Below are positions 1-64,000 of a stretch of DNA of 64,000 bases, in pieces. The position numbers and the translations under genes are program-made. Numbering within the stretch: the stretch's first letter is position 1; the number at the start of each line of letters is the position of its first letter. This DNA is from an uncultured Methanosarcinaceae archaeon. Its GTDB lineage: Archaea; Halobacteriota; Methanosarcinia; Methanosarcinales; Methanosarcinaceae. Location: contig CAVRJG010000015.1 of NCBI GenBank assembly GCA_963721455.1, forward strand, positions 32,001 to 96,000. Reading direction: 5' to 3'. The notes under the pieces are model-generated. The model was not told the DNA's origin, made no database searches, and saw only the letters and a program-made list of their open reading frames with translations.

Positions 1-1859
1 AAGGTACCTTCGATGAAGAGAATATCTCCTCCTACAGGTGTCCATGCAAGTCCCGTGACCACACCGGGCACATTCTCTTTTCTGGCTTCTTCCTGCCTGA
101 TCAGCTCTTTTCCGAGGACCTCTTTGAGCATATCCGCCTTCACCACATAAGGAAGGTCAGTCTTCCCTGACACGATCTTCTCGGATACGAACCTTGCAGT
201 TTTTGCGAGCTGTTTTTTAAGTCCTCTGACTCCTGCTTCGCGGGTGTATTTCTCGATGATTACCTTTAAGGCATCATCTTCAATTTTGAGTTTATCCTCG
301 TCAAGGCCATGTTCTTCCAGTGTATAGGGCAGCAGATGGTCTCTGGCAATTGCGAACTTCTCATTCTTCGTATAGCCCGAGATCTCAATCATTTCCATTC
401 TGTCAAGAAGCGGCCAGGAGATATTTGTCAGGGAGTTGGCAGTGGCTATGAACAATACATCAGACAGGTCATACGGGACTTCCAGATAGTGGTCTGAGAA
501 TGTGCTGTTCTGTTCCGGGTCAAGGACTTCCAGAAGGGCACTTGCCGGATCTCCTGCGTAGGAAGATGAAAGCTTATCGACCTCGTCGAGGATAAACACC
601 GGATTTTTCGTGCCTGCTTTTTTCATTCCCTGAATAATTCTTCCGGGCAGAGCACCTACGTATGTCCGCCGGTGTCCCCGAATCTCTGCTTCGTCTTTGA
701 CACCCCCAAAGCTGACCCGGACATATTTCCTGCCAAGAGCATCTGCAATACTTTTTCCGAGGCTCGTTTTGCCGGTGCCGGGGGGCCCTGTTAAGAGCAG
801 AATTGAGCCCTGCTTCTCCTGTTTCAATTTCATTACCGCCAGATGCTGGATTATTCTCTCCTTAACTTTTTCGAGTCCATTGTGATTGCTCTCAAGCACA
901 CGGCGGGCTTCAGCAATATCGATGCTCTTTTTCTCTTCTGTTACCCAGGGAAGGTCGAGCAGGAGGTCCAGATAATTTCTGATAACGTGGCCCTCTGGAT
1001 TATGGTTGCCTCCGGTTTCGAGTTTTTTTAACTCTGACAGTGCCTTCTTTTTTACCTCATCAGGCATCTTCGAATTTTCAATTTTCTCCCTGTATCCGGC
1101 ATCGCCTGAAGCGGAATCCTCACCTTCATTAAGTTCTTCCTGAATTACCTTCAGTTGCTCGCGCAGCATTGCCTCTCTATGCGACTTGCTCATCTTATCG
1201 GTAACTTTCTTTGCCATCTCAATCTGGATATTGATATTATCTTTCTGCTTTGTCAGAATATGAAGAAACATAAGATACCGTTCACGAACAGAAACGATCT
1301 CCAGAAGGTTTTGCTTTTCTGCAAGTTTTACAGGTATGTACGGCATGACAAATCCCATTATCTGGTCAATGGAATCCATCTTATCAATTGGCCGGGTAAA
1401 CTGCTCAGAACCCTGAAACCGGCTGCTTATCTCATGAATTGTCTTTTTCATATTCGCCATTACTTCTGCCTGAGTATCGTCATCGAAATCCGGCAGATCA
1501 TAGACAGGCTTATATGCAGCATAGAACAGTTCGTCCTTCCGGTACAGAGAAACGGCCTCTACCCTTTCGATAGCCTTTGCAATGACAAGATATCCATCAT
1601 CAGCAGGCTGTATAAATGTCACCTTAAGCAGATTTCCTATTTTATACAAATCATCTTCTGATACTTCTGAGGGTTTTGTACCGCTCTTTACTGTCAGGCC
1701 GATAGCATTCACGAATTCGCCATTTTTCATCTCAGTTAATAGTATTTCTCCGGTGATTTTATCAGCCAGGAATTTTGTCCGGCTTTTCGGGTAAACCACG
1801 ATGTCAAAGAGTGGTATTACGATGCTCTCTTTATTCTCCTCAGTTTGTTTTGAATACAT
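1..1859 (-). CDS. lon: ATP-dependent protease La (bacterial-type LonA), 3' end runs off the window
   Basis: Not in the ORF track. Manual translation from ATG at 1859 (MYSKQTEENKESIVIPLFDIVVYP) is in frame with Walker A GPPGTGKTS (~788); SFGGVKDEAEIRGHRRTYVGALPG and GVVTGLAWTPVGG motifs also present. Confidence 0.93.
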   Translation of the reverse strand, partial: MYSKQTEENKESIVIPLFDIVVYPKSRTKFLADKITGEILLTEMKNGEFVNAIGLTVKSGTKPSEVSEDDLYKIGNLLKVTFIQPADDGYLVIAKAIERVEAVSLYRKDELFYAAYKPVYDLPDFDDDTQAEVMANMKKTIHEISSRFQGSEQFTRPIDKMDSIDQIMGFVMPYIPVKLAEKQNLLEIVSVRERYLMFLHILTKQKDNINIQIEMAKKVTDKMSKSHREAMLREQLKVIQEELNEGEDSASGDAGYREKIENSKMPDEVKKKALSELKKLETGGNHNPEGHVIRNYLDLLLDLPWVTEEKKSIDIAEARRVLESNHNGLEKVKERIIQHLAVMKLKQEKQGSILLLTGPPGTGKTSLGKSIADALGRKYVRVSFGGVKDEAEIRGHRRTYVGALPGRIIQGMKKAGTKNPVFILDEVDKLSSSYAGDPASALLEVLDPEQNSTFSDHYLEVPYDLSDVLFIATANSLTNISWPLLDRMEMIEISGYTKNEKFAIARDHLLPYTLEEHGLDEDKLKIEDDALKVIIEKYTREAGVRGLKKQLAKTARFVSEKIVSGKTDLPYVVKADMLKEVLGKELIRQEEARKENVPGVVTGLAWTPVGGDILFIEGT

Positions 1860-1891
1860 TGTCAATCGTCTCAATTATTATCGCAAATGTT

Positions 1892-1912
1892 TAGTTTAAA
1901 TTAACCTAACTA
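1892..1912. promoter_or_regulatory. Candidate MarR operator upstream of lon
   Basis: TAGTTTAA-N5-CCTAACTA, similar to the palindrome at 2368-2388. Confidence 0.5.
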
Positions 1913-1930
1913 TCTCGGCGGACAAAAAAA

Positions 1931-2347
1931 TTATCTTATCTTTCCCAGTATTTTGATAAGTGTATCAATCTCTTTTTCGTCCAGTGAATTCGCCATTCTT
2001 TCAATAACTTTCATCAAAGCGTTCTCTTCGGCACGGGCTATCATCTGCCCTTTCTCTGTCAGACGAATGTAAAAAATTCTGCCATCTGCCGGGGACTTTT
2101 CTCTGTAAACACATTCCATTTTAGCAAATTTGTTGACCATCTCAGTGATCGTAGGTTTTGAATTTCTGGTGATTTTAGCAAGCCTGCTAAATGTTACTTC
2201 CCCATGTTCATCAATGGCTTTTAAGTATCCGATCTGCTTCAGGGTAATATCCGATAATCCGCATTCAGAGGAAATCTGACAGGAGCATTCGCTTTTGATT
2301 TTGATCAGCTTTTCAAAAACTATGAACAAATGCTCTTTTTTCTCCAT
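1931..2347 (-). CDS. MarR-family transcriptional regulator
   Basis: 138 aa wHTH; SKPTITEMV...DGRIFYIRLTEKG wing motif. Confidence 0.9.
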   Translation of the reverse strand: MEKKEHLFIVFEKLIKIKSECSCQISSECGLSDITLKQIGYLKAIDEHGEVTFSRLAKITRNSKPTITEMVNKFAKMECVYREKSPADGRIFYIRLTEKGQMIARAEENALMKVIERMANSLDEKEIDTLIKILGKIR

Positions 2348-2367
2348 CGTATCCTTATCCTGCCTGT

Positions 2368-2388
2368 TAGTTAGGCTTATCCTAATTA
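2368..2388. promoter_or_regulatory. Candidate MarR autoregulatory operator
   Basis: Imperfect palindrome TAGTTAGG-N5-CCTAATTA next to a TATA-like TTATATAA, just upstream of the MarR gene. Confidence 0.55.
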
Positions 2389-2454
2389 TATAAGTTTCGG
2401 TTACTTCAGGTTTATTGACGTTTCACTCTCTCGTTTAAATAAAATTTGGGAAGA

Positions 2455-3039
2455 TCAATTTAAGCTAAAACTCAACTCTTTCCCATCACTCAATAAGCTC
2501 TTAATTACGGCATTTCCATATTTGTCAACAACAACTTTTACGTTGACTCCTTCTCTCCCGGTCCACTGTTGACTTTCTATCTCTATCCCCCTGCCTTCGG
2601 GGACAAAATAGCTCTCAATACCGTACTCAACTCTGAGTTCTTTAATGTGAGGTTCTTCTGTTATAATACCGGCTTCGTCTTCTTCCCAGTCGTGTATAAC
2701 ATCTTTTACCATGCCCTTGATGTAAAGCTCATCCTCCGGCGGAGTCCTGTATATTTTTTTAGGTACACCGTACCCGTCTTTCAGTTCCAGTGCCAGGTAT
2801 ATCCGGTCGTTATACTCAAAATAAGAATCCTCAGCCGGAATTTCTTCCAGATTCAGGGTACTTATCTCGTAATTAAGGGTCACGTAATCTCCCCTGAAAA
2901 GATCCCTTGGGTCTATGGGCACGGTTTTGAGCATGACCTCCGTACCGGTCCTGAGGGTATACTCCTTATATAAGATGAAACCCGAAAAGATCAGGAGCCA
3001 GAAGACAATAGTGAGATAAAGGATTTTCTTTTGATTCAT
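2455..3039 (-). CDS. GDYXXLXY domain membrane-anchored protein
   Basis: N-terminal TM helix; PIDPRDLFRGDYVTLNY motif; GIESYFVPEG. Confidence 0.88.
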   Translation of the reverse strand: MNQKKILYLTIVFWLLIFSGFILYKEYTLRTGTEVMLKTVPIDPRDLFRGDYVTLNYEISTLNLEEIPAEDSYFEYNDRIYLALELKDGYGVPKKIYRTPPEDELYIKGMVKDVIHDWEEDEAGIITEEPHIKELRVEYGIESYFVPEGRGIEIESQQWTGREGVNVKVVVDKYGNAVIKSLLSDGKELSFSLN

Positions 3040-3106
3040 CCCCGAATTCCCCCTGCTCCTGAAAGAGCCGCATCTTCATAGCCCTGCAGTCTCAAATAGC
3101 TACTTT

Positions 3107-4258
3107 TCATTGTTCTCCCCCGGTAAACTGAGCCTTTAATTCCCTTCTTTTTCTTTCCAGTACCACGCTTATTATCAGCAGGACAAGCCCTCCCAGCATG
3201 AAAAAGAGCGACCTTGGAAGCAGTTCCCAGAAAAAGTCAAAATATCTCGCAAAAATCAGGAGAATAAACCAGAACATTGTGGTATTGACAATCCCTATAT
3301 CTTCGGTGCTGTACCCGGCATACAGGAGCATGGTCAAAAGTCCGAGGAAGACGATGTTGAAAATAATCATGTAAGTTTTTTCCGACGCTGGACTGTATAT
3401 TGTTGTGAGAGTGATTCCTGCCATCAACAACGCAATTATGGATATGCTCACGTCTGCATGAAAGCCTTTAAGCCTTTCCCGGAGCGGTTTTGGGAGCAGG
3501 ACTGCCAGGAAAAGGATTCCAAAGAATGCATAAACTACAGGAACTATTTTTTCAACTTTGTATTCCCCAAGTTCGAAGGTGTGTATAAATAGTGCAAGGA
3601 GTGCAGCCTGTAGCCCCATAAATTTAAACGTCGTCTCAGCATGTTTTACTTTTTCTACCAGCCCATGCAAAGCCCCGGTGAAATAGAGGGCAATGCCTGA
3701 TATGAGGTAGAGGTCCCAGGTGTTAATCAATTTATTGAGATCGGTCCTCTCCCCGTACAGAAGGCCAATCCAGAGGTAAAAAAGCAGAGAGCAAAGCCCG
3801 GCTATTGGAGCCGACCGATAGCCGTAGACCAGAGGAAAAACTCCCAGGGTCCATATCAGGACAAGGGTACTGTTATTGGCGTTGATGTTGTAGATCTGGG
3901 CAATTAAAAAGAGGCTGGCTCCAAAAAGCAGGGCTGATAGGAAAATCAGGGCAGAACCTACCCGGGGGTATTTCTGTTTCTCGTATTTTAAACGATAACC
4001 CGCATAATGTATGCCCACAGTAGTTCCTACAAGCAGCAGAACCTTGACAGTATCTCCAATTTTTTCCCAGTTGGACGCCACAAAGAGAATGGCACCAATC
4101 CCGATTAAAATCGCCCCGATTGTCGAAAAGGCAATGATCTGCTTTTTTGACCTGCGTTCCCTTTTATACTCTGCAAGATCTGCCCGCATTTTTTCTGCCT
4201 GGGCATGATCAATCGTGCCTTCATCCAGCCATTTCCGGATCAGGTCTTCATCAAGCAT
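3107..4258 (-). CDS. DUF2157-type multi-pass membrane protein
   Basis: IGAILIGIGAILFVASNW motif, many TM helices, usual partner of GDYXXLXY genes. Confidence 0.85.
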   Translation of the reverse strand: MLDEDLIRKWLDEGTIDHAQAEKMRADLAEYKRERRSKKQIIAFSTIGAILIGIGAILFVASNWEKIGDTVKVLLLVGTTVGIHYAGYRLKYEKQKYPRVGSALIFLSALLFGASLFLIAQIYNINANNSTLVLIWTLGVFPLVYGYRSAPIAGLCSLLFYLWIGLLYGERTDLNKLINTWDLYLISGIALYFTGALHGLVEKVKHAETTFKFMGLQAALLALFIHTFELGEYKVEKIVPVVYAFFGILFLAVLLPKPLRERLKGFHADVSISIIALLMAGITLTTIYSPASEKTYMIIFNIVFLGLLTMLLYAGYSTEDIGIVNTTMFWFILLIFARYFDFFWELLPRSLFFMLGGLVLLIISVVLERKRRELKAQFTGGEQ

Positions 4259-4356
4259 ATATAATTCTATAGGTATATCTTATATAAATTTTTTAGGCAT
4301 ATTAATTCCAGATGTTTTGCCCTTATTTGGAAACTTGTCGAATTGTTGTTCGTATT

Positions 4357-4446
4357 TAGTTTCATGCGTAACTATTATCTGTATTCAAATCTTACAGAGA
4401 GTCATCAGATTAGTTCCACATGTCAGATTAGTTCCACATGTGACTA
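4357..4446. promoter_or_regulatory. Candidate MarR operators with an 18-bp tandem duplication
   Basis: TAGTT-N8-AACTA at 4357-4374 and TAGTT-N8-GACTA at 4429-4446; TCAGATTAGTTCCACATG x2 at 4405-4440. Confidence 0.5.
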
Positions 4447-4491
4447 TTTCATAAATAGTTTTTATTCCAAAACAACCTCAGCTTCATAAAA

Positions 4492-4974
4492 ATGGAAGAT
4501 AATATTATGGAAGACCCAAGGGAAATCTGCGGCCCGATCGCCCACATCTACAGGAGCCATCTAGCATATATGGCAAAGGAACTTGAAGCTTACCGGATTG
4601 GAAGCGGACAATTTGATTTTTTAATGGTTTTGTACCACAGAGACGGCATCTCTCAGGAAACCCTTGCAAAGACTCTGAAAGTAAGCAAAGCAACAAGCAC
4701 AAGGGCGATCCAGAGTCTGGAAAAAGAGGGATACGTGTACAGGCAAAGGGACAAAAATGACCTCCGGGCTTACAGGGTTTACCTGACTGAAAAAGGAACG
4801 GAAATCCGAGCTGTGGTTCTTGAAAAGTTGATTTCCTTTGTCGATGCTCTCCTTTCGGATTTCACCCCAGAAGAAAAAGAATATTTCAGGCAGCTGGTCC
4901 AGAAGGCTGCATTCAAACTCCTTGAACCCGGGTTTGAACCTCCTTGTTCTGACAGGCCGGATGACATGAAGTAA
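4492..4974 (+). CDS. MarR-family regulator (start may be 4507)
   Basis: SQETLAKTLKVSKATSTRAIQSLEKEGYV...DLRAYRVYLTEKG. Confidence 0.92.
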   Translation: MEDNIMEDPREICGPIAHIYRSHLAYMAKELEAYRIGSGQFDFLMVLYHRDGISQETLAKTLKVSKATSTRAIQSLEKEGYVYRQRDKNDLRAYRVYLTEKGTEIRAVVLEKLISFVDALLSDFTPEEKEYFRQLVQKAAFKLLEPGFEPPCSDRPDDMK

Positions 4975-4995
4975 AAATGAGAACGAGCACAAAAT

Positions 4996-6402
4996 ATGGA
5001 TGAAAAAAGTGAATTTCTGGGTACAGAGAATCTAAGGAAGCTCCTGTTTAAACTTTCAACTCCTGTGATCATCGGAATGTTGGTGCAGGCTCTCTATAAT
5101 GTTGTGGATACCCTTTTTGTAGGATGGGCCTATGGAGCGGAGAGTGTCCAGGCCATAGGTGGGCTTTCCATAGCCTTTCCAGTCCAGATGATAATTATGG
5201 CTTTTGGAATTGTTCTTGGGACAGGGGGCTCCTCCATTATCTCGCGTGCCCTTGGAGCACGAGAAAACGAAAGAGCTGAGAGGGTTCTTGGAAATGTATT
5301 TTCCTTGAGCCTGATCCTCAGCGTGCTTATTGCCATCCCCTGCCTTCTTTACCTTGACCCAATTCTTAAAGCGTTCGGTGCAACTCCTGGAGTCCTGCCA
5401 TATGCCAGGGAGTATCTTGAAGTTATAATTGCAGGAGGTATTGTCTTTGTTTTTGGAGTCTCGGTTCAGAATATCGTCAGGGCCGAAGGGAATGCCCGTC
5501 TTGCCATGAATACCATGCTGTTAGGAGGCGGCCTTAATATTCTCCTTGACCCGGTTCTTATCTTCGGTTTTGGGATGGGCGTGAAGGGGGCTGCAATTGC
5601 AACCGTGCTGTCTCAGGCAGTGGGTTCGGCCTGGCTTCTCCAATACTACCTTAAAGGAAAAGGATCTGTGCAATTTAAATCCAAAACGTTGAAACCAGCC
5701 CCTGAAATTATTAAGGAAATCGGGACCATAGGTCTCGGGTCTTTTGTGATGGAATGCTCGAGCAGTGTCATGATGATTTTCGTGTACAATGCACTTGCAA
5801 GCTATGGAGGAGATGTTGCAATTGCCGTTTTTGGTATAGTAATAAAAATTAATTCCTTCATCTTCCTCCCTCTCCTGGGTATGGCTTTTGGCCTACAGCC
5901 GATTGTCGGGTTTAACTACGGAGCAAAGCGATTTGGAAGGATAGTCGAAGCCGTAAAATTGTCTCTTGTAGCAACGACGACCTTTGGGCTTCTTGGCTTG
6001 CTTATCATTTCCCTCTTCAAAGAAAAACTTCTCGGATTTTTCAGTGCAGATCCAGAATATCTGGCAGTAGGGAAAAATGCTGTAATGATTATGGTTATAG
6101 GAACGCCTTTGATAGGTTTAAACGTGGTCACATCAACCCTATTTCAGGCCCTGGGGAAAGCCAGACCCGCTTTCCTTCTTTCCATCAGCCGGCAGCTCCT
6201 CTTCCTGATCCCTCTTGTTATCCTCCTTCCCCGTTTATACGGTCTATCTGGAGTTTGGGCGGCTTTCCCGATATCGGACTTTCTGGCGTTTATGCTTTCC
6301 GGATTGCTGCTTTTCAGGACATATGGGACTTTTAAAGAACGCACAGGTTCTTCAAAAATCGTTCCAGGGTCAGAAATGGCAGTTTCAAATAGGTTTGAGT
6401 GA
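4996..6402 (+). CDS. MATE-family efflux transporter (MepA-like)
   Basis: LYNVVDTLFVG, NILLDPVLIFGFGMGVKGAAIATV, about 12 TM helices. Confidence 0.93.
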   Translation: MDEKSEFLGTENLRKLLFKLSTPVIIGMLVQALYNVVDTLFVGWAYGAESVQAIGGLSIAFPVQMIIMAFGIVLGTGGSSIISRALGARENERAERVLGNVFSLSLILSVLIAIPCLLYLDPILKAFGATPGVLPYAREYLEVIIAGGIVFVFGVSVQNIVRAEGNARLAMNTMLLGGGLNILLDPVLIFGFGMGVKGAAIATVLSQAVGSAWLLQYYLKGKGSVQFKSKTLKPAPEIIKEIGTIGLGSFVMECSSSVMMIFVYNALASYGGDVAIAVFGIVIKINSFIFLPLLGMAFGLQPIVGFNYGAKRFGRIVEAVKLSLVATTTFGLLGLLIISLFKEKLLGFFSADPEYLAVGKNAVMIMVIGTPLIGLNVVTSTLFQALGKARPAFLLSISRQLLFLIPLVILLPRLYGLSGVWAAFPISDFLAFMLSGLLLFRTYGTFKERTGSSKIVPGSEMAVSNRFE

Positions 6403-6568
6403 GATTCGGAATACAGGAAAAAGAGAACAGAAGATCTACTTCTTCATCCCTTTTCTTCTTCTCTCTTAGATTTCAGGTTTACAGAATAATCTTCAGAATC
6501 ATTGTTTCAAAAGCGGTTTGAACTTAAATTGCATACTTTTTCTATCAAGCAAATTCAGGTGGTATGAA

Positions 6569-6730
6569 ATGAACTGCAGCGAACTAAAGGAAGGGCAGGT
6601 TCTTGTCTGCGAGGGGTGCGGATTCGAACTTAAGGTAGCAAACGAATGTGGAGATGACAAATGCTCTACTGATGTCTGCTGTACCGGCAACATAACGTGT
6701 TGCGGAGAACCGATGAAATTAAAAAAATAA
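6569..6730 (+). CDS. Small Cys-rich metal-binding protein (desulforedoxin-like), 53 aa
   Basis: ATG 6569 after AGGTGG; CxxC ... CC ... CCGEPM motif. Confidence 0.7.
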   Translation: MNCSELKEGQVLVCEGCGFELKVANECGDDKCSTDVCCTGNITCCGEPMKLKK

Positions 6731-6812
6731 GCCCGGTAAATTAACCGTATACATAAAAGAACAGGTCCGTGAAAGGGTGGAATAAAGATAAGCCCGGTAA
6801 AAGGTTTTTAAT

Positions 6813-7253
6813 TCAAAGCCTCTTTCTGGAGCCCTGGATCTCAAAAGCCTGTTTTTCTGCGGTCTTCTTTCCTTTTATTTTTTCAACAAAATTCCGGGTC
6901 AGCCGGATTGCTATATAAGAACTGAAGAACCAGACAGAAAGGGCGATTATGAGTGAAATGCCCCAGTTGTTAAGGTGCTCCATGCAAAAAATAGCAGTGA
7001 GCACACAAATAGTGCAGCCCAGCATTCCTGCGCTGGCACCGAGGGCAATGTCAGCAGCCTGCTCCGAGCTTCCAAAGTGTCCTGCCATTATCACGGCCGC
7101 TGCCATCACAGCCGGAAAAGCGGCAAAAATCCCTGCAAAGGATTTTGAGGGGATTAGCTGCAGCAGGATAAAACAGGCAGCAACAGCCATTCCCCCAAAG
7201 ATGAACCTGAGGCTGAGGTCCCGAAAATCAGCTTTAAAGGCGTCTATTTTCAT
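6813..7253 (-). CDS. DUF3147-like small membrane protein
   Basis: LRFIFGG...GIFAAFPAV; paralog of the neighbouring gene. Confidence 0.75.
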   Translation of the reverse strand: MKIDAFKADFRDLSLRFIFGGMAVAACFILLQLIPSKSFAGIFAAFPAVMAAAVIMAGHFGSSEQAADIALGASAGMLGCTICVLTAIFCMEHLNNWGISLIIALSVWFFSSYIAIRLTRNFVEKIKGKKTAEKQAFEIQGSRKRL

Positions 7254-7314
7254 TTTTAGCCTACCTTCCATTGATTTTAACCCTGAAGATTTTACCTGCT
7301 TTCACTGTTATTCC

Positions 7315-7677
7315 TTAGAACCCGAACCAGGTGAAATAGATTGTCGGCGCAATTATGATCCAGAGGAAAAGAGCATAAATCAGGCCTCTCTTCCACCCAT
7401 ATCTGAGAATCAGGTAGCTTGCTGCAAGGGCACAGAAGATATCAGCTACCATTCCCACAAGTGCACCTTTCGAAAGCTGTTCTGAGGCCAGAAGCAGTTC
7501 ATTGCCTTCATAATCCACACTCAGGCCCACAACTGCTGCCAGGTACACTGCAGGGAAAGCTGCAAAAATTCCTCCAAGCCTGCCTCCGAAACTCCTTGCA
7601 ACCAGTGTGGAAGCTACAACCGCGCTTCCTCCAAAAAGAAAGCGGAGGAGAACTGGAAATATATCAATACTGAGCAT
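7315..7677 (-). CDS. DUF3147-like small membrane protein
   Basis: LRFLFGG...GGIFAAFPAV; about 4 TM helices. Confidence 0.78.
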   Translation of the reverse strand: MLSIDIFPVLLRFLFGGSAVVASTLVARSFGGRLGGIFAAFPAVYLAAVVGLSVDYEGNELLLASEQLSKGALVGMVADIFCALAASYLILRYGWKRGLIYALFLWIIIAPTIYFTWFGF

Positions 7678-7857
7678 TATATATGATCCCGCATGCTGGA
7701 ATGCCTCTAGTATATAGTAATATAACCCTTTTGTATACCTTTTTGGAGGAATTTTTTCTCTTTATTCCGGATCCGGCTTATCTGCTGCCACTGGCATACA
7801 GGTTTATCCCCTTTCACTGGAATAACTTTTCAGGCTGCCAGAGTAGCTATTATTTTC

Positions 7858-8790
7858 TTATTCGTGCCCGTACTTTTCCCTGATCTCGGATTCTTTGAAA
7901 ACCCTGAGCCCCAGTTTCTCAAGGACTTCGGAAATCCTGTTTCGGTCTTCACTTTTCATGGATTTCCGGTCAAAATAAGCAAAGTCAGCATTTGATTTCT
8001 CAGCAGCCTGCCTGATCAGAGCTTCATCCATAAATTCAAGCTGGTACTTGGGAAAGTTGTGCCCGAAAGAAATACCAGTTTCAAGCAAAAGCCCTGTCTG
8101 GCGCATGGCATAATGCCCGCCTCCGAAACCCAGGGCGACAGGTACTTTTTCAAGGGATACTGCAAGGATAGCTTTTGCAGCAACCTCGCCTGCTTCCTCG
8201 TCCTTCCACTGCGTTTCAGTGCTTCCTATTTCGGCATAAAGGGACGGGACTGAAAGTTCTGTAGGGCCGTGGTGTGTCACTTCGAGGGTAACATTGTACT
8301 TCAGGTTTTTTTGTTCAACCAGACTCTTCATCTCCGTCAGTATGGACTTCATTGCAGCAGGAGAAGAAACTGCAAGTGATCTCGGGCAGCCTCCAAGCCT
8401 TGCCTCGTCCAAAGGGTTTCCTGTGCAGTGCACAGTGAGGGAATTGATTTCCTCCTTACTCCTGTGTTTGGATGCGAAAATTATAAGGGAAGCTGGCAGC
8501 CCTGCGGCTTCAAGTTTCTTATCCAGCCCATCCTGGAAGACATGTATCTCTTCAATTTCGACAAGCCTGAATTTCCCGTCCGCTGATTCCCGGGCTGCAG
8601 AAAATCCGGAATTCCCAGGAAGTTCAAGGAGTTTCCATTCCCTACGACTCAAAAGGTGGGTTTTAATGTTCTGGCTGGCAAGGTCTGGGGCAGAACATAT
8701 GACCGTTATTTTCGGATCACTTTTTTCGGGACTTTTTCCTTCCCTATTGTTTAAGTTTTCTGGATTGCTTTCATCGCTCATTTTGATCAA
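7858..8790 (-). CDS. dtdA: D-aminoacyl-tRNA deacylase (archaeal DTD2)
   Basis: SKHRS, LTVHCTGN, EVTHHGPT, EIGS and GFGGGHY motifs. Confidence 0.92.
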   Translation of the reverse strand: MIKMSDESNPENLNNREGKSPEKSDPKITVICSAPDLASQNIKTHLLSRREWKLLELPGNSGFSAARESADGKFRLVEIEEIHVFQDGLDKKLEAAGLPASLIIFASKHRSKEEINSLTVHCTGNPLDEARLGGCPRSLAVSSPAAMKSILTEMKSLVEQKNLKYNVTLEVTHHGPTELSVPSLYAEIGSTETQWKDEEAGEVAAKAILAVSLEKVPVALGFGGGHYAMRQTGLLLETGISFGHNFPKYQLEFMDEALIRQAAEKSNADFAYFDRKSMKSEDRNRISEVLEKLGLRVFKESEIREKYGHE

Positions 8791-9174
8791 TCCGGGGTTT
8801 TATCGCTTTTGCCCTATAGATTTCGTTAAAATAGATAAAGCCAACCCAGCAGGTTGTCTTCTGGTTTGCAAAATTACTTAAAAACTTAAGGATCTCTTTA
8901 AATAGTTAAATTCCCGAATCGGAATAAATAACTGCGGAATAAACTGGACAACTGGAAATAGATAACTGGACCGGAATTTTAGAAGCCTATTCCTTAAAAG
9001 CAGATTGTAGAGTACTTCTGAAAAGCTTCAGAGCATGAAGTTATTTCTGAAAAGTCTTAAAAAGACATAAGGAAAAATCATTTGTACAGGGTCCTCTCCC
9101 TGAGGGGACGGGAACCCTGCATTTTTTCCGGTGGAAAAAAGAAAAAAGGTTTTATTAAAGTGCTGAAATTGGTA

Positions 9175-10695
9175 TCAGCCAATGTGGAAGTAAGCGTCCA
9201 CAAGTTTCCTGATTTCTTCGTTCTTGCCGTAGAGCCTCTCGCTGAGCTGGTGGTCATTAAGGGCTTCAAGGTCTTTTGTGGTGTCGTTGATCATGCCTTC
9301 GGTGAAGACATCGTACTGCATGAAAATGTCCTTCTGTTTCTTCAGGGCCTGAGCGGACTCATAGCAGGAAGCAGGCAGGTGTTCAAGCTGGGCAAGCCTG
9401 TCCTTATGTTCATCCTTGAAGATATTCACGCTGATATAGAGGTTCTTTGCAACCTCAAGGGCGTTGTCCATCTCAAACCCGTGACGGACACCTACAGCGA
9501 AAGCTGCAAAGAGGAGGTAAAGGTCAGCTGAGGGATCTGCAGCACGGAATTCAAAGGTCGACTTGTAGCTGTGGTCTCTGAACTCTTCGTTGTAGTTCGG
9601 ATTGGCTATGGCTACCATCTTGCTGGACCCTTCGGAGAACCAGCCAAGGGGCACGCGGATCAGAGCAGATCTGTTCCTGTCTCCCCAGCAGATGTTTGTA
9701 GGAGCTTCCTGGTGAGGAACAAGGCGCAGGTAGGATGTGGGGATCCTGTTTCCAAAGGCAGTGATTCCTGCTGCGATGTCAAGAATGCCAGCCATTGCAC
9801 GCTTTGCAATGTCGCTAACATTACCGTTCTCGACCATGACACTCTTTCCGTCCTTCAGGAGCTTCATATGGACATGCAGCCCGCTTCCGGCTTTCCCGAC
9901 AGTGATCTTCGGGGCAAAACTGACCCTTACACCGTACTGATCGGCAAGCATCCTGAGCATCCATTTTGCAATAAGCAGACGGTCTGCACTGTTTTCAAGT
10001 GTGTCAGTCTCAAATTCGATTTCGTTCTGCTCGTAGTAGTACTTGTCATCGGTGAAGTTCCCGACTTCTGAGTGCCCGTACTTGATTTTTCCGCCAGCTT
10101 CGGAGATGTACAACATTGCTTCCTTCCTGAGCTGGTCGAATTTGGTGAAGGGATTAGATTCGTGATATCCTCTCTGGTCAACGGCCGGGAAACTCATGTT
10201 GATTTCATCTTTGTTGGCAATGATATAGTATTCGAGTTCGCCCATTGCCTGAAGTTCATAGCCTGTCTTCTCGGTCAGGATCTGACCAGCCTTCTTCATG
10301 ACGGTTTCCGAAGCGCTTTTGAGGGGGGCTCCTTCCTTGTCGAAATAGGAACAGAGAATGTCCAGAGTGGGAATTTCTTCAAAAGGATTTAAGAAAGCAG
10401 TCCTGTATTTAGGGACGACATAGAGGTCACTTGAGTCTGCCTCAATGTATGTAAAAATACTTGATCCGTCCACTCTTTCCCCGGCGGAAAGTAAGTTGTC
10501 AAGGTGCTCTTCGTCTCTAATCACGAAGGCGAGGGCTTTAAGTCTCCCATCCCCGCCAACATAGCGGAAAGTCAGCATCTTAATGCCGTTTTCCTTGACG
10601 AACTTTATAATATCTTCTTTGGTGAATTCGCTTGCTGGTTTATTGAGGTACTGTACCAGTTTGTTCGGATTCAGTTCAACAGATGATGTTTTCAT
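9175..10695 (-). CDS. glnA: Glutamine synthetase family protein (GlnA2-type)
   Basis: DGSSI, GELEYY, HSEVG, GKAGSGLHVH, HQEAPT, NRSALIRVP. Confidence 0.93.
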   Translation of the reverse strand: MKTSSVELNPNKLVQYLNKPASEFTKEDIIKFVKENGIKMLTFRYVGGDGRLKALAFVIRDEEHLDNLLSAGERVDGSSIFTYIEADSSDLYVVPKYRTAFLNPFEEIPTLDILCSYFDKEGAPLKSASETVMKKAGQILTEKTGYELQAMGELEYYIIANKDEINMSFPAVDQRGYHESNPFTKFDQLRKEAMLYISEAGGKIKYGHSEVGNFTDDKYYYEQNEIEFETDTLENSADRLLIAKWMLRMLADQYGVRVSFAPKITVGKAGSGLHVHMKLLKDGKSVMVENGNVSDIAKRAMAGILDIAAGITAFGNRIPTSYLRLVPHQEAPTNICWGDRNRSALIRVPLGWFSEGSSKMVAIANPNYNEEFRDHSYKSTFEFRAADPSADLYLLFAAFAVGVRHGFEMDNALEVAKNLYISVNIFKDEHKDRLAQLEHLPASCYESAQALKKQKDIFMQYDVFTEGMINDTTKDLEALNDHQLSERLYGKNEEIRKLVDAYFHIG

Positions 10696-11108
10696 TATTA
10701 TCCCTTCTTTTTTAATTGGAATGTCCGAGTATCAAAGCCTCATTTTAATACTAAATTTTTTTAGGCTAACTCGTTGCCACATTAATCATAATTTTGTGAA
10801 TTCTTGCCTGATAGGAAAAAGATAACTGACTGCTGTCTATATAAAGTTTTTCTTTTTTAAATTTTTCAAAAAAAATATTATAAACAAAAGGGCAGCGCAG
10901 CTTTATTCCGCATTGTTTTGCATAATTCTATTTTTCCTGATTGAATGGAGTTGTCAAGTTAAGGGTTTTGCCTAATAAATATATTGGACAAATACAATAT
11001 AATCATTCAATAAATATAGTTATCAGATTGATAGGAGCAGCCAGAGATTTCTATCTGTTTCTTATTTCGATCTATTTTCTATTCCGTCAGGGAGAATGGA
11101 GGGGAAAT

Positions 11109-12290
11109 ATGGAGATTTACAATATTCCTGAAATTGCCAGAAATGTTTTCTGGGTTGGGGTAAAAGACTGGAACCGCAGAATGTTTGATGCTTTGATTCC
11201 GCTGCCTCAGGGAACAAGCTATAATGCTTACCTTGTGAAAGGGGAAGAAAAAACAGCCCTTATCGATACCGTGAATCCTGGTTTTGAAAAGGAGTTCGAA
11301 GAGAAAATAAACCTGGTTTCCAGCCTGGAAAAGCTGGATTATCTTATAATGAACCATGCTGAGCCCGACCACTCCAGCGCGATTCGTTATATCATGGATA
11401 GGGCTCCTGCCTCGGTGCTTGTTACGACGGACAGGGGCGTGAAAATGGCAAGTCTTTACCACGAGCTGCCTGAATCCCGGATTAAAATCGTTGCTGAAGG
11501 AGATAGCCTCGAGCTGGGAGGGAAAACCCTTCGTTTTATAGAAGCACCCTGGCTCCACTGGCCTGAAACCATGTTCACATACCTGCCTGAAGACAGGATC
11601 CTTTTCCCATGTGATTTTTTCGGAGCCCATACTGCCCAGGGGGTCTATGACGAGGATATAGAAGACCTTATTCCTCTGGCAAAACGCTACTACGGGGAAA
11701 TCATGATGCCTTTTGGGAAAATGGGGGCAAAGGCTCTTGAAAAAATAAAGGGGCTTGATATCAAAATCATTGCTCCGAGTCATGGGCCTATCTACAAAAA
11801 TCCACAGCATATACTTGAACCCTATGCAAAGTGGACTGCAGGGGAGACCGAAAATAAAGCCCTTATCGTCTATGTGAGTATGTGGGGTTCCACAGCACAG
11901 ATGATCAGGACAATTGCAGAAACTTTACTAAAAGAAGGTATAGATGTTAGAGTGTATGACCTTGCAGTCTCTGATATAGGGGACGTTGCAAGGGAACTGG
12001 TTGATTCCCGTGCTATTATCCTTGGAACTCCGACTGTCCTTGGGGGCATGCACCCTCTTGCCCTTTACGGCACTTACCTGGTAAAAGCTCTCAACCCGCC
12101 CGCAAAGTACGGGGTTGTACTGGGGTCCTTTGGCTGGGGCGGAGGCGCACTAAAACAGGCAGGAGAAATTCTGGTGCCTTCGAAAATGGAGATTGTGGGA
12201 ACCCTTCAGGTGAAAGGCAGAGCCAGGGAAGAAGACTTAAAAAAGGTTGAGGAAATCGGCCTGGAGCTTGCTCAAAAAATGAAATCATAA
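11109..12290 (+). CDS. fprA: FprA-family flavodiiron protein
   Basis: HAEPDH, HWPETM and PSHG metallo-beta-lactamase motifs plus a flavodoxin domain (SMWGST); start moved to ATG 11109 after GGAGGGG. Confidence 0.92.
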   Translation: MEIYNIPEIARNVFWVGVKDWNRRMFDALIPLPQGTSYNAYLVKGEEKTALIDTVNPGFEKEFEEKINLVSSLEKLDYLIMNHAEPDHSSAIRYIMDRAPASVLVTTDRGVKMASLYHELPESRIKIVAEGDSLELGGKTLRFIEAPWLHWPETMFTYLPEDRILFPCDFFGAHTAQGVYDEDIEDLIPLAKRYYGEIMMPFGKMGAKALEKIKGLDIKIIAPSHGPIYKNPQHILEPYAKWTAGETENKALIVYVSMWGSTAQMIRTIAETLLKEGIDVRVYDLAVSDIGDVARELVDSRAIILGTPTVLGGMHPLALYGTYLVKALNPPAKYGVVLGSFGWGGGALKQAGEILVPSKMEIVGTLQVKGRAREEDLKKVEEIGLELAQKMKS

Positions 12291-12382
12291 CCTGAAAAGT
12301 CTTTGCCTGATGATTCTGGCCTGAAGAACCGATTTTAAGCATGCGCTCAGGCTCTTTCAGTCCGGCAAGATAGATTATACAG

Positions 12383-13237
12383 TTAATCTGGCCGAGAGAC
12401 CTTACCTGACCTTTTCAGCAGCATCTGTAAATATCCATAAAGGGAAATTCCTAAAAATGCTCCCCATAAAGGCATAAGGCTTTCAACCCCTGCCCATCCT
12501 TTCAGGGTTGCGAACAAAACTGCACTCAGCAGAGCTGTCAGTTGAGCCACTCGGGTACGAAGCGGGTCTAAAGGAATTCCTGTCAGGTCCCCTCTGGATT
12601 TTATTTTCCGGGAACTGAGGACCCGTGGAATAAAAAGGAGAGCTACTGCAAGCACGAATAACCCTAACTGTGTATTCATCAAAATGCTTTCTTTTCCTGC
12701 AGTTCTTATAAAAATAAACAATGAAATTATAAATGCGATGCCCCCAAAAATGCGGTTGCCGCGATTGGGTTCCGGAAGGGAAGAGTCCAGGAAAAATGCA
12801 AGTGCTGTAAATAAGCCGAAGAGCCATTCTCCCTGAAATGAAATCCAGCCAGAAAGCAGAAGTATCGCAAGAGAATCGGAAGTTTTTGCAGGCAGCCCCA
12901 TACTCCTGTTTATTATACGGATGAGCAGGAGTTCCAGGAAAAGGGCGAGCAGGAAAGGGGAAGGAAAAAGCAGGAACCCTGCACAGCCCAAAAAAGCCGC
13001 AACAAAAGCTGAGAGCTCATTGTCAGGGTCTAGCTCCCTTGCAAATGCCCAGGCAAGAAATACCGATACTCCTGCCCTTAAGCCTGAATCCGAAGCCGAA
13101 GAAATCTCTTTCCCCAGGAAAAGTTGAAGGCCTGCGGTTCCCAGGAGAAAAAGCAGGGTAATTATTACAATTGCCCTGTTTGTGGGATAAGCAAGGTCTA
13201 TGGAGCGAGCAACTGAGCTTAACCTTTTAATCTTCAT
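12383..13237 (-). CDS. Hypothetical membrane protein
   Basis: 284-aa hydrophobic ORF with WAFARELDPD motif. Confidence 0.75.
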   Translation of the reverse strand: MKIKRLSSVARSIDLAYPTNRAIVIITLLFLLGTAGLQLFLGKEISSASDSGLRAGVSVFLAWAFARELDPDNELSAFVAAFLGCAGFLLFPSPFLLALFLELLLIRIINRSMGLPAKTSDSLAILLLSGWISFQGEWLFGLFTALAFFLDSSLPEPNRGNRIFGGIAFIISLFIFIRTAGKESILMNTQLGLFVLAVALLFIPRVLSSRKIKSRGDLTGIPLDPLRTRVAQLTALLSAVLFATLKGWAGVESLMPLWGAFLGISLYGYLQMLLKRSGKVSRPD

Positions 13238-13528
13238 TTTGATCTATGAGGGCTGAAGATGTTTAATTTTTGTGTTATTTTGTTTTTTAACAGGAATTAA
13301 GAAACACAATTTCTTATGGTATATAATGTTTGAAATTAACATGATTTAGGGAACTGTGTATTTTACGGGAAACAAATCATCCTGTGAATGAATGCCTTTT
13401 GAAGGCCGGGTGGATGGGAGTCTGATCATAGTCATTTCAGGGAACAGCCTTTTTAACAAGCCTGAACTCCCATTTTTAAGATTGTCGCTATGGCCCTGAA
13501 TTTCAAGTTTCAGATGCAGGAGTTTCTT

Positions 13529-14815
13529 ATGGAAGGGGAGTCTGAACTAAAAAAAGAACTGAATTTACTTGAAATTACTCTGGTAGGAATTGGCAATATT
13601 CTGGGAGCTGGAATTTACGTACTGATAGGAAACGCTGCAGGGCTTGCAGGCAATATGGTCTGGTTTTCCTTTCTGTTTGCAGGAGCTACTGCTGCGCTTT
13701 CGGCCCTGAGTTATATGGAACTTTCTTCCATGTATCCCAGAGCAGGGGCTGAATATGAATTTGTAAAGAGAGCGTTTGGGGAGCGTGTGGGCCTATTTGT
13801 GGGGCTGCTAGTCATCGGCTTTGTGGTAATAACCAGCTCTGCGGTCGCTCTTGGGTTTGGAAAGTATTTCAGTACACTTTTCGGGGGTGGAAATCTAATA
13901 GGGGCAGTGAGCCTGTTTTTTGTCCTCAGCCTTATCATGGTTTACGGAATAAAGGAATCTGCGAGGCTTGCTATTTTCATAACTCTGATAGAACTTCTGG
14001 GACTTTTGATTATCATTTACATAGGACTCCCCTACCTTGGCACGGTAAATTATTTTGAGGCTCCGGACCTGGCAGGGGTATTTGAGGCGTCTACGCTGAT
14101 TTTTTTTGCATTTCTCGGTTTTGAAGACATTGTAAGGCTGTCCCAGGAGACAAAGGATGCAGAGAAAACGACTCCCAAAGCCCTGCTTATTGCCATATTT
14201 TTTACAGTTTTCCTTTATATCTGCGTGGCAGTAACTGCCGTAAGCGTGCTTGATTTTCGGGTTCTCGGCCTTTCAGGTGTCCCGCTTGCGGATGTTGCGG
14301 CTGTCGGGCTTGGGAATGGTGCTTTTGTCCTCCTGTCCTGGATCGCCCTTTTTTCCACGATGAACACGGTACTCGTAGTTATGCTTGGAGGGTCAAGGAT
14401 TGTTTACGGCATGGCATATGCGGGTTCGCTTCCGAAAATCCTCTCAAGGGTACATCGCCGCTACCAGACTCCATGGGCTGCAATTTTCGGAGTTGCATGC
14501 CTCTCAATTCTGTTTGTCCTGCTCAGGGATATTACGACCGTAGCAAATATTGCTAATTTTATGATTTTTATTGTCTTTTTTATGGTCAACCTCTCCCTTA
14601 TAAAGCTCCGTTATGCCGACCCTGGAAGAAGGCGCCCTTTTAAAGTTCCCTTTAGCATTGGCCGCCTGCCCCTGCTTCCGTCGCTTGCTGCCCTTTCTAC
14701 TGTATTTCTCTTTTCCCGGCTAAATGTGGAAGTCATAGCTTATGGGCTTGTTCTCGTAGGAATCAGTGTGCTGATAGTGCTGCTCAAAAGCAGAAAGAAA
14801 AACCGGCCTGCCTAA
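13529..14815 (+). CDS. APC-family amino acid/polyamine permease
   Basis: GIGNILGAGIY, ELSSMYPRAGAEY, FFAFLGFE; start 13529 after CAGGAG. Confidence 0.9.
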   Translation: MEGESELKKELNLLEITLVGIGNILGAGIYVLIGNAAGLAGNMVWFSFLFAGATAALSALSYMELSSMYPRAGAEYEFVKRAFGERVGLFVGLLVIGFVVITSSAVALGFGKYFSTLFGGGNLIGAVSLFFVLSLIMVYGIKESARLAIFITLIELLGLLIIIYIGLPYLGTVNYFEAPDLAGVFEASTLIFFAFLGFEDIVRLSQETKDAEKTTPKALLIAIFFTVFLYICVAVTAVSVLDFRVLGLSGVPLADVAAVGLGNGAFVLLSWIALFSTMNTVLVVMLGGSRIVYGMAYAGSLPKILSRVHRRYQTPWAAIFGVACLSILFVLLRDITTVANIANFMIFIVFFMVNLSLIKLRYADPGRRRPFKVPFSIGRLPLLPSLAALSTVFLFSRLNVEVIAYGLVLVGISVLIVLLKSRKKNRPA

Positions 14816-15327
14816 TATTATAATTTTTTATTGAGTTTGAAAAATTGACCTGCCGTAGAAATGCTTAATATCGATTATTTATCAAAAATATTGTAAATTA
14901 AAGCTTTTATTGTTGATTAATCATTTAAATATGCCTCTATTCCTTTTAAAGCCTATAATATTCTTTTTTAGGGGTAAAAATTGTCTATGCATATTTCTGG
15001 AGCATCTACGATTTCTCGTTTGCTCTGCGGGCTTATAAGGGTTTTTACTTCCTTTAATAGCTAAAAAAAGCATATTTTAGCTTTTTTTAAGAATACGACT
15101 ATTTATAGTAAATATTTATTGATTTCAGTTAATTTTGTGTCTTCATATTCACTAATAATTAGTTTTATATACATTAAATCCTATTTGAATCGCTTTATTT
15201 TACGGATTATCAAAATAACTCATTATTGATTAATAATTGTTACAAATTGAAATGATACTAAAAATTATTAATCAGAAGTTACATAAGTTTAGTCAAGGAT
15301 CAGTTCAAATTTAAAAAGGGAGTAGAT

Positions 15328-16500
15328 ATGAGAAAAGAGCATTATGAGTTTCCGCTGGAGGATTTCGTTTCAAGAGACGATTTTAACAAAATTAAAAAGT
15401 TCTCCCGGGATAAAGAAACACCATTTTTGATCGTTGATCTGCAGAAGATAGAGCAAAGTTACGAAGATCTGGTAGAGCACATGCCCTTTGCAAAAATTCA
15501 CTATGCTGTAAAGGCTAACCCTATGGACGAGGTTGTGCTTGCCCTGAAAAACAAAGGCTCCAATTTTGATGTGGCAACGGTATACGAACTTGATCAACTT
15601 CTCAGGCTCGGAATAGAACCTGAAAGGATCAGTTACGGCAATACTATCAAAAAAGAAAAAGATATAGCTTACGCGTATGAAAAGGGAGTGAGGCTTTTTG
15701 TTACCGACTCTGAGAGCGATTTGAAGAAATTAGCCAGAAGAGCCCCCGGTTCCAGAGTCTTTTTCCGCATCCTTACTGAGAGTGACGGAGCTGACTGGCC
15801 TCTTTCAAAGAAGTTCGGTTCGCACCCTGACCTTATATACAAGTTTATTCTTAAGGCCGAAAAACTGGGGCTTGAACCTTATGGGCTTTCTTTCCATGTT
15901 GGTTCTCAGCAGAGGGACATTGGCCAGTGGGACAATGCAATTTCCAAATGCAAATACCTCTTTGAGGCCGTGGCTGAAAAAGGCATCCGCCTGAAGATGA
16001 TTAACCTTGGTGGGGGTTTTCCTGCAAAATACCAGGCGCAGGCTCATGACCTTGAGACATATGCCAGGGAAATCCGCCGCTTTTTACATGAGGACTTCGG
16101 GGAAGAGCTGCCTGAAATTATTATAGAACCCGGGCGCTCTCTGGTAGCCGATGCAGGTATAATCGTAAGTGAAGTTGTAATGATCTCCAAGAAGGCCAGA
16201 TTCAACCAGTACAAATGGGTTTATCTTGACATCGGCAAGTTCGGGGGCCTTATCGAGACCCTTGATGAATGCATTAAATACCCTATATTCTGTGATAAAA
16301 AGGGTTGTGCGGAAGAAGTAATCCTTGCGGGCCCGACCTGCGACAGCATGGATATTCTTTACGAGCAACACAAATACGCCTTCCCCCACACAATGAGAGA
16401 AGGAAACCGCGTATACATCTTTACAACAGGCGCGTACACTCAAAGTTACAGTTCTGTGAACTTTAACGGCTTCCCGCCGCTCAGGTCTTATCTTATTTGA
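15328..16500 (+). CDS. Ornithine/lysine decarboxylase (type III PLP enzyme)
   Basis: YAVKAN, FDVAT, FHVGSQ, NLGGGFP, EPGR, GPTCDS, GAYT. Confidence 0.93.
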   Translation: MRKEHYEFPLEDFVSRDDFNKIKKFSRDKETPFLIVDLQKIEQSYEDLVEHMPFAKIHYAVKANPMDEVVLALKNKGSNFDVATVYELDQLLRLGIEPERISYGNTIKKEKDIAYAYEKGVRLFVTDSESDLKKLARRAPGSRVFFRILTESDGADWPLSKKFGSHPDLIYKFILKAEKLGLEPYGLSFHVGSQQRDIGQWDNAISKCKYLFEAVAEKGIRLKMINLGGGFPAKYQAQAHDLETYAREIRRFLHEDFGEELPEIIIEPGRSLVADAGIIVSEVVMISKKARFNQYKWVYLDIGKFGGLIETLDECIKYPIFCDKKGCAEEVILAGPTCDSMDILYEQHKYAFPHTMREGNRVYIFTTGAYTQSYSSVNFNGFPPLRSYLI

Positions 16501-16533
16501 AAGGGCAAGGGTAGCCCTTTTCTATTTTTATTT
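16501..16533 (+). terminator. Hairpin plus T-tract after the decarboxylase gene
   Basis: AAGGGC-aagggta-GCCCTT followed by T-rich sequence. Confidence 0.55.
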
Positions 16534-16702
16534 TCCTGCAGTCTCGTTACTGTTTTTATATGTACTTATTATGGAGTTATAATTTTTTTGCCTTATTGAA
16601 ATTTTTAACGGTGGCAAAAATAGACTTTTGATCAGTAAATTTAATCAGAAACTATTTTTTAGACGGGTTATAATATATATCTACAGGATACTATAAGGGA
16701 AC

Positions 16703-16800
16703 ACAGGTTGAGAGTTTATAGGGTTTCCTCTCAATCTAAAGGGGTTGGGATCATCGATAGGGGCCCGCTAAATGGGAACAAGGCCCTTATCATCTCTTCT
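16703..16800 (+). ncRNA. Putative two-hairpin sRNA, copy 1 (divergent)
   Basis: AGGTTGAGAG/CTCTCAATCT stem, loop TTTATAGGGTTTC; GATAGGGGCC/GGCCCTTATC stem, loop containing AAATGGGAA; promoter motif at 16664-16680. Confidence 0.65.
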
Positions 16801-17110
16801 TATAAACTTTTTTACAGGTATCCTTGATTTTTCTATAGTTCTTTACTCTGCTAACCCTGATACAGGGTTTTTTTGTGTTAAATGAAACACATGAGAAACC
16901 CGGACCTTTTTACGGTTTTTGTTCTCTGGAAGGCAGCTAAAAATATAGTCTTTTACTGAAAATATATACCTTATTTGTAGGTCTAAGAGGTTTTTAACGC
17001 CATTAAAATTTCAGAAGGTAGAAAATTATTCCATTCTATTGAAATTTTAGATCAAAACAGATTTTTTGGAGCGGTTATGATATATATGTACACATGATTA
17101 TAAAATAAAT

Positions 17111-17204
17111 GTAGATTAAGAGTAATAGGGTTTCCTCTTAATCTCTGGGTTGGATCGCAGGTAGGGACCTGAGAATAGGGACTCAGACCCTACCATCTAC
17201 TTCT
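17111..17204 (+). ncRNA. Putative two-hairpin sRNA, copy 2
   Basis: AGATTAAGAG/CTCTTAATCT stem, loop TAATAGGGTTTC; GGTAGGG..CTGAG/CTCAG.CCCTACC stem, loop AATAGGGA; promoter motif at 17072-17087. Confidence 0.72.
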
Positions 17205-17580
17205 ATGCTGCTTCTTCTGCTGATAATTGCTTTTAACGTAGTTACTTCATAACTTCTCTTCTCTGATTATTCCTCTTTTTCATAATGTTTTTAATTTTTA
17301 TAAAGCTTACGATTTTTCCCAGATCTCTAAAGTTCCCCTTATTAACTGCTTTTTTGGATCCCTATGTATTATTTCGAAATTTCCCGAGGGTAGTCAGAAG
17401 AAGGAGCATTTAAATGAAATTTATCTGCAATTTAATATTGTTAATTTTATATTTACATTAAATATTTTGATGCCATTAAAAGTTTCGCTGCAAAATAAAT
17501 GTACAATATGTTTGAAAATTCAAATTACAAATTGTTTTTTGGGTCGGTTATGATATATATCCCCACGTCATCATAAATGT

Positions 17581-17673
17581 ATAGATTAAGAGTAATAGGG
17601 TTTCCTCTTAATCTTTGGGTTGGATCGCTGGTAGGACCTGAGAATAGGGACTCAGACCCTACCATCTACTTCT
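17581..17673 (+). ncRNA. Putative two-hairpin sRNA, copy 3
   Basis: Nearly identical to copy 2 (one G lost in stem 2); promoter motif at 17545-17560. Confidence 0.72.
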
Positions 17674-18153
17674 AAATTAATTTTCAGGAACACTTGCTTT
17701 TTTTCATAATGTCTTTATATTTAATAAACCTTATGACCGTTCCTATATTTTATTTAACCTGTCCGCCACCGCTTCCGAAATAGGCACGACGGGTAAATCT
17801 TTTTGTGCTTATCTACTGACCTCGACACTGAGATATAGTATATTTCTTAGCAGGCTACATGTACAGTTTTTCTTAGTAGACTATGTGTACATGTCTCCTG
17901 TATTTATAGAAAAGACTAGGATTTTTGAGATTGTTAAAATGAAGTATATTGATGAGCGTAATCTTTCTTTCCAGTGCATAGGAGAACGAAAACTTTCCTT
18001 TTTTATCTCATTATGTCTGTATTTGTACTTTACCTGGATTTGCTTCTCGAAGCGGCCTTATTATATCGTTTAAAAAGAGTTTTAAAAAGAGTTTTTCCCA
18101 AAAACCAAAATTTCCACAAAAAATCAAATTGCGTCCGGCCACCCCACCTTGAA

Positions 18154-19881
18154 CAGGCTGTCCGACAATAACCTTCGGTAATAAGAGTTTTCTGCTCAAT
18201 TAGTATGTTGCTTATTATATAATTTTGTGTTGAATATTATTATTTATGGTATTCATCAAATCTTCAAAAAATCAAGCTTGGGCTTTACCTCCAGATATTC
18301 GAGATCTTATTCCTTCAGATCATATCTGCTACTTGGTTGAGTCTTTTGTAGATGAGATGGATTTTAGTGAATTTGAAACAAGGTACGATGGTTCTGGACA
18401 CCCAGCTTATCACCCATGCATAATTTGTAAAATTTTGATTCAATCGATGCTTGATAGAGTTCGATCATCGCGAGCGATAGCTCGCAATGTTCGAGAAAAT
18501 ATAGTTTACATGTATCTGGCTGAAAACCTACAACCTGATTTTAGAACAATCAGTAACTTTAGAAAAGAAAATGAGAAACTGATTACTGAATTATTCAAAA
18601 ACACAGTTAAGGCAGCTAGGGATCTAGGAGTAATAGGTCTTGAGCAGTTAAGCACTGACGGATCCACGGTAAAAGCTTCTGCGTCAAAAAATAATGTGGT
18701 TTTGGAAGAGGTCTTGAGAGTTATTGGAGAATATGTCAACAATGAATTAAAAAAAGGTATTGAAGTAGACAAACTTGAGGATGAACAGTTTGGCAATTGC
18801 CGTGGTTACGATCAATTGAATGAAAATGGAAAATACAAAGTAAAAGCTGTAGTTGCGAAGTACATAAAACAAGTAAATAAGGATAATTCTAATGACCGAA
18901 AAAAAGAGATCAAAGACACAGTTGAAGAAGCACTTGATGAATTTGAAAAAGATAGTATTGAGAAAGTGAGCTTGACTGATAAAGAATCTCGTTTTATGAA
19001 AAACAAAAAGGGAGTATTTGAACTGGCATACAATGCCCAAATAACAGTGGACCATAAATTGGGGATTATTGTTGCAAATGATATCTGTCAAGATAGAACT
19101 GATACTTATCAATTGAAACCACAGATTGAACTTGTAGAAGAAAATTGTGGTTTGCTAAAAGAAGGCACTAAAATATGTGCAGACAGCGGATATTATTGTG
19201 GAAATAACATACATTATTTAAATCATAAGAAATTGGACCCATATATTCCAGAGCAAAAAGAAGTAAATAAAACAATAACAGAAAACATTGAAGACAACAG
19301 ATTCGATATTGGTAATTTTGAGTATAATGAAGAAAATGATGAGTTTATATGCCCTGAAAATCAAAGACTGAAGTTTTTGTATGAGGGTTATGAGAAAGAA
19401 AGGAAGAGAAAATACAGGCTTTATAAGGGAACTGAATGTAAAAAGTGTGAATTTAGTAAAAATTGTACAAAAAGGATAGATGGAGTTAGGCATTTAAAAA
19501 TCGCTGAATTTTCAAAAGAAAGAAAACAATTAGCCGATAAAATGGAAACAGAAGGAGCCAGAAAACTATATGGGCAAAGAAAGCAGGTAGTAGAACCTGC
19601 AATTGGAAATTATAAAGAGAATTTGGGGTTTAGAGAATTTTTAACCAGAGGATTGAAATCAGTCAGGAACGAGTTTAATTTAGTGTGTACTGCAGCTAAC
19701 TTAAGGAAAATATGGATTTACTCAAATAAAAACGAGATCATTAGAAAGAGAAATGGAAATAAATGGAACTTTTCACTTTAAGATTAGAGTAATAAGGAAT
19801 AGAAAACAAATCTCATAAAAAATTCCAATCCACCAGCAGACGATTTTATTTCATTACTAACAGTAATTGTCGGACAGCCTG
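18154..19881 (+). mobile_element. IS1182-family insertion sequence, 1728 bp
   Basis: Perfect 16-bp terminal inverted repeats CAGGCTGTCCGACAAT (18154-18169 / 19866-19881); 4-bp target duplication TGAA (18150-18153, 19882-19885). Confidence 0.92.
18246..19781 (+). CDS. IS1182-family DDE transposase
   Basis: GHPAYHP...SSRAI...PDFRTISNFRK N-terminal domain; DGSTVKASAS, ADSGY, RKQVVEPAIG. Confidence 0.93.
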   Translation: MVFIKSSKNQAWALPPDIRDLIPSDHICYLVESFVDEMDFSEFETRYDGSGHPAYHPCIICKILIQSMLDRVRSSRAIARNVRENIVYMYLAENLQPDFRTISNFRKENEKLITELFKNTVKAARDLGVIGLEQLSTDGSTVKASASKNNVVLEEVLRVIGEYVNNELKKGIEVDKLEDEQFGNCRGYDQLNENGKYKVKAVVAKYIKQVNKDNSNDRKKEIKDTVEEALDEFEKDSIEKVSLTDKESRFMKNKKGVFELAYNAQITVDHKLGIIVANDICQDRTDTYQLKPQIELVEENCGLLKEGTKICADSGYYCGNNIHYLNHKKLDPYIPEQKEVNKTITENIEDNRFDIGNFEYNEENDEFICPENQRLKFLYEGYEKERKRKYRLYKGTECKKCEFSKNCTKRIDGVRHLKIAEFSKERKQLADKMETEGARKLYGQRKQVVEPAIGNYKENLGFREFLTRGLKSVRNEFNLVCTAANLRKIWIYSNKNEIIRKRNGNKWNFSL

Positions 19882-19927
19882 TGAAAGGTGGGGTATGCTT
19901 CGGGCCGGCCGCCGATTTCTCGGGTAC

Positions 19928-20392
19928 TTAGAAATCATCTAGACTTAGTTGTCCAGATTTCTTTAATCTACTCGATCGAAACTTTTTCTTTGTTTTTCCC
20001 TGGGAATCGTTAATGTACTGCTTGATTGTGTCTGCAGTCACATTTCCAATGGATCTATAGAACTTGCCATTTGACCATAGACTTCCACCCCAATACTTTT
20101 TCCTCAATTCTGGATAAAGCTTGAACAATCTGTAAGAACTGCCTCCTTTTAGGTGCTGAAGTACCTCGGATAATGAGGTGCTTGGATGGAATTCCAGGAA
20201 CAAGTGCACATGATCCTCTACCACTTCCATGGCATGTATTTTATAGCCTTTCTCGGTACAAATGTTGTTGAGGATTGATTCGCAACCCTTTTTAACTCTC
20301 TTATTGTAGAATATTCTGTATCTATACTTAGGCACCAATACAATGTGGTAGGCAATTTGACCATAGCCATGGCTAAAACTACGCAATTCCAA
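19928..20392 (-). CDS. tnpA: IS200/IS605-family Y1 transposase
   Basis: YHIVLVPKYR, HUH motif DHVHL, LKGGSS, catalytic Tyr in IKQYI. Confidence 0.93.
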   Translation of the reverse strand: MELRSFSHGYGQIAYHIVLVPKYRYRIFYNKRVKKGCESILNNICTEKGYKIHAMEVVEDHVHLFLEFHPSTSLSEVLQHLKGGSSYRLFKLYPELRKKYWGGSLWSNGKFYRSIGNVTADTIKQYINDSQGKTKKKFRSSRLKKSGQLSLDDF

Positions 20393-20633
20393 TGCTTATC
20401 ACATCCTGGCCATAGGTGGCTGGCACCGCCTATGGCTATGGTGTCAAAAAACCTCATATTAGAAAGAACTACGGTTTTATCGATTTTTTAAGGAGCATAT
20501 AGAAAAGCCAGCGAGGGTTCACTTCATCCCCAACTTGAAAGTTGGGGTATTCGTGACCCTCCGCGCTCCCTAGTAATAAAAGGAAATTTATATTTATACC
20601 TGGAAAAATTTTGATGCTATTAGAAGTTTTAGC

Positions 20634-20684
20634 AATAACAAAAATAAGTAATAACAAAAATAAGTAACAACAAAAATAAGTAAC
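20634..20684. repeat. 16-bp tandem repeat, about 3 copies
   Basis: AATAACAAAAATAAGT x3. Confidence 0.8.
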
Positions 20685-20756
20685 CTAAGCAAATTTTAAA
20701 TTACAAATTGTTTTTTGGATCGGTTATGATATCTAACCCCATCGTTATAAACTCTG

Positions 20757-20850
20757 GTAGATTGAGAGTAATAGGGTTTCCTCTCAATCTCTGGGTTGGA
20801 TCGCAGGTAGGGACCTGAGAATAGGGACTCGGCCCCTGCCAACTACTTCT
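20757..20850 (+). ncRNA. Putative two-hairpin sRNA, copy 4
   Basis: AGATTGAGAG/CTCTCAATCT (compensatory G-C where copies 2/3 have A-T); stem 2 kept through G-T pairs; same loops; promoter motif at 20721-20736. Confidence 0.72.
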
Positions 20851-21312
20851 AGACTAATAAACTACTTTTAAACTAATATTGCCTTTTAGCAAACACTTTC
20901 AAAAGTACTTTACACAAGCCTCTCTTTTTCTTACAATGTATTCAGCTGTAATAAAGCTTATGATTGATTTCAAACATATGCATAAATTTAATTATCCGTT
21001 TTTGTTGTGGAAAATTAGGCCTCATGCGTGCGTTTTTTAGAGATTTCCACTTCTCAAGAGCAATTTTCTGGAGAAGACAAATCTGCAAAAAAGGTATGTC
21101 TTCGAAAAAGGTATGTTTTCGAATCTCATCCTTCGCACTAAATTTGGGGATATAGGTAAATCAAAAACGCAACGCTATTGTAAAGACTATACAAAACAGC
21201 TCTTTTAAAAAGGCACTCTCTTCATAATACAATCTCTCTTTTTATACTATATGTCTAAATAAAATTCCGGCATTGACTACAAATTTAAGTTGCTAATAAT
21301 TATTGTCAAGTT

Positions 21313-21480
21313 TCAATCAAACCTGCAAATAACTTCACAAACATGACCGTATAACTCTTGCCAGAGACTAGCTTGACTATCGAGGAGTTTCAATCTTTCT
21401 TCGTAGGCCTTTCCTTCCTTTTCGTTTTCTATGTCGTTAAGCTCATTCACAATTCTTGTGACTTCTGTTAGGTCACTCAT
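21313..21480 (-). CDS. Putative 55-aa small protein (below ORF-track cutoff)
   Basis: MSDLTEVTRIVNELNDIENEKEGKAYEERLKLLDSQASLWQELYGHVCEVICRFD*; purine-rich RBS AGAAGGGGTTGAT upstream. Confidence 0.6.
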   Translation of the reverse strand: MSDLTEVTRIVNELNDIENEKEGKAYEERLKLLDSQASLWQELYGHVCEVICRFD

Positions 21481-21881
21481 ACGCGATCAACCCCTTCTCG
21501 ACATTTCATTTTGTAATCTACTCTTACCTGTGATATCTTCATAATATATTACAAACAAACTATTTAAAAATATTTAAGTCATAAAATCAATTAAAATTAT
21601 TGACTTCTATACAATTCAGAAAATAATATAAAAACAAATGGAGAATGATCCAATCAGTTAGGAAATTACATACAACAGGAGAAAAGAAATCTATTCATCA
21701 GGGAGACTTTGAGCCTTTTACTTCCTGGTGTAGTAATTTGAGTGACCAATAAAGTGTCGGGTCAGGGAATCGATCCTGAAAAATTGCTTAAACATTGATG
21801 AAAAAATAATAGCAGGTAGAGAATAATTTTCCTCCGCCTGTTTATTTAAAGAAATTGGTTTTTTCTTAAATTCAATTTTTC

Positions 21882-23333
21882 TCAGATCTTAACGTTTTCT
21901 CTGGCCCACTTTGCCCCTGCTTCGAGAACCATCTGATTAAATTCGATAACTTGAGGCTTACCTGCAAAGTTTTCGGCAAGAGCTTCCTTGAAGGCTTCCT
22001 CTTCCAGGCCTGTTGCATTAAGGCCCATAAGGACTCCGAGTATAAAGGAATTGGCTGCTTTCTCAGAGCCTGCTTCTTTGGCTTTTTCGGTTGCAGGGAC
22101 TGCAATGGCTTTAACACCCGCAGGCGTCTCGGCTTCGCCTATGGACGAGTCATAGAGGATAAAGCCTCCTTCTCTGACTGCCCCTTGGAACTTTTCAAGG
22201 GAAGGGCGGTTCATAGCTACCAGGATATCCGGGGTGTAGACAGTAGGAGAGCCTATCGGCTGGCCTGAAATCACAACCGAACAATTGGATGTGCCTCCTC
22301 TCTGTTCCGGGCCATAGGACGGGAACCAGGAAGCGTTGAGGTTTGCTTTTACTCCTGCCTGGGCAAGGATAATGCCCATGCTGAGGACGCCCTGCCCTCC
22401 GAAACCTGCAATCTTGGTCTGGATCGGGGCAAAGTCCTTTCTGGAAGGTTTTTCTTCGGCACCCGCTTCAATGCCGTAAAGTTTCTCAAGGGTTTCAGTT
22501 GTAAAGTCACTGACTCCACGGTGCAGGGGTTCGGCTTCTTCGGAGTTATCCCTGAAGTTCTTGAGAGGGAATTCCTTTTCCATTTCATCATTAATGAAAC
22601 TGACAGCCTGTTCTGCATCCATCTTGAGGTTAGTCGGGCAGGCAGCAAGGACTTCGACAAAAGAATATCCTGTGCCATCACGCTGGATCTCAAGCGCCTT
22701 TCGCACGGCTTTTCTGGCTTTTCTTATATGGGAAATATCCGATACAGAAACCCTTTCAATAAAAACAGGAGCTTTCAGGTTGTCCAGAAGCTCGCACATA
22801 TGGAGAGGGTAGCCTGCAAAACGGGGGTCACGGCCTTCAGGGCATGTCGTGGTCTTTTCACCCACAAGGGTTGTCGGGGCCATCTGTCCGCCTGTCATTC
22901 CGTACACTGTGTTGTTCACGAAAAAGACTGCAAGCTTTTCACCCCTGTTCGCTGCCTGAATAGTCTCGTTCAAGCCTATCGATGCGAGATCCCCGTCTCC
23001 CTGGTAGGAGATAACCACAGCATTTTCTTCTGCCCTGGAAACCCCTGTCCCTACTGCAGGGGCACGTCCGTGGGCAACCTGGATATTGCCTGCGTCAAAG
23101 TAATAGTAAGCAAAGACCGCACAGCCCACAGGGCTGATCATAACTGTCCTGTCCTGAATCCCGAGGTCATCAATTGCTTCGGCAATAAGCTTGTGCAGAA
23201 CCCCATGCCCGCAACCAGGGCAGTAGTGAGTGGCTGTCGGGGCTGCCCCTCCTTTACGGGGGTACTCCGCATACAGGGCTTTTGGCCTTCCTATTACTTT
23301 TTCTCCGTTGATGATTTCTGCTGCCATTTTCAT
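21882..23333 (-). CDS. vorA: 2-ketoisovalerate:ferredoxin oxidoreductase, fused beta/gamma subunit
   Basis: [11 protein letters not shown] motif [15 protein letters not shown], gamma motifs AGFGGQG and SYGPEQRGG. Confidence 0.9.
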
Positions 23334-24385
23334 GCCTCCCCTGCAATTTTTCTGATTTTGTCCATTATCTGGTCAAGGGTGATCAGGTTCCCCCCCATAC
23401 GGTTTACCAGCTCCACAGGCTGTGAGCAGCTGATTGCAAGCCTGATATCATCCTTCATCTGCCCATTACTCATTTCAACGGCTATGAAAGAGCATCCCTT
23501 ATCTGCCAGGGCTTTCAACTGCGCCTCAGGGAACGGGAAGAGAGTTTTAGGCCTGAAAAGTCCTACCCTGATGCCTTCCTGCCTGGCAAGGTCTACGGCT
23601 GATCTGCAAATTCTGCTGCTAATCCCATAGGAAACAAGGACAATTGAGGCATCATCTGTCAGATATTCTTCATAATCCACTTCATTCTGTCTGATTAGCT
23701 CGTACTTTGCCTGTAGCTTCTCATTGAACTTTCCGAGTTCATTGAAGTCCAGGTAAATTGAGGTTATCAGGTTGGGTCTGGTTTCGGCTGTGCCGTTGAC
23801 CGCCCAGGTGGTATCAATCTCAGGGACTGTAGCTTCCTTTGGGAACTCAAGAGACTCTATCATCTGTCCAAGCACACCGTCTGCGAGTACCACAGCAGGG
23901 TTCCTGTACTTGAAGGCAAGCTCAAAGGCTTTTATGGTAAAGTCGCACATTTCCTGCACGGAATTTGGGGCAAGCACGATATTTTTGTAGTTCCCGTGCC
24001 CTCCGCCTTTTACCACCTGGTTGTAATCCGCCTGCTCAGGCCCTATATTTCCGAGGCCTGGGCCTGCTCGCATGATATCTACAATCACACAGGGAAGTTC
24101 TGCGCCAGCAAGGTAGGAGAGCCCTTCCTGCATCAGGCTGATTCCGGGGCCTGAAGAGGATGTCATGACCCTGTGCCCGGCAGATGCTCCTCCGTAGACC
24201 ATGTTAATTGCCGCTTCTTCGGATTCGGCCTGGACGAATTTTCTCCCTATTTTCGGGAAGTATTTGGATGCATCATGAAGAATCTCACTTGCCGGAGTTA
24301 TGGGATATCCGAAGAAACAGTCACATCCGGCATAAAGTGCACCGACGACCACTGCGGAGTTGCCTTTTATTAGTTGTGTTGCCAT
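23330..24385 (-). CDS. vorB: 2-ketoisovalerate:ferredoxin oxidoreductase, alpha-type subunit
   Basis: [26 protein letters not shown]; ATGA overlap with vorA. Confidence 0.9.
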
Positions 24386-24405
24386 ATTTTTCCTCCTTTT
24401 CTGCC

Positions 24406-24654
24406 TTATCTGGCTTCCTCGTCTTTCACGGGAATATGAATCTCGATTGCAAGAGGTTCAGGACAGGTATAATAGCAGCTAGCACAGCCTGAACAGCCCT
24501 CTCCTTTATACTCCACATAATGGTAGCCCCGAGCATTCAGGTTTTCACTCATGAAAAGTACGCCTTTGGGACAGGCGAGAAGGCAGCGCCCGCAGGCTTT
24601 GCACTCCAGAGTGTTGATAACAGGGTATGGTTCTTTTTTATCGTTCTTTGACAT
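24406..24654 (-). CDS. vorC: 2[4Fe-4S] ferredoxin subunit
   Basis: Two CxxCxxCxxxCP motifs; first gene of the vor operon. Confidence 0.85.
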
Positions 24655-25086
24655 ATGGGGTCCTCATTTCGTTTATTTTTCAATTATCCTTTGGATTCTT
24701 CTCAGCTTCCAGCCCCGTACCGGAGTTCAAGGCCATCCGGAGTTTTTATTTTTCTTTTCCCGGACTTCTCCCAGTCCCTGTTTTACTCCAACCGGCTTTG
24801 TGCGACAGAAAGAAGAGCCTTCAGTTTCCACGTATTTTTCTTAAATTCTATAATTTGTTATTATACCGTACATTAAAGAAAAAATTAAGATAAATCTATA
24901 AAGTAAGTCCGAAACCGCATCTTTTTAAAGCAAACTTTTCAGAAAAAGTTAAAGGTACTTATTTCTTTCCTTTCTTTTCCTTTTTCTGATTTAATCTGAA
25001 TTCTTATTTCCTTTCTGACCAGACCCGATCCCATTTGCTTGTTTAATTTGATCTAAACTATTTTCAGGTTATTTTTTACTTCTGGT

Positions 25087-26757
25087 TTACTTCTGGTCTT
25101 TGTCCCGGATCTCAACCCTGCGGATCTTTCCGCTAATGGTCTTCGGAAGCTCATCCACAAACTCTATGATACGCGGGTACTTGTAGGGAGCAGTGACTCT
25201 TTTTACGTGTTCCTGAAGCTCTTTTTTAAGCGCTTCTCCCGGCGTGTAACCTTTAGTGAGCACAATTGTTGCCTTGATAACCTGGCCCCTTACAGGGTCC
25301 GAGGCACCTGTAATTGCACATTCGAGCACTGAAGGGTGCTGGATAAGGGCGCTTTCCACTTCAAAAGGCCCGACTTTATATCCTGAGGTCTTTATAATAT
25401 CGTCAGCTCTTCCCACAAACCACAGGTAGCCATCTTCGTCCATCCAGGCCATGTCTCCTGTATGGTAATAGCCGTCGTGCCAGGTTTCTTCAGTCTTCTC
25501 CGGGTCTTTTCCGTAGTGGACGAAGAATCCGACAGGCTTTCCTTCTTTTGTGTTGATAACGATTTCTCCTTCTTCTCCCACTTCACAGAGCCTGCCGTCC
25601 CTGTCCATAAGCTCAATTTTATAGCCCGGAGATGGCTTTCCGATAGATCCGGGTTTTGGTTCCATCCACGGGTAGGTTGCGATAGTTACAACAGTTTCAG
25701 TCTGCCCGAACCCTTCCATGAGCTTTATTCCAGTGAATTCCAGGAACCGGTTAAAAACCTCAGGGTTCAGGGGTTCGCCTGCAACGACCGCATATTTCAA
25801 TGTACCGAACTCATACTTACTGAGGTCTTCTTTGATCAGGAAGCGGTAGATTGTGGGTGGAGCACAGAAAGTTGTAACACCGAATCTGGAAGCTTTTTCA
25901 AGCATGTTTTTGGCTTCAAACCGGTCGTAGTCATAAACAAAGACCGCACAACCTGCTATCCACTGCCCATAGATCTTTCCCCATACGCATTTTCCCCAGC
26001 CGCTGTCTGCAACCGTATAATGCAGCCCGTCATCCTCTACATTCTGCCAGTATTTTGCGGTAAGAATATGTCCGAGAGGGTAGGTAAAGTCGTGTTCCAC
26101 CATCTTTGGGAAGCCCGCGGTTCCGGATGAGAAATAAACCAGAGAAATATCGTCATTTGTAGTTGCAGCCCCACCGGCAGGACGCTCAAAGTCAGGGGAA
26201 GCTTCCTCAAGCTCTTTCCTGAAATCAATCCAGCCTTCCCGCGGCTTACCTCCAACGACTGCTTTTTTAAGCGGGATATCCCTAAACTGGGAATGAGATT
26301 CGTCCACCTGCTCAGGAACTTCATCCTCTGATATGCAGACGATCATTTTCAGTCCGGCTTTTTCTATTCGGTATACGATATCTCGTGTCTTGAGCATATG
26401 GGTTGCAGGCACAGCAATGGCTCCCAGTTTATGCAATCCCAGGATACAGTACCAGAACTCATAACGGCTCTTTAAGGTAAGCATTACATAGTCGCCTTTC
26501 CCTATCCCGTGCTTTGCAAATAAATTTGCAGCCTTGTCGCTGTAGTACTTGAGGTCTTTGAAAGTAAAGGTTCTTTTTTCCCCGTTATCGTCACACCAGA
26601 TCATTGCAAGTTTCTCAGGGAAATCTCTTGCATAGGCATCGACCACGTCATAGGCAAAGTTGAAATTTTCAGGAACCAGGATTTTAAAATTTTCCTGGAA
26701 ATCCTCATAAGATTCGAAATCGGTTTTGGAAACAAATTGGTTCAGCAAGGAAGTCAT
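25087..26757 (-). CDS. AMP-forming acyl-CoA synthetase
   Basis: [34 protein letters not shown]. Confidence 0.92.
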
Positions 26758-26881
26758 TCTGGACACCCGTTTTATCTGCTTATATTGTTAGCTTTCTATA
26801 TTTTTGAAGGCTTAAGGGCCTGTGTGAATTTCAAAGTTTTTAAGATTTTATCCCGCATATCGGGTTTTTATCGGGTTTGAG

Positions 26882-26966
26882 ATCAAATTACTTTAAATCA
26901 AATTACTTTAAATCAAATTACTTTAAATCAAATTACTTTAAATCAAATTATTTTAAACCAAATTAT
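26882..26966. repeat. 15-bp tandem repeat, about 5.5 copies
   Basis: ATCAAATTACTTTAA repeated, degenerating rightward. Confidence 0.9.
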
Positions 26967-26972
26967 ATTTAA

Positions 26973-27527
26973 TTACATTATAGCTGCCAGGAACTTAGCG
27001 GGCTCTCCTTCCAGAGCTTCCATGGCGTGCTTGTAAGTTGAGTCAAAATAAATGGAATCTCCTTTGTTCAGGGTAATTTCATTATTGTGGATGTAGACCT
27101 TCAGGCTTCCTTCCAGCACATAGTTAAATTCCTGCCCTGGGTGGGAGTTGGTTTCCGGCTTTGTCCCATATGGTTTGGGTTCAACCGAAACTATGAAAAA
27201 TTCAGCTTTTTTGTGAATGAAATTTTCAGCCAGGTTCTGGTACCTGTACTGCTTCCTCCTTTCAACGCTGATCCCTTTTCCGTCCCGTGTAACGGTAAAA
27301 ATATTCATGCGCGGCTCTTCACCCGTCAGGAGGGTAGCCATATCTATGCGCAGTTTGTGTGCAATTTCAAAAAGTATACTTGCCGGGATATCCTCAGTTC
27401 CACTTTCATATTTCTCGTAGGTTTCATCGGATACCTGCAGATATTCTGCCATTTCTTTGACCGTGAAATCCGATAGTTCCCGCAGTTCACGGACCCGATC
27501 TGCAATTTCTTTTATTTTTTCCTGCAT
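26973..27527 (-). CDS. XRE-family HTH plus cupin transcriptional regulator
   Basis: N-terminal HTH; [12 protein letters not shown]...GDSIYFDS..H cupin. Confidence 0.9.
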
Positions 27528-27921
27528 GATATATCTTCTCCATCTGGATTTTTCAATAATTAACTTGAGATTTGCTTAAAAACCTTTGTGCTTTACCCAG
27601 GCTTAATGCTTGTTTGAAAGGAGATTTTTCTTCCAGAACCATTGAAAATTATAATTAATATACATTATCATTCATCTTTCTTCACAATTCCTATTATTTA
27701 GCATAGCAGAACTGAATCTGCAGTGAACCTGCAACTTTTAAAGATGAGCCGTTTTGTCTGGCTATCAAAAATAACCGGTTAAATTCTAATTATTTAGAAT
27801 ACAGCCGATTGAGGGGCTATTAATAAGATGCTGCCGGCTCAACTTCTCACATCGCATGGGAAAAATCAGAGATTTAAAGCTGGATCTGAGGTTAGTTCAG
27901 GTTTTATCCTGCTTTCGGCAG

Positions 27922-30064
27922 GTGCGACAAGAAGCTATGCTATGAATTGCGGAAACGCTACCTCTTCCATTTGAGGTAATCCTACTGTGACATGCATAAA
28001 TGGCAACGTTTGTGTGTGAAGCTCACAAGACAATATCAAGAAATCAAGGAGCCTGACTTTGATAATTGGTTAGGATAAGAATACTATGAAGAACGTAAAG
28101 TGAACCATCGTAAAAATCGTGAAGCAGAATGAGCGAAAACAGGTTGACACGCTCAAACCAAAAGGTATAGAATCAGGTCATAATGGATCTGCCGACATTA
28201 TGGCAAATGGACAAATGGTTCTCGGTTTACAGATGGCTTCTAAGGTATTCATATTATTCATGGTATGGAACTTGGTAAACCCTATATGCTCCTTTAAAAA
28301 AAAAGGTAGAGACCCTGTGAAGGGAATTAATTGCATAGAGGGTAGAGGATTCAAGCAAAAAGCGAATGTCATTCTGTAATGGAATGGATAGGGGTTCAAA
28401 CTTTGCCCTAGCCTGAAAGGGTGCAGACTTGCTTATTTGGTGTTCTATTGTATGAAAGGAGGCAAACTTCTGAATGTAAGTATTTCAACGATATCCTCTC
28501 AGGATAAGAAGCTTACAGACGCTTCCCTCTTCCAGAGATGGAAAACTATTGACTGGAATCAAGTAGAGAAGAGTGTTAATAAGTTGCAAACCCGAATTAC
28601 AAAAGCAGTAATGCAAAACAAATGGAACCATGTCAAGAGATTGCAGTATCTCCTAACTCATTCCTATTTCGCCAAACTCTTGGCAGTAAGAAGAGTTACT
28701 CAAAACAAAGGAAAAAGGACATCTGGAATTGATGGTGAAAAATGGCTAACTTCAAGCTCCAAAATGAAAGCTGTCCTTAGTCCTACTGGTAAAAGATACA
28801 AAGCTAAACCCCTGAAACGAGTCTTCATTAATAAGCCTGGTAAGAAGAAGAAACGTCCCTTAGGTATCCCTACAATGTATGACAGAGCTATTCAATCTTT
28901 ATATGCATTAGCTCTCGAACCCATAGCTGAAACAATGTCTGACCTGAGGTCTTTTGGATTTCGAAAGCACCGAAGTACCAAAGATGCATGTCAGCAAATC
29001 TTTTTGTGTTTAAGCAAGAAGAACTCGGCCCAATGGATCTTAGAAGGCGATATCAAAGGATGTTTCGATAATATAAATCATCAGTGGTTGTTGACTAACA
29101 TTCCTATAGAAAAATCAGTACTGACTCAATTTCTTAAAGCAGGTTTCATTTACAAACATCATCTGAATCCAACAAAAGCAGGTACGCCACAAGGTGGGAT
29201 AATCTCCCCCATTTTGGCAAATATGACATTGGACGGCATCGAGAAGTTACTTATGGCTAAATACCCAAAAAGAGGTAGTATGTCTCCCAAGGTTAACTTC
29301 ATCCGTTATGCTGATGATTTCATAGTCACTGCTAATTCAGAAGAATCTGCCAGAGAAATTAGGGACATAATTACTGCTTTTCTCAAAGAACGAGGTCTTG
29401 AACTATCTGATGACAAAACCCTGATCACAAATATTAATGAGGGCTTTGATTTTCTCGGCTGGAATTTCCGCAAGTACAATGGTAAGCTTCTGATCAAGCC
29501 TTCCAAGAAGTCCATTAAAAGGTTTACTGAAACAATCAGTCAAACCATAACGAAAGGAATGGCATGGTCTCAGGAAGTCTTAATTACCAAATTAAACCCC
29601 ATAATAAGAGGTTGGACCAATTATCACAATTCAGTGGTCTCCTCGGACGTATTCCAGATCCTTGATCATAGAATCTGGGAGCTGCTATGGATATGGGCTA
29701 AAAGAAGACATCCGAACAAATCCAAAGATTGGATTGTCAACAAATATTGGAAAAGAAGCACCTCAAGAAGATGGAATTTCAGAACCGAGAGAAATGGGTT
29801 ACTGCTTCTTTCAAAAACCAGAATCTACAGACACATTCCTTTAAAGCTGCAAATGAATCCATTTCTTGATCCGGATTATTTTCACGAACGTTCAAATAAA
29901 TTAAGTTTCCGGAAAAGTCAATCCATTTGATTAATTATTTGAAAAAAAAAAAGACTGCTGCCTGATACAGAAAAGGTTATAGAATGCTTGAGCCGGATGC
30001 GTCGAAAGGCGCACGTCCGGTTCTTAGAAGAGGGAGAGCGAGTAATCGCTCTTTCTTATTTGAC
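27922..30064 (+). mobile_element. Group II intron (IIB-type, probably chloroplast-like class), intergenic
   Basis: 5' GTGCG at 27922; EBS1 CTGCCG (28189-28194) in a hairpin loop pairs with IBS1 CGGCAG; EBS2 AGGATAA (28072-28078) pairs with TTATCCT; DV GAGCCGGATGCG-TCGAAAGG-CGCACGTCCGGTTC (~29990-30023); DVI ends ...TTATTTGAC. Confidence 0.93.
28452..29930 (+). CDS. ltrA: Group II intron reverse transcriptase/maturase, no HNH endonuclease domain
   Basis: RPLGIPT, DIKGCFDNI, GTPQGG, RYADD, maturase LNPIIRGWTNY; start uncertain (ATG 28452 or CTG 28470). Confidence 0.93.
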   Translation: MKGGKLLNVSISTISSQDKKLTDASLFQRWKTIDWNQVEKSVNKLQTRITKAVMQNKWNHVKRLQYLLTHSYFAKLLAVRRVTQNKGKRTSGIDGEKWLTSSSKMKAVLSPTGKRYKAKPLKRVFINKPGKKKKRPLGIPTMYDRAIQSLYALALEPIAETMSDLRSFGFRKHRSTKDACQQIFLCLSKKNSAQWILEGDIKGCFDNINHQWLLTNIPIEKSVLTQFLKAGFIYKHHLNPTKAGTPQGGIISPILANMTLDGIEKLLMAKYPKRGSMSPKVNFIRYADDFIVTANSEESAREIRDIITAFLKERGLELSDDKTLITNINEGFDFLGWNFRKYNGKLLIKPSKKSIKRFTETISQTITKGMAWSQEVLITKLNPIIRGWTNYHNSVVSSDVFQILDHRIWELLWIWAKRRHPNKSKDWIVNKYWKRSTSRRWNFRTERNGLLLLSKTRIYRHIPLKLQMNPFLDPDYFHERSNKLSFRKSQSI

Positions 30065-30539
30065 GTCGACATAAAAATCCATTCAATTTTTCTATTGATA
30101 TCGTTTTTTTCAGAACATTTGAAATTCAATTTAAATCAAAAATTACTAAATGTTAACCATGACATCATTAATATATATTTGCAACAAATGAGGGAAATGA
30201 CAAATCGGATTTGACATATAGTCCTCATGACACTGATTTTTAAATGAGCCTACAAAAAATAACAATCAAGGATATATAGATGTTAGGATGTGCTTGCTGC
30301 CGAATGTAGGTTTTATCTCTTTAAAAGCAGCTTTTTAAAATTATTTTTTATTTAGCATTTTTTATACTCGGGATTATTTGAAGGTGAATAACCTGGTAAA
30401 TAGATTTTTTTCCCAGTATAATCTGTTTGGACACTTTAATTTTTATTTCTGTTTTCTAATATTTATTTAAATCAACAATTTTATATGTAATCCTTTTAAA
30501 AATAATTTCGTAAATTCCTGGATTAATGCGCGGGTTAAA

Positions 30540-32399
30540 ATGGCAAAAATTCAAACTTTCAGATGGGTCTGCTTATTCGCAATATTTCTGGCTCTGATTC
30601 CAATTTCTGAAACCGGAGCTGCAGAAAATATTTATGTTTCACCGGGAGGATCAATCCAGGCTGCAGTAGATAAGGCATCCCCAGGCGATACTATCCTTGT
30701 AAAACCCGGAGAATATAATGAAAGCGTTCAAATCAATCAGGATAACCTGACAATAATTTCAGATTCAAAAGATCCCTATGATTCAAAAGATCCCTATAAT
30801 ACTGTTATTATCGGAGAGAATGGGGTGAGCAACGCATTCAAGGTAATTGCCAGTAATGTGACAATCAGCGGTTTCTCAATAGTTGACAGCAAATGCGGGA
30901 TTTACCTCAATGGCGCTCAGAACTGTACTATACGTAGCAACAATATCTCGAAAAACGGCATTGGTATCTGTCTGTCTAAGTCCGACAATAATACCTTGAG
31001 CAATAATATCGTATATTCGAACATCGATTGTGGCATCAGGTCACTTACTTCTTCAGGCAACGCGATATACAACAATTTCTTTAATAACACGAATAATGCC
31101 AGAGAGAATCAACTCAATGCCTGGAACCTTACCTCAGGCAATTACTGGAGCGATTACGCAGAAAGGGATGAGGACGGAGACGGCATCGGCGACACGGCAT
31201 ATATCATCAACCACCGGACAAACAGTATTGATTACAGGCCGTTAATGAATTTCACTCCTGAACTTAAGGTATTGCCAGAGGCAATTTTCACTTCCAATGT
31301 GACAGTCGGGTATGCCCCTCTTACAGTTGAGTTTACCGATTTCTCAGAAAATGCCAGCTCACTGCTATGGGATCTGGAAAATCTGAGGACTTCGAACTCT
31401 TCTGGCCTTTTGCATACTTTCGTTAATGAAGGCAGTTATAGGGTCATTCTAAATGTCACGAACAAAAATGGCAGCGACTCGACATATGTAACCATAAATG
31501 TTCTGAAGGCTCTGGATCCTTCTGTTCCAATACTCCCTGAGGCCAAAATCGGTACCAATGTGACAGGCGGTTACGTTCCTCTTACAGTTCATTTTGTTGA
31601 TTTTTCCGAAAATGCAGACTCGGTGTTGTGGAGTTTCGGAAATGGGAAGAAATCTTGCTGCCAGGACCTGCGGCACACTTTCTGCTGTCCGGGGAACTAT
31701 ACAGTCTCTCTTACGGCAGAGAACAACAATGGCAGCTCCTCAAAATGTATTGTCATTACCGTCCTGGAACCGGCAATTCAGCCTTCTGCCGTCCTGCCAG
31801 CGGCTAAATTCAGTGCCAGCACCACCAGAGGGCCTGCTCCCCTCACGGTCGACTTTGTCGATATTTCAGAAAATGTAACCGGTCGGTCATGGAATTTTGG
31901 GGACGGCAACCAGTCCGCTGAAAAAAGTCCTGAGCATACTTACATGACTCCAGGAAATTACACTGTGAGCCTGACGGTGGGCAATGAAAACGGGAACGAC
32001 TCAAAAAAATTTATAAACCTTATTCAGGTCGAAGCTGCCGATAGCACAGGTAATGCAGATAGGGTCGGTTACTCAGGAGATACCGGAGATACTGCTAATA
32101 CAGGATCTGCTGAAGATGCAGGCTCAAACGATGGAGATGAAAGTACCGGGATTGTAAGGACTATCTGCAAGGAAAATCTCGGGTCTGTAAAGGACTTTGC
32201 TCTATCCTTTGCCGGACCTCTTGCAGAACTGAAACCGTCAATAGAGCATGAGATCCTGAAGGTTGTAAGTATGGTTAAAAATTTCGCAGAGGAATCGGTA
32301 CCCATAACTGAAGTAAGAAATATTTCCTGGCTTGCATTATTTTTTGGGATGCTGGGGATATCTTCGGTAATTTCGGTGCTTAAAAGGGGCAGAAAATAA
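30540..32399 (+). CDS. Cell-surface protein with NosD/beta-helix and three PKD domains
   Basis: Signal peptide; SIQAAVD..PGDTILV.PG.Y; GNYWSDY; repeated APLTVxF..WxFG..GNYTVSLT; C-terminal TM. Confidence 0.88.
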   Translation: MAKIQTFRWVCLFAIFLALIPISETGAAENIYVSPGGSIQAAVDKASPGDTILVKPGEYNESVQINQDNLTIISDSKDPYDSKDPYNTVIIGENGVSNAFKVIASNVTISGFSIVDSKCGIYLNGAQNCTIRSNNISKNGIGICLSKSDNNTLSNNIVYSNIDCGIRSLTSSGNAIYNNFFNNTNNARENQLNAWNLTSGNYWSDYAERDEDGDGIGDTAYIINHRTNSIDYRPLMNFTPELKVLPEAIFTSNVTVGYAPLTVEFTDFSENASSLLWDLENLRTSNSSGLLHTFVNEGSYRVILNVTNKNGSDSTYVTINVLKALDPSVPILPEAKIGTNVTGGYVPLTVHFVDFSENADSVLWSFGNGKKSCCQDLRHTFCCPGNYTVSLTAENNNGSSSKCIVITVLEPAIQPSAVLPAAKFSASTTRGPAPLTVDFVDISENVTGRSWNFGDGNQSAEKSPEHTYMTPGNYTVSLTVGNENGNDSKKFINLIQVEAADSTGNADRVGYSGDTGDTANTGSAEDAGSNDGDESTGIVRTICKENLGSVKDFALSFAGPLAELKPSIEHEILKVVSMVKNFAEESVPITEVRNISWLALFFGMLGISSVISVLKRGRK

Positions 32400-32524
32400 G
32401 TCAATAAGCACGAAGAAGACTCATTTTTAAAATGGGAGCAAAAACAGTATTTGATTGGGGTTCCCTATCCCGCTTCTTCTTCAGTTCCTGAATCCTATCC
32501 AAGTGATATTCAATAGAGGAGCAT

Positions 32525-33028
32525 TCAGTAGATACTCACTCCTTTGACCGAGGGCAGGTTCAGAATCTTGTCCACGAGATTTCCAGGTACTTTCTGGTCG
32601 GTGATGATGGTGAGTCTGGGATTGTCAGTAAGATAGGGGTCATCTGAGACAGCCTGGCGGATGCTCAAATTGTTTTGGGAGATCAGGCCTGCAACCTCCG
32701 CAAGGATGCCCACGTGGGCCGCATCTTCCGGGATAATAATGATTACTCCCAGGCCAAGAGAAGGGGCAACGTCTCTGAGAAAAGGGATGGAATGGACATC
32801 TTTAAAAATATTGCTTAGAAGTTCATCTGAGATAATGGTCTTTGTGGTTGCGTCAACCACTCGCCTGTCAACACCTGCTTCTTTTGCAAGCTGGGTATGT
32901 GCTATCTCAATGCTTCCGGAAGTGACCTTTCCTTCTTCATTCACCTGAAACCCACGTTCGAAGAGCAACTTGAGCACTTTTGCCTGCGCAGGATATTTTT
33001 CAAATTTTTTGAGTAATGTCTGCCACAT
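32525..33028 (-). CDS. ACT-domain regulator of amino acid metabolism
   Basis: N-terminal HTH-like region, GILAEV...SIRQA ACT domain. Confidence 0.8.
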   Translation of the reverse strand: MWQTLLKKFEKYPAQAKVLKLLFERGFQVNEEGKVTSGSIEIAHTQLAKEAGVDRRVVDATTKTIISDELLSNIFKDVHSIPFLRDVAPSLGLGVIIIIPEDAAHVGILAEVAGLISQNNLSIRQAVSDDPYLTDNPRLTIITDQKVPGNLVDKILNLPSVKGVSIY

Positions 33029-33185
33029 ATAAACTTCAGTTTAAGTCGGGTTCCCTGATATATAGTTTCTTATCATGATCCATTGTCAACCGAATAAAAG
33101 TTTTCCTGAATTGCACTTTCGAATATTTTCGGCGTTAACTGTTGCCTGCGTTAATTTGATGTACCTGCAGGACACGAGTCTTTGC

Positions 33186-33992
33186 ATGGAAGATTCCAGC
33201 GCAGGCAATAATCAGATGTCCGGAAAAACAGATTACCAGCTCCTTCTTATTGCCGGCCTCAACAAAGAAATAGAACTGGCCCGCAAGCTTGATCCTGAAA
33301 AGCTCGCAACTGAAATCCGGAAAATCGGTTTCTTCTGCCAGCACTGTGGAAAATGCTGCCGGCGGGCTTTCGGGGACAACAGCGTATTACTAATCCCTTC
33401 CGAGATCGAGAGAATCCGGGGATATACAGGCCTTTCAAAACTTGAGGTTGCAGGGCCATTTGTGCCTGATACCACTATCCCGGATGAACCTGGGGAGGCT
33501 GAAGAAAATAGCCATGAAGATTATTTCAGGGTGCCGGAAGAAAATGAAGAACCATTCTCCCCTGAGTTTCTTAAGCTTCTTCAGGAGGATATCGATTGCG
33601 AGGGCAATATTCATGCCTTTGGGTGGATACTCAGGCGGAAGAGAAATGGAGACTGCGTCTTTCTTGAAAAAGATACAAACAAATGCCGGGCCTATCCAGT
33701 GCGCCCGATGCTCTGCAGCACCTATCCGTTTTATATCGAAGAGCTGAGATTGCAGATATGCGAATGTGAAGGTCTCGGATATCCTATCTCTGCAGAAGAC
33801 AGCCGAAAGCAGGCAGAAAACCTCATTTTCAGGTATATTTCGGAACTTGAGGACATACTTACTATGTATGAAAAATTTGTAAATTTCAGGAGAGGGGAAA
33901 AGGGCCTGGAGCTTGCAAAGAAGAGCCTGGAAAATGGCACATGTACCTATGTAGTTCATGATAGCACGGGAAGTACTATATTTATTGATTGA
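33186..33992 (+). CDS. YkgJ-family cysteine cluster protein
   Basis: FCQHCGKCC, CVFL...CRAYPVRPMLCSTYPF; start uncertain. Confidence 0.85.
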   Translation: MEDSSAGNNQMSGKTDYQLLLIAGLNKEIELARKLDPEKLATEIRKIGFFCQHCGKCCRRAFGDNSVLLIPSEIERIRGYTGLSKLEVAGPFVPDTTIPDEPGEAEENSHEDYFRVPEENEEPFSPEFLKLLQEDIDCEGNIHAFGWILRRKRNGDCVFLEKDTNKCRAYPVRPMLCSTYPFYIEELRLQICECEGLGYPISAEDSRKQAENLIFRYISELEDILTMYEKFVNFRRGEKGLELAKKSLENGTCTYVVHDSTGSTIFID

Positions 33993-34146
33993 CAGCACAA
34001 AACCAACAAAGCCGTATACTTATCGACCATACTATCTCAATTTTTAAACCCATCTGTCGTTTCATACGCCTGAAAGATTTTTTTTGTCTTTTTCTGCTCT
34101 GTGCCATCAATTAAATTTATTTATTAGAAAGAGCCAGTTATTCCCC

Positions 34147-35442
34147 ATGACCGGGATGTCTGGTAATGAAAATCGTCCGATGACCGTTTCGGAAAAAATC
34201 TTTTCGAAGGCCTCTGGAAATCCCGTAACAGCCGGGGATTTCGTGCTGGCAAATATAGACCTGGCAATGACACACGACATTACGGGTCCGCTGGCAGTCA
34301 AAGGCTTTTACGAGATAATGAAAGATAAAGAAGAAAAAAAAGTATGGGACCCAAAGAAAATAGTGATGGTATTCGACCACCAGGTTCCTGCGGATTCTAT
34401 TAATGCCACAGCAAACCATATTATGCTCAGAAAATTTGCTGAGGAACAGGGCATTTTAAATTATGATGTGTATGAGGGCGTCTGCCATCAGGTTCTTCCC
34501 GAGAAAGGGCATGTGCTGCCAGGTGACCTTATAGTTGGCTCGGACTCGCATACCTGTGCATATGGGGCTCTAGGTGCATTTTCTACCGGTGTAGGGTCTA
34601 CTGACATGGCGGCTGTTTTTGCCACGGGCAAACTCTGGTTCAGAGTACCCGAGACTTTGCGCTTTGAAGTGGAAGGCAACCTTCCAAGGCGTGTTTACTC
34701 AAAAGACCTTATCCTCCACCTGATCGGTGACGTCGGGGTAGAGGGGGCAAGGTATATGGCAGCCGAGTTTGCAGGTTCAACAATCCGTTCTCTTTCGATT
34801 CCCGAACGCATGACCATATCCAACATGGCAATCGAGATGGGTGGAAAGGCAGGAATTATCGAAGCCGATGAGGTGACTGCAGATTATCTCAAAGAGCGGA
34901 TTCTGTACTATGAGTTTGATCCATACTGGAAATCCGATGAGGGCGCGGAATATTCTGATGTCCGCTATTACGATGTCTCTGATCTGGAACCTCAGGTGGC
35001 CTGTCCCCACAATGTGGATAACGTAAAGCCTGTAACCGAAGTAGAGGGCACGAAAATCGATCAGATCTTTATGGGTTCCTGCACAAACGGCAGGTTCGAA
35101 GACATTAAGATCATGGCAGACATCATGGGTGACGAACCTGTGGCAAAGGGTGTACGCCTCCTTGTTGTCCCCGCTTCAAGAACCGAATACATGAAACTGT
35201 TGAGAGCCGGGTATATAGAAAAACTTATGAGTGCAGGCGCAATTGTGGAATCTCCCTGCTGCGGGCCCTGTATGGGCGGCTCTTTCGGCCTGCTTGGTGC
35301 AGGAGAAGTGGGTCTTGCAACCTCCAACCGCAATTTCAAAGGCAGAGAAGGAAGTGCCGAATCCTTTGTGTATCTCTCTTCCCCCGCAACTGCAGGAGCA
35401 TCAGCCCTTACCGGAGAAATTACTGATCCGAGGAAGGTTTGA
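34147..35442 (+). CDS. Isopropylmalate/citramalate/homoaconitate dehydratase large subunit (LeuC/HacA family)
   Basis: GSDSHT, GSCTNGR, CGPCMG, STNRNF-like motifs; paralog not resolvable. Confidence 0.92.
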
Positions 35443-35502
35443 AAATCTCCCGCTTTTACTTTTTTGAATATTTCTCTGTATATTACATAAACAGGTGCTA
35501 GA

Positions 35503-35817
35503 ATGCAGGATGCTGATTTATCAATTTTGAACAGGGTATACGAAATTATCCTGGACCGGAAACAGAACTATGACGAGCGTTCATATGTCTGCAAGCTTTT
35601 GAACCATCGCAAAGGTATGAATAAGATTCTTGAAAAAGTAGGGGAGGAATCAATAGAAACAATTCTTGCAGTCAGGAATGAAGACCATAAAGAGATCGTT
35701 TCGGAAAGTTCGGACCTTATCTTCCATCTTCTGGTACTGCTTGCGGCGAATGACATCACCCTTGATGAAATCGCAGCCGAACTCAGTTCCAGGCATGAAA
35801 GCATGAAAAGGGATTGA
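35503..35817 (+). CDS. hisE: Phosphoribosyl-ATP pyrophosphatase
   Basis: [23 protein letters not shown]. Confidence 0.93.
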
Positions 35818-35951
35818 AGGCCTGAAAGTTTTTCTACATCCTAGTTTGAAAATGCAGACAACCCGATATTTTGAGAATATTGATATTTTTTCCGGCTGCT
35901 TCGGCGGGATTTTTTCCTGCTTTTTAAAGAGGCCGTGAGAAATATTAATTT

Positions 35952-36827
35952 TCAGTACACTGCCAGTTCGTTCAGGACATCGGTTTTTGATAGGGTCCCT
36001 TTGGGTACGCCATTGATTGTTACGATAAGCCTTCCTACATTATATTTATGGAAGAGTTTTACTACATCATAGAGTTGCATGTCCCCATCAACCGTGATGA
36101 GTTCTTTTGTCATAATGTCTTTAACTTTTACGTTCGGTTTTCCCTGGGCAATGGCGTGGGCGATGTCCGTATAGGTAACGATCCCTACAATTTTCCCCTT
36201 GTCCTCCACGGGGGTTCCGTGAGTGTTATTCCGGATAAAAAGCCTCGTTGCTTCCTGAATACTCGCGTTCAGGTTCACAAGCAAAGGAGGATACTTCATG
36301 TAGTGTTTAACATGCTTTTTAGGAAGAGAAATCATTTCCGTAATATTGAAAAGAATAGAGTTGTTAGTATCGTCCCTTCCTGTGACCTCTCCGCGGATTA
36401 TCAGGCGGTTTACAGGCGTAGGACCCACCTGAAGCTTATCGTCCATCACAAAATCTTTTGTGTTTCCTATTACACGGATGACTCCGTTACAGGCGTCAGG
36501 ATTCCTGACGGTCGTAAAACTAATTTCGGCAGCTGTAGCCCCGTTAACCATCACATTGTTTCTGTAGAGAGGAACCACCGATTCATTTTTCAGCTGCTGG
36601 ATCCGTAAAGAATCGTACGCTGCTCCTGTAGGTTTGTACCCTCCTTTTGGCCCGGGTACCCCTTCCACAAGCCCCAGAGCCTTTAATAACTGCATCTGGT
36701 TGCGGACAGTCCCAGGATTGCGCTGGATGACCTCGGCTATTTCTTCCCCCTTGATTGCCCGGTCCTTTTGCCGCTGAAGGTTGATTAATGAATTAATAAT
36801 ATCTTTTTGAATCGAAGTGAGTTCCAT
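35952..36827 (-). CDS. HTH plus CBS-pair transcriptional regulator
   Basis: GEEIAE...PGTVRNQMQ..GPKGGY wHTH; two C-terminal CBS domains. Confidence 0.87.
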   Translation of the reverse strand: MELTSIQKDIINSLINLQRQKDRAIKGEEIAEVIQRNPGTVRNQMQLLKALGLVEGVPGPKGGYKPTGAAYDSLRIQQLKNESVVPLYRNNVMVNGATAAEISFTTVRNPDACNGVIRVIGNTKDFVMDDKLQVGPTPVNRLIIRGEVTGRDDTNNSILFNITEMISLPKKHVKHYMKYPPLLVNLNASIQEATRLFIRNNTHGTPVEDKGKIVGIVTYTDIAHAIAQGKPNVKVKDIMTKELITVDGDMQLYDVVKLFHKYNVGRLIVTINGVPKGTLSKTDVLNELAVY

Positions 36828-37187
36828 ATTACCACCATTAATTTCATATACCTTTATAAGGATGATGTATAACAACTGTACATCGAGAATGTATGTTATC
36901 GTATGTATTTACCATAATTAATGATTATAAATTCATATTACAAATTACTATTACAAATATAAAAAGAGTCCGGTTATGCTTTGAATATCCAGCTGGTTTT
37001 ATGCCTTATATTGAAGTTTATTACCAGGATTTGTAATTACAGATCCAAAGCCAAGCAATAAATTTCCTTTCAGGAAAATCGCCTTCAGAAATCTCTGCCA
37101 AACTTTTGCTTGTGTATTTGTTTTGTTAAAACTCTTCATTCATAAAAATCTTTATATAACTTAACAGAGCCCCCAGAGGGTTAGAAT

Positions 37188-38192
37188 ATGATGATATTTG
37201 AGAAAATCCATACAGTTCCCACTTCCGATGAATTAATCAATAAATCTTTCAAGCGGGCAGCGAGAGCGATGTCCGGGAAAACTATCGAAGACAGGGAAAG
37301 CCGGTTCAAGGCCAATGAATCCATGCTACTGACAGCCGCAAACATCTTTACAGATAATCTTGCAAATATAGTCAGGAGGTTCCCGAGTTTTGATCAATTG
37401 CCCAGGTTCTATTATGAGCTTACGGATATCCTTGTAGGCGTGGAAAAACTTAAGATGTCCCTGGCATCCGTAGACTGGGCAAGCAAGAAAATACATGAGG
37501 TTGCAAGGAGCTACGTCGGAAAGATCCGGGAGTCGGATATCCCCGAACCTGTCAGAAAAGAGGCTTTCGGCAGGATTGCATCCATTATCAAGTCCATAAA
37601 CAAGGATCTTCTATTCCTCAACAAAGCCAGAAACGTCTTGAGGAAACTTCCGGATGTCCAGGACGAGCCCACGATTGTGATTGCTGGTTATCCTAATGTT
37701 GGAAAGTCAAGTTTTGTCTCGAAAATTACAGGCGCAAGCCCGGAAATAGCCCCCTATCCCTTCACAACAAAAGGAGTAACAATCGGGCATTTCACCCGGA
37801 ATGGAGTGCGCTACCAGGTTATGGATACTCCCGGGCTACTTGACCGCCCCATGTCCGAGAGAAACTATATCGAGCGGCAGGCAATCACTGCGATCCATTT
37901 CCTTGACGCGGTCGTGATGTTCATTATTGACCCCAGTGAGAGCTGCGGGTACGAGATTGAAGACCAGAAACACCTGCTTGCGGAGATCAGGGAAAACTTC
38001 GAACTTCCTCTGCTTCTGGTCGCAAACAAGGCTGATAGGCCTGAATTCCAGAAAATGGATGAAGTAGAACTGAACATTTCCACGATTACCGGGGAAGGGA
38101 TCGATGAGGTAATGGACAGACTTCTGGAGATGATTGAAGAAAAGCGCCTTCTCTCTCCTTCCGAAGAGCCAAATGAAGAGTCCAGTATCTGA
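37188..38192 (+). CDS. NOG1-family GTP-binding protein
   Basis: GYPNVGKSS, PFTTKG, DTPGLLDRP, NKAD. Confidence 0.92.
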   Translation: MMIFEKIHTVPTSDELINKSFKRAARAMSGKTIEDRESRFKANESMLLTAANIFTDNLANIVRRFPSFDQLPRFYYELTDILVGVEKLKMSLASVDWASKKIHEVARSYVGKIRESDIPEPVRKEAFGRIASIIKSINKDLLFLNKARNVLRKLPDVQDEPTIVIAGYPNVGKSSFVSKITGASPEIAPYPFTTKGVTIGHFTRNGVRYQVMDTPGLLDRPMSERNYIERQAITAIHFLDAVVMFIIDPSESCGYEIEDQKHLLAEIRENFELPLLLVANKADRPEFQKMDEVELNISTITGEGIDEVMDRLLEMIEEKRLLSPSEEPNEESSI

Positions 38193-38279
38193 TTTCTGAT
38201 TATCTAATTCTGGAGTATATTAATAAGCTTATTAGAATGAATCACCTAATTTTTTTCGCTAATTTAAACGAAGAGGTGA

Positions 38280-38344
38280 ACCGCCGTAGGCACGGAAAAC
38301 ACAGAAGAAATGGGACAACAGCACAATTTTTCCGTGCTGGCGGT
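38280..38344. repeat. Intergenic inverted repeat between convergent genes
   Basis: ACCGCC..GCACGGAAAA / TTTTCCGTGCTGGCGGT. Confidence 0.55.
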
Positions 38345-38487
38345 GTATTCCTTGATTATAGCGTTTGGATGGAATTCTCCGCGCCAGCCAGTTTTTTCTT
38401 TTGTTACCGAGCCCTGAGTACAATTAGGTGTAATTAAGTCAAAAACTGTAATTTAAGATTTTTCATTGAGCTTTTTAGTATTCCTGT

Positions 38488-39426
38488 TCAGATTACTCCA
38501 AGCTGCATCAGCAGGGCCAGGGATATAAGTATAAACCCTGTTGTCAGCCTTATTTCCACTCTCCATTTTTCCCTGAACTCAGTGACTTTTTTGGGGCTAA
38601 GTCCGAAGGCGAGCAAGAGCCCAAGACCTATTACAGGGAGTAGAAGCCCGAGGTTGTAAAGCCCCATATATGCCGTTCCCCTGACAATATCGGTTTTTGT
38701 TGCCAGGATGCTCAGGAGTGAGAGGTAGATCGCTCCCACGCAGGGAGCTTTGACCAGGGAAAACATACTCCCTGAAAGGAAGGACAGCAACAGAAGATTG
38801 TTTTTGTCCATTTTTCCCATAAAGTTTTTCAGGGGTTCTGGAGTCCTGAAGGTTGATTTCGAATGCTTTTTCAGCCAATATGCATCAAAAATATGCCAGA
38901 AGCCGAGCAGGGCAATGAGCAGGATTGAAATTTCTATAAAGCTTCCCTGGATTTCAGGCAGGAAATTGACAATGCTGAGGATACTCATTCCTGCAAGCAT
39001 ATACATGGTAAAGATTCCTGCCGAAAAACCGAGCGTAATTTTGAGCATTTCCTTTCTTCTTCCGTGCTGCGCAAGGGTGAGTGAAGCGAGAAAAGCCATT
39101 ACCGCAAGCAGGCAGGGATTGAAACCTGCAAGAATACCTGCCGCCAGGAGTAAGAAGGGGCTAATTTTCTCAAGGTGCTTATTTTTCCCTTCTCTGCTTC
39201 CTGTCAGGGGAAGTGAAAGTTCCTGCGCAAAAAGAAAAGGGGGGATCTGGATGGTTTCTTTCAGAAAAACCCCGGCTGAGTTTTTATATCCTCCATATAA
39301 GCAGCCTGTCAATTTGCTTTCAGCTGAGACGACAGAACCGGAAGCAGGACTCAGCAACACGAATATACATACCAGTACGAAGATTCCTTTATTTACAAAC
39401 AGTGGACGCGTGCATCGCTTTTTCAT
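38488..39426 (-). CDS. CcdA/DsbD-like transmembrane electron-transfer protein
   Basis: AGFNPC and APCVGAIY motifs in TM helices. Confidence 0.8.
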   Translation of the reverse strand: MKKRCTRPLFVNKGIFVLVCIFVLLSPASGSVVSAESKLTGCLYGGYKNSAGVFLKETIQIPPFLFAQELSLPLTGSREGKNKHLEKISPFLLLAAGILAGFNPCLLAVMAFLASLTLAQHGRRKEMLKITLGFSAGIFTMYMLAGMSILSIVNFLPEIQGSFIEISILLIALLGFWHIFDAYWLKKHSKSTFRTPEPLKNFMGKMDKNNLLLLSFLSGSMFSLVKAPCVGAIYLSLLSILATKTDIVRGTAYMGLYNLGLLLPVIGLGLLLAFGLSPKKVTEFREKWRVEIRLTTGFILISLALLMQLGVI

Positions 39427-40373
39427 ATGCCTTTTCCGAAGCTATTTTTCCGCAGATATTCAAAATTTCCCGGGTCAACGGGCGCATTGTTTTTGAGGAG
39501 GTGCAGACTTTTTACCCACACATGCCCAGTTTATTCCTTATGACCGGAAAAGTGCCTTTACTCAATCAAGTTTTTCTCTTCCTAAATTGAAAAATTACGT
39601 ATTGATAGCAATTATCTCTTTTGATTCTGTTAATTAATATTATACTTTTGGTATTAATTTATGTATCTGTATCAATTCGTTTATCTGCACGTAGGTTTTA
39701 TGAAGGCTTACCTGAAAGCTGGTCAAAAAACAAATAGTGACCTGAATATTTTTATGAGGTCTGGTAGTTTGATAAACTTCCAACTAAATCGGCTGAGATG
39801 TCAGTGTAGAGAGGTAAAGTCTAGAATGAAATAATCTTTTTCTCGGTAAGTACTGGCGGCAGCTGCGTTCCTACATAGGTTTTCTGTCCTAAGTCTCTAA
39901 CAATCAAAGATCAGGAAAAATTACTAACTTGTAATGAGTAATAAAGCAGTCGGTTTGAAGTTCTGGTCTGTATACACATAAAACTTTAGACTAAAGTAGT
40001 TTGAAGGTGTTAAATAAATCACTCAAAGTAAATTTGAACTCCATGTGTCTGATCACGAAGTCACTATAAAAATTTTTGATTCGAATAATAACGCTATATT
40101 CAAAGAGTCATATTTTCTAATTCCATAAGAGAAGATAACATCCACTGATATTTCTTCAAAATTAGGGACATATATAACCTCAGCTTTAATTGTTGGCAGG
40201 AAAATGCGCAAATAACAGAGCGTAATCAAAAACAACAAGTGTCCAATACTTCTTTTTATATAATTCAGATTAAAGGAAAAAGATAGGGAAAGGAAAAAGA
40301 AAAACAGTGAAAAAATGTTCCCTTTACAGGGATCTCTAAATATTCTTTCAGAGCATTTTTTCAGAATACTTTT

Positions 40374-41486
40374 TCAGAGTACTTTTTCCATGATGCTCAG
40401 GGCTTTTTCAATATCTTTCATTGAAGCTGCATAGGAAATTCTTATGTAGCCGTCACCCTTGCTTCCGAAGGCTGTGCCTGGCACGACAATAACGCCGTTT
40501 GAGATCAATTTGGAGGCAACCTCTGCGGAATCCGATACTTTCGGGAAGGCATAAAAAGCTCCTTTAGGAAGAGCGCATTCCATCCCGAGTTCGTTCAGCC
40601 CTTTTACAAGCACATCCCTGCGTTTCCTGAACTCTTCCCGCATGGCATTGACCGAATCTTTAGGCCCTGTCACTGCGGCATAAGCGGCTTTCTGAGCGAT
40701 TGAATTAGCGCAGGCCTGGATGTACTGGTGCACCTTGAGCATCTGGCCGGTATACTCTTTTCGGGCTGCCACATACCCCAGCCTCCAGCCAGTCATAGCA
40801 TAGCTCTTCGAGGTAGCATTTACAGTAATCACGTTGTCAGAGTAGCTGGCAGGGCTTACATGCTCTCCTTCGTAGATGAAGTATTCATAGACCTCGTCTG
40901 AAAGGATGGTTATGTTGTGGTCGTCTGCAATCTCGGCAAGGGCTTTGATATCTGCCCTGCTTGAGACTGCGCCTGTGGGGTTTGAAGGGGAATTGAGGAT
41001 GATGGCTCTGGTCTTCGGGGTAATTTTCTCAAGCACGGCCTCAGGCTTCATAGTAAGGTCTTCTGCGAGGGGGACACTTACTGCTTTGCCATTCAGGATC
41101 TCGGTAAGTGCATTATAGGAAACAAAACCGGGGTTTGAGATAAGAACTTCATCTCCAGGGTTGAGGAGGGCTGCAAGGGCAATGGTAAGAGCTTCAGACG
41201 CTCCGGAGGTGACAATTATTTCCTGCGGGGAAACCGAAAACCCGTTTTCCTCCTTGAACTTGGAACTCAGGGCTTCTCTTAACTCCGGAATTCCCGAGCC
41301 TACCGTATAACCCGTAAAGCCTTCGTTTATGGCTTTTATTGCCGCTGCCTTGATATGCTCCGGGGTATCAAAATCCGGCTGCCCGAGCCCAAGGTTAATT
41401 GCGTCCGAGCCTGCGGCTTCGAAAATCTTCCTGATCCCGGATGTGTCTATTCTGGCTACGTTCTCTGAAAACTTTATTTCCTTCAA
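40374..41486 (-). CDS. Class I/II PLP aminotransferase (aspartate aminotransferase-like)
   Basis: LGLGQPDF, NSPSNPTG, SDEVY, SKSYAMTGWRLG. Confidence 0.93.
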   Translation of the reverse strand: MKEIKFSENVARIDTSGIRKIFEAAGSDAINLGLGQPDFDTPEHIKAAAIKAINEGFTGYTVGSGIPELREALSSKFKEENGFSVSPQEIIVTSGASEALTIALAALLNPGDEVLISNPGFVSYNALTEILNGKAVSVPLAEDLTMKPEAVLEKITPKTRAIILNSPSNPTGAVSSRADIKALAEIADDHNITILSDEVYEYFIYEGEHVSPASYSDNVITVNATSKSYAMTGWRLGYVAARKEYTGQMLKVHQYIQACANSIAQKAAYAAVTGPKDSVNAMREEFRKRRDVLVKGLNELGMECALPKGAFYAFPKVSDSAEVASKLISNGVIVVPGTAFGSKGDGYIRISYAASMKDIEKALSIMEKVL

Positions 41487-41561
41487 ATTGAGCCCTCCTG
41501 TATCCCTGCAAATTAACCGTTTTTAAAATATACCCACTGCTTTCTGGCGATTTTCAGGCTT

Positions 41562-42176
41562 TCATTCGATGTTCGTGTGCCTTGATTTAAGTTCGGCTTC
41601 AGACGCGCCTGTAAGCATAATAAGTTGAGCGATTATCGAATCAAGGAAAATAAGCGAGGTAATTTCAAAAGATGTGCCCAGAGGAGGCAGGTTTTTGTAA
41701 TCTCCCCGCATATTTCTTTCAAGGTAGCCGCCTGCGTCAAGGTCGTTTTTAGTCTTGCTCGGAAGGATCATAGCAATATCCGAGGTTCTACCGAGTGTGG
41801 ATTCTTTTTTAGAGGTAACCGTTATGAGGGTTGAGCCAATATCTTTTACTATTTTTCCAAGGTCAGCTATAGAACGGGTTTCCCCTGACCCTGAAATGGC
41901 AATCACCACATCCTGCGGCTGGACAGCAGGGGTTGTGGTTTCGCCGACCACATACGCGCTGAATCCAAGGTGCATAAGCCGCATTGCAAAGGCTTTGGCA
42001 ACAAGCCCTGACCTTCCAGCTCCCATCACAAAGACGCTTTCGCCTTCCAGGATTTTCTGGACCATAGCCTTTATGGCTTCTCTGTCAAGTTTGCCAATTA
42101 CCTCATTGAGGTTTTCTACGATCAGTCTCATTGAGATTATTACATCTTCGCAGTCGTTTACCTGAGTTTTATTCAT
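41562..42176 (-). CDS. hxlB: 6-phospho-3-hexuloisomerase
   Basis: GAGRSG, MRLMHLG, SGSGET, C-terminal RHTNIE. Confidence 0.92.
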   Translation of the reverse strand: MNKTQVNDCEDVIISMRLIVENLNEVIGKLDREAIKAMVQKILEGESVFVMGAGRSGLVAKAFAMRLMHLGFSAYVVGETTTPAVQPQDVVIAISGSGETRSIADLGKIVKDIGSTLITVTSKKESTLGRTSDIAMILPSKTKNDLDAGGYLERNMRGDYKNLPPLGTSFEITSLIFLDSIIAQLIMLTGASEAELKSRHTNIE

Positions 42177-42394
42177 ATGAGTTCTCCAAAAAACATTGGG
42201 TAAAATACTTGATTCCTTATAAATAATAAATTGATTAGTGCCTTATCTACTTGTCTACATCAGTAATTGGAAATAACTTTTGAAACTCCTTCCCGATACC
42301 CTTCTTCACTTACCTATAAATATATTATGGGGATTTCAGGACAAATTCCTGGAAGCTTTCTTCGTATCCTACCGTAATCGGCAGCCTAAGTTTT

Positions 42395-42916
42395 TTATCG
42401 GCTTGTTTGCGGTTCAGTTTTATAATTAATAGCTTTGAGTTCCCAGTTTTCAATATTATTTTTGAACTCATGATAGAGTCTCTGGATATCACAGTCACTC
42501 CCATTCCAGTAAAAGTCCTTACGCGCTTCTCCCTTTCGGAGCTCTTCAAGTATGAACTTTGACAGATGGAAAAGGGCTTTTTTATTGGAAAAAGGAATAC
42601 TATAGTTTACGCGATAACCGCCGGCTGTTTTTCCATAGGACACCAGTGTGTACCCTTTACTCTCATACTCCGTGATCTCATCAAAGTTGCAGATTATCTC
42701 AAACTCATGGACCGTAGACTGGTCCACTTTTGAAATTCCTATGAGTACCTGCGCTATAATGTAATCAGGAACCTTCCGTCCAAACCATACGGCAATTTTC
42801 CCGTAGGTACAAATTACGTTGACGTCATTCCTGCCCATCTCAAAGGAGCCTAGGGACTGCGGAGGGGATATTTTAGCTTCCAGGTCTTGGGTCTTCTGGG
42901 CACACATTGCTTCCAC
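42395..42916 (-). CDS. Hypothetical protein, third gene of the Era-like/DUF2073 operon
   Basis: 173-aa ORF starting 5 bp after the DUF2073 gene; no recognised motif. Confidence 0.65.
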   Translation of the reverse strand: MEAMCAQKTQDLEAKISPPQSLGSFEMGRNDVNVICTYGKIAVWFGRKVPDYIIAQVLIGISKVDQSTVHEFEIICNFDEITEYESKGYTLVSYGKTAGGYRVNYSIPFSNKKALFHLSKFILEELRKGEARKDFYWNGSDCDIQRLYHEFKNNIENWELKAINYKTEPQTSR

Positions 42917-42921
42917 TTCGT

Positions 42922-43290
42922 TTACTTACTTGCAGAGACAAGTGCACTGATCAGGTTCCGATCTTTCCTAAGGGTTTTGAGCTGGTTTGCAGGCCCTATC
43001 ACTGTAAGTCTCTTGTTGCTCTGTTTTTTGAAAAACTTTCCCAGCAACGAAGAGTCCACATTTGCAGGATAACTTTGCATTTCAATGCCTGAAAATACAT
43101 CAGGCTGGATTGCTGACATTGTCATCTCTATTAGCTTTGCTTCCTCCATAGGGTTCAGGCCTTTTTCAAGAACCAGGATTTTGCCTTTCCGTACCTCATC
43201 AATTATGTATCGGACTTTTTCCATCGAAGCCATCTGAGAAATTCTTGCTTCGGATATCAGATCAAGTTGAATTCCCTGCATGTCGATCAC
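42922..43290 (-). CDS. DUF2073 (OapB-like) protein
   Basis: GKILVLEKGLNPMEEAKLIEMTM...RLTVIGPAN. Confidence 0.85.
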   Translation of the reverse strand: MIDMQGIQLDLISEARISQMASMEKVRYIIDEVRKGKILVLEKGLNPMEEAKLIEMTMSAIQPDVFSGIEMQSYPANVDSSLLGKFFKKQSNKRLTVIGPANQLKTLRKDRNLISALVSASK

Positions 43291-43928
43291 CCGAACTGTT
43301 TTGCCAGAGCTTCGTAAAACGAATCCATTCCGACCCCATCAAGTGCCGAAACTGGCACCATGGGGTGTTGCGGGAAGGCATCCTTTATGCCGGCTGGGTC
43401 GGAATCAGGAAGGTCTACCTTATTTGCTACGATCAAAAGCGGAAGGTTTCTGGCTTCCATATTTCCTATTACAGTTACGTTGACCTGTGTATAGGGGTTT
43501 TCTGTTGAGTCCATAACCAGTATTACGCCGTCGAGATCATCGAGCCATTTGACAGCTTCAATCACGCCTTCTGTCGCTTCTTTAGATCTTTTCTTCGATT
43601 CGGAGTCACTCATTCCCTGCTCCATGAAGTCATGGAAATCGATTTTTGTGGCAAGCCCTGGTGTATCTACAATGTCAAGGCTAATTGTATGCCCGTTAGC
43701 TTCTATACTTACGGCGTTCCTTCTTTTTGCATGCCTGGTTTCATGGGCGATATGAGATACAGAACCCATCGTTTCGTCGCCTCCTACCCAATCCTTGAGG
43801 ATCCGGTTGCTGAGAGTCGTCTTGCCGGCATTGGGGGGACCGTAGATTCCTATGCATGCTCCTTTTTTCTTAAACAGCTTGTTGAACATTTTTGAAAAGC
43901 TTACCTTAAATCGTTTTATCATATTCAT
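43287..43928 (-). CDS. Era-like small GTPase (OapA-like)
   Basis: GIYGPPNAGKTTL, DTPG, NKVD, VSAL. Confidence 0.88.
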   Translation of the reverse strand: MNMIKRFKVSFSKMFNKLFKKKGACIGIYGPPNAGKTTLSNRILKDWVGGDETMGSVSHIAHETRHAKRRNAVSIEANGHTISLDIVDTPGLATKIDFHDFMEQGMSDSESKKRSKEATEGVIEAVKWLDDLDGVILVMDSTENPYTQVNVTVIGNMEARNLPLLIVANKVDLPDSDPAGIKDAFPQHPMVPVSALDGVGMDSFYEALAKQFG

Positions 43929-44626
43929 AGCTTCCCTCCATTGGGATAAGCATAACACCTAAGGATTTCTCGGATTGCTTTCCTGTATGGGTTGGTATTT
44001 ACAGTAATTTTTTATCTATTGATCCATACATATAAATAATTTCTATTTGTTAGACTGAGGGAATCGAGGGAAATTGGAGAGGTTTCTTTCTCCTTTCCGG
44101 CATACCTGGATATAATTAGAAAACTTCGGATCCTTTCTATGGTAAAATAGAAATTGCCTTCGTGGAAATAACACCAGGATATAAATAAATTACTTTTTAT
44201 CGCCCTTTTCCCTGATTAGATTAATAAAAAACTTTTTATAAAGAAGGTTTTCAGATCTTCTTTAACTCTTTTCATTTGTATTAAATTTTTTATATATGTA
44301 CTGATGTTCTATACTTTCCTTTATATCTTTTCCTATTTTTATTCATTGACTCTTAAAAATATAAATTGTTTTTCTTGATGACAGACTTTTCGTATCCTGC
44401 TCATATAATTATCTCTTTGTGGCCTTTTACAGATTAGTTTCCCAATATAAATTTCAAGATATCTCTTGAGCAACTCAGGGCATTGAAAAACCTATTATCC
44501 CGGATTTAAGGTCTTAGCTATATATTTAATTTTTTTATTACTTTAAGGATATTTTGCTTTAAAAGAAATATTTCTTTATCTTTTCTAATTGCGGAGTACT
44601 TCTGATTTCTCCAGCAGGATATCTAT

Positions 44627-45622
44627 TCATTTGTCCCGAATTGCCGAGTTTATCGCAATTTCGGCTATATTGGAGCCGAGGTCTCCTATTCTGGATAGGC
44701 TGTCTACAACTGTTCCGAGTGAAATCATGATTTCATGTGATTCCAGTTTTAGAATAGATGCATGTAATTCCTCTACCTGTGCGCGCATATTGTCAACACT
44801 ATCTATTACCTGATTGGCAAGAGAAGTGTCGGCATCAAAGAGGGCCTCTACTGACTGCTTTACCAGCTCCATGTAAGCGTTATTGAGCGTTTCGATGTCT
44901 TCTATTACATTATCATTAACAGGCGGCTGCATTTTTGAAGCAACATTTGCTATTCTTTGTGCGTGGTCTGCTATCCTTTCCAGTGGGCTTGCCGCCATTC
45001 TAAACTCATGGTATTCCTCTATACTTGTTTCTGCGGAATCCGGCATTCTCCCGCCGCAGAGAATAGAGCGGAACTGCTTGGAAATCAGGAGGCACAGCCT
45101 GTCAACCTCGTCATCTCTCTGACTAACATCAAGTGCAAGGTCGTGATCGACAGTTTTAAGGGCTCTTACTGCATCCTTTTGCATGGATCCTGCAATAAGG
45201 AACATCCTGTGTACACCTTTTTTGATCGAAAGCTCATCTGGGTTAAGGAGATCCTGGATAACCACACAACTTGAGCTCTCTTCAATAATTTCGGGGCCTA
45301 TCAGTTTGTAGCAGACCTTCCGGATCACCTTTTTCTGTTCTGCAAGTATTCTTTTTGATGAAAACTCGATCCTGTCGTATCCATAGAGATATGCAGCAAT
45401 GATATCTCTCTCCAGTGCTTTTACTTCACGGCCGGTCACATCAATTCTTTTGGTTTTGATTACTCGCTCTTCCAGAACAGGGTCTATCAGTAGTTTTCCG
45501 TCTGGCCGCGCTTGGAGGGAAACCCTCATGCCGGTTTTGATTCCCACTTTTTCGGCCCATTGTTTTGGAAGGGAAATGATGTAAGTGGATCCGCCTGTCT
45601 GCTGTACTTTTCTGGTCTCTAT
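44627..45622 (-). CDS. phoU: AbrB-PhoU phosphate uptake regulator, probable ATA start
   Basis: In-frame extension IETRKVQQTGGSTYIISLPKQWAEK upstream of the track's GTG; DDEVDR and ERIADHA PhoU motifs. Confidence 0.88.
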   Translation of the reverse strand: METRKVQQTGGSTYIISLPKQWAEKVGIKTGMRVSLQARPDGKLLIDPVLEERVIKTKRIDVTGREVKALERDIIAAYLYGYDRIEFSSKRILAEQKKVIRKVCYKLIGPEIIEESSSCVVIQDLLNPDELSIKKGVHRMFLIAGSMQKDAVRALKTVDHDLALDVSQRDDEVDRLCLLISKQFRSILCGGRMPDSAETSIEEYHEFRMAASPLERIADHAQRIANVASKMQPPVNDNVIEDIETLNNAYMELVKQSVEALFDADTSLANQVIDSVDNMRAQVEELHASILKLESHEIMISLGTVVDSLSRIGDLGSNIAEIAINSAIRDK

Positions 45623-45692
45623 ATTGATTCCCCGTTTTTGGTTAGAACTGCTAAGTCCGAGATTGGTAATATTTACTCATATTTTTATAATA

Positions 45693-45736
45693 ATTCCTGG
45701 CTAATATTTAGAAGTGATTCCTGGCTAATATTTAGA
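45693..45736. repeat. 20-bp direct repeat in the phoU/aroK divergent promoter region
   Basis: ATTCCTGGCTAATATTTAGA at 45693 and 45717. Confidence 0.8.
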
Positions 45737-45889
45737 TATACTTTTTCGATATACGCAGCATTCAACTTTACTATTTATATTTGTGGATTCCTTTTTTGTG
45801 AATAAGTTACGGAACATGCAATTCAGGGTATTTTAGATCTGCTCTGGAAACAAGTAGCAAAAAATATTAAAGAACAGCGCATTCTGGGC

Positions 45890-46774
45890 GTGATGACACT
45901 TGAAGGGCACGCCTGCGCATCGGGAGCAGGAACCATAATAAACGCCATAGCTACCTGGAAGGGTGCAGCATTCGGGATAGATTTAAAGACTTTTGCAAAG
46001 GTTGAGCTTTCAGAAAACGAAATAGGGATTTCGGGTTCCATCGAAGAGGCGCCTGAAGGAGATGCCCGCCTTATAGAGCGCTGTGTTGAAATGGCTCTTG
46101 AAAGGTTCGGGCTTGAACTGGGCGGCACGGTAAGGACGAAAAGTGAAATCCCTGTGGCAGGCGGGCTCAAGAGCAGTAGTGCCGCAGCAAACGCTTCAGT
46201 CCTTGCAACCCTCCGTGCGGTTGGTGAGACTCTTCCGCCTCTTGAGATCGTGAAACTCGGGGTAAAAGCTGCAAAAGAAGTAGGTGTTACTGTAACAGGC
46301 GCCTTTGATGATGCATGTGCTTCTTTCTTCGGAGGGATTGTGGTTACTGATAACAGGAAAATGGAACTTCTCAGACGTGAAGAAAAAGAATCAAAGGTCT
46401 TGATATTTGCCCCTGCCAGAAGGGCTTTCAGTGCGGACACGGATGTGAAACGCTCCCGGCTCATCGCCCCCTATGTGGAAATCGCATACGGTCTTGCCCT
46501 TGAAGGTGACTACGAACAAGCCATGACGCTAAACGGTTTCCTCTACTGTGGGGCTCTTGGCTTTGATACGGAACATATGCTTCGAGCTCTCGAATGCGGG
46601 GTAAAAGGGGTGAGCCTGTCTGGAACCGGCCCTTCCTATGCAGCACTTGTGAGGGCAGAGCAGGTAAAAGAGCTGAAATCTGCCTGGGAAAGCTGTGGGA
46701 TGGAAGGCAGGGTTATAGAAACCTCTATAAATAACAGAGATGCAATGTCTTTATACAGCGAGGGGTCCACTTGA
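45890..46774 (+). CDS. aroK: Archaeal shikimate kinase (GHMP family)
   Basis: GAGTIINAIATWKGAAF, GLKSSSAAAN, TGAFDD, SGTGPS. Confidence 0.93.
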   Translation: MMTLEGHACASGAGTIINAIATWKGAAFGIDLKTFAKVELSENEIGISGSIEEAPEGDARLIERCVEMALERFGLELGGTVRTKSEIPVAGGLKSSSAAANASVLATLRAVGETLPPLEIVKLGVKAAKEVGVTVTGAFDDACASFFGGIVVTDNRKMELLRREEKESKVLIFAPARRAFSADTDVKRSRLIAPYVEIAYGLALEGDYEQAMTLNGFLYCGALGFDTEHMLRALECGVKGVSLSGTGPSYAALVRAEQVKELKSAWESCGMEGRVIETSINNRDAMSLYSEGST

Positions 46775-47058
46775 GTGAACTTAAAACTGTCCGCAAAGAA
46801 ATTGAGGAAATCGATAGGGAAATTCTTGCCCTTATAGATCGAAGAGTAAGTCTGGCCGAAAAAGTGCTTGAATCAAAAAGAATAAATGGAACTTCGATAA
46901 ATGACCGTAAACAAAATGAGGTTGTAATCAATAGGGCCTTAAATGCCGCAACCGAACTCAACCTTGATGTGGGCTCTGTAAAGGATATTTTTGAGATTCT
47001 TATCAGGATGAGTATAGAACGCCAGAATGAGTTAAGTGGCAAGGGAAACTTGCCCTGA
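46771..47058 (+). CDS. aroQ: Chorismate mutase (AroQ class)
   Basis: RKEIEEIDREILALIDRR; SIERQ. Confidence 0.88.
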   Translation: MSELKTVRKEIEEIDREILALIDRRVSLAEKVLESKRINGTSINDRKQNEVVINRALNAATELNLDVGSVKDIFEILIRMSIERQNELSGKGNLP

Positions 47059-47078
47059 CTGCCTAAGAGGAGCTAAAA

Positions 47079-47480
47079 ATGGTTGATATCTCAGTAATTA
47101 TGGGTTCCGAATCCGACAGGTTAATCGCCAATCGTGCGACATCTGTGCTTGAAAAGAGCAAATACACTTACGAAGTAATGGTTATTTCCGCTCACAGGAA
47201 CCCGACCGAACTTGACAGCTACATCTCAAGCACCGACGCAAAGGTCTTTATCGCAATTGCAGGTTTATCGGCAGCTCTTCCAGGCGTTGTGGCCTCCAGG
47301 ACGAAAAGGCCTGTAATAGGAGTCCCTGTAAGTGCAAAACTCGGCGGGCTTGATGCTCTTCTCTCCATAGCCCAGATGCCTCCGGGGGTGCCTGTCGGAA
47401 GCGTAGGAATCGATAATGGGGCAAACGGCGCATATTTTGCCCTGAGAATTCTGGATTTAATTGACATCGTCAAGGCTTAA
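47079..47480 (+). CDS. purE: N5-CAIR mutase
   Basis: [30 protein letters not shown]. Confidence 0.93.
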
Positions 47481-47709
47481 AGAATCCTATTAAAGATTAA
47501 ATGAATCTAAAGATTAAATGAATCCTATTAAAGGCTTAAAACATCAATAAATTTACTATGTTCTGTGGGCTTCACCTCTGGAACCTTTTTTTCAAGCCAT
47601 ATCAATTATTCACCTCCTGTTCAATCTTGAATTATTCGATTATCTTTTCTTATCAGGCATAGCTTTGTTAATCAGATGCGAAACGGAATCAGGCTGAGTT
47701 GCAGTGTAA

Positions 47710-47845
47710 AGGAAAAGTGTTAGGATAGGAAAAGTAGGGTTAGGAAAAGTAGGGTTAGGAAAAGTAGGGTTAGGAAAAGTAGGATTAGGAAAAGTTAGTG
47801 TTGGGGATAGGGCATCTGGGTATTGGGAGTGTGGGGAGTTGGGGG
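47710..47845 (+). repeat. 15-bp purine-rich tandem repeat followed by a G-tract cluster
   Basis: TAGGAAAAGTAGGGT x~5 (47726-47795); six runs of 3 or more G at 47803-47845. Confidence 0.85.
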
Positions 47846-48198
47846 ATAAAGTGTTGGCTGAGGTTTACAACAGAAATAGATTTTTCCCAGATGCCCTACT
47901 TATAAATATGCGAGGTATTATATAATAATAAGGATATGCGGTGGCTTGGGGGCGAACTTTTCCCAGTACTCTTATTTTTTGAGAAAGACCTTTTAAATCA
48001 GACCTTACGTTGGTAAATCCGGATTCAAGCTTGAAAAACCATATGAATGACAGAAATCAAAAATCAAAAATAAGAAAAATAAACTAATAAAAAATAAAAA
48101 AATAAAAAAAGTAAGAAGATGTTGCTTTGAAGAATTGCAGTGTTTTTAAACTCTGAAATGAATATAAATGTCTGTTTACCAGGACGCCTCCTTGAAAC

Positions 48199-48876
48199 TC
48201 AGTTTTTGTCGATGAGTTTTGCTTCCAGGATCTTTAAGGAGCCAATGTCACCCTGCCATTCAATTTCGCTTTTTACAATTTCAATGCGCTTTTTAAAGAA
48301 GGGGGCGTCAAGGACGACAGTCTCGTATTCTCCGCCTTCTCCGGCCATGTGAACCATATATCTGCGGTTCAGGGCTTTGAGATTTTCGATTGAGTTTACA
48401 TTTATAGGGCGACCCAGCCAGGATTTATCGAGGCCATCGGCTGCAACCTTGACAATCCGGATATCGAGCACTTTTGCCATCTCATTGAGCAACCCTTCAG
48501 GGTCTCTATGCCAGAGAGGGGCATAGACCTTAAGCCCCAGGGAGTCACAGATCTTTTGCACTCTACCTGCCTGATACTGAGATTCAATAGCGCCTACGGA
48601 CACCCCATCTACATTTACTTTCTTGAGGGCGAGGGTCAGGTCATCCAGTTCAAGTTCCTTTATTCCGCTGGACTGCTGCTGGATCAATGGGATTTCACAG
48701 GCGGCAGAAATTAATTCTACCATGTGGAGGTTGATGGAATGGTACATGTAGGAATCTTCCCTTGCGGGAATGATATTAATCAGGTGGGTGACTTCATGCC
48801 CTTCTTCAAGGGCCTTGTATATGGCAAAAATCGAGTCCTTGCCACCGGAAACCAGTGCTGCGAGTTTCATCTGCAT
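48199..48876 (-). CDS. dph6: Diphthine-ammonia ligase family (PP-loop)
   Basis: SGGKDS, SYMYH, GEGGEYET. Confidence 0.85.
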   Translation of the reverse strand: MQMKLAALVSGGKDSIFAIYKALEEGHEVTHLINIIPAREDSYMYHSINLHMVELISAACEIPLIQQQSSGIKELELDDLTLALKKVNVDGVSVGAIESQYQAGRVQKICDSLGLKVYAPLWHRDPEGLLNEMAKVLDIRIVKVAADGLDKSWLGRPINVNSIENLKALNRRYMVHMAGEGGEYETVVLDAPFFKKRIEIVKSEIEWQGDIGSLKILEAKLIDKN

Positions 48877-49195
48877 CCCTTTATGTTTTACTATCTTTTT
48901 CGTACGTCAGCGTTATACTGCGTGGATCATTATGTAATATTTTTATGTAACTATTCAGCCGGGGAAAAACAACTTCAATAGCCATCTTTCATAAGATTCA
49001 GTGGGCAAATTTCTCTGAATTAATTTCCGTTAATTGTTGATTATTGATTGCGTTTTTTATTTTTTCATTGGTTAGTAATCACATTTATCTGTGACGTTAA
49101 AATCAATATCAATCAACTGATCTCGGGGAGGTTGGATAGTTACTATTTTATATCCTTTTTGACTTTTCAGCATATTATCTTCGGTATTCGCAATT

Positions 49196-50095
49196 TCAGC
49201 ACCCTTTCTCCAGCTTTCCGAAATTGGCTTCATAACGGACTGTCATTTCTTCCCAGGTGGGAAGGCCTGTCTGGCAGCCCCGGGTCTCTACAGCAAAAGA
49301 GGCTACCGTTGACCCTACTTTTCCGCATGTGGAAATAGTGTATCCTCTTGCAAGGGCTAGAAGGAAACCAGCCCTGTAAGCATCTCCTGCTCCCGTAGGG
49401 TCTACAGCTCTGACAGAAACTACAGGAATCGTAAATTCTTCTTTACCGTCATAGATTCTGCTGCCTTCTGCATCGTATGTGACCACGATAATGTCAATCA
49501 TGGCCTTGAGTTCCGAGAAGCTTTTTCCGGTCATCTCCGAAACTCGCCTGATTTCGTATCGGTTCGCAAAAAGGATATCAGTATGAGCAAGGATGAGCTC
49601 AAGGTTTTCTTTTGAATATGTAACAAGATCCTGGCCAGGATCAAAAGATACGAAACCTGCAATTTGTGCGATCTTTGCATTATAGACGGAATCTGCGGTT
49701 GCAAGATGGACAAAATCCGCAGGCTCGGGTTCTAATTCTTTGAATTTTGAAGAGGCTCCCCAGTAAAAATAGGTTGTCTGGTTGTCTTTCCTGTCCGTGA
49801 AAATGAACGCCTTGGAAATTTTCCGGTCCTCGATCCGGTAGAGGCGGGAAAGGTCAACTTGCGCGTCTTTAAGGAGTTTCTCATATCCCGAGCTTGCAAA
49901 ATCCGTACCCACAGGGGAAATCAGCTGGCTCTTTCCCCCCAGCTTTGCGATGGCAACCGCAATATTGGCAGCCCCTCCACCAGGGTATTCTTCATAGTCA
50001 ATGACAGGGGACGATTCGTTTTTTCCTGCGATTTTTTCAACATCTACGATGTAATCAAGGGCCGTGTGCCCCACGATGGAAATTACTCTGTCCAT
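49196..50095 (-). CDS. PfkB-family carbohydrate/nucleoside kinase
   Basis: GGGAANIA, FDPGQ, DPTGAGDAY. Confidence 0.9.
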   Translation of the reverse strand: MDRVISIVGHTALDYIVDVEKIAGKNESSPVIDYEEYPGGGAANIAVAIAKLGGKSQLISPVGTDFASSGYEKLLKDAQVDLSRLYRIEDRKISKAFIFTDRKDNQTTYFYWGASSKFKELEPEPADFVHLATADSVYNAKIAQIAGFVSFDPGQDLVTYSKENLELILAHTDILFANRYEIRRVSEMTGKSFSELKAMIDIIVVTYDAEGSRIYDGKEEFTIPVVSVRAVDPTGAGDAYRAGFLLALARGYTISTCGKVGSTVASFAVETRGCQTGLPTWEEMTVRYEANFGKLEKGC

Positions 50096-50346
50096 GTAGT
50101 GTCCTCTTTTTTCGTGGGTTCTGGGGAAGCTCAGGGTCTTTAAGGTTGGATATGTCTTTAAAAGTCAGGTAAGCACGCAGGAAAAATAAAAAATACTTTT
50201 TTGCTGGCGTCTATCGATAACATACGTTCTCTTTTCAGCCGTGTGCCTTTTTAAGCCCTGCCTGAATGAAATTACAGGCATAACCAACCCAGCATCCTGC
50301 CTTCTTCTATTAAGGTATTTTTACAGGTTTTCAGGAGAAAATCTAT

Positions 50347-50736
50347 TTATTTACTTGCTTTGCTCTTCTGCTGCTGTTCACCCTTCTCGCCTGACCGTTC
50401 AAATTCGGTCACTTCGACAACTGTTAATGGAATATCCCTGAGGGATTTACCTATCACGGATTTTGCTATCCTTTCCGCATGCTCTGCAGATTCGGCATCA
50501 AAAACCTTCATCTCAAAAATAAGTCCTACAAGAGCGGTGTTTGCTGCTATAAAAACACTGCTGAAAGGCTCACCGCATGCCGGGCAGGACGTGGTTCCCA
50601 CGTCGACCTCTACAAAATCCAATTTAGGGTTCAGGCGCTTTCCAGCCTCAGAAATTGCGACTCCTATAGCGTCGTCAGCCGTCTTTACGTCTCTAACCAA
50701 CCAAGCTGCTTCAAGTACCACATGGAAGTTTTTCAT
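50347..50736 (-). CDS. UPF0212/DUF555 protein
   Basis: [31 protein letters not shown]. Confidence 0.85.
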
Positions 50737-51012
50737 TATTGTCCACCGTAATTATTCAATTATACGCATTTTCAAGAATATTTCCCGATCCGGAAAAGTT
50801 TCTACAGAATTTAAAGAATAGAATAAAGTATATAAATTGTTTCTGCTTCAACTAGAATAGTATAGACTTTACTTTTTATATGGTTTTTTAGTTAAGCTTT
50901 TAATTTTTAGTTCTGCAATTTTTCATCCTTCTATTTAAGGCCTCTATGCTTTCTCCCTGACATCAGGGTTCCGACATTTTTGTTTTTGACTTCCTTTTCT
51001 CTTTTTCCTTTT

Positions 51013-51303
51013 TCATATGGTAAAAAGAGTTTCGTCATCTACTGCAAAAACCCCGAGTTTTGCTCCCGCGTCAAGCCAGGCATGACCATAGCTGAAAGAG
51101 GCCAGGGCATTTACAGGGTCTTCGTTTTCCAGAAAATACACCCCGTCTTTGTAATAGGCTTCTGCCATTACATAATAATCCTTCGCAACGGCATACATGT
51201 GGGATCCCTGGATAGGGGCGTATTTTGCTTTCTGGAGTGCTCTTTTTAACATATCTTCATATCTTTTGACCTTTTCATTCAAATCTGCAGGCATTTTGAT
51301 CAC
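51013..51303 (-). CDS. DUF357 protein
   Basis: YYKDG..F...D.VNALASFSYGHAWLDAG. Confidence 0.85.
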   Translation of the reverse strand: MIKMPADLNEKVKRYEDMLKRALQKAKYAPIQGSHMYAVAKDYYVMAEAYYKDGVYFLENEDPVNALASFSYGHAWLDAGAKLGVFAVDDETLFTI

Positions 51304-51336
51304 CAGGAAGGAGGTTAGCAGTTTTATTCTTTTTCA

Positions 51337-52137
51337 TTATTCTGCCTTTTCCATAAACCCTATTGGGCCTCGTGCAAGTTTCACAAGCGCCTCAGCTTCA
51401 AGAAAGTGCAGTTTTCCGGGAATTACGAGGATATGGAGAGGTTTTCCAAAATCGAAATCCTTTAAGTTTTCTGCATAGTCAGCTTTCACAGTCGGTTTTT
51501 CCGAGCCTGCCCTGGCGATTCCTACTGCAGCAGTTCCGTGCATAACCTCCTCTCCCCTTTTTTCTTCAACCTCCAGGAGAAGCTCAAGTGCAGTATTTAT
51601 GGTCATATAGCCCTTTTCTTTATCTATATCCAGAAACACGATAGTATGCAGGCCAAGTCCGGAGTTTTGTTTTATAATGTCATAAGGAGTTTCCGAGATT
51701 ATTCTTGTGCCTCTCCTGCTTTCATAGGGGTGAGGAATGCTTGCGGATTTCCCGAAGCGATAGTTCTGCAGCCCTGTAAGCCCCGAAACGGCCGAGGCAA
51801 TGGAAGCTCCATGAATCAGGTGAGTTTCTATCCCCAGCTTTTCGGCTCTCAGGCGCAAATCTACATGGGTTGTTGAGATCATTGTATCTCCGCCAGTCAG
51901 GAAGCAAATATTCCTGTCTTTTGCTTCGTTCAGCCAGTCAGGATGCTGTTCCACATCCTCTCTTGAAAGCAAAATAACTCTTTTTCCGTAGAGCTTTTCC
52001 ATTCTTTCAAGGTTCGTACCCATGAGACAGGATGTGTAGAACTCCGCATAAACCAGGTCAGCTTCCCTGACAGCCTCAAGTCCTTTTAAAGAAATATCGT
52101 ATTCGTCAAAAAGGCCCAGACCTATAAATGTGAGCAT
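51337..52137 (-). CDS. dph5: Diphthine synthase
   Basis: FIGLGL, EFYTS, STTHVDL, GLQNYRFG, HTIVFLDI. Confidence 0.94.
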   Translation of the reverse strand: MLTFIGLGLFDEYDISLKGLEAVREADLVYAEFYTSCLMGTNLERMEKLYGKRVILLSREDVEQHPDWLNEAKDRNICFLTGGDTMISTTHVDLRLRAEKLGIETHLIHGASIASAVSGLTGLQNYRFGKSASIPHPYESRRGTRIISETPYDIIKQNSGLGLHTIVFLDIDKEKGYMTINTALELLLEVEEKRGEEVMHGTAAVGIARAGSEKPTVKADYAENLKDFDFGKPLHILVIPGKLHFLEAEALVKLARGPIGFMEKAE

Positions 52138-52300
52138 AGCCCGCTTTAGGAACCTTGTTGGCTTAAAGCTTTTTGTTCAGGCATGTCCAATATATTACGT
52201 CTTTATTTTCCTGATTTACGGATACGCTTAACTTATTTATATCTAGGAATTAATACTACGGATGAGCTTAAGATTGCAGTTTTTAGAGGTAGTTTTTATC

Positions 52301-52543
52301 ATGGTTAAAGTTACGCTTATCCACGCCAGCTGGTGCACTGTCTGTCCGGCAGCTCGCAGACTCTGGAAAGGCCTGAAGTCCGAGTATGACTTTGAGTACG
52401 AGGAAATAGATGCGGAAACTCCAGAGGGCCAGGCGTTGATTGATAAATATGGCATATTTGGGGTTCCTGCAACTATTATTGACGGGGAGGTAGTTTTTAC
52501 AGGCCTTCCGAAAAAAGCCGATGCTATCGCCCGTATTAACTGA
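52301..52543 (+). CDS. Thioredoxin/glutaredoxin-like protein
   Basis: WCTVC active site and cis-Pro VP motif; ATG at 52301. Confidence 0.88.
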   Translation: MVKVTLIHASWCTVCPAARRLWKGLKSEYDFEYEEIDAETPEGQALIDKYGIFGVPATIIDGEVVFTGLPKKADAIARIN

Positions 52544-52602
52544 ATTTATTCCAGGAATTTGCACTTTTTCGAAAACCGATTTTTCTAATTCAGGAGGCAA
52601 GT

Positions 52603-53532
52603 ATGTATGACCTGATAATTGTAGGAGGGGGGCCCGCAGGGCTCGCGGCCGGGATCTATGCCGTACGTTTCGGGCTTGACACTCTTATTCTTGAGAGAAG
52701 CGAGATTAGCGGCCAGATCGCTCTTGCAGATACCGTGGAAAATTACCCTGGCTTTCCGTCGATTTCAGGGCTTGAATTAATGGAAAAATACAAAAACCAT
52801 GCTCAGGAAGCCGGGGTAGAAACAAAGATAACAGAAGTCCTCTCCGTTCGCGCTGAAGGGGAAAAGAAAATAGTCTCCACGGACAGCGGAGACCTTGAGT
52901 CAAGAGCTGTCATAATTGCCACAGGAGCAAATCCCAAGCATCTGAACGTGCCTGGAGAAAAAGAGTTTATTAGTAAAGGGGTTTCCTACTGCGCCCTCTG
53001 TGACGGGCCTTTTTTTAGAAACAAAACCGTTGTAGTAGTCGGAGGCGGCAACTCGGCAATTACGGATGCCCTTGTCCTTTCAAAAATTGCCCGGAAGGTC
53101 TATCTTATTCATAGGAAGGACCGGTTGAGGGCTGCGAAAGTCCTTCAGGACAGGGCTTTTGCAACTCCGAATATTGAATTCATTTTTAATGCCTGCTTAC
53201 TGGGAATCATAGGAAGCAGCGGAGATATTCGAAGGGTTGAAAAAATTGTCTTTAAAGACCTCAAAAGTGGGGAACACCGCGAACTGGCTACAGACGGCGT
53301 TTTCATCTATGTAGGCATTCATCCGAACACTGAAATCATTGATGTGAAGAAGGACGGGGAGGGGTTTATCCAGACGGATCGCTCACTGGAGACCTCGGAG
53401 AAAGGAATTTATGCTGTTGGAGACTGCCGTGACACCCCAATCTGGCAGCTTGTGGCAGCAGTTAGAGATGGGGCACTCGCAGCTACTGCCGCAAATGAGT
53501 ACATAGAATACCTCAAAAAACAGGTTACATGA
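52603..53532 (+). CDS. trxB: NADPH thioredoxin reductase
   Basis: GGGPAG, SYCALCDG, GGGNSA, GD. Confidence 0.93.
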   Translation: MYDLIIVGGGPAGLAAGIYAVRFGLDTLILERSEISGQIALADTVENYPGFPSISGLELMEKYKNHAQEAGVETKITEVLSVRAEGEKKIVSTDSGDLESRAVIIATGANPKHLNVPGEKEFISKGVSYCALCDGPFFRNKTVVVVGGGNSAITDALVLSKIARKVYLIHRKDRLRAAKVLQDRAFATPNIEFIFNACLLGIIGSSGDIRRVEKIVFKDLKSGEHRELATDGVFIYVGIHPNTEIIDVKKDGEGFIQTDRSLETSEKGIYAVGDCRDTPIWQLVAAVRDGALAATAANEYIEYLKKQVT

Positions 53533-53673
53533 AAAACGATCTGAATCAGGACCTCCTGGCCGAAATTGCCTTAAAGTTTCACTATCTGTATATTTGAAAA
53601 GAAGGGACAGCAAATTTGTCCTGCCCCGAATTTCTATTTTCCGCGCTCTTTTCCGCGCTTTTATTTCTCAGGC

Positions 53674-53964
53674 TTAATCTACCAGCTGGTTGATTTTATT
53701 GTAGAAATCTATGATCAGCCTTGTTGCCTCGCTCTCCATATTCAGCTGGAAAGTCCGAATTTGCTTTCCCAGGGGTTTTTCTATGACAATGCCTGATGCG
53801 ATCAGAGGGGTGATAACCCTTGATACGCTCGAGTGAGACAGGCCAGTTTCTTCGGCTATCCCTGAAAGGTAGGTTGATTCGTTCTGGCGTTCGATCAAGT
53901 TCTTAAGGACTGTCATTTGTGCGGTTTTTCCGAAGATTTTTTCTAGTGGATCCATTGTTATCAT
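53674..53964 (-). CDS. Winged-helix DNA-binding protein
   Basis: LSGIAEETGLSHSSVSRVI HTH. Confidence 0.8.
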   Translation of the reverse strand: MITMDPLEKIFGKTAQMTVLKNLIERQNESTYLSGIAEETGLSHSSVSRVITPLIASGIVIEKPLGKQIRTFQLNMESEATRLIIDFYNKINQLVD

Positions 53965-54195
53965 CTCAGAGGTGGCTGTTCTCCGTAAGCGATTCTTATT
54001 TCCAATATTAACTTGCTATTTATGGTTATAAACTTATCTCCTTATTGGTTAAGTCCGGCGATCCATAAAAATTCTTCTAAATATTTGGATAACTCTTTTC
54101 CATTCATACTGTATCAAATTTAAATCACCGTATATTCCAAAAGATTTGAGAAATGTTTAATACCTAAGAAAATCTATACTGTATGGTGATGGAGG

Positions 54196-54723
54196 GTGAT
54201 GCATAATAAAAATCTTGATCATGAGATTTTGAAATTGATTGAAGCACAGCCTGAAATAAGTGATCGGGATATCGCCTGTACTCTTTCAGTTCCAGAGGAA
54301 CTGGTAAAGATCCGAATTGCAAATTTTAAAGATACAAGGCAGAAAATCCTGATTATGGGTGATGGGAGTAATATCTCCAATATTAAGGCGACGCTTGAAG
54401 CTGAAGATTATAACGTTGTTAAAGCTAACGTTGTTAAAGCCCCTAGCGGCTTTTCTGCGCTTGAAGCGGTAAAATCTGAAAAACCCGACCTTGTCCTGCT
54501 GGATACCGGGCTTGCGGATATTGAAGGTTTTAAAATATGCAGGCAGCTTAAAGCCAGTTCAAGATACTGGTGGATACCAGTGATGATGCTCAGTGAAAGG
54601 GACGGGGTGAAAAACAGAGTTGAAGCTTTTGAGTCAGGAGCTGATGATTATGTTTCTACGCCTTTTAACCCTCTGGAACTTAGGGCCAGAGTAGGGATGA
54701 TATTAAGGCGTACTCGAATCTAA
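54196..54723 (+). CDS. Response regulator receiver protein with N-terminal HTH-like segment
   Basis: PDLVLLD, GADDYVSTPFNPLEL; PEISDRDIA N-terminus. Confidence 0.85.
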   Translation: MMHNKNLDHEILKLIEAQPEISDRDIACTLSVPEELVKIRIANFKDTRQKILIMGDGSNISNIKATLEAEDYNVVKANVVKAPSGFSALEAVKSEKPDLVLLDTGLADIEGFKICRQLKASSRYWWIPVMMLSERDGVKNRVEAFESGADDYVSTPFNPLELRARVGMILRRTRI

Positions 54724-55560
54724 CCTGAAAGGAGAAAACCGGCTTATAACAGGAACAATTTTTTTTCTTTCTATTCTAAAGCTCTGTAAACTGGGGAGAT
54801 TACTCTGAAAACTAAATCTTTTTAGAGCCTTTCTCCAGAATTTTTTTTCCTGCATTTCTCCAAGTATGTTAGAAATGTACTCATAGATATCTTTATGATT
54901 TCTTTACATGCCCCTTAAACTACACTAATTAATTTATTCTTTCCGTTGCAGTCTTCTTTGCAGTAATATTTATTATCTTTATAATGATCTTTAGAATACA
55001 TTTTCAGAAGATGGAAAGATGTGGAAAGAAGAACCTGGCTTATTGTAAGTTTCCCCAGACCAGAAAAATCCTCAAGCTTTCAATCTAAAAAGGCAACGAT
55101 GACGTTTTGACCGGCCGTGAGAGGAAGTAGTCCCTGCTTTTGCTGAAATAGAACTTGCCAAATTTCTCCGGCTTCATTTTATGGATCAATTTTTTTCCTG
55201 GTCAGGGCAGGACAGCGGATTAAATAGAGGAAAACCGGAAGAACTTAAGCCTGATATAAATATATTTTCTTAATTTTAATACTAATTTGAAAGAATATAA
55301 TATAAAGTTATTTTACTTTATCTAATTATAGTCCATATTTTAAAAACCTTATTTTTAAAATAATAGTGTGTAGAAATATTTCCAAATCCTTAAAAAAGAG
55401 CAAAACGTAAATTATCATGTAACTGTAAATATGTCCTTATTTTTAATACGGAGCTAAAGTACAAAATCAATTTAATACTCTGAAGGCATATATTATTATT
55501 GCTAGAGTAGATGTGGTAAACGGTGGAAAAACATAATCGAAAAAAGGTGTGGGTAGAGCT

Positions 55561-56439
55561 ATGACTTCAAATGAATGGTACAATAAAGGCGTTGCACTCC
55601 ATGAACTTAAACGGTTTGCAGAAGCTCTGGATGCATACAACAAAGCTCTGGAAATAAGCCCTGGTAATGCAAAAATCCTGTTTAGCAAAGGGATGGTTCT
55701 GAAAAGTCTTGTGAGATATGATGAAGCTCTCGATGCCCTTAACAGGTCCCTTCAGATCAACCCTGCAGATGCGAAAACCTGGTATTCCAAAGCTGAACTG
55801 CTTTTGGGTTTTATGCAATATGGGGAAGCTCTGGATGCATACTACCGAGCTATATCTCTCGCTCCTGAAGACCCTGAAGTCTGGTACAGGCGGGGAATGG
55901 CTCTGAGGGAAATGAAGGCATACGAAGATGCTATGGATGATTTTGAGATGGCTATCCGCCTCTATGAAAAGAGCTGTGATATGAGCTCTATGAGTGCGAG
56001 CGAATGGTGCAAAAAAGGCATGGGTCTCTGTAAGATAAAGAGTTTTCAAGAAGCCATTGACGCTTTTAACAGGGCTCTTGAGTTAAACCCTGCAAACGGG
56101 AAAGCCCTTTATAACAAGGGTGTGGCTCTCCGCTGGCTTGGAAAACACGACGAAGCAAGACTCTATATCGAAAAAGCAGTGGAGGTTTTTGACACCAAGA
56201 TAAAAGCAAATCCCGAGAATGCCAGGTTCTGGTACAATAAGGGAATTGCCCTGAGAGACCTGGAAAAATACAAAGAGGCGCTTGAAGCTTTTGAGAGAGC
56301 TATCGATATCAATCCGAGTTTTACAAAAGCCTGGATTGGCAAGGGTATTGTATACGACAGGGTTAAGAAACACCAGAAAGCAATGGAAGCCTACGAAAGG
56401 GCAGTCGATATAAATCCGATATATTCGGATCTCCTTTAA
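55561..56439 (+). CDS. TPR-repeat protein
   Basis: Repeated WYNKG..L...A..A..RA..I.P units. Confidence 0.9.
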   Translation: MTSNEWYNKGVALHELKRFAEALDAYNKALEISPGNAKILFSKGMVLKSLVRYDEALDALNRSLQINPADAKTWYSKAELLLGFMQYGEALDAYYRAISLAPEDPEVWYRRGMALREMKAYEDAMDDFEMAIRLYEKSCDMSSMSASEWCKKGMGLCKIKSFQEAIDAFNRALELNPANGKALYNKGVALRWLGKHDEARLYIEKAVEVFDTKIKANPENARFWYNKGIALRDLEKYKEALEAFERAIDINPSFTKAWIGKGIVYDRVKKHQKAMEAYERAVDINPIYSDLL

Positions 56440-56700
56440 GTAGCCAAACCGCAGGGTTTTCCATAGAAGCAGCAGATCCGGAGTCGAAAAAGCCGTTAGT
56501 CAAAAGTCCTTTACCGGATTCCTGGATCTGGCGGCCAAAAATTTTCTTTTCTTCTTAACTCTATCTGGCTTATATAGCAGGTATGGAAAAGTGGTCATAA
56601 AATAACGGATATGGAAAAAATGATATGAAAAGTAAGCTTATTCATATTTTTTTAGCCTTATTATTTATTGTGCGAATTTCAGGTTTAACTGCGTGCCTGT

Positions 56701-57417
56701 TCAGAGCCCGGATATATCAAGCAAATCCGAAAATGCGTTGAGCTTGAAATCGAAGCACTGGTCCATTTCTTCTGCAGGTCTCCAGTCTCCGTAGGAAGCA
56801 TAAGCGGTTTTCAATCCAAGCTTGCGGGCGGGGATCATGTCCCTTCTGATACTGTCTCCAACTACCAGACTTTCTCCGGGTTTTATCCCTAAAGCCTCAA
56901 GGGCAAAAAGAAAATGTGCAGGGTCTGGCTTTTTTGTGCCTGTCATGTCCGCAGCCACGAGAGGATCGAAGTAATCCCGAAGCCCGACTCTTGTAAGCCT
57001 TGCCAGGGCATGGTAACTATCGGCATCCGTTATAATCGCAAGCTTCAAGCCCATTTTTTTCAGCTCATCAAGAGTATCTCTTACACCGGGATAGAGTTTG
57101 AGGTTTTGCAGTTTTTCCCTTTCATATATCTCACAGCACTGCCTGTAGCCCTGAGCTGTAAAAAGGTTCCTTTCCTGCATATAATCCCTGATATTTTCGT
57201 AATCTTCAAAACCGTAAACTCCTCTCAGGAAATATTCAAAAAGTTCCGAAGGTTCTTCTGCAATGCCTCCTTTTCCTCTTCCAATATATGAGAGAATCTC
57301 TTTACAAGCTCCAAGCTTTGCGGCTACGAAATCAAAAAGGGTGTTGTCCATATCAAAGAGTACTGCCTTCAGGGTTTCGGGATAAGTTCTTTCCATGGTT
57401 TTCTGAATCTCTTTCAT
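56701..57417 (-). CDS. HAD-family hydrolase
   Basis: FDMDNTL, KKPDP, VGDS..RD. Confidence 0.9.
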   Translation of the reverse strand: MKEIQKTMERTYPETLKAVLFDMDNTLFDFVAAKLGACKEILSYIGRGKGGIAEEPSELFEYFLRGVYGFEDYENIRDYMQERNLFTAQGYRQCCEIYEREKLQNLKLYPGVRDTLDELKKMGLKLAIITDADSYHALARLTRVGLRDYFDPLVAADMTGTKKPDPAHFLFALEALGIKPGESLVVGDSIRRDMIPARKLGLKTAYASYGDWRPAEEMDQCFDFKLNAFSDLLDISGL

Positions 57418-57667
57418 GTTTTTCTAAATTTTTTCAATTTTTTGATCTGCCCGGTTTTTCTGGATTTGCCAGGTCTCGCGGTCTGGTTTTTTCTTTTCCT
57501 GTTATCCTTTCCGGAACTTTTCCAAATGTTTTTTGGGGAGAGGCTATAAAAGCCATAAAGGACAGATGTATAAATCATAAATGAACAACAGATTTAAGTA
57601 AATAACGAACGCGGGCACTTGAGAATCCGCAGGGTCTATTCTAAAAGGCAATACAGGAAATTTTGAT

Positions 57668-58864
57668 ATGAGTTCCGACGAACCAAAGGATAAAACCTTC
57701 GTTTATGAAGGTAGAGAAGAGAAAACTGATGCTGAAAAGGGGACGGTTTCCGAAGATTTGTATGTTCTGAGTGATTCGGGGGATGCGGGTAAGCAAGAAG
57801 TTAGCGATGAAGTCCTTGCAGCCGAACTTAACGAATGCGGACTCGACTTTCTCAGGCTTGGCAAGTTCAATGAAGCAATTGTGGCTTTCAATAAGGCAAT
57901 CGAGAAGGATCCAAATAATATTTACCTTTTTAATAATAAGGCTGCAGCACTTGAAACCCTTGGAAGATACGAGGAGGCTCTCGAGCTCTATGAGAAAGCT
58001 GTCAAAATCAATCCCGAAGATCCGGACCTCTGGAATAATATGGCTTTCTCCTTTTCCCAGGCTGGAAAATATGAAGACGCTGTTAAAGCCTATGAAAAGG
58101 CTCTTGAGCTCAGTCCGGACTATCCCAATGCATGGTACGGAAAGGCCCTTAACCTGAGCCAGGCAGGAGACTACGAGCAGGCGATCGAAGCCTATGAAAA
58201 AGTCCTCGAGGAAAATCCCGATTATAAAGAAGCCTGGGTAGGAAAAGGCATAGCTCTCGGGCAGATGGGAAATTATGACGAAGCAATTGTTGCTTACGAC
58301 AAGGCACTCGAACTTGATCCTGGCTTTCTCGAAGCCTGGCAATATAAAGGCGTGGATCTTGACAGCCTTGGCAGTTACAGGCAGGCGTTGAAAGCGTATG
58401 AAAAAGCCGTTGAACTGGACCCTGAGAACGATGATGCCTGGAATAATATGGGAATAGACCTCGAAAACCTCGAAATGTATGATGAAGCAATTAAAGCCTT
58501 TGAAAAAGCCATCGAAATTAACGCCGAAAACGCCGATGTCTGGTACAACAAAGGCTTTACCCTCAGCCAGATGCAGAGGTTTGAGGAAGCTGCCGAGGCA
58601 TACAGGAAAGCCACGCAGCTGGATCCCGAATATTTTGAAGCCTATTCCAGCCTGGGTTTCATGCTCGCCCAGCTCAAACGCTTCGAAGAAGCTCTGGAAA
58701 TTTATGAAAAGGCACTTAACCTCAATTCACAGGCTGCAGATTCATGGTTCGGAAAAGCTGTCTGCCTGAGTTTTCTTGGGCGGGCAGAAGAGGCTGAAGA
58801 CGCATACCGAAAAGCTGTAGAAATTGACCCCGTGTATGCTGAGGTTGGGGGAGACATACAGTAA
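57668..58864 (+). CDS. TPR-repeat protein
   Basis: About ten 34-aa TPR units after an acidic N-terminus. Confidence 0.92.
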   Translation: MSSDEPKDKTFVYEGREEKTDAEKGTVSEDLYVLSDSGDAGKQEVSDEVLAAELNECGLDFLRLGKFNEAIVAFNKAIEKDPNNIYLFNNKAAALETLGRYEEALELYEKAVKINPEDPDLWNNMAFSFSQAGKYEDAVKAYEKALELSPDYPNAWYGKALNLSQAGDYEQAIEAYEKVLEENPDYKEAWVGKGIALGQMGNYDEAIVAYDKALELDPGFLEAWQYKGVDLDSLGSYRQALKAYEKAVELDPENDDAWNNMGIDLENLEMYDEAIKAFEKAIEINAENADVWYNKGFTLSQMQRFEEAAEAYRKATQLDPEYFEAYSSLGFMLAQLKRFEEALEIYEKALNLNSQAADSWFGKAVCLSFLGRAEEAEDAYRKAVEIDPVYAEVGGDIQ

Positions 58865-58931
58865 TCAAAAAGGATTTCTACCTTTTATTTTTTCCATTTT
58901 TTCAGCTCAAGCGGCCTGAAGGGGGAGGGCT

Positions 58932-59330
58932 TTAGCGTGAAAATAGGAATCCTGTCGCAGGAACAAAAATCATGTTCCACTCGCCGTCTTTTGGAGGCAG
59001 GAAAAAAGAGGGCATACGATGTACGTAATCGAAACAATTCGCTGCTACATAAATATTACCTCCTCTCGTCCTACGATCCGCTACAGGTGAAATACCCGTG
59101 AGAACAGAGGAAGGTGGCATCATTATAGGGAAAGATAATTTCTCCTGGTCAATGAAGGGGATGCACTTTTCCATGTCGCTTGCTTTGAGCGGATAGAACT
59201 CGTGGAATCCCAGCTTGAAGAGTTTATGAATATGGACCAGAGCCTCCGGGATCTGTATAGAGTCAGGGAGCCCGTGTCGAGTCCTTAGATAACCTTAATT
59301 TCTTCTCCTGGCCTTAATTTCTTTCCCATC
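58932..59330 (-). pseudogene. Possible degraded gene remnant
   Basis: The frame of ORF 58932-59174 continues upstream without a start (TRHGLPDSIQIPEALVHIHKLFKLGFHEF); an ATG at ~59329 lies in another frame. Confidence 0.3.
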
Positions 59331-59477
59331 TTCCCTGAGGAATTCTGAAGAAGCTCAAATTAAAAGCAGAATACAGTGTCGGAAAGCATAATTCTATATA
59401 CGGGGAAGTCTTTTTAAATAAATACTTATCCTTTTTAATTTCAAGCCACTCATTTGAATGACGGATAGGATGAAAGA

Positions 59478-60401
59478 ATGAAAGGATGGATTCTTTATAA
59501 GAACCGGGCTGCAGAATTAAAGCAAGAGTTGTATGAAATACACCGCTTTATCGAAGTTGCGCGCGAGAAAGGGATAGAACTCGAGGTCGTAAAACCTGAC
59601 CAGTTTGACCTTATAGTAACAAGGGATGATAGAAAAAGTATTCTCCTTGAGGGTGAAGTCGTTCCTCTGCCCGACTTTCTCCTTCCAAGAATGGGCGCAG
59701 GTACAACATATTTTGCCCTTGCAGTCATCCGTCACCTTGAGCGTCTGGGAGTCCGCGTTTTTAATTCTTCCCAGAGCATCGACACGGTCAAGGATAAACT
59801 CTATTCCCAGCAGATCCTGGCAGAAAGAGGAATTTCCTCTCCGAACACAATGTTTGCCAAAAACCCGGTCAATATAGACCTTGTAGAAAAATACCTGGGC
59901 TTTCCTCTTATCGTAAAAGCTCTCTCAGGCTCCATGGGCAAAGGCATTTTTCTTTCGGAAAACCATACCAATTTCCGGGATATTATGGAACTGATACACA
60001 TAACCAATCCCAATGCAAACATTATTCTCCAGGAGTTCATAAAATCCAGTGTCGGCAGGGATCTCCGTGTCCTCGTGATAGGAGGCCGTGCAGTCGCCTG
60101 TATGGAACGGGTAGCCCCTGCAGGCAGTTTTAAGTCCAATTACTCAAGAGGCGGGGAAGTCCGAAAATTCGACATGACCCCTGAAATAGAAAAGCTCGCA
60201 ACCGAAACAGCCCGCATTTTCGGCCTCGACATCGCAGGCATAGACCTCCTTTTCGACGGCGACCACTTCAAAGTCTGCGAGGCTAATTCCTCCCCAGGCT
60301 TCGAAGGGCTTGAGCAGTGCTGCGAAATAAATGTTGCAGGGATGATTTACGATTTTATAAGGGAAAAGGTAGAAGAAACGCACATGAAATTCTTCGAATA
60401 A
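59478..60401 (+). CDS. RimK-family alpha-L-glutamate ligase (ATP-grasp)
   Basis: GSMGKG, QEFI, DLRVLVIG, SNYSRGG, AGIDL, EANSSPG. Confidence 0.92.
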   Translation: MKGWILYKNRAAELKQELYEIHRFIEVAREKGIELEVVKPDQFDLIVTRDDRKSILLEGEVVPLPDFLLPRMGAGTTYFALAVIRHLERLGVRVFNSSQSIDTVKDKLYSQQILAERGISSPNTMFAKNPVNIDLVEKYLGFPLIVKALSGSMGKGIFLSENHTNFRDIMELIHITNPNANIILQEFIKSSVGRDLRVLVIGGRAVACMERVAPAGSFKSNYSRGGEVRKFDMTPEIEKLATETARIFGLDIAGIDLLFDGDHFKVCEANSSPGFEGLEQCCEINVAGMIYDFIREKVEETHMKFFE

Positions 60402-60659
60402 CATGCCCAAATAAATGAAAGTACTTTTCACTTACCTTTTTGGTTATTAACTCTATCATTACCTTTGGACAGGAAGGTTATCTTTAATTTGGCTCTTCGA
60501 AGCCGTAAGAAAACTAACCATTGAATTTGCCATCGAAGGCCCAAATGTGACTTTGATCACGGATGCCAAATTGCCTTTGAGGTAATTCTACTGTCAAGAG
60601 GATCGAGAGAGCACGTGAGGAGGATCTCCTCATGTACTTTCATGCTAATGTAAGAGATT

Positions 60660-61127
60660 TCAGACCAGTTCAGCCTTTATGATTTTCACGTCGGTTTTCG
60701 GGCGGTCCTGGCGGCCAGTTTTCACCTTTCCCATAGCATCTACAACCTCCATGCCGTCTATTACCTTCCCGAAAACAGGATGCATTTTGTCGAGATGGTT
60801 ATTATTTACAAGGTTGATAAAGAACTGGCTGCCACCTGTGTTCGGGCCTGCATTTGCCATGGAGAGAGTGCCCTTTTCATTCCGGTTGTGCTTCGTGAAC
60901 TCGTCCGGAATTTCATATCCTGGCCCTCCCATACCCGTTCCTGTCGGGTCTCCGCCCTGGATCATGAATTTGTCGATAATCCTGTGGAAAATAACTCCAT
61001 CATAGAATCCTTTCTCCACAAGTTTCGCAAAATTTCCTGCCGTAATCGGCATGTCTTCAAAAAGCTCGATTGTTATGTCGCCCATAGTGGTGTGCAGAAC
61101 CACTTTCTTTCCCTTCCATAAAGCCAT
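60660..61127 (-). CDS. Cyclophilin-type peptidyl-prolyl isomerase
   Basis: FHRII..FMIQGGD, SMANAGPNTGGSQFFI, HPVFG. Confidence 0.94.
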   Translation of the reverse strand: MALWKGKKVVLHTTMGDITIELFEDMPITAGNFAKLVEKGFYDGVIFHRIIDKFMIQGGDPTGTGMGGPGYEIPDEFTKHNRNEKGTLSMANAGPNTGGSQFFINLVNNNHLDKMHPVFGKVIDGMEVVDAMGKVKTGRQDRPKTDVKIIKAELV

Positions 61128-61273
61128 TTATCTTCCTCTGCCAGTCTTGTGATCTTATATTTATTTGTGCCTGTCTTTTTGTCGGCTTGTTTTGTCAGCT
61201 TTTCTGCATTGTATGTCCGGCTAGAATGTAAATGCTTCGCCAGCCGAGTTCCGCTTCGGCAGCACGGTGTCCG

Positions 61274-61387
61274 TTTCGCTTCGCTCAAGCGGACTAATTT
61301 ATGGATAAGTAAACATTGCTTTTCGCTCGCTCAAACGGACTAATTTAGGATAAGTAACATTGCTTTTCGTATCGCTCAGGCGGACTG
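61274..61387. repeat. Intergenic ~48-bp imperfect tandem repeat (REP/MITE-like)
   Basis: TTTCGC(T)TCGCTCAAGCGGACT core x3, separated by AATTTA(T)GGATAAGTAA(A)CATTGC. Confidence 0.8.
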
Positions 61388-61558
61388 GAAGCCAAAAACC
61401 GTAGCAGTTTGCTAACCTTTCGCGTTCTCTTTATGAAGGTTTTCTACCTGCTCTATTATTTTATATGAATCACTACGTTTTTATAGTCGGGATGGTTTAT
61501 TTTTGAGCGGGGAAGAAATTCTATTAAGTTCCGAGAAGTAATAGTGGGGGAAATTGTT

Positions 61559-62108
61559 ATGAACAGACTCCAGGTTTTTTACCTGAGGATAACTGCAAGC
61601 CTCTTGATTATGCTATTAATGCTTCCAGTTTCAGTAGCGTTAAATCACGAAATAGAGACTGTTCTGGGAGATGAAATCGGTGAGACAGATTTTACATCGA
61701 GATACAATGAAACTGAGCGGATGGAACAGGAAATCGGCCTGAGTTTCGATTTGCTTACATCCATGCTTCAAAAGCCTGACAACGACCTTAACCCGATAAA
61801 TGAAATCCCGAACTCCGAGCTCGAAGAACATACTTTTCTGCAGCTTGCGACCGATGGGACAAATACAGGCATAGAAATAGTGGGTTCCATAATTGCAGTC
61901 CTGAAATCGAATCCTGAAAACCCGAACGAGATGAAAACTGCCCTGGTTTCCTTAAATGAAAACATGGCACAGCTCAATGCAAGCCTCGAATACCCGGACG
62001 GCATGACTCGAAGTTGCCAATTCGACCTCTGGAGAACCTGATAGCACCACGCCTATGATTGAGGATATGTTCCAAAGCTTAAAAGCAATGTCAGAGGTTC
62101 TTGGCTGA
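61559..62108 (+). pseudogene. Secreted hypothetical protein with an apparent frameshift at ~62006
   Basis: Signal peptide; after YPDGM the +1 frame continues LEVANSTSGEPDSTTPMIEDMFQSLKAMSEVLG* to 62108. Confidence 0.55.
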
Positions 62109-62692
62109 AACTTCGATACCGAAGTAGAAAGAGGAAACTGATAGAACTGGAGAAGGGTCAATACACAAGTATTTGGAGCTGATGATCTCATCATTTGAAG
62201 CCGATGATCTCGTAATTCGAAACTCATGATCTCGTCGGCTGATTGAGTTCTTTTTTGGAGGTCCCGCAGTTAATAGGAAGATATTATTCCGGGGAAACCT
62301 GAATAGCATCTTCAGGTCTGTTTTTTCCCGTGCACAGGCGCGACTGGAACCCACTGGTTTTGAGCAAATGAAGACAAAGCTTCAGCGGCAGTGGAAAAAT
62401 CGAATATAAATATCAACTATTCAATAATGGACGATCATCACCTTAGAGATATGTTAAAAGCATCTTAGATAGTCTTAAAAAAGAGAAAATAACTTTTTTG
62501 TATAGGGCAACTCTTGAAAAAAAACGGTTGTGCGAATATTTTGCAGTAGCGTACACTTTTTTTGAGATACCTATAACCCGCAGCCTGCTACGAGGATGAA
62601 GACTTCCTCATAAATCGTATAAAATTTCATGATATGTCAATAGTGCTGGCACGAATATACCCCATTGCCTTTCTGCAAGCTCCGGCAGCACG

Positions 62693-63328
62693 TCAATCAA
62701 TAAACCCCTCTGACGAATCGATAAACGCCTCTAATTTTCTTCGCACTTCATCTAAATCGTGTTTTCCCTCCATGTGCCACACCTCATGTTCTTCAAAATC
62801 GTACAATGTAGATAAAGGCAACGTGTTTTTCTCGTATTTGCTTCTTATTTCAGGATAATTTTCTACGCTCACAACTTCGACAAACAATGCGTTGTTAAAT
62901 TTTGGTTCTGTCAGCAGTAGCTTGCGCATGAAAAATATTAAGTCCTGGCTGTCCTTGTTGCTGATGGATTTGATATTAATACGATATACCAATTTGTTGA
63001 CATAGTACGAAAACAACAAACGTTGCAGGACGGTATTTATTGTCTCATCAGGGTGGATTTTCGCTTCATTGAGTCTGTCATGAAGATCTTGCGTGATTCT
63101 CACATTTTCCGTAGTATGCGAGAGCTCCGGAAACCTCCGCTTCCTGTCGTTAATGACGAAACAGTAGTCACCGTTTTCATGTGTAAGTTGGCAGGTATCA
63201 TCATATCGCGCCAATAATTTTGTGATTATTGTGCCCTTTGACTCCCACCCAATATCACTATCCCTATCTCTACAAAATTCGAGCGCTTCGTACAGCTCTG
63301 CACTGATTTTAATGGTTTTGGTTTCCAT
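62693..63328 (-). CDS. Hypothetical protein with two RHH-like repeats and a possible thioredoxin-like C-terminal domain
   Basis: TKTIKISAELYEAL...IITKLL and TENVRITQDLHDRLNEAK...TINTVLQRLL; GAGGTG RBS. Confidence 0.7.
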   Translation of the reverse strand: METKTIKISAELYEALEFCRDRDSDIGWESKGTIITKLLARYDDTCQLTHENGDYCFVINDRKRRFPELSHTTENVRITQDLHDRLNEAKIHPDETINTVLQRLLFSYYVNKLVYRINIKSISNKDSQDLIFFMRKLLLTEPKFNNALFVEVVSVENYPEIRSKYEKNTLPLSTLYDFEEHEVWHMEGKHDLDEVRRKLEAFIDSSEGFID

Positions 63329-64000
63329 AGGTGCACCTCAATCTGGAGCATACATTTGGTTAATATATATATAATGTTCGCCAGGGCACTCAAGTAGACT
63401 CCTCGTAAATGCTGTGGCACTCCTCATTGGGCTTTGTTGCAAAAATACTCTTTATCTTCAAGTATTTATTCCGGCGTTAAATCAAACGGGCTTCCTGCTT
63501 TAAGACCTGCGGACCAGCAAATAATGATGCCCAACCAGCCACTTTTGCAACTATCTCTCTTTTCTTTCCTCAGGAGATCCGTAGTACCCTTCTGGACTTC
63601 ATTAATGTCTCAAGGCTGCAAAATTTCAGGACGGATGGATAATTCAGCCCTATTTTTCGCGTCTTTCCTGGCTCAATAGAATAAGAAAAGGAAATCAGAC
63701 ACGTTAGCAGAATAGGCGTGCCTGATGGTGATTAAGCCGGCTGGCAGGGCAGGGAATCCGGCACCGAAAAGAACGGGTAAAAGACGTTATTCAGGGGACC
63801 CGGAATAAGCTTAACGAGCATCAGATATTTCCGGTTTTTTTGGAGTAAGAATTATCGACTCCCATTTATCGCCCTCATCCATAACCTTTTTATACAAAGT
63901 ATTATATTAGACGTTATTGTACACAAATATACTTCAATGATAATTAAACATACGTCAGTGATATTTAATGCACGCTACAATCCTCCATATCCTCAACACA

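What the first reader, a model, noticed from the sequence alone, without database searches (positions are those of the whole stretch)
16660..20850. Array of four paralogous two-hairpin non-coding RNAs displaying AUAGGG loops (candidate undescribed sRNA or protein-sponge system)
Seen: four ~95-nt ORF-free units (16703, 17111, 17581, 20757) with the same architecture: hairpin 1 with loop U(A/UU)AUAGGGUUUC, a GGGUUGG linker, hairpin 2 with loop AAUAGGGA (AAAUGGGAA in copy 1), then CUUCU. Stem 1 covaries: AGATTAAGAG/CTCTTAATCT in copies 2-3 versus AG(A/G)TTGAGAG/CTCTCAATCT in copies 1 and 4. Stem 2 of copy 1 has a very different sequence but still forms 10 bp. Mismatches are mostly G-T on the + strand, consistent with RNA G-U pairing and + strand transcription. 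Loops are conserved while stems drift, which suggests selection on RNA structure. Inference: redundant sRNAs presenting a repeated GGG motif in loops resemble bacterial CsrB/RsmY/RsmZ, which titrate CsrA through GGA loops. They could sequester an archaeal RNA-binding protein or pair with CCCUAU mRNA targets. I cannot exclude a match to an already catalogued Methanosarcina sRNA.
Basis: partly seen in the sequence, partly recalled or inferred. Interest (0 to 1): 0.88.

Follow-up and report, generated by a model that had tools for sequence, protein, structure and literature searches.

The report
Multi-copy small RNA gene family
The four repeats are genes of a conserved, many-copy family of small structured non-coding RNAs found throughout this methane-producing archaeal genus, each with its own promoter, whose cellular job is still unknown.

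Summary
Four ~100-120-nt units lie on the + strand at about 16705, 17113, 17583 and 20759, each with two hairpins and G-rich loops.

They belong to a large family. A covariance model finds 1-21 copies in 57 of 59 genomes of the genus. It also finds copies in two sister genera, and none in 13 other genera of the family. No Rfam family matches.

Both hairpins show compensatory changes. G-U pairs are fixed on the + strand. A TATA-like motif ends 21-25 nt before hairpin 1 in 45 of 51 copies. A T-run follows within 26 nt in 42 of 51. Each window copy groups with positional orthologues in other genomes, so the array is old. Copy 1 belongs to a second subfamily, and a third lies elsewhere in the genome.

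The units are not mobile-element ends, and CsrA is absent (0 of 59). Transcription was not shown here.

Function is inferred. The likeliest mode is trans-acting base pairing through loop 1 (GGGUUUCCUCU), possibly masking ribosome-binding sites. The argH and homocysteine-synthesis leads do not exceed controls. A protein decoy remains a serious rival. I could not check the M. mazei sRNA catalogues.

The parts
16668..16680 (+). TATA-like promoter element of copy 1 (TTATAATATATAT)
   Evidence: Read. It ends 24 nt before hairpin 1. The family motif is present in 45 of 51 copies, 21-25 nt upstream. Promoter function is inferred.
16705..16813 (+). Copy 1 RNA body (subfamily B): hairpin 1 at 16705-16737, linker, hairpin 2 at 16756-16791, tail, T6 run at 16808-16813
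   Evidence: 84.2 bits. It groups with positional orthologues in G002 and G045 with 100/100 support.
17075..17087 (+). TATA-like promoter element of copy 2 (TTATGATATATAT)
   Evidence: In this genome the motif occurs only at family copies.
17113..17234 (+). Copy 2 RNA body (subfamily A): hairpin 1 at 17113-17144 (loop 17123-17134), linker, hairpin 2 at 17160-17194 (loop AATAGGGA at 17174-17181), tail, first T4 run at 17231-17234
   Evidence: 115.2 bits. Groups with L009:2019 and L007:2001 with 100/99 support.
17548..17560 (+). TATA-like promoter element of copy 3
   Evidence: It ends 22 nt before hairpin 1.
17583..17684 (+). Copy 3 RNA body (subfamily A), hairpin 1 from 17583, hairpin 2 ending at 17663, T4 run at 17681-17684
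   Evidence: 112.3 bits. A 1-nt deletion in stem 2 relative to copy 2 keeps the pairing but not a reading frame.
18141..19894 (+). Insertion sequence that interrupts the array between copies 3 and 4: 42-nt terminal inverted repeats at 18141-18182 and 19853-19894, DDE transposase at 18246-19781
   Evidence: inverted repeat I1, 83% complementary; DDE_Tnp_1_6, DUF772. It is not part of the RNA family.
19928..20392 (-). IS200-like Y1 transposase gene, a second insertion between copies 3 and 4
   Evidence: Y1_Tnp, E 1.2e-37.
20724..20736 (+). TATA-like element of copy 4 (TTATGATATCTAA, two substitutions)
   Evidence: It ends 22 nt before hairpin 1.
20759..20869 (+). Copy 4 RNA body (subfamily A, G-C variant of stem 1), T4 run at 20866-20869
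   Evidence: 112.7 bits. It falls in a 15-row group (96/84 support) that also holds the last-in-array copies of other genomes.

Best explanation
The four units are genes of a family of small non-coding RNAs, about 100-120 nt long, that spans the genus (probably Methanosarcina; the name is inferred).

Inferred from sequence:
- Each unit is transcribed on the + strand from its own TATA/BRE-type promoter.
- Transcription starts at or within a few bases of hairpin 1 and ends at an oligo-T run.
- In some genomes two units are joined head to tail behind a single promoter.

Shown here:
- Family membership, covariation in both hairpins, promoter and terminator motifs, old positional orthology, and three subfamilies.
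- The subfamilies share an invariant core: hairpin 1 with loop GGGUUUYC, plus the linker GGGUUGRAUC.

Inferred mechanism:
- The RNAs act in trans as redundant 'sibling' riboregulators.
- The exposed G-rich loop 1 starts base pairing, which extends into the 3' strand of stem 1 (CCUCU, resembling an anti-Shine-Dalgarno sequence).
- This would cover Shine-Dalgarno and spacer regions of target mRNAs and block translation initiation, as reported for the M. mazei sRNAs 162, 154 and 41.
- Candidate targets are argH and a homocysteine-biosynthesis (HcyBio-CBS) gene. Both are unproven.

I put about 0.9 on 'real structured RNA gene family' and about 0.45 on the base-pairing mechanism. The confidence figure given is for the whole statement.
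For: Family and distribution:
- 57 of 59 genomes of the genus carry it (39 of 39 high-quality genomes), with 1-21 copies each.
- By genus: 34/34, 2/2 and 6/6 in three genera, and 0 of 108 genomes in 13 other genera.

Structure:
- In 51 sequences, 95.4% of cells are paired against 36-53% when partners are slid. 11 pairs have changes on both sides against 5.1 in shuffles, and 0 of 500 shuffles reach the observed value.
- In 28 more diverged sequences, hairpin 1 has 7 of 10 pairs with double-sided changes (98.8% paired). The basal stem of hairpin 2 has 5 of 7 (95.4% paired).
- Three pairs are G-U in 41-49 of 50 sequences on the + strand. On the other strand these would be A-C mismatches.

Transcription signals:
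- The motif TTATGATATATAT (up to 2 substitutions) occurs in 45 of 51 copies and ends 21-25 nt before hairpin 1. In this genome it is unique to the family.
- A T4+ run lies within 26 nt downstream in 42 of 51 copies. The sites at about +94 to +106 fit first units of head-to-tail dimers, one of which was read.

Evolution:
- The paralogues are old. Copies 1 and 2 group with positional orthologues in G002 and G045 at 100/100 and 100/99 support.
- Frame-breaking indels argue against coding.

Pairing lead:
- AAGAGGAAACCC lies directly before the ATG of argH and of the HcyBio-CBS gene. It is fully complementary to window 17128-17139.
- These were the only two 12-nt matches among 2979 start regions.
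- In the HcyBio gene, most variants across the genus are A-to-G changes that keep G-U pairing. Outgroup genera without the RNA lack the AAACCC spacer.

Precedent: RBS masking by M. mazei sRNAs is described in passages of PMC5867862 and PMC3510493.
Against: - No transcript, 5' end or strand was shown. The metatranscriptome contigs are sparse, and one runs from upstream of the predicted start.
- Target prediction gives nothing above controls. The best loop-1 duplex is -22.8 kcal/mol, against -24.7 for the reversed and -23.0 for the shuffled query.
- Complement k-mers are not enriched in 5' regions.
- RGRGGRRRCCC next to a start codon occurs 3 times, against 2-16 times for control trinucleotides.
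- Genus-wide conservation of positions -14 to -1 is 0.87 for argH and 0.79 for HcyBio. Four neighbouring control genes give 0.58-0.99, so the leads are not more conserved.
- About 12 of 29 argH sites carry AAAACC, which breaks the 11-mer.
- Five of the twelve pairing bases lie inside stem 1.
- Conservation covers stem, loop and linker (more than 25 nt) across three genera. That is more than a seed usually needs and fits a protein or RNP partner at least as well.
Confidence: 0.45

Rival explanations
1. The RNA binds or sequesters a protein, acting as a decoy or RNP scaffold. The invariant hairpin 1 plus linker module is the binding platform for an RNA-binding protein found in this genus and its two sister genera. 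The repeated G-rich loops, multiple gene copies and head-to-tail dimers would provide multivalency. It would work like CsrB/RsmZ or 6S RNA without belonging to those families.
For: - Sequence, not only structure, is conserved over stem 1, loop 1 and the linker in all three subfamilies and three genera.
- UAGGG-like motifs occur three times per A-type unit.
- Variants with hairpin 1 and linker only exist, so this module can stand alone (L055-L058).
- Dimers lack an internal promoter.
- No convincing mRNA targets were found.
Against: - No partner is identified. CsrA is in 0 of 59 genomes. RRM_1 is in 0 of 42 genomes of the three RNA-bearing genera. DUF1699, a recurrent neighbour, is in 16 of 16 genera and so is not co-restricted.
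- No protein gene is consistently adjacent across loci. Neighbours differ: decarboxylase, PAS kinase, LysE, MEDS, FilR1-type regulator.
Confidence: 0.3
2. One or more members are an sRNA already catalogued or characterised in M. mazei, for example the RBS-masking sRNA41. In that case the finding is a rediscovery, plus the recognition that it belongs to a multi-copy family.
For: - M. mazei dRNA-seq reported about 199 intergenic sRNAs, most of them conserved in other methanogens (passages of PMC4152357).
- A conserved RNA driven by its own promoter would probably have been detected.
- sRNA41 is described as masking ribosome-binding sites (passages of PMC5867862). The anti-SD-like CCUCU next to loop 1 fits that description.
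Against: - It is neither sRNA154 nor sRNA162 by description. sRNA154 is reported at one locus (between MM3337 and MM3338) with an NrpR operator GGTA-N6-TACC in its promoter (PMC3177094). sRNA162 is 191 nt with three stem-loops and one homologue (PMC3510493).
- Full-text searches for the two loop sequences, as DNA and as RNA, found 0 papers.
- Searches for multicopy, sibling or tandem sRNAs in Methanosarcina found nothing relevant.
- The family is not in Rfam 15.
Confidence: 0.3
3. The units are DNA-level repeats, such as a MITE, transposon ends or a protein-binding DNA repeat, and not RNA genes.
For: - Copy number varies from 1 to 21 per genome.
- In the window the array sits among insertion sequences.
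Against: - No terminal inverted repeats or target duplications flank the units (one search finds only the IS ends).
- Positions are syntenic across genera, and copies are positional orthologues.
- Compensatory changes and fixed, strand-specific G-U pairs indicate an RNA.
- The conserved promoter and T-run are asymmetric around the unit.
- No match in the phage or plasmid collections.
Confidence: 0.03

Closest known systems
Multicopy 'sibling' sRNAs of bacteria, such as LhrC1-5 of Listeria and Qrr1-5 of Vibrio. Named from recall; review PMC4211561 and paper PMC4132741 were seen only as search listings.
   Same: Several near-identical paralogues, some in tandem. Each has its own promoter. A short motif is repeated in hairpin loops. 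The suspected action is at ribosome-binding sites.
   Different: The host is an archaeon with a TATA/BRE promoter and an oligo-T terminator. The loops are G-rich rather than C/U-rich. Up to 21 copies occur, and there are promoter-less head-to-tail dimers. No targets or chaperone are known. No sequence or Rfam relationship exists.
M. mazei sRNA162/sRNA171, sRNA154 and sRNA41
   Same: Probably the same genus. They are intergenic sRNAs with conserved stem-loops. Masking of ribosome-binding sites is the reported mechanism (passages of PMC5867862 and PMC3510493). sRNA162 and sRNA171 are a duplicated pair.
   Different: sRNA162 is 191 nt with three stem-loops. sRNA154 has an NrpR operator and is reported at a single locus. 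Here the units are ~105 nt with two hairpins, occur in many copies, and carry their own distinctive promoter.
CsrB/RsmY/RsmZ protein-sponge RNAs
   Same: A short G-rich motif is repeated in hairpin loops. Several redundant genes exist. A titration role is conceivable.
   Different: The motif is GGG in AUAGGG or GGGUUU, not GGA. There are only 2-3 motifs per unit. CsrA is absent from 59 of 59 genomes. No Rfam hit.

Membership tests
Any described RNA family (Rfam 15) | Match to a curated covariance model | tested here: not met
   At gathering thresholds over the whole window only group II intron models matched, at 27959-30064. With E up to 10 over 16600-20900 there were two unrelated weak hits, SCARNA7 and sau-6072, and neither lies on a unit.
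Csr/Rsm sponge RNAs | The partner protein CsrA/RsmA is encoded in the genome | tested here: not met
   PF02599 was found in 0 of 59 genomes of the genus. The control search found it in E. coli, B. subtilis and T. maritima.
Csr/Rsm sponge RNAs | Many GGA motifs in hairpin loops | tested here: not met
   The loops read AUAGGGUUUC and AAUAGGGA, with two loops per unit.
MITE / transposon ends | Terminal inverted repeats and target-site duplications; non-syntenic, dispersed insertion | tested here: not met
   The only long inverted repeat belongs to the IS at 18141-19894. The units keep their synteny next to the PLP decarboxylase gene in 14 loci, including a sister genus, and they are positional orthologues.
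Structured non-coding RNA gene | Base pairs kept through compensatory changes | tested here: met
   11 pairs with changes on both sides, and 0 of 500 shuffles reach the observed value; 25 pairs with such changes. Hairpin 1 is 98.8% paired and the basal stem of hairpin 2 is 95.4% paired. The outer closing helix is weak (67.7%) and the apical helix is weak in diverged members (53.8%).
Structured non-coding RNA gene | Own promoter and terminator | tested here: met
   The TATA-like motif is in 45 of 51 copies, 21-25 nt before hairpin 1. A T4+ run lies within 26 nt in 42 of 51. These are motif matches; function was not assayed.
Structured non-coding RNA gene | A transcript of the predicted size and strand exists | tested here: inconclusive
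   Only metatranscriptome contigs were available. They touch 17504-17654, 17165-17337 and 17137-17209, and they cannot show ends or strand.
Base-pairing, RBS-masking sRNA (sRNA162/sRNA41 type) | Complementarity to translation-initiation regions beyond chance, conserved together with the sRNA | tested here: inconclusive
   12-nt perfect matches lie at the argH and HcyBio-CBS start regions. Motif counts equal those of controls. Energies equal those of controls. Conservation equals that of control start regions.
Catalogued M. mazei sRNAs (sRNA41, 154, 162 and others) | Sequence or coordinate identity with a published sRNA | not testable with these tools
   Jager 2009, Prasse 2017 and Prasse & Schmitz 2018 are not held, and supplements are closed. 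Text descriptions of sRNA154 and sRNA162 do not fit.

The most novel reading that the evidence does not exclude
The family is a multivalent decoy or RNP RNA specific to this genus and its two sister genera.

In this reading, the invariant hairpin 1 plus linker module is bound by an unidentified RNA-binding protein or by the small ribosomal subunit. The genome's own 16S 3' end reads GUAGGGGAAUCUGCGGCUGGAUCACCUCCU. That weakly echoes the UAGGG loops and the UGGAUC linker of the sRNA.

Arrays, up to 21 copies and head-to-tail dimers would then set the titration capacity. This would be an archaeal counterpart of Csr/Rsm-type sequestration without CsrA.
Probability: 0.2. Interest if true: 0.85.

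Novelty: new member of a known kind. Interest (0 to 1): 0.62.

Why it matters
Few archaeal regulatory RNAs have a known family structure, and almost none are known as conserved multi-copy sibling families.

This family offers several things:
- a ready covariance model;
- clear promoter and terminator anatomy;
- three subfamilies with an invariant core module;
- defined genomic loci in a genetically tractable group of methanogens.

That makes several questions directly testable: why an archaeon keeps 4 to 21 copies of one small RNA for long evolutionary times, whether it acts by RBS masking or by protein titration, and whether it ties into amino-acid metabolism. The last point rests on its neighbours and candidate targets, which are a permease and PLP decarboxylase, LysE, argH and homocysteine synthesis.

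If members are already in the M. mazei catalogue, the new part is the family, its structure and its distribution.

Tried and rejected
1. RRM partner for the UAGGG loops. RRM_1 was found in 1 of 151 genomes of the family, in a genus that lacks the RNA. Rejected.

2. CsrA partner. Found in 0 of 59 genomes. Rejected.

3. DUF1699 as a co-restricted partner. It is present in 16 of 16 genera. Rejected.

4. Functional coupling to the neighbouring PLP decarboxylase.
- Its orthologue is also in two genera without the RNA (31/34 and 11/11) and was not found in one genus with the RNA (0/2).
- Six loci downstream of that gene in those genera hold no relative, searched with filters off; best E 0.2.
- The link is synteny only.

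5. Genome-wide antisense targets.
- Exact complements of 9-10 nt are few and scattered.
- Short-word blastn found no extended complementarity. The best matches (a 17-nt identity in a large gene and its paralogue, a 13-nt one in two copies of another gene) are sense-strand identities inside predicted coding regions.
- C15:178500-178800 is a coding GGGTTGGATC-like repeat and is unrelated.
- rRNA operon complements are 7-mers at most within the rRNAs.

6. Loop-based target prediction on 2988 crudely called 5' regions gave nothing above the reversed or shuffled queries.

7. Complement k-mers in 5' regions are not enriched.

8. The argH and HcyBio leads do not exceed controls.

9. A shared regulon through the upstream motifs. 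The promoter and upstream blocks occur only at family copies in this genome.

10. Phage and plasmid collections: no match.

11. Public RNA runs.
- Only Logan contigs of four metatranscriptomes were available.
- The decarboxylase gene is covered. Most of the array has no cover, which proves nothing.
- A 151-nt contig covers 17504-17654, so it starts upstream of the predicted start site. Another covers 17165-17337 and runs past the first T-run. Two cover 17137-17209.
- None of this shows transcription, ends or strand.

12. The search for related loci with ArgH returned no loci of the genus, only distant genera and bacteria. I used the genome search instead.

13. The order-level hit in g27 lies in coding sequence and is a false positive. 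The g6 hits (E 6.3e-4 and 2.5e-3) share the stem-1 sequence and GGGUUGG and may be remote relatives. This is unresolved.

14. Literature.
- Searches found no description of this family.
- I read only passages (find mode) of PMC5867862, PMC3510493, PMC4152357, PMC3177094, PMC11456600, PMC9170634, PMC8116511 and bioRxiv 10.1101/2025.10.28.685009.
- Buddeweg et al. 2018 (sRNA41) appeared only as a citation. I did not request it by id.
- Supplements are closed. The M. mazei sRNA coordinate tables, which could settle whether members are catalogued, were not seen.

Full report
OBSERVATION

The features are as follows.
- Hairpin 1 is a 10-bp stem. It reads AGATTAAGAG/CTCTTAATCT in copies 2 and 3, and AGGTTGAGAG or AGATTGAGAG with CTCTCAATCT in copies 1 and 4.
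- Its loop has 12-13 nt and ends in ATAGGGTTTC.
- The linker is GGG(G)TTGG(G)ATC.
- Hairpin 2 has the loop AATAGGGA in copies 2-4. In copy 1 it has a different 10-bp stem and a 16-nt loop (CGCTAAATGGGAACAA) that contains AAATGGGAA.
- The tail carries CTTCT.

nhmmer with a profile of the four finds only these in the 3.94-Mb assembly, at E 1.9e-43 to 2.1e-34. It also finds one diverged fifth copy on another contig at E 2.9e-4 (C45, held as L001:2943-3049).

Single-sequence folds give the two hairpins but only modest z-scores, -1.4 to -2.6.

Two minus-strand ORFs of 46 and 48 aa overlap copies 3 and 4. Nothing comparable overlaps copies 1 and 2. Indels of 1-2 nt between copies and orthologues keep the pairing but not a reading frame.

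A FAMILY, NOT A LOCAL ARRAY

No Rfam 15 model matches the units, either at gathering thresholds over the window or at E up to 10 over 16600-20900.

A covariance model built from the five copies (R1) gave these results.
- It finds matches in 57 of 59 genomes of the same genus, and in 39 of 39 of the high-quality genomes. There are 1 to 21 matches per genome. The two genomes without a match are 60% and 79% complete.
- In a sample of 151 genomes of the family, it hits 34/34, 2/2 and 6/6 genomes of three genera. It hits none of the 108 genomes in the 13 other genera.

A second model covers only hairpin 1 plus the linker (R2). At order level it adds only weak hits in one further genus: 2/2 genomes, at E 6.3e-4 and 2.5e-3. 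These hits share the stem-1 sequence and GGGUUGG. It also gave one false positive inside coding sequence.

Alignments show three subfamilies.
- Subfamily A: window copies 2, 3 and 4.
- Subfamily B: window copy 1, and most copies in the two sister genera.
- Subfamily C: the C45 copy, whose hairpin-2 loop reads AUCAGAGGUGGC.

All three share hairpin 1 with loop ...GGGUUUYC and the linker GGGUUGRAUC. AUAGGG is not invariant. In one sister genus there are shorter versions with hairpin 1, the linker and an immediate T-run (L055-L058).

RNA-LEVEL CONSTRAINT

On 51 aligned members (50 distinct):
- 95.4% of cells form standard pairs, against 36-53% when the 3' partners are slid by 1-3 columns;
- 11 pairs carry changes on both sides, against 5.1 in shuffles;
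- 0 of 500 shuffles reach any of the five measures.

These sequences are related and were aligned to the model, so the counts lean towards the structure.

On the 28 more diverged members:
- hairpin 1 has 7 of 10 pairs with double-sided changes and 98.8% pairing;
- the basal stem of hairpin 2 has 5 of 7 and 95.4%;
- the outer helix closing the 3' domain is poorly supported (67.7%), as is the apical helix of hairpin 2 in diverged members (53.8%).

Three pairs are G-U in 41-49 of 50 sequences on the + strand. This points to the + strand as the RNA.

GENE ANATOMY

Promoter:
- The motif TTATGATATATAT (up to two substitutions) is present in 45 of 51 copies.
- It ends 21-25 nt before the first base of hairpin 1, most often 22 nt. 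That is the usual distance between an archaeal TATA box and the start site; this comparison rests on established knowledge and was not tested here.
- The six exceptions are: the second unit of a dimer; the C-type copy, which has a different TATA-like box; two truncated copies; one copy with three substitutions; and L002, which lies just after what may be coding sequence (not checked).
- In this genome the motif and two further conserved upstream blocks occur only at family copies.

Terminator:
- A run of four or more T follows within 26 nt of the model's end in 42 of 51 copies.
- The offsets of about 94-106 nt fit first units of head-to-tail dimers, which share one promoter and one T-run. One such dimer was read directly (L021).
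- Only 4 of 51 copies have a T4 run inside the body.
- Such dimers, with matches overlapping by 6-10 nt, appear in at least 13 genomes in the listings.

The predicted RNAs in the window are about 16705-16813, 17113-17234, 17583-17684 and 20759-20869.

CONTEXT AND HISTORY

The array lies between an amino-acid permease plus a PLP decarboxylase of the Orn/DAP/Arg type on one side, and a 2-oxoacid:ferredoxin oxidoreductase on the other.

The decarboxylase is next to family copies in 14 of the fetched loci, including loci of a sister genus. However, the gene also occurs in two genera that lack the RNA, and it was not found in one genus that has the RNA. The link is therefore synteny, not co-occurrence.

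Other recurrent neighbours are a PAS/HisKA_2 kinase (7 loci), LysE (5 loci), a MEDS protein (3 loci) and, for the C-type copy, a FilR1/ArsR-type regulator (7 loci).

Between copies 3 and 4 sit two insertions:
- an insertion sequence with 42-nt terminal repeats (18141-19894, DDE transposase);
- an IS200-like transposase gene.
The units themselves have no terminal repeats.

A maximum-likelihood tree of all 51 copies with their flanks shows:
- copy 1 with copies from G002 and G045 (100/100 support);
- copy 2 with the second copies of the same genomes (100/99);
- copy 3 closest to a G045 copy (92% identity over 280 columns; no starred clade);
- copy 4 in a 15-row group (96/84) that also holds the last-in-array copies of other genomes.

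The four paralogues are therefore older than these species and have been kept separately.

There is no match in the phage or plasmid collections.

FUNCTION

Tests of the decoy reading:
- CsrA is absent (0 of 59).
- RRM proteins are absent from the three RNA-bearing genera.
- DUF1699 is ubiquitous.

Tests of base pairing:
- Loop-centred duplex energies against 2988 crudely called 5' regions are no better than for reversed or shuffled queries.
- Complement k-mers are not enriched.
- No long antisense match exists.

One lead emerged.
- The 12-mer AAGAGGAAACCC lies directly before the ATG of argininosuccinate lyase and of a homocysteine-biosynthesis (HcyBio plus CBS) gene.
- It is perfectly complementary to GGGUUUCCUCUU, which is the 3' part of loop 1 plus the 3' strand of stem 1 (window 17128-17139). 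These were the only two such matches in 2979 start regions.
- Across the genus the HcyBio site is mostly AAGAGGAAACCC, or variants with A-to-G changes that keep G-U pairing.
- The argH site is AGAGGAAACCC in about half of the genomes and AGAGGAAAACC in the rest.
- Outgroup genera without the RNA lack the C-rich spacer.

The controls do not support the lead.
- The motif class next to a start codon is no more frequent than classes with other trinucleotides: 3 against 2-16.
- Positions -14 to -1 of four neighbouring control genes are as conserved as those of argH and HcyBio: 0.58-0.99 against 0.87 and 0.79.

I keep it as a lead only.

The precedent is RBS masking by M. mazei sRNAs 162, 154 and 41. 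I saw this in passages of PMC5867862 and PMC3510493.

EXPRESSION

Only metatranscriptome contigs could be laid. A few contigs touch copies 2 and 3. They do not show ends, strand or transcription.

KNOWN OR NEW

The family is not in Rfam. Six full-text searches found no description of it.

By their text descriptions, sRNA154 and sRNA162 do not fit.
- sRNA154 is reported at one locus and has an NrpR operator in its promoter.
- sRNA162 is 191 nt with three stem-loops.

The primary catalogue papers and all supplements were unavailable. I therefore cannot exclude that individual members carry sRNA numbers in M. mazei, sRNA41 included.

VERDICT

This is a real and well-supported family of structured small RNA genes with an unusual multi-copy and dimer organisation. 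As far as I could check it is undescribed as a family. Its function is unknown. Trans-acting base pairing at ribosome-binding sites is my preferred mechanism, at about 0.45. A protein or ribosome decoy is the main rival.

Noticed in passing
window 27959-30064: A group II intron. Rfam models match domains D1-D4 (27959-28069, 69.8 bits) and the catalytic domain (29988-30064, 56.8 bits). A 497-aa ORF at 28437-29930 lies between them and is presumably the intron-encoded protein.
   Followed up: no
window 18141-19894: An insertion sequence with 42-nt imperfect terminal inverted repeats and a 511-aa DDE transposase. One metatranscriptome contig joins 18148 to 19889 with 8 other letters in between, so relatives without this insertion exist.
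   Followed up: partly
window 19928-20570: An IS200-like Y1 transposase gene on the minus strand, with G+C-rich palindromic sequence beside it (about 20400-20560). No TnpB-like gene lies next to it.
   Followed up: no
window 20631-20683: Three tandem copies of a 16-nt unit (AGYAAYAACAAAAATAAGTAA register) lie just upstream of copy 4's promoter. The other copies carry a conserved upstream block (..CATTAAAAGT..) at that position.
   Followed up: no
L001:2943-3049 (own genome, contig C45): A fifth, diverged family member (subfamily C). It has its own TATA-like box and a hairpin-2 loop containing GAGGUG. It is divergently placed next to a FilR1/ArsR-type regulator gene, and this arrangement recurs in 7 loci, including a sister genus.
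   Followed up: partly
L021:2179-2380 and at least 12 other genomes: Head-to-tail dimers of the RNA unit with one promoter and one T-run. This suggests ~200-nt precursors or bivalent RNAs.
   Followed up: partly
L011:1233-1349 and L006:1250-1371: Truncated or degenerate family copies between the decarboxylase gene and the first full copy. Hairpin 1 is intact, hairpin 2 is replaced by unrelated sequence, and the usual TATA motif is absent. They may be decaying subfamily-B copies.
   Followed up: no
L055-L058 (sister genus g13): Short variants with hairpin 1, the linker and an immediate T-run (about 60 nt), next to DUF1699 genes. DUF1699 itself is multi-copy (13 matches in the window's genome) and is present in all 16 genera sampled.
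   Followed up: partly
L079:1525-1580 and L078:1504-1561 (genus g6): A possible remote relative. A hairpin with the same stem sequence (GAUUGAGAG/CUCUCAAUC) and loop ..AAAGGG.. is followed by GCGGGUUGG. The genome-wide E-values are only 6.3e-4 and 2.5e-3.
   Followed up: partly
own genome C15:178500-178800 (outside the window): A stretch of degenerate GGGTTGGATC-like repeats whose words match the RNA's linker. Its context was not examined; I take it to be unrelated.
   Followed up: partly
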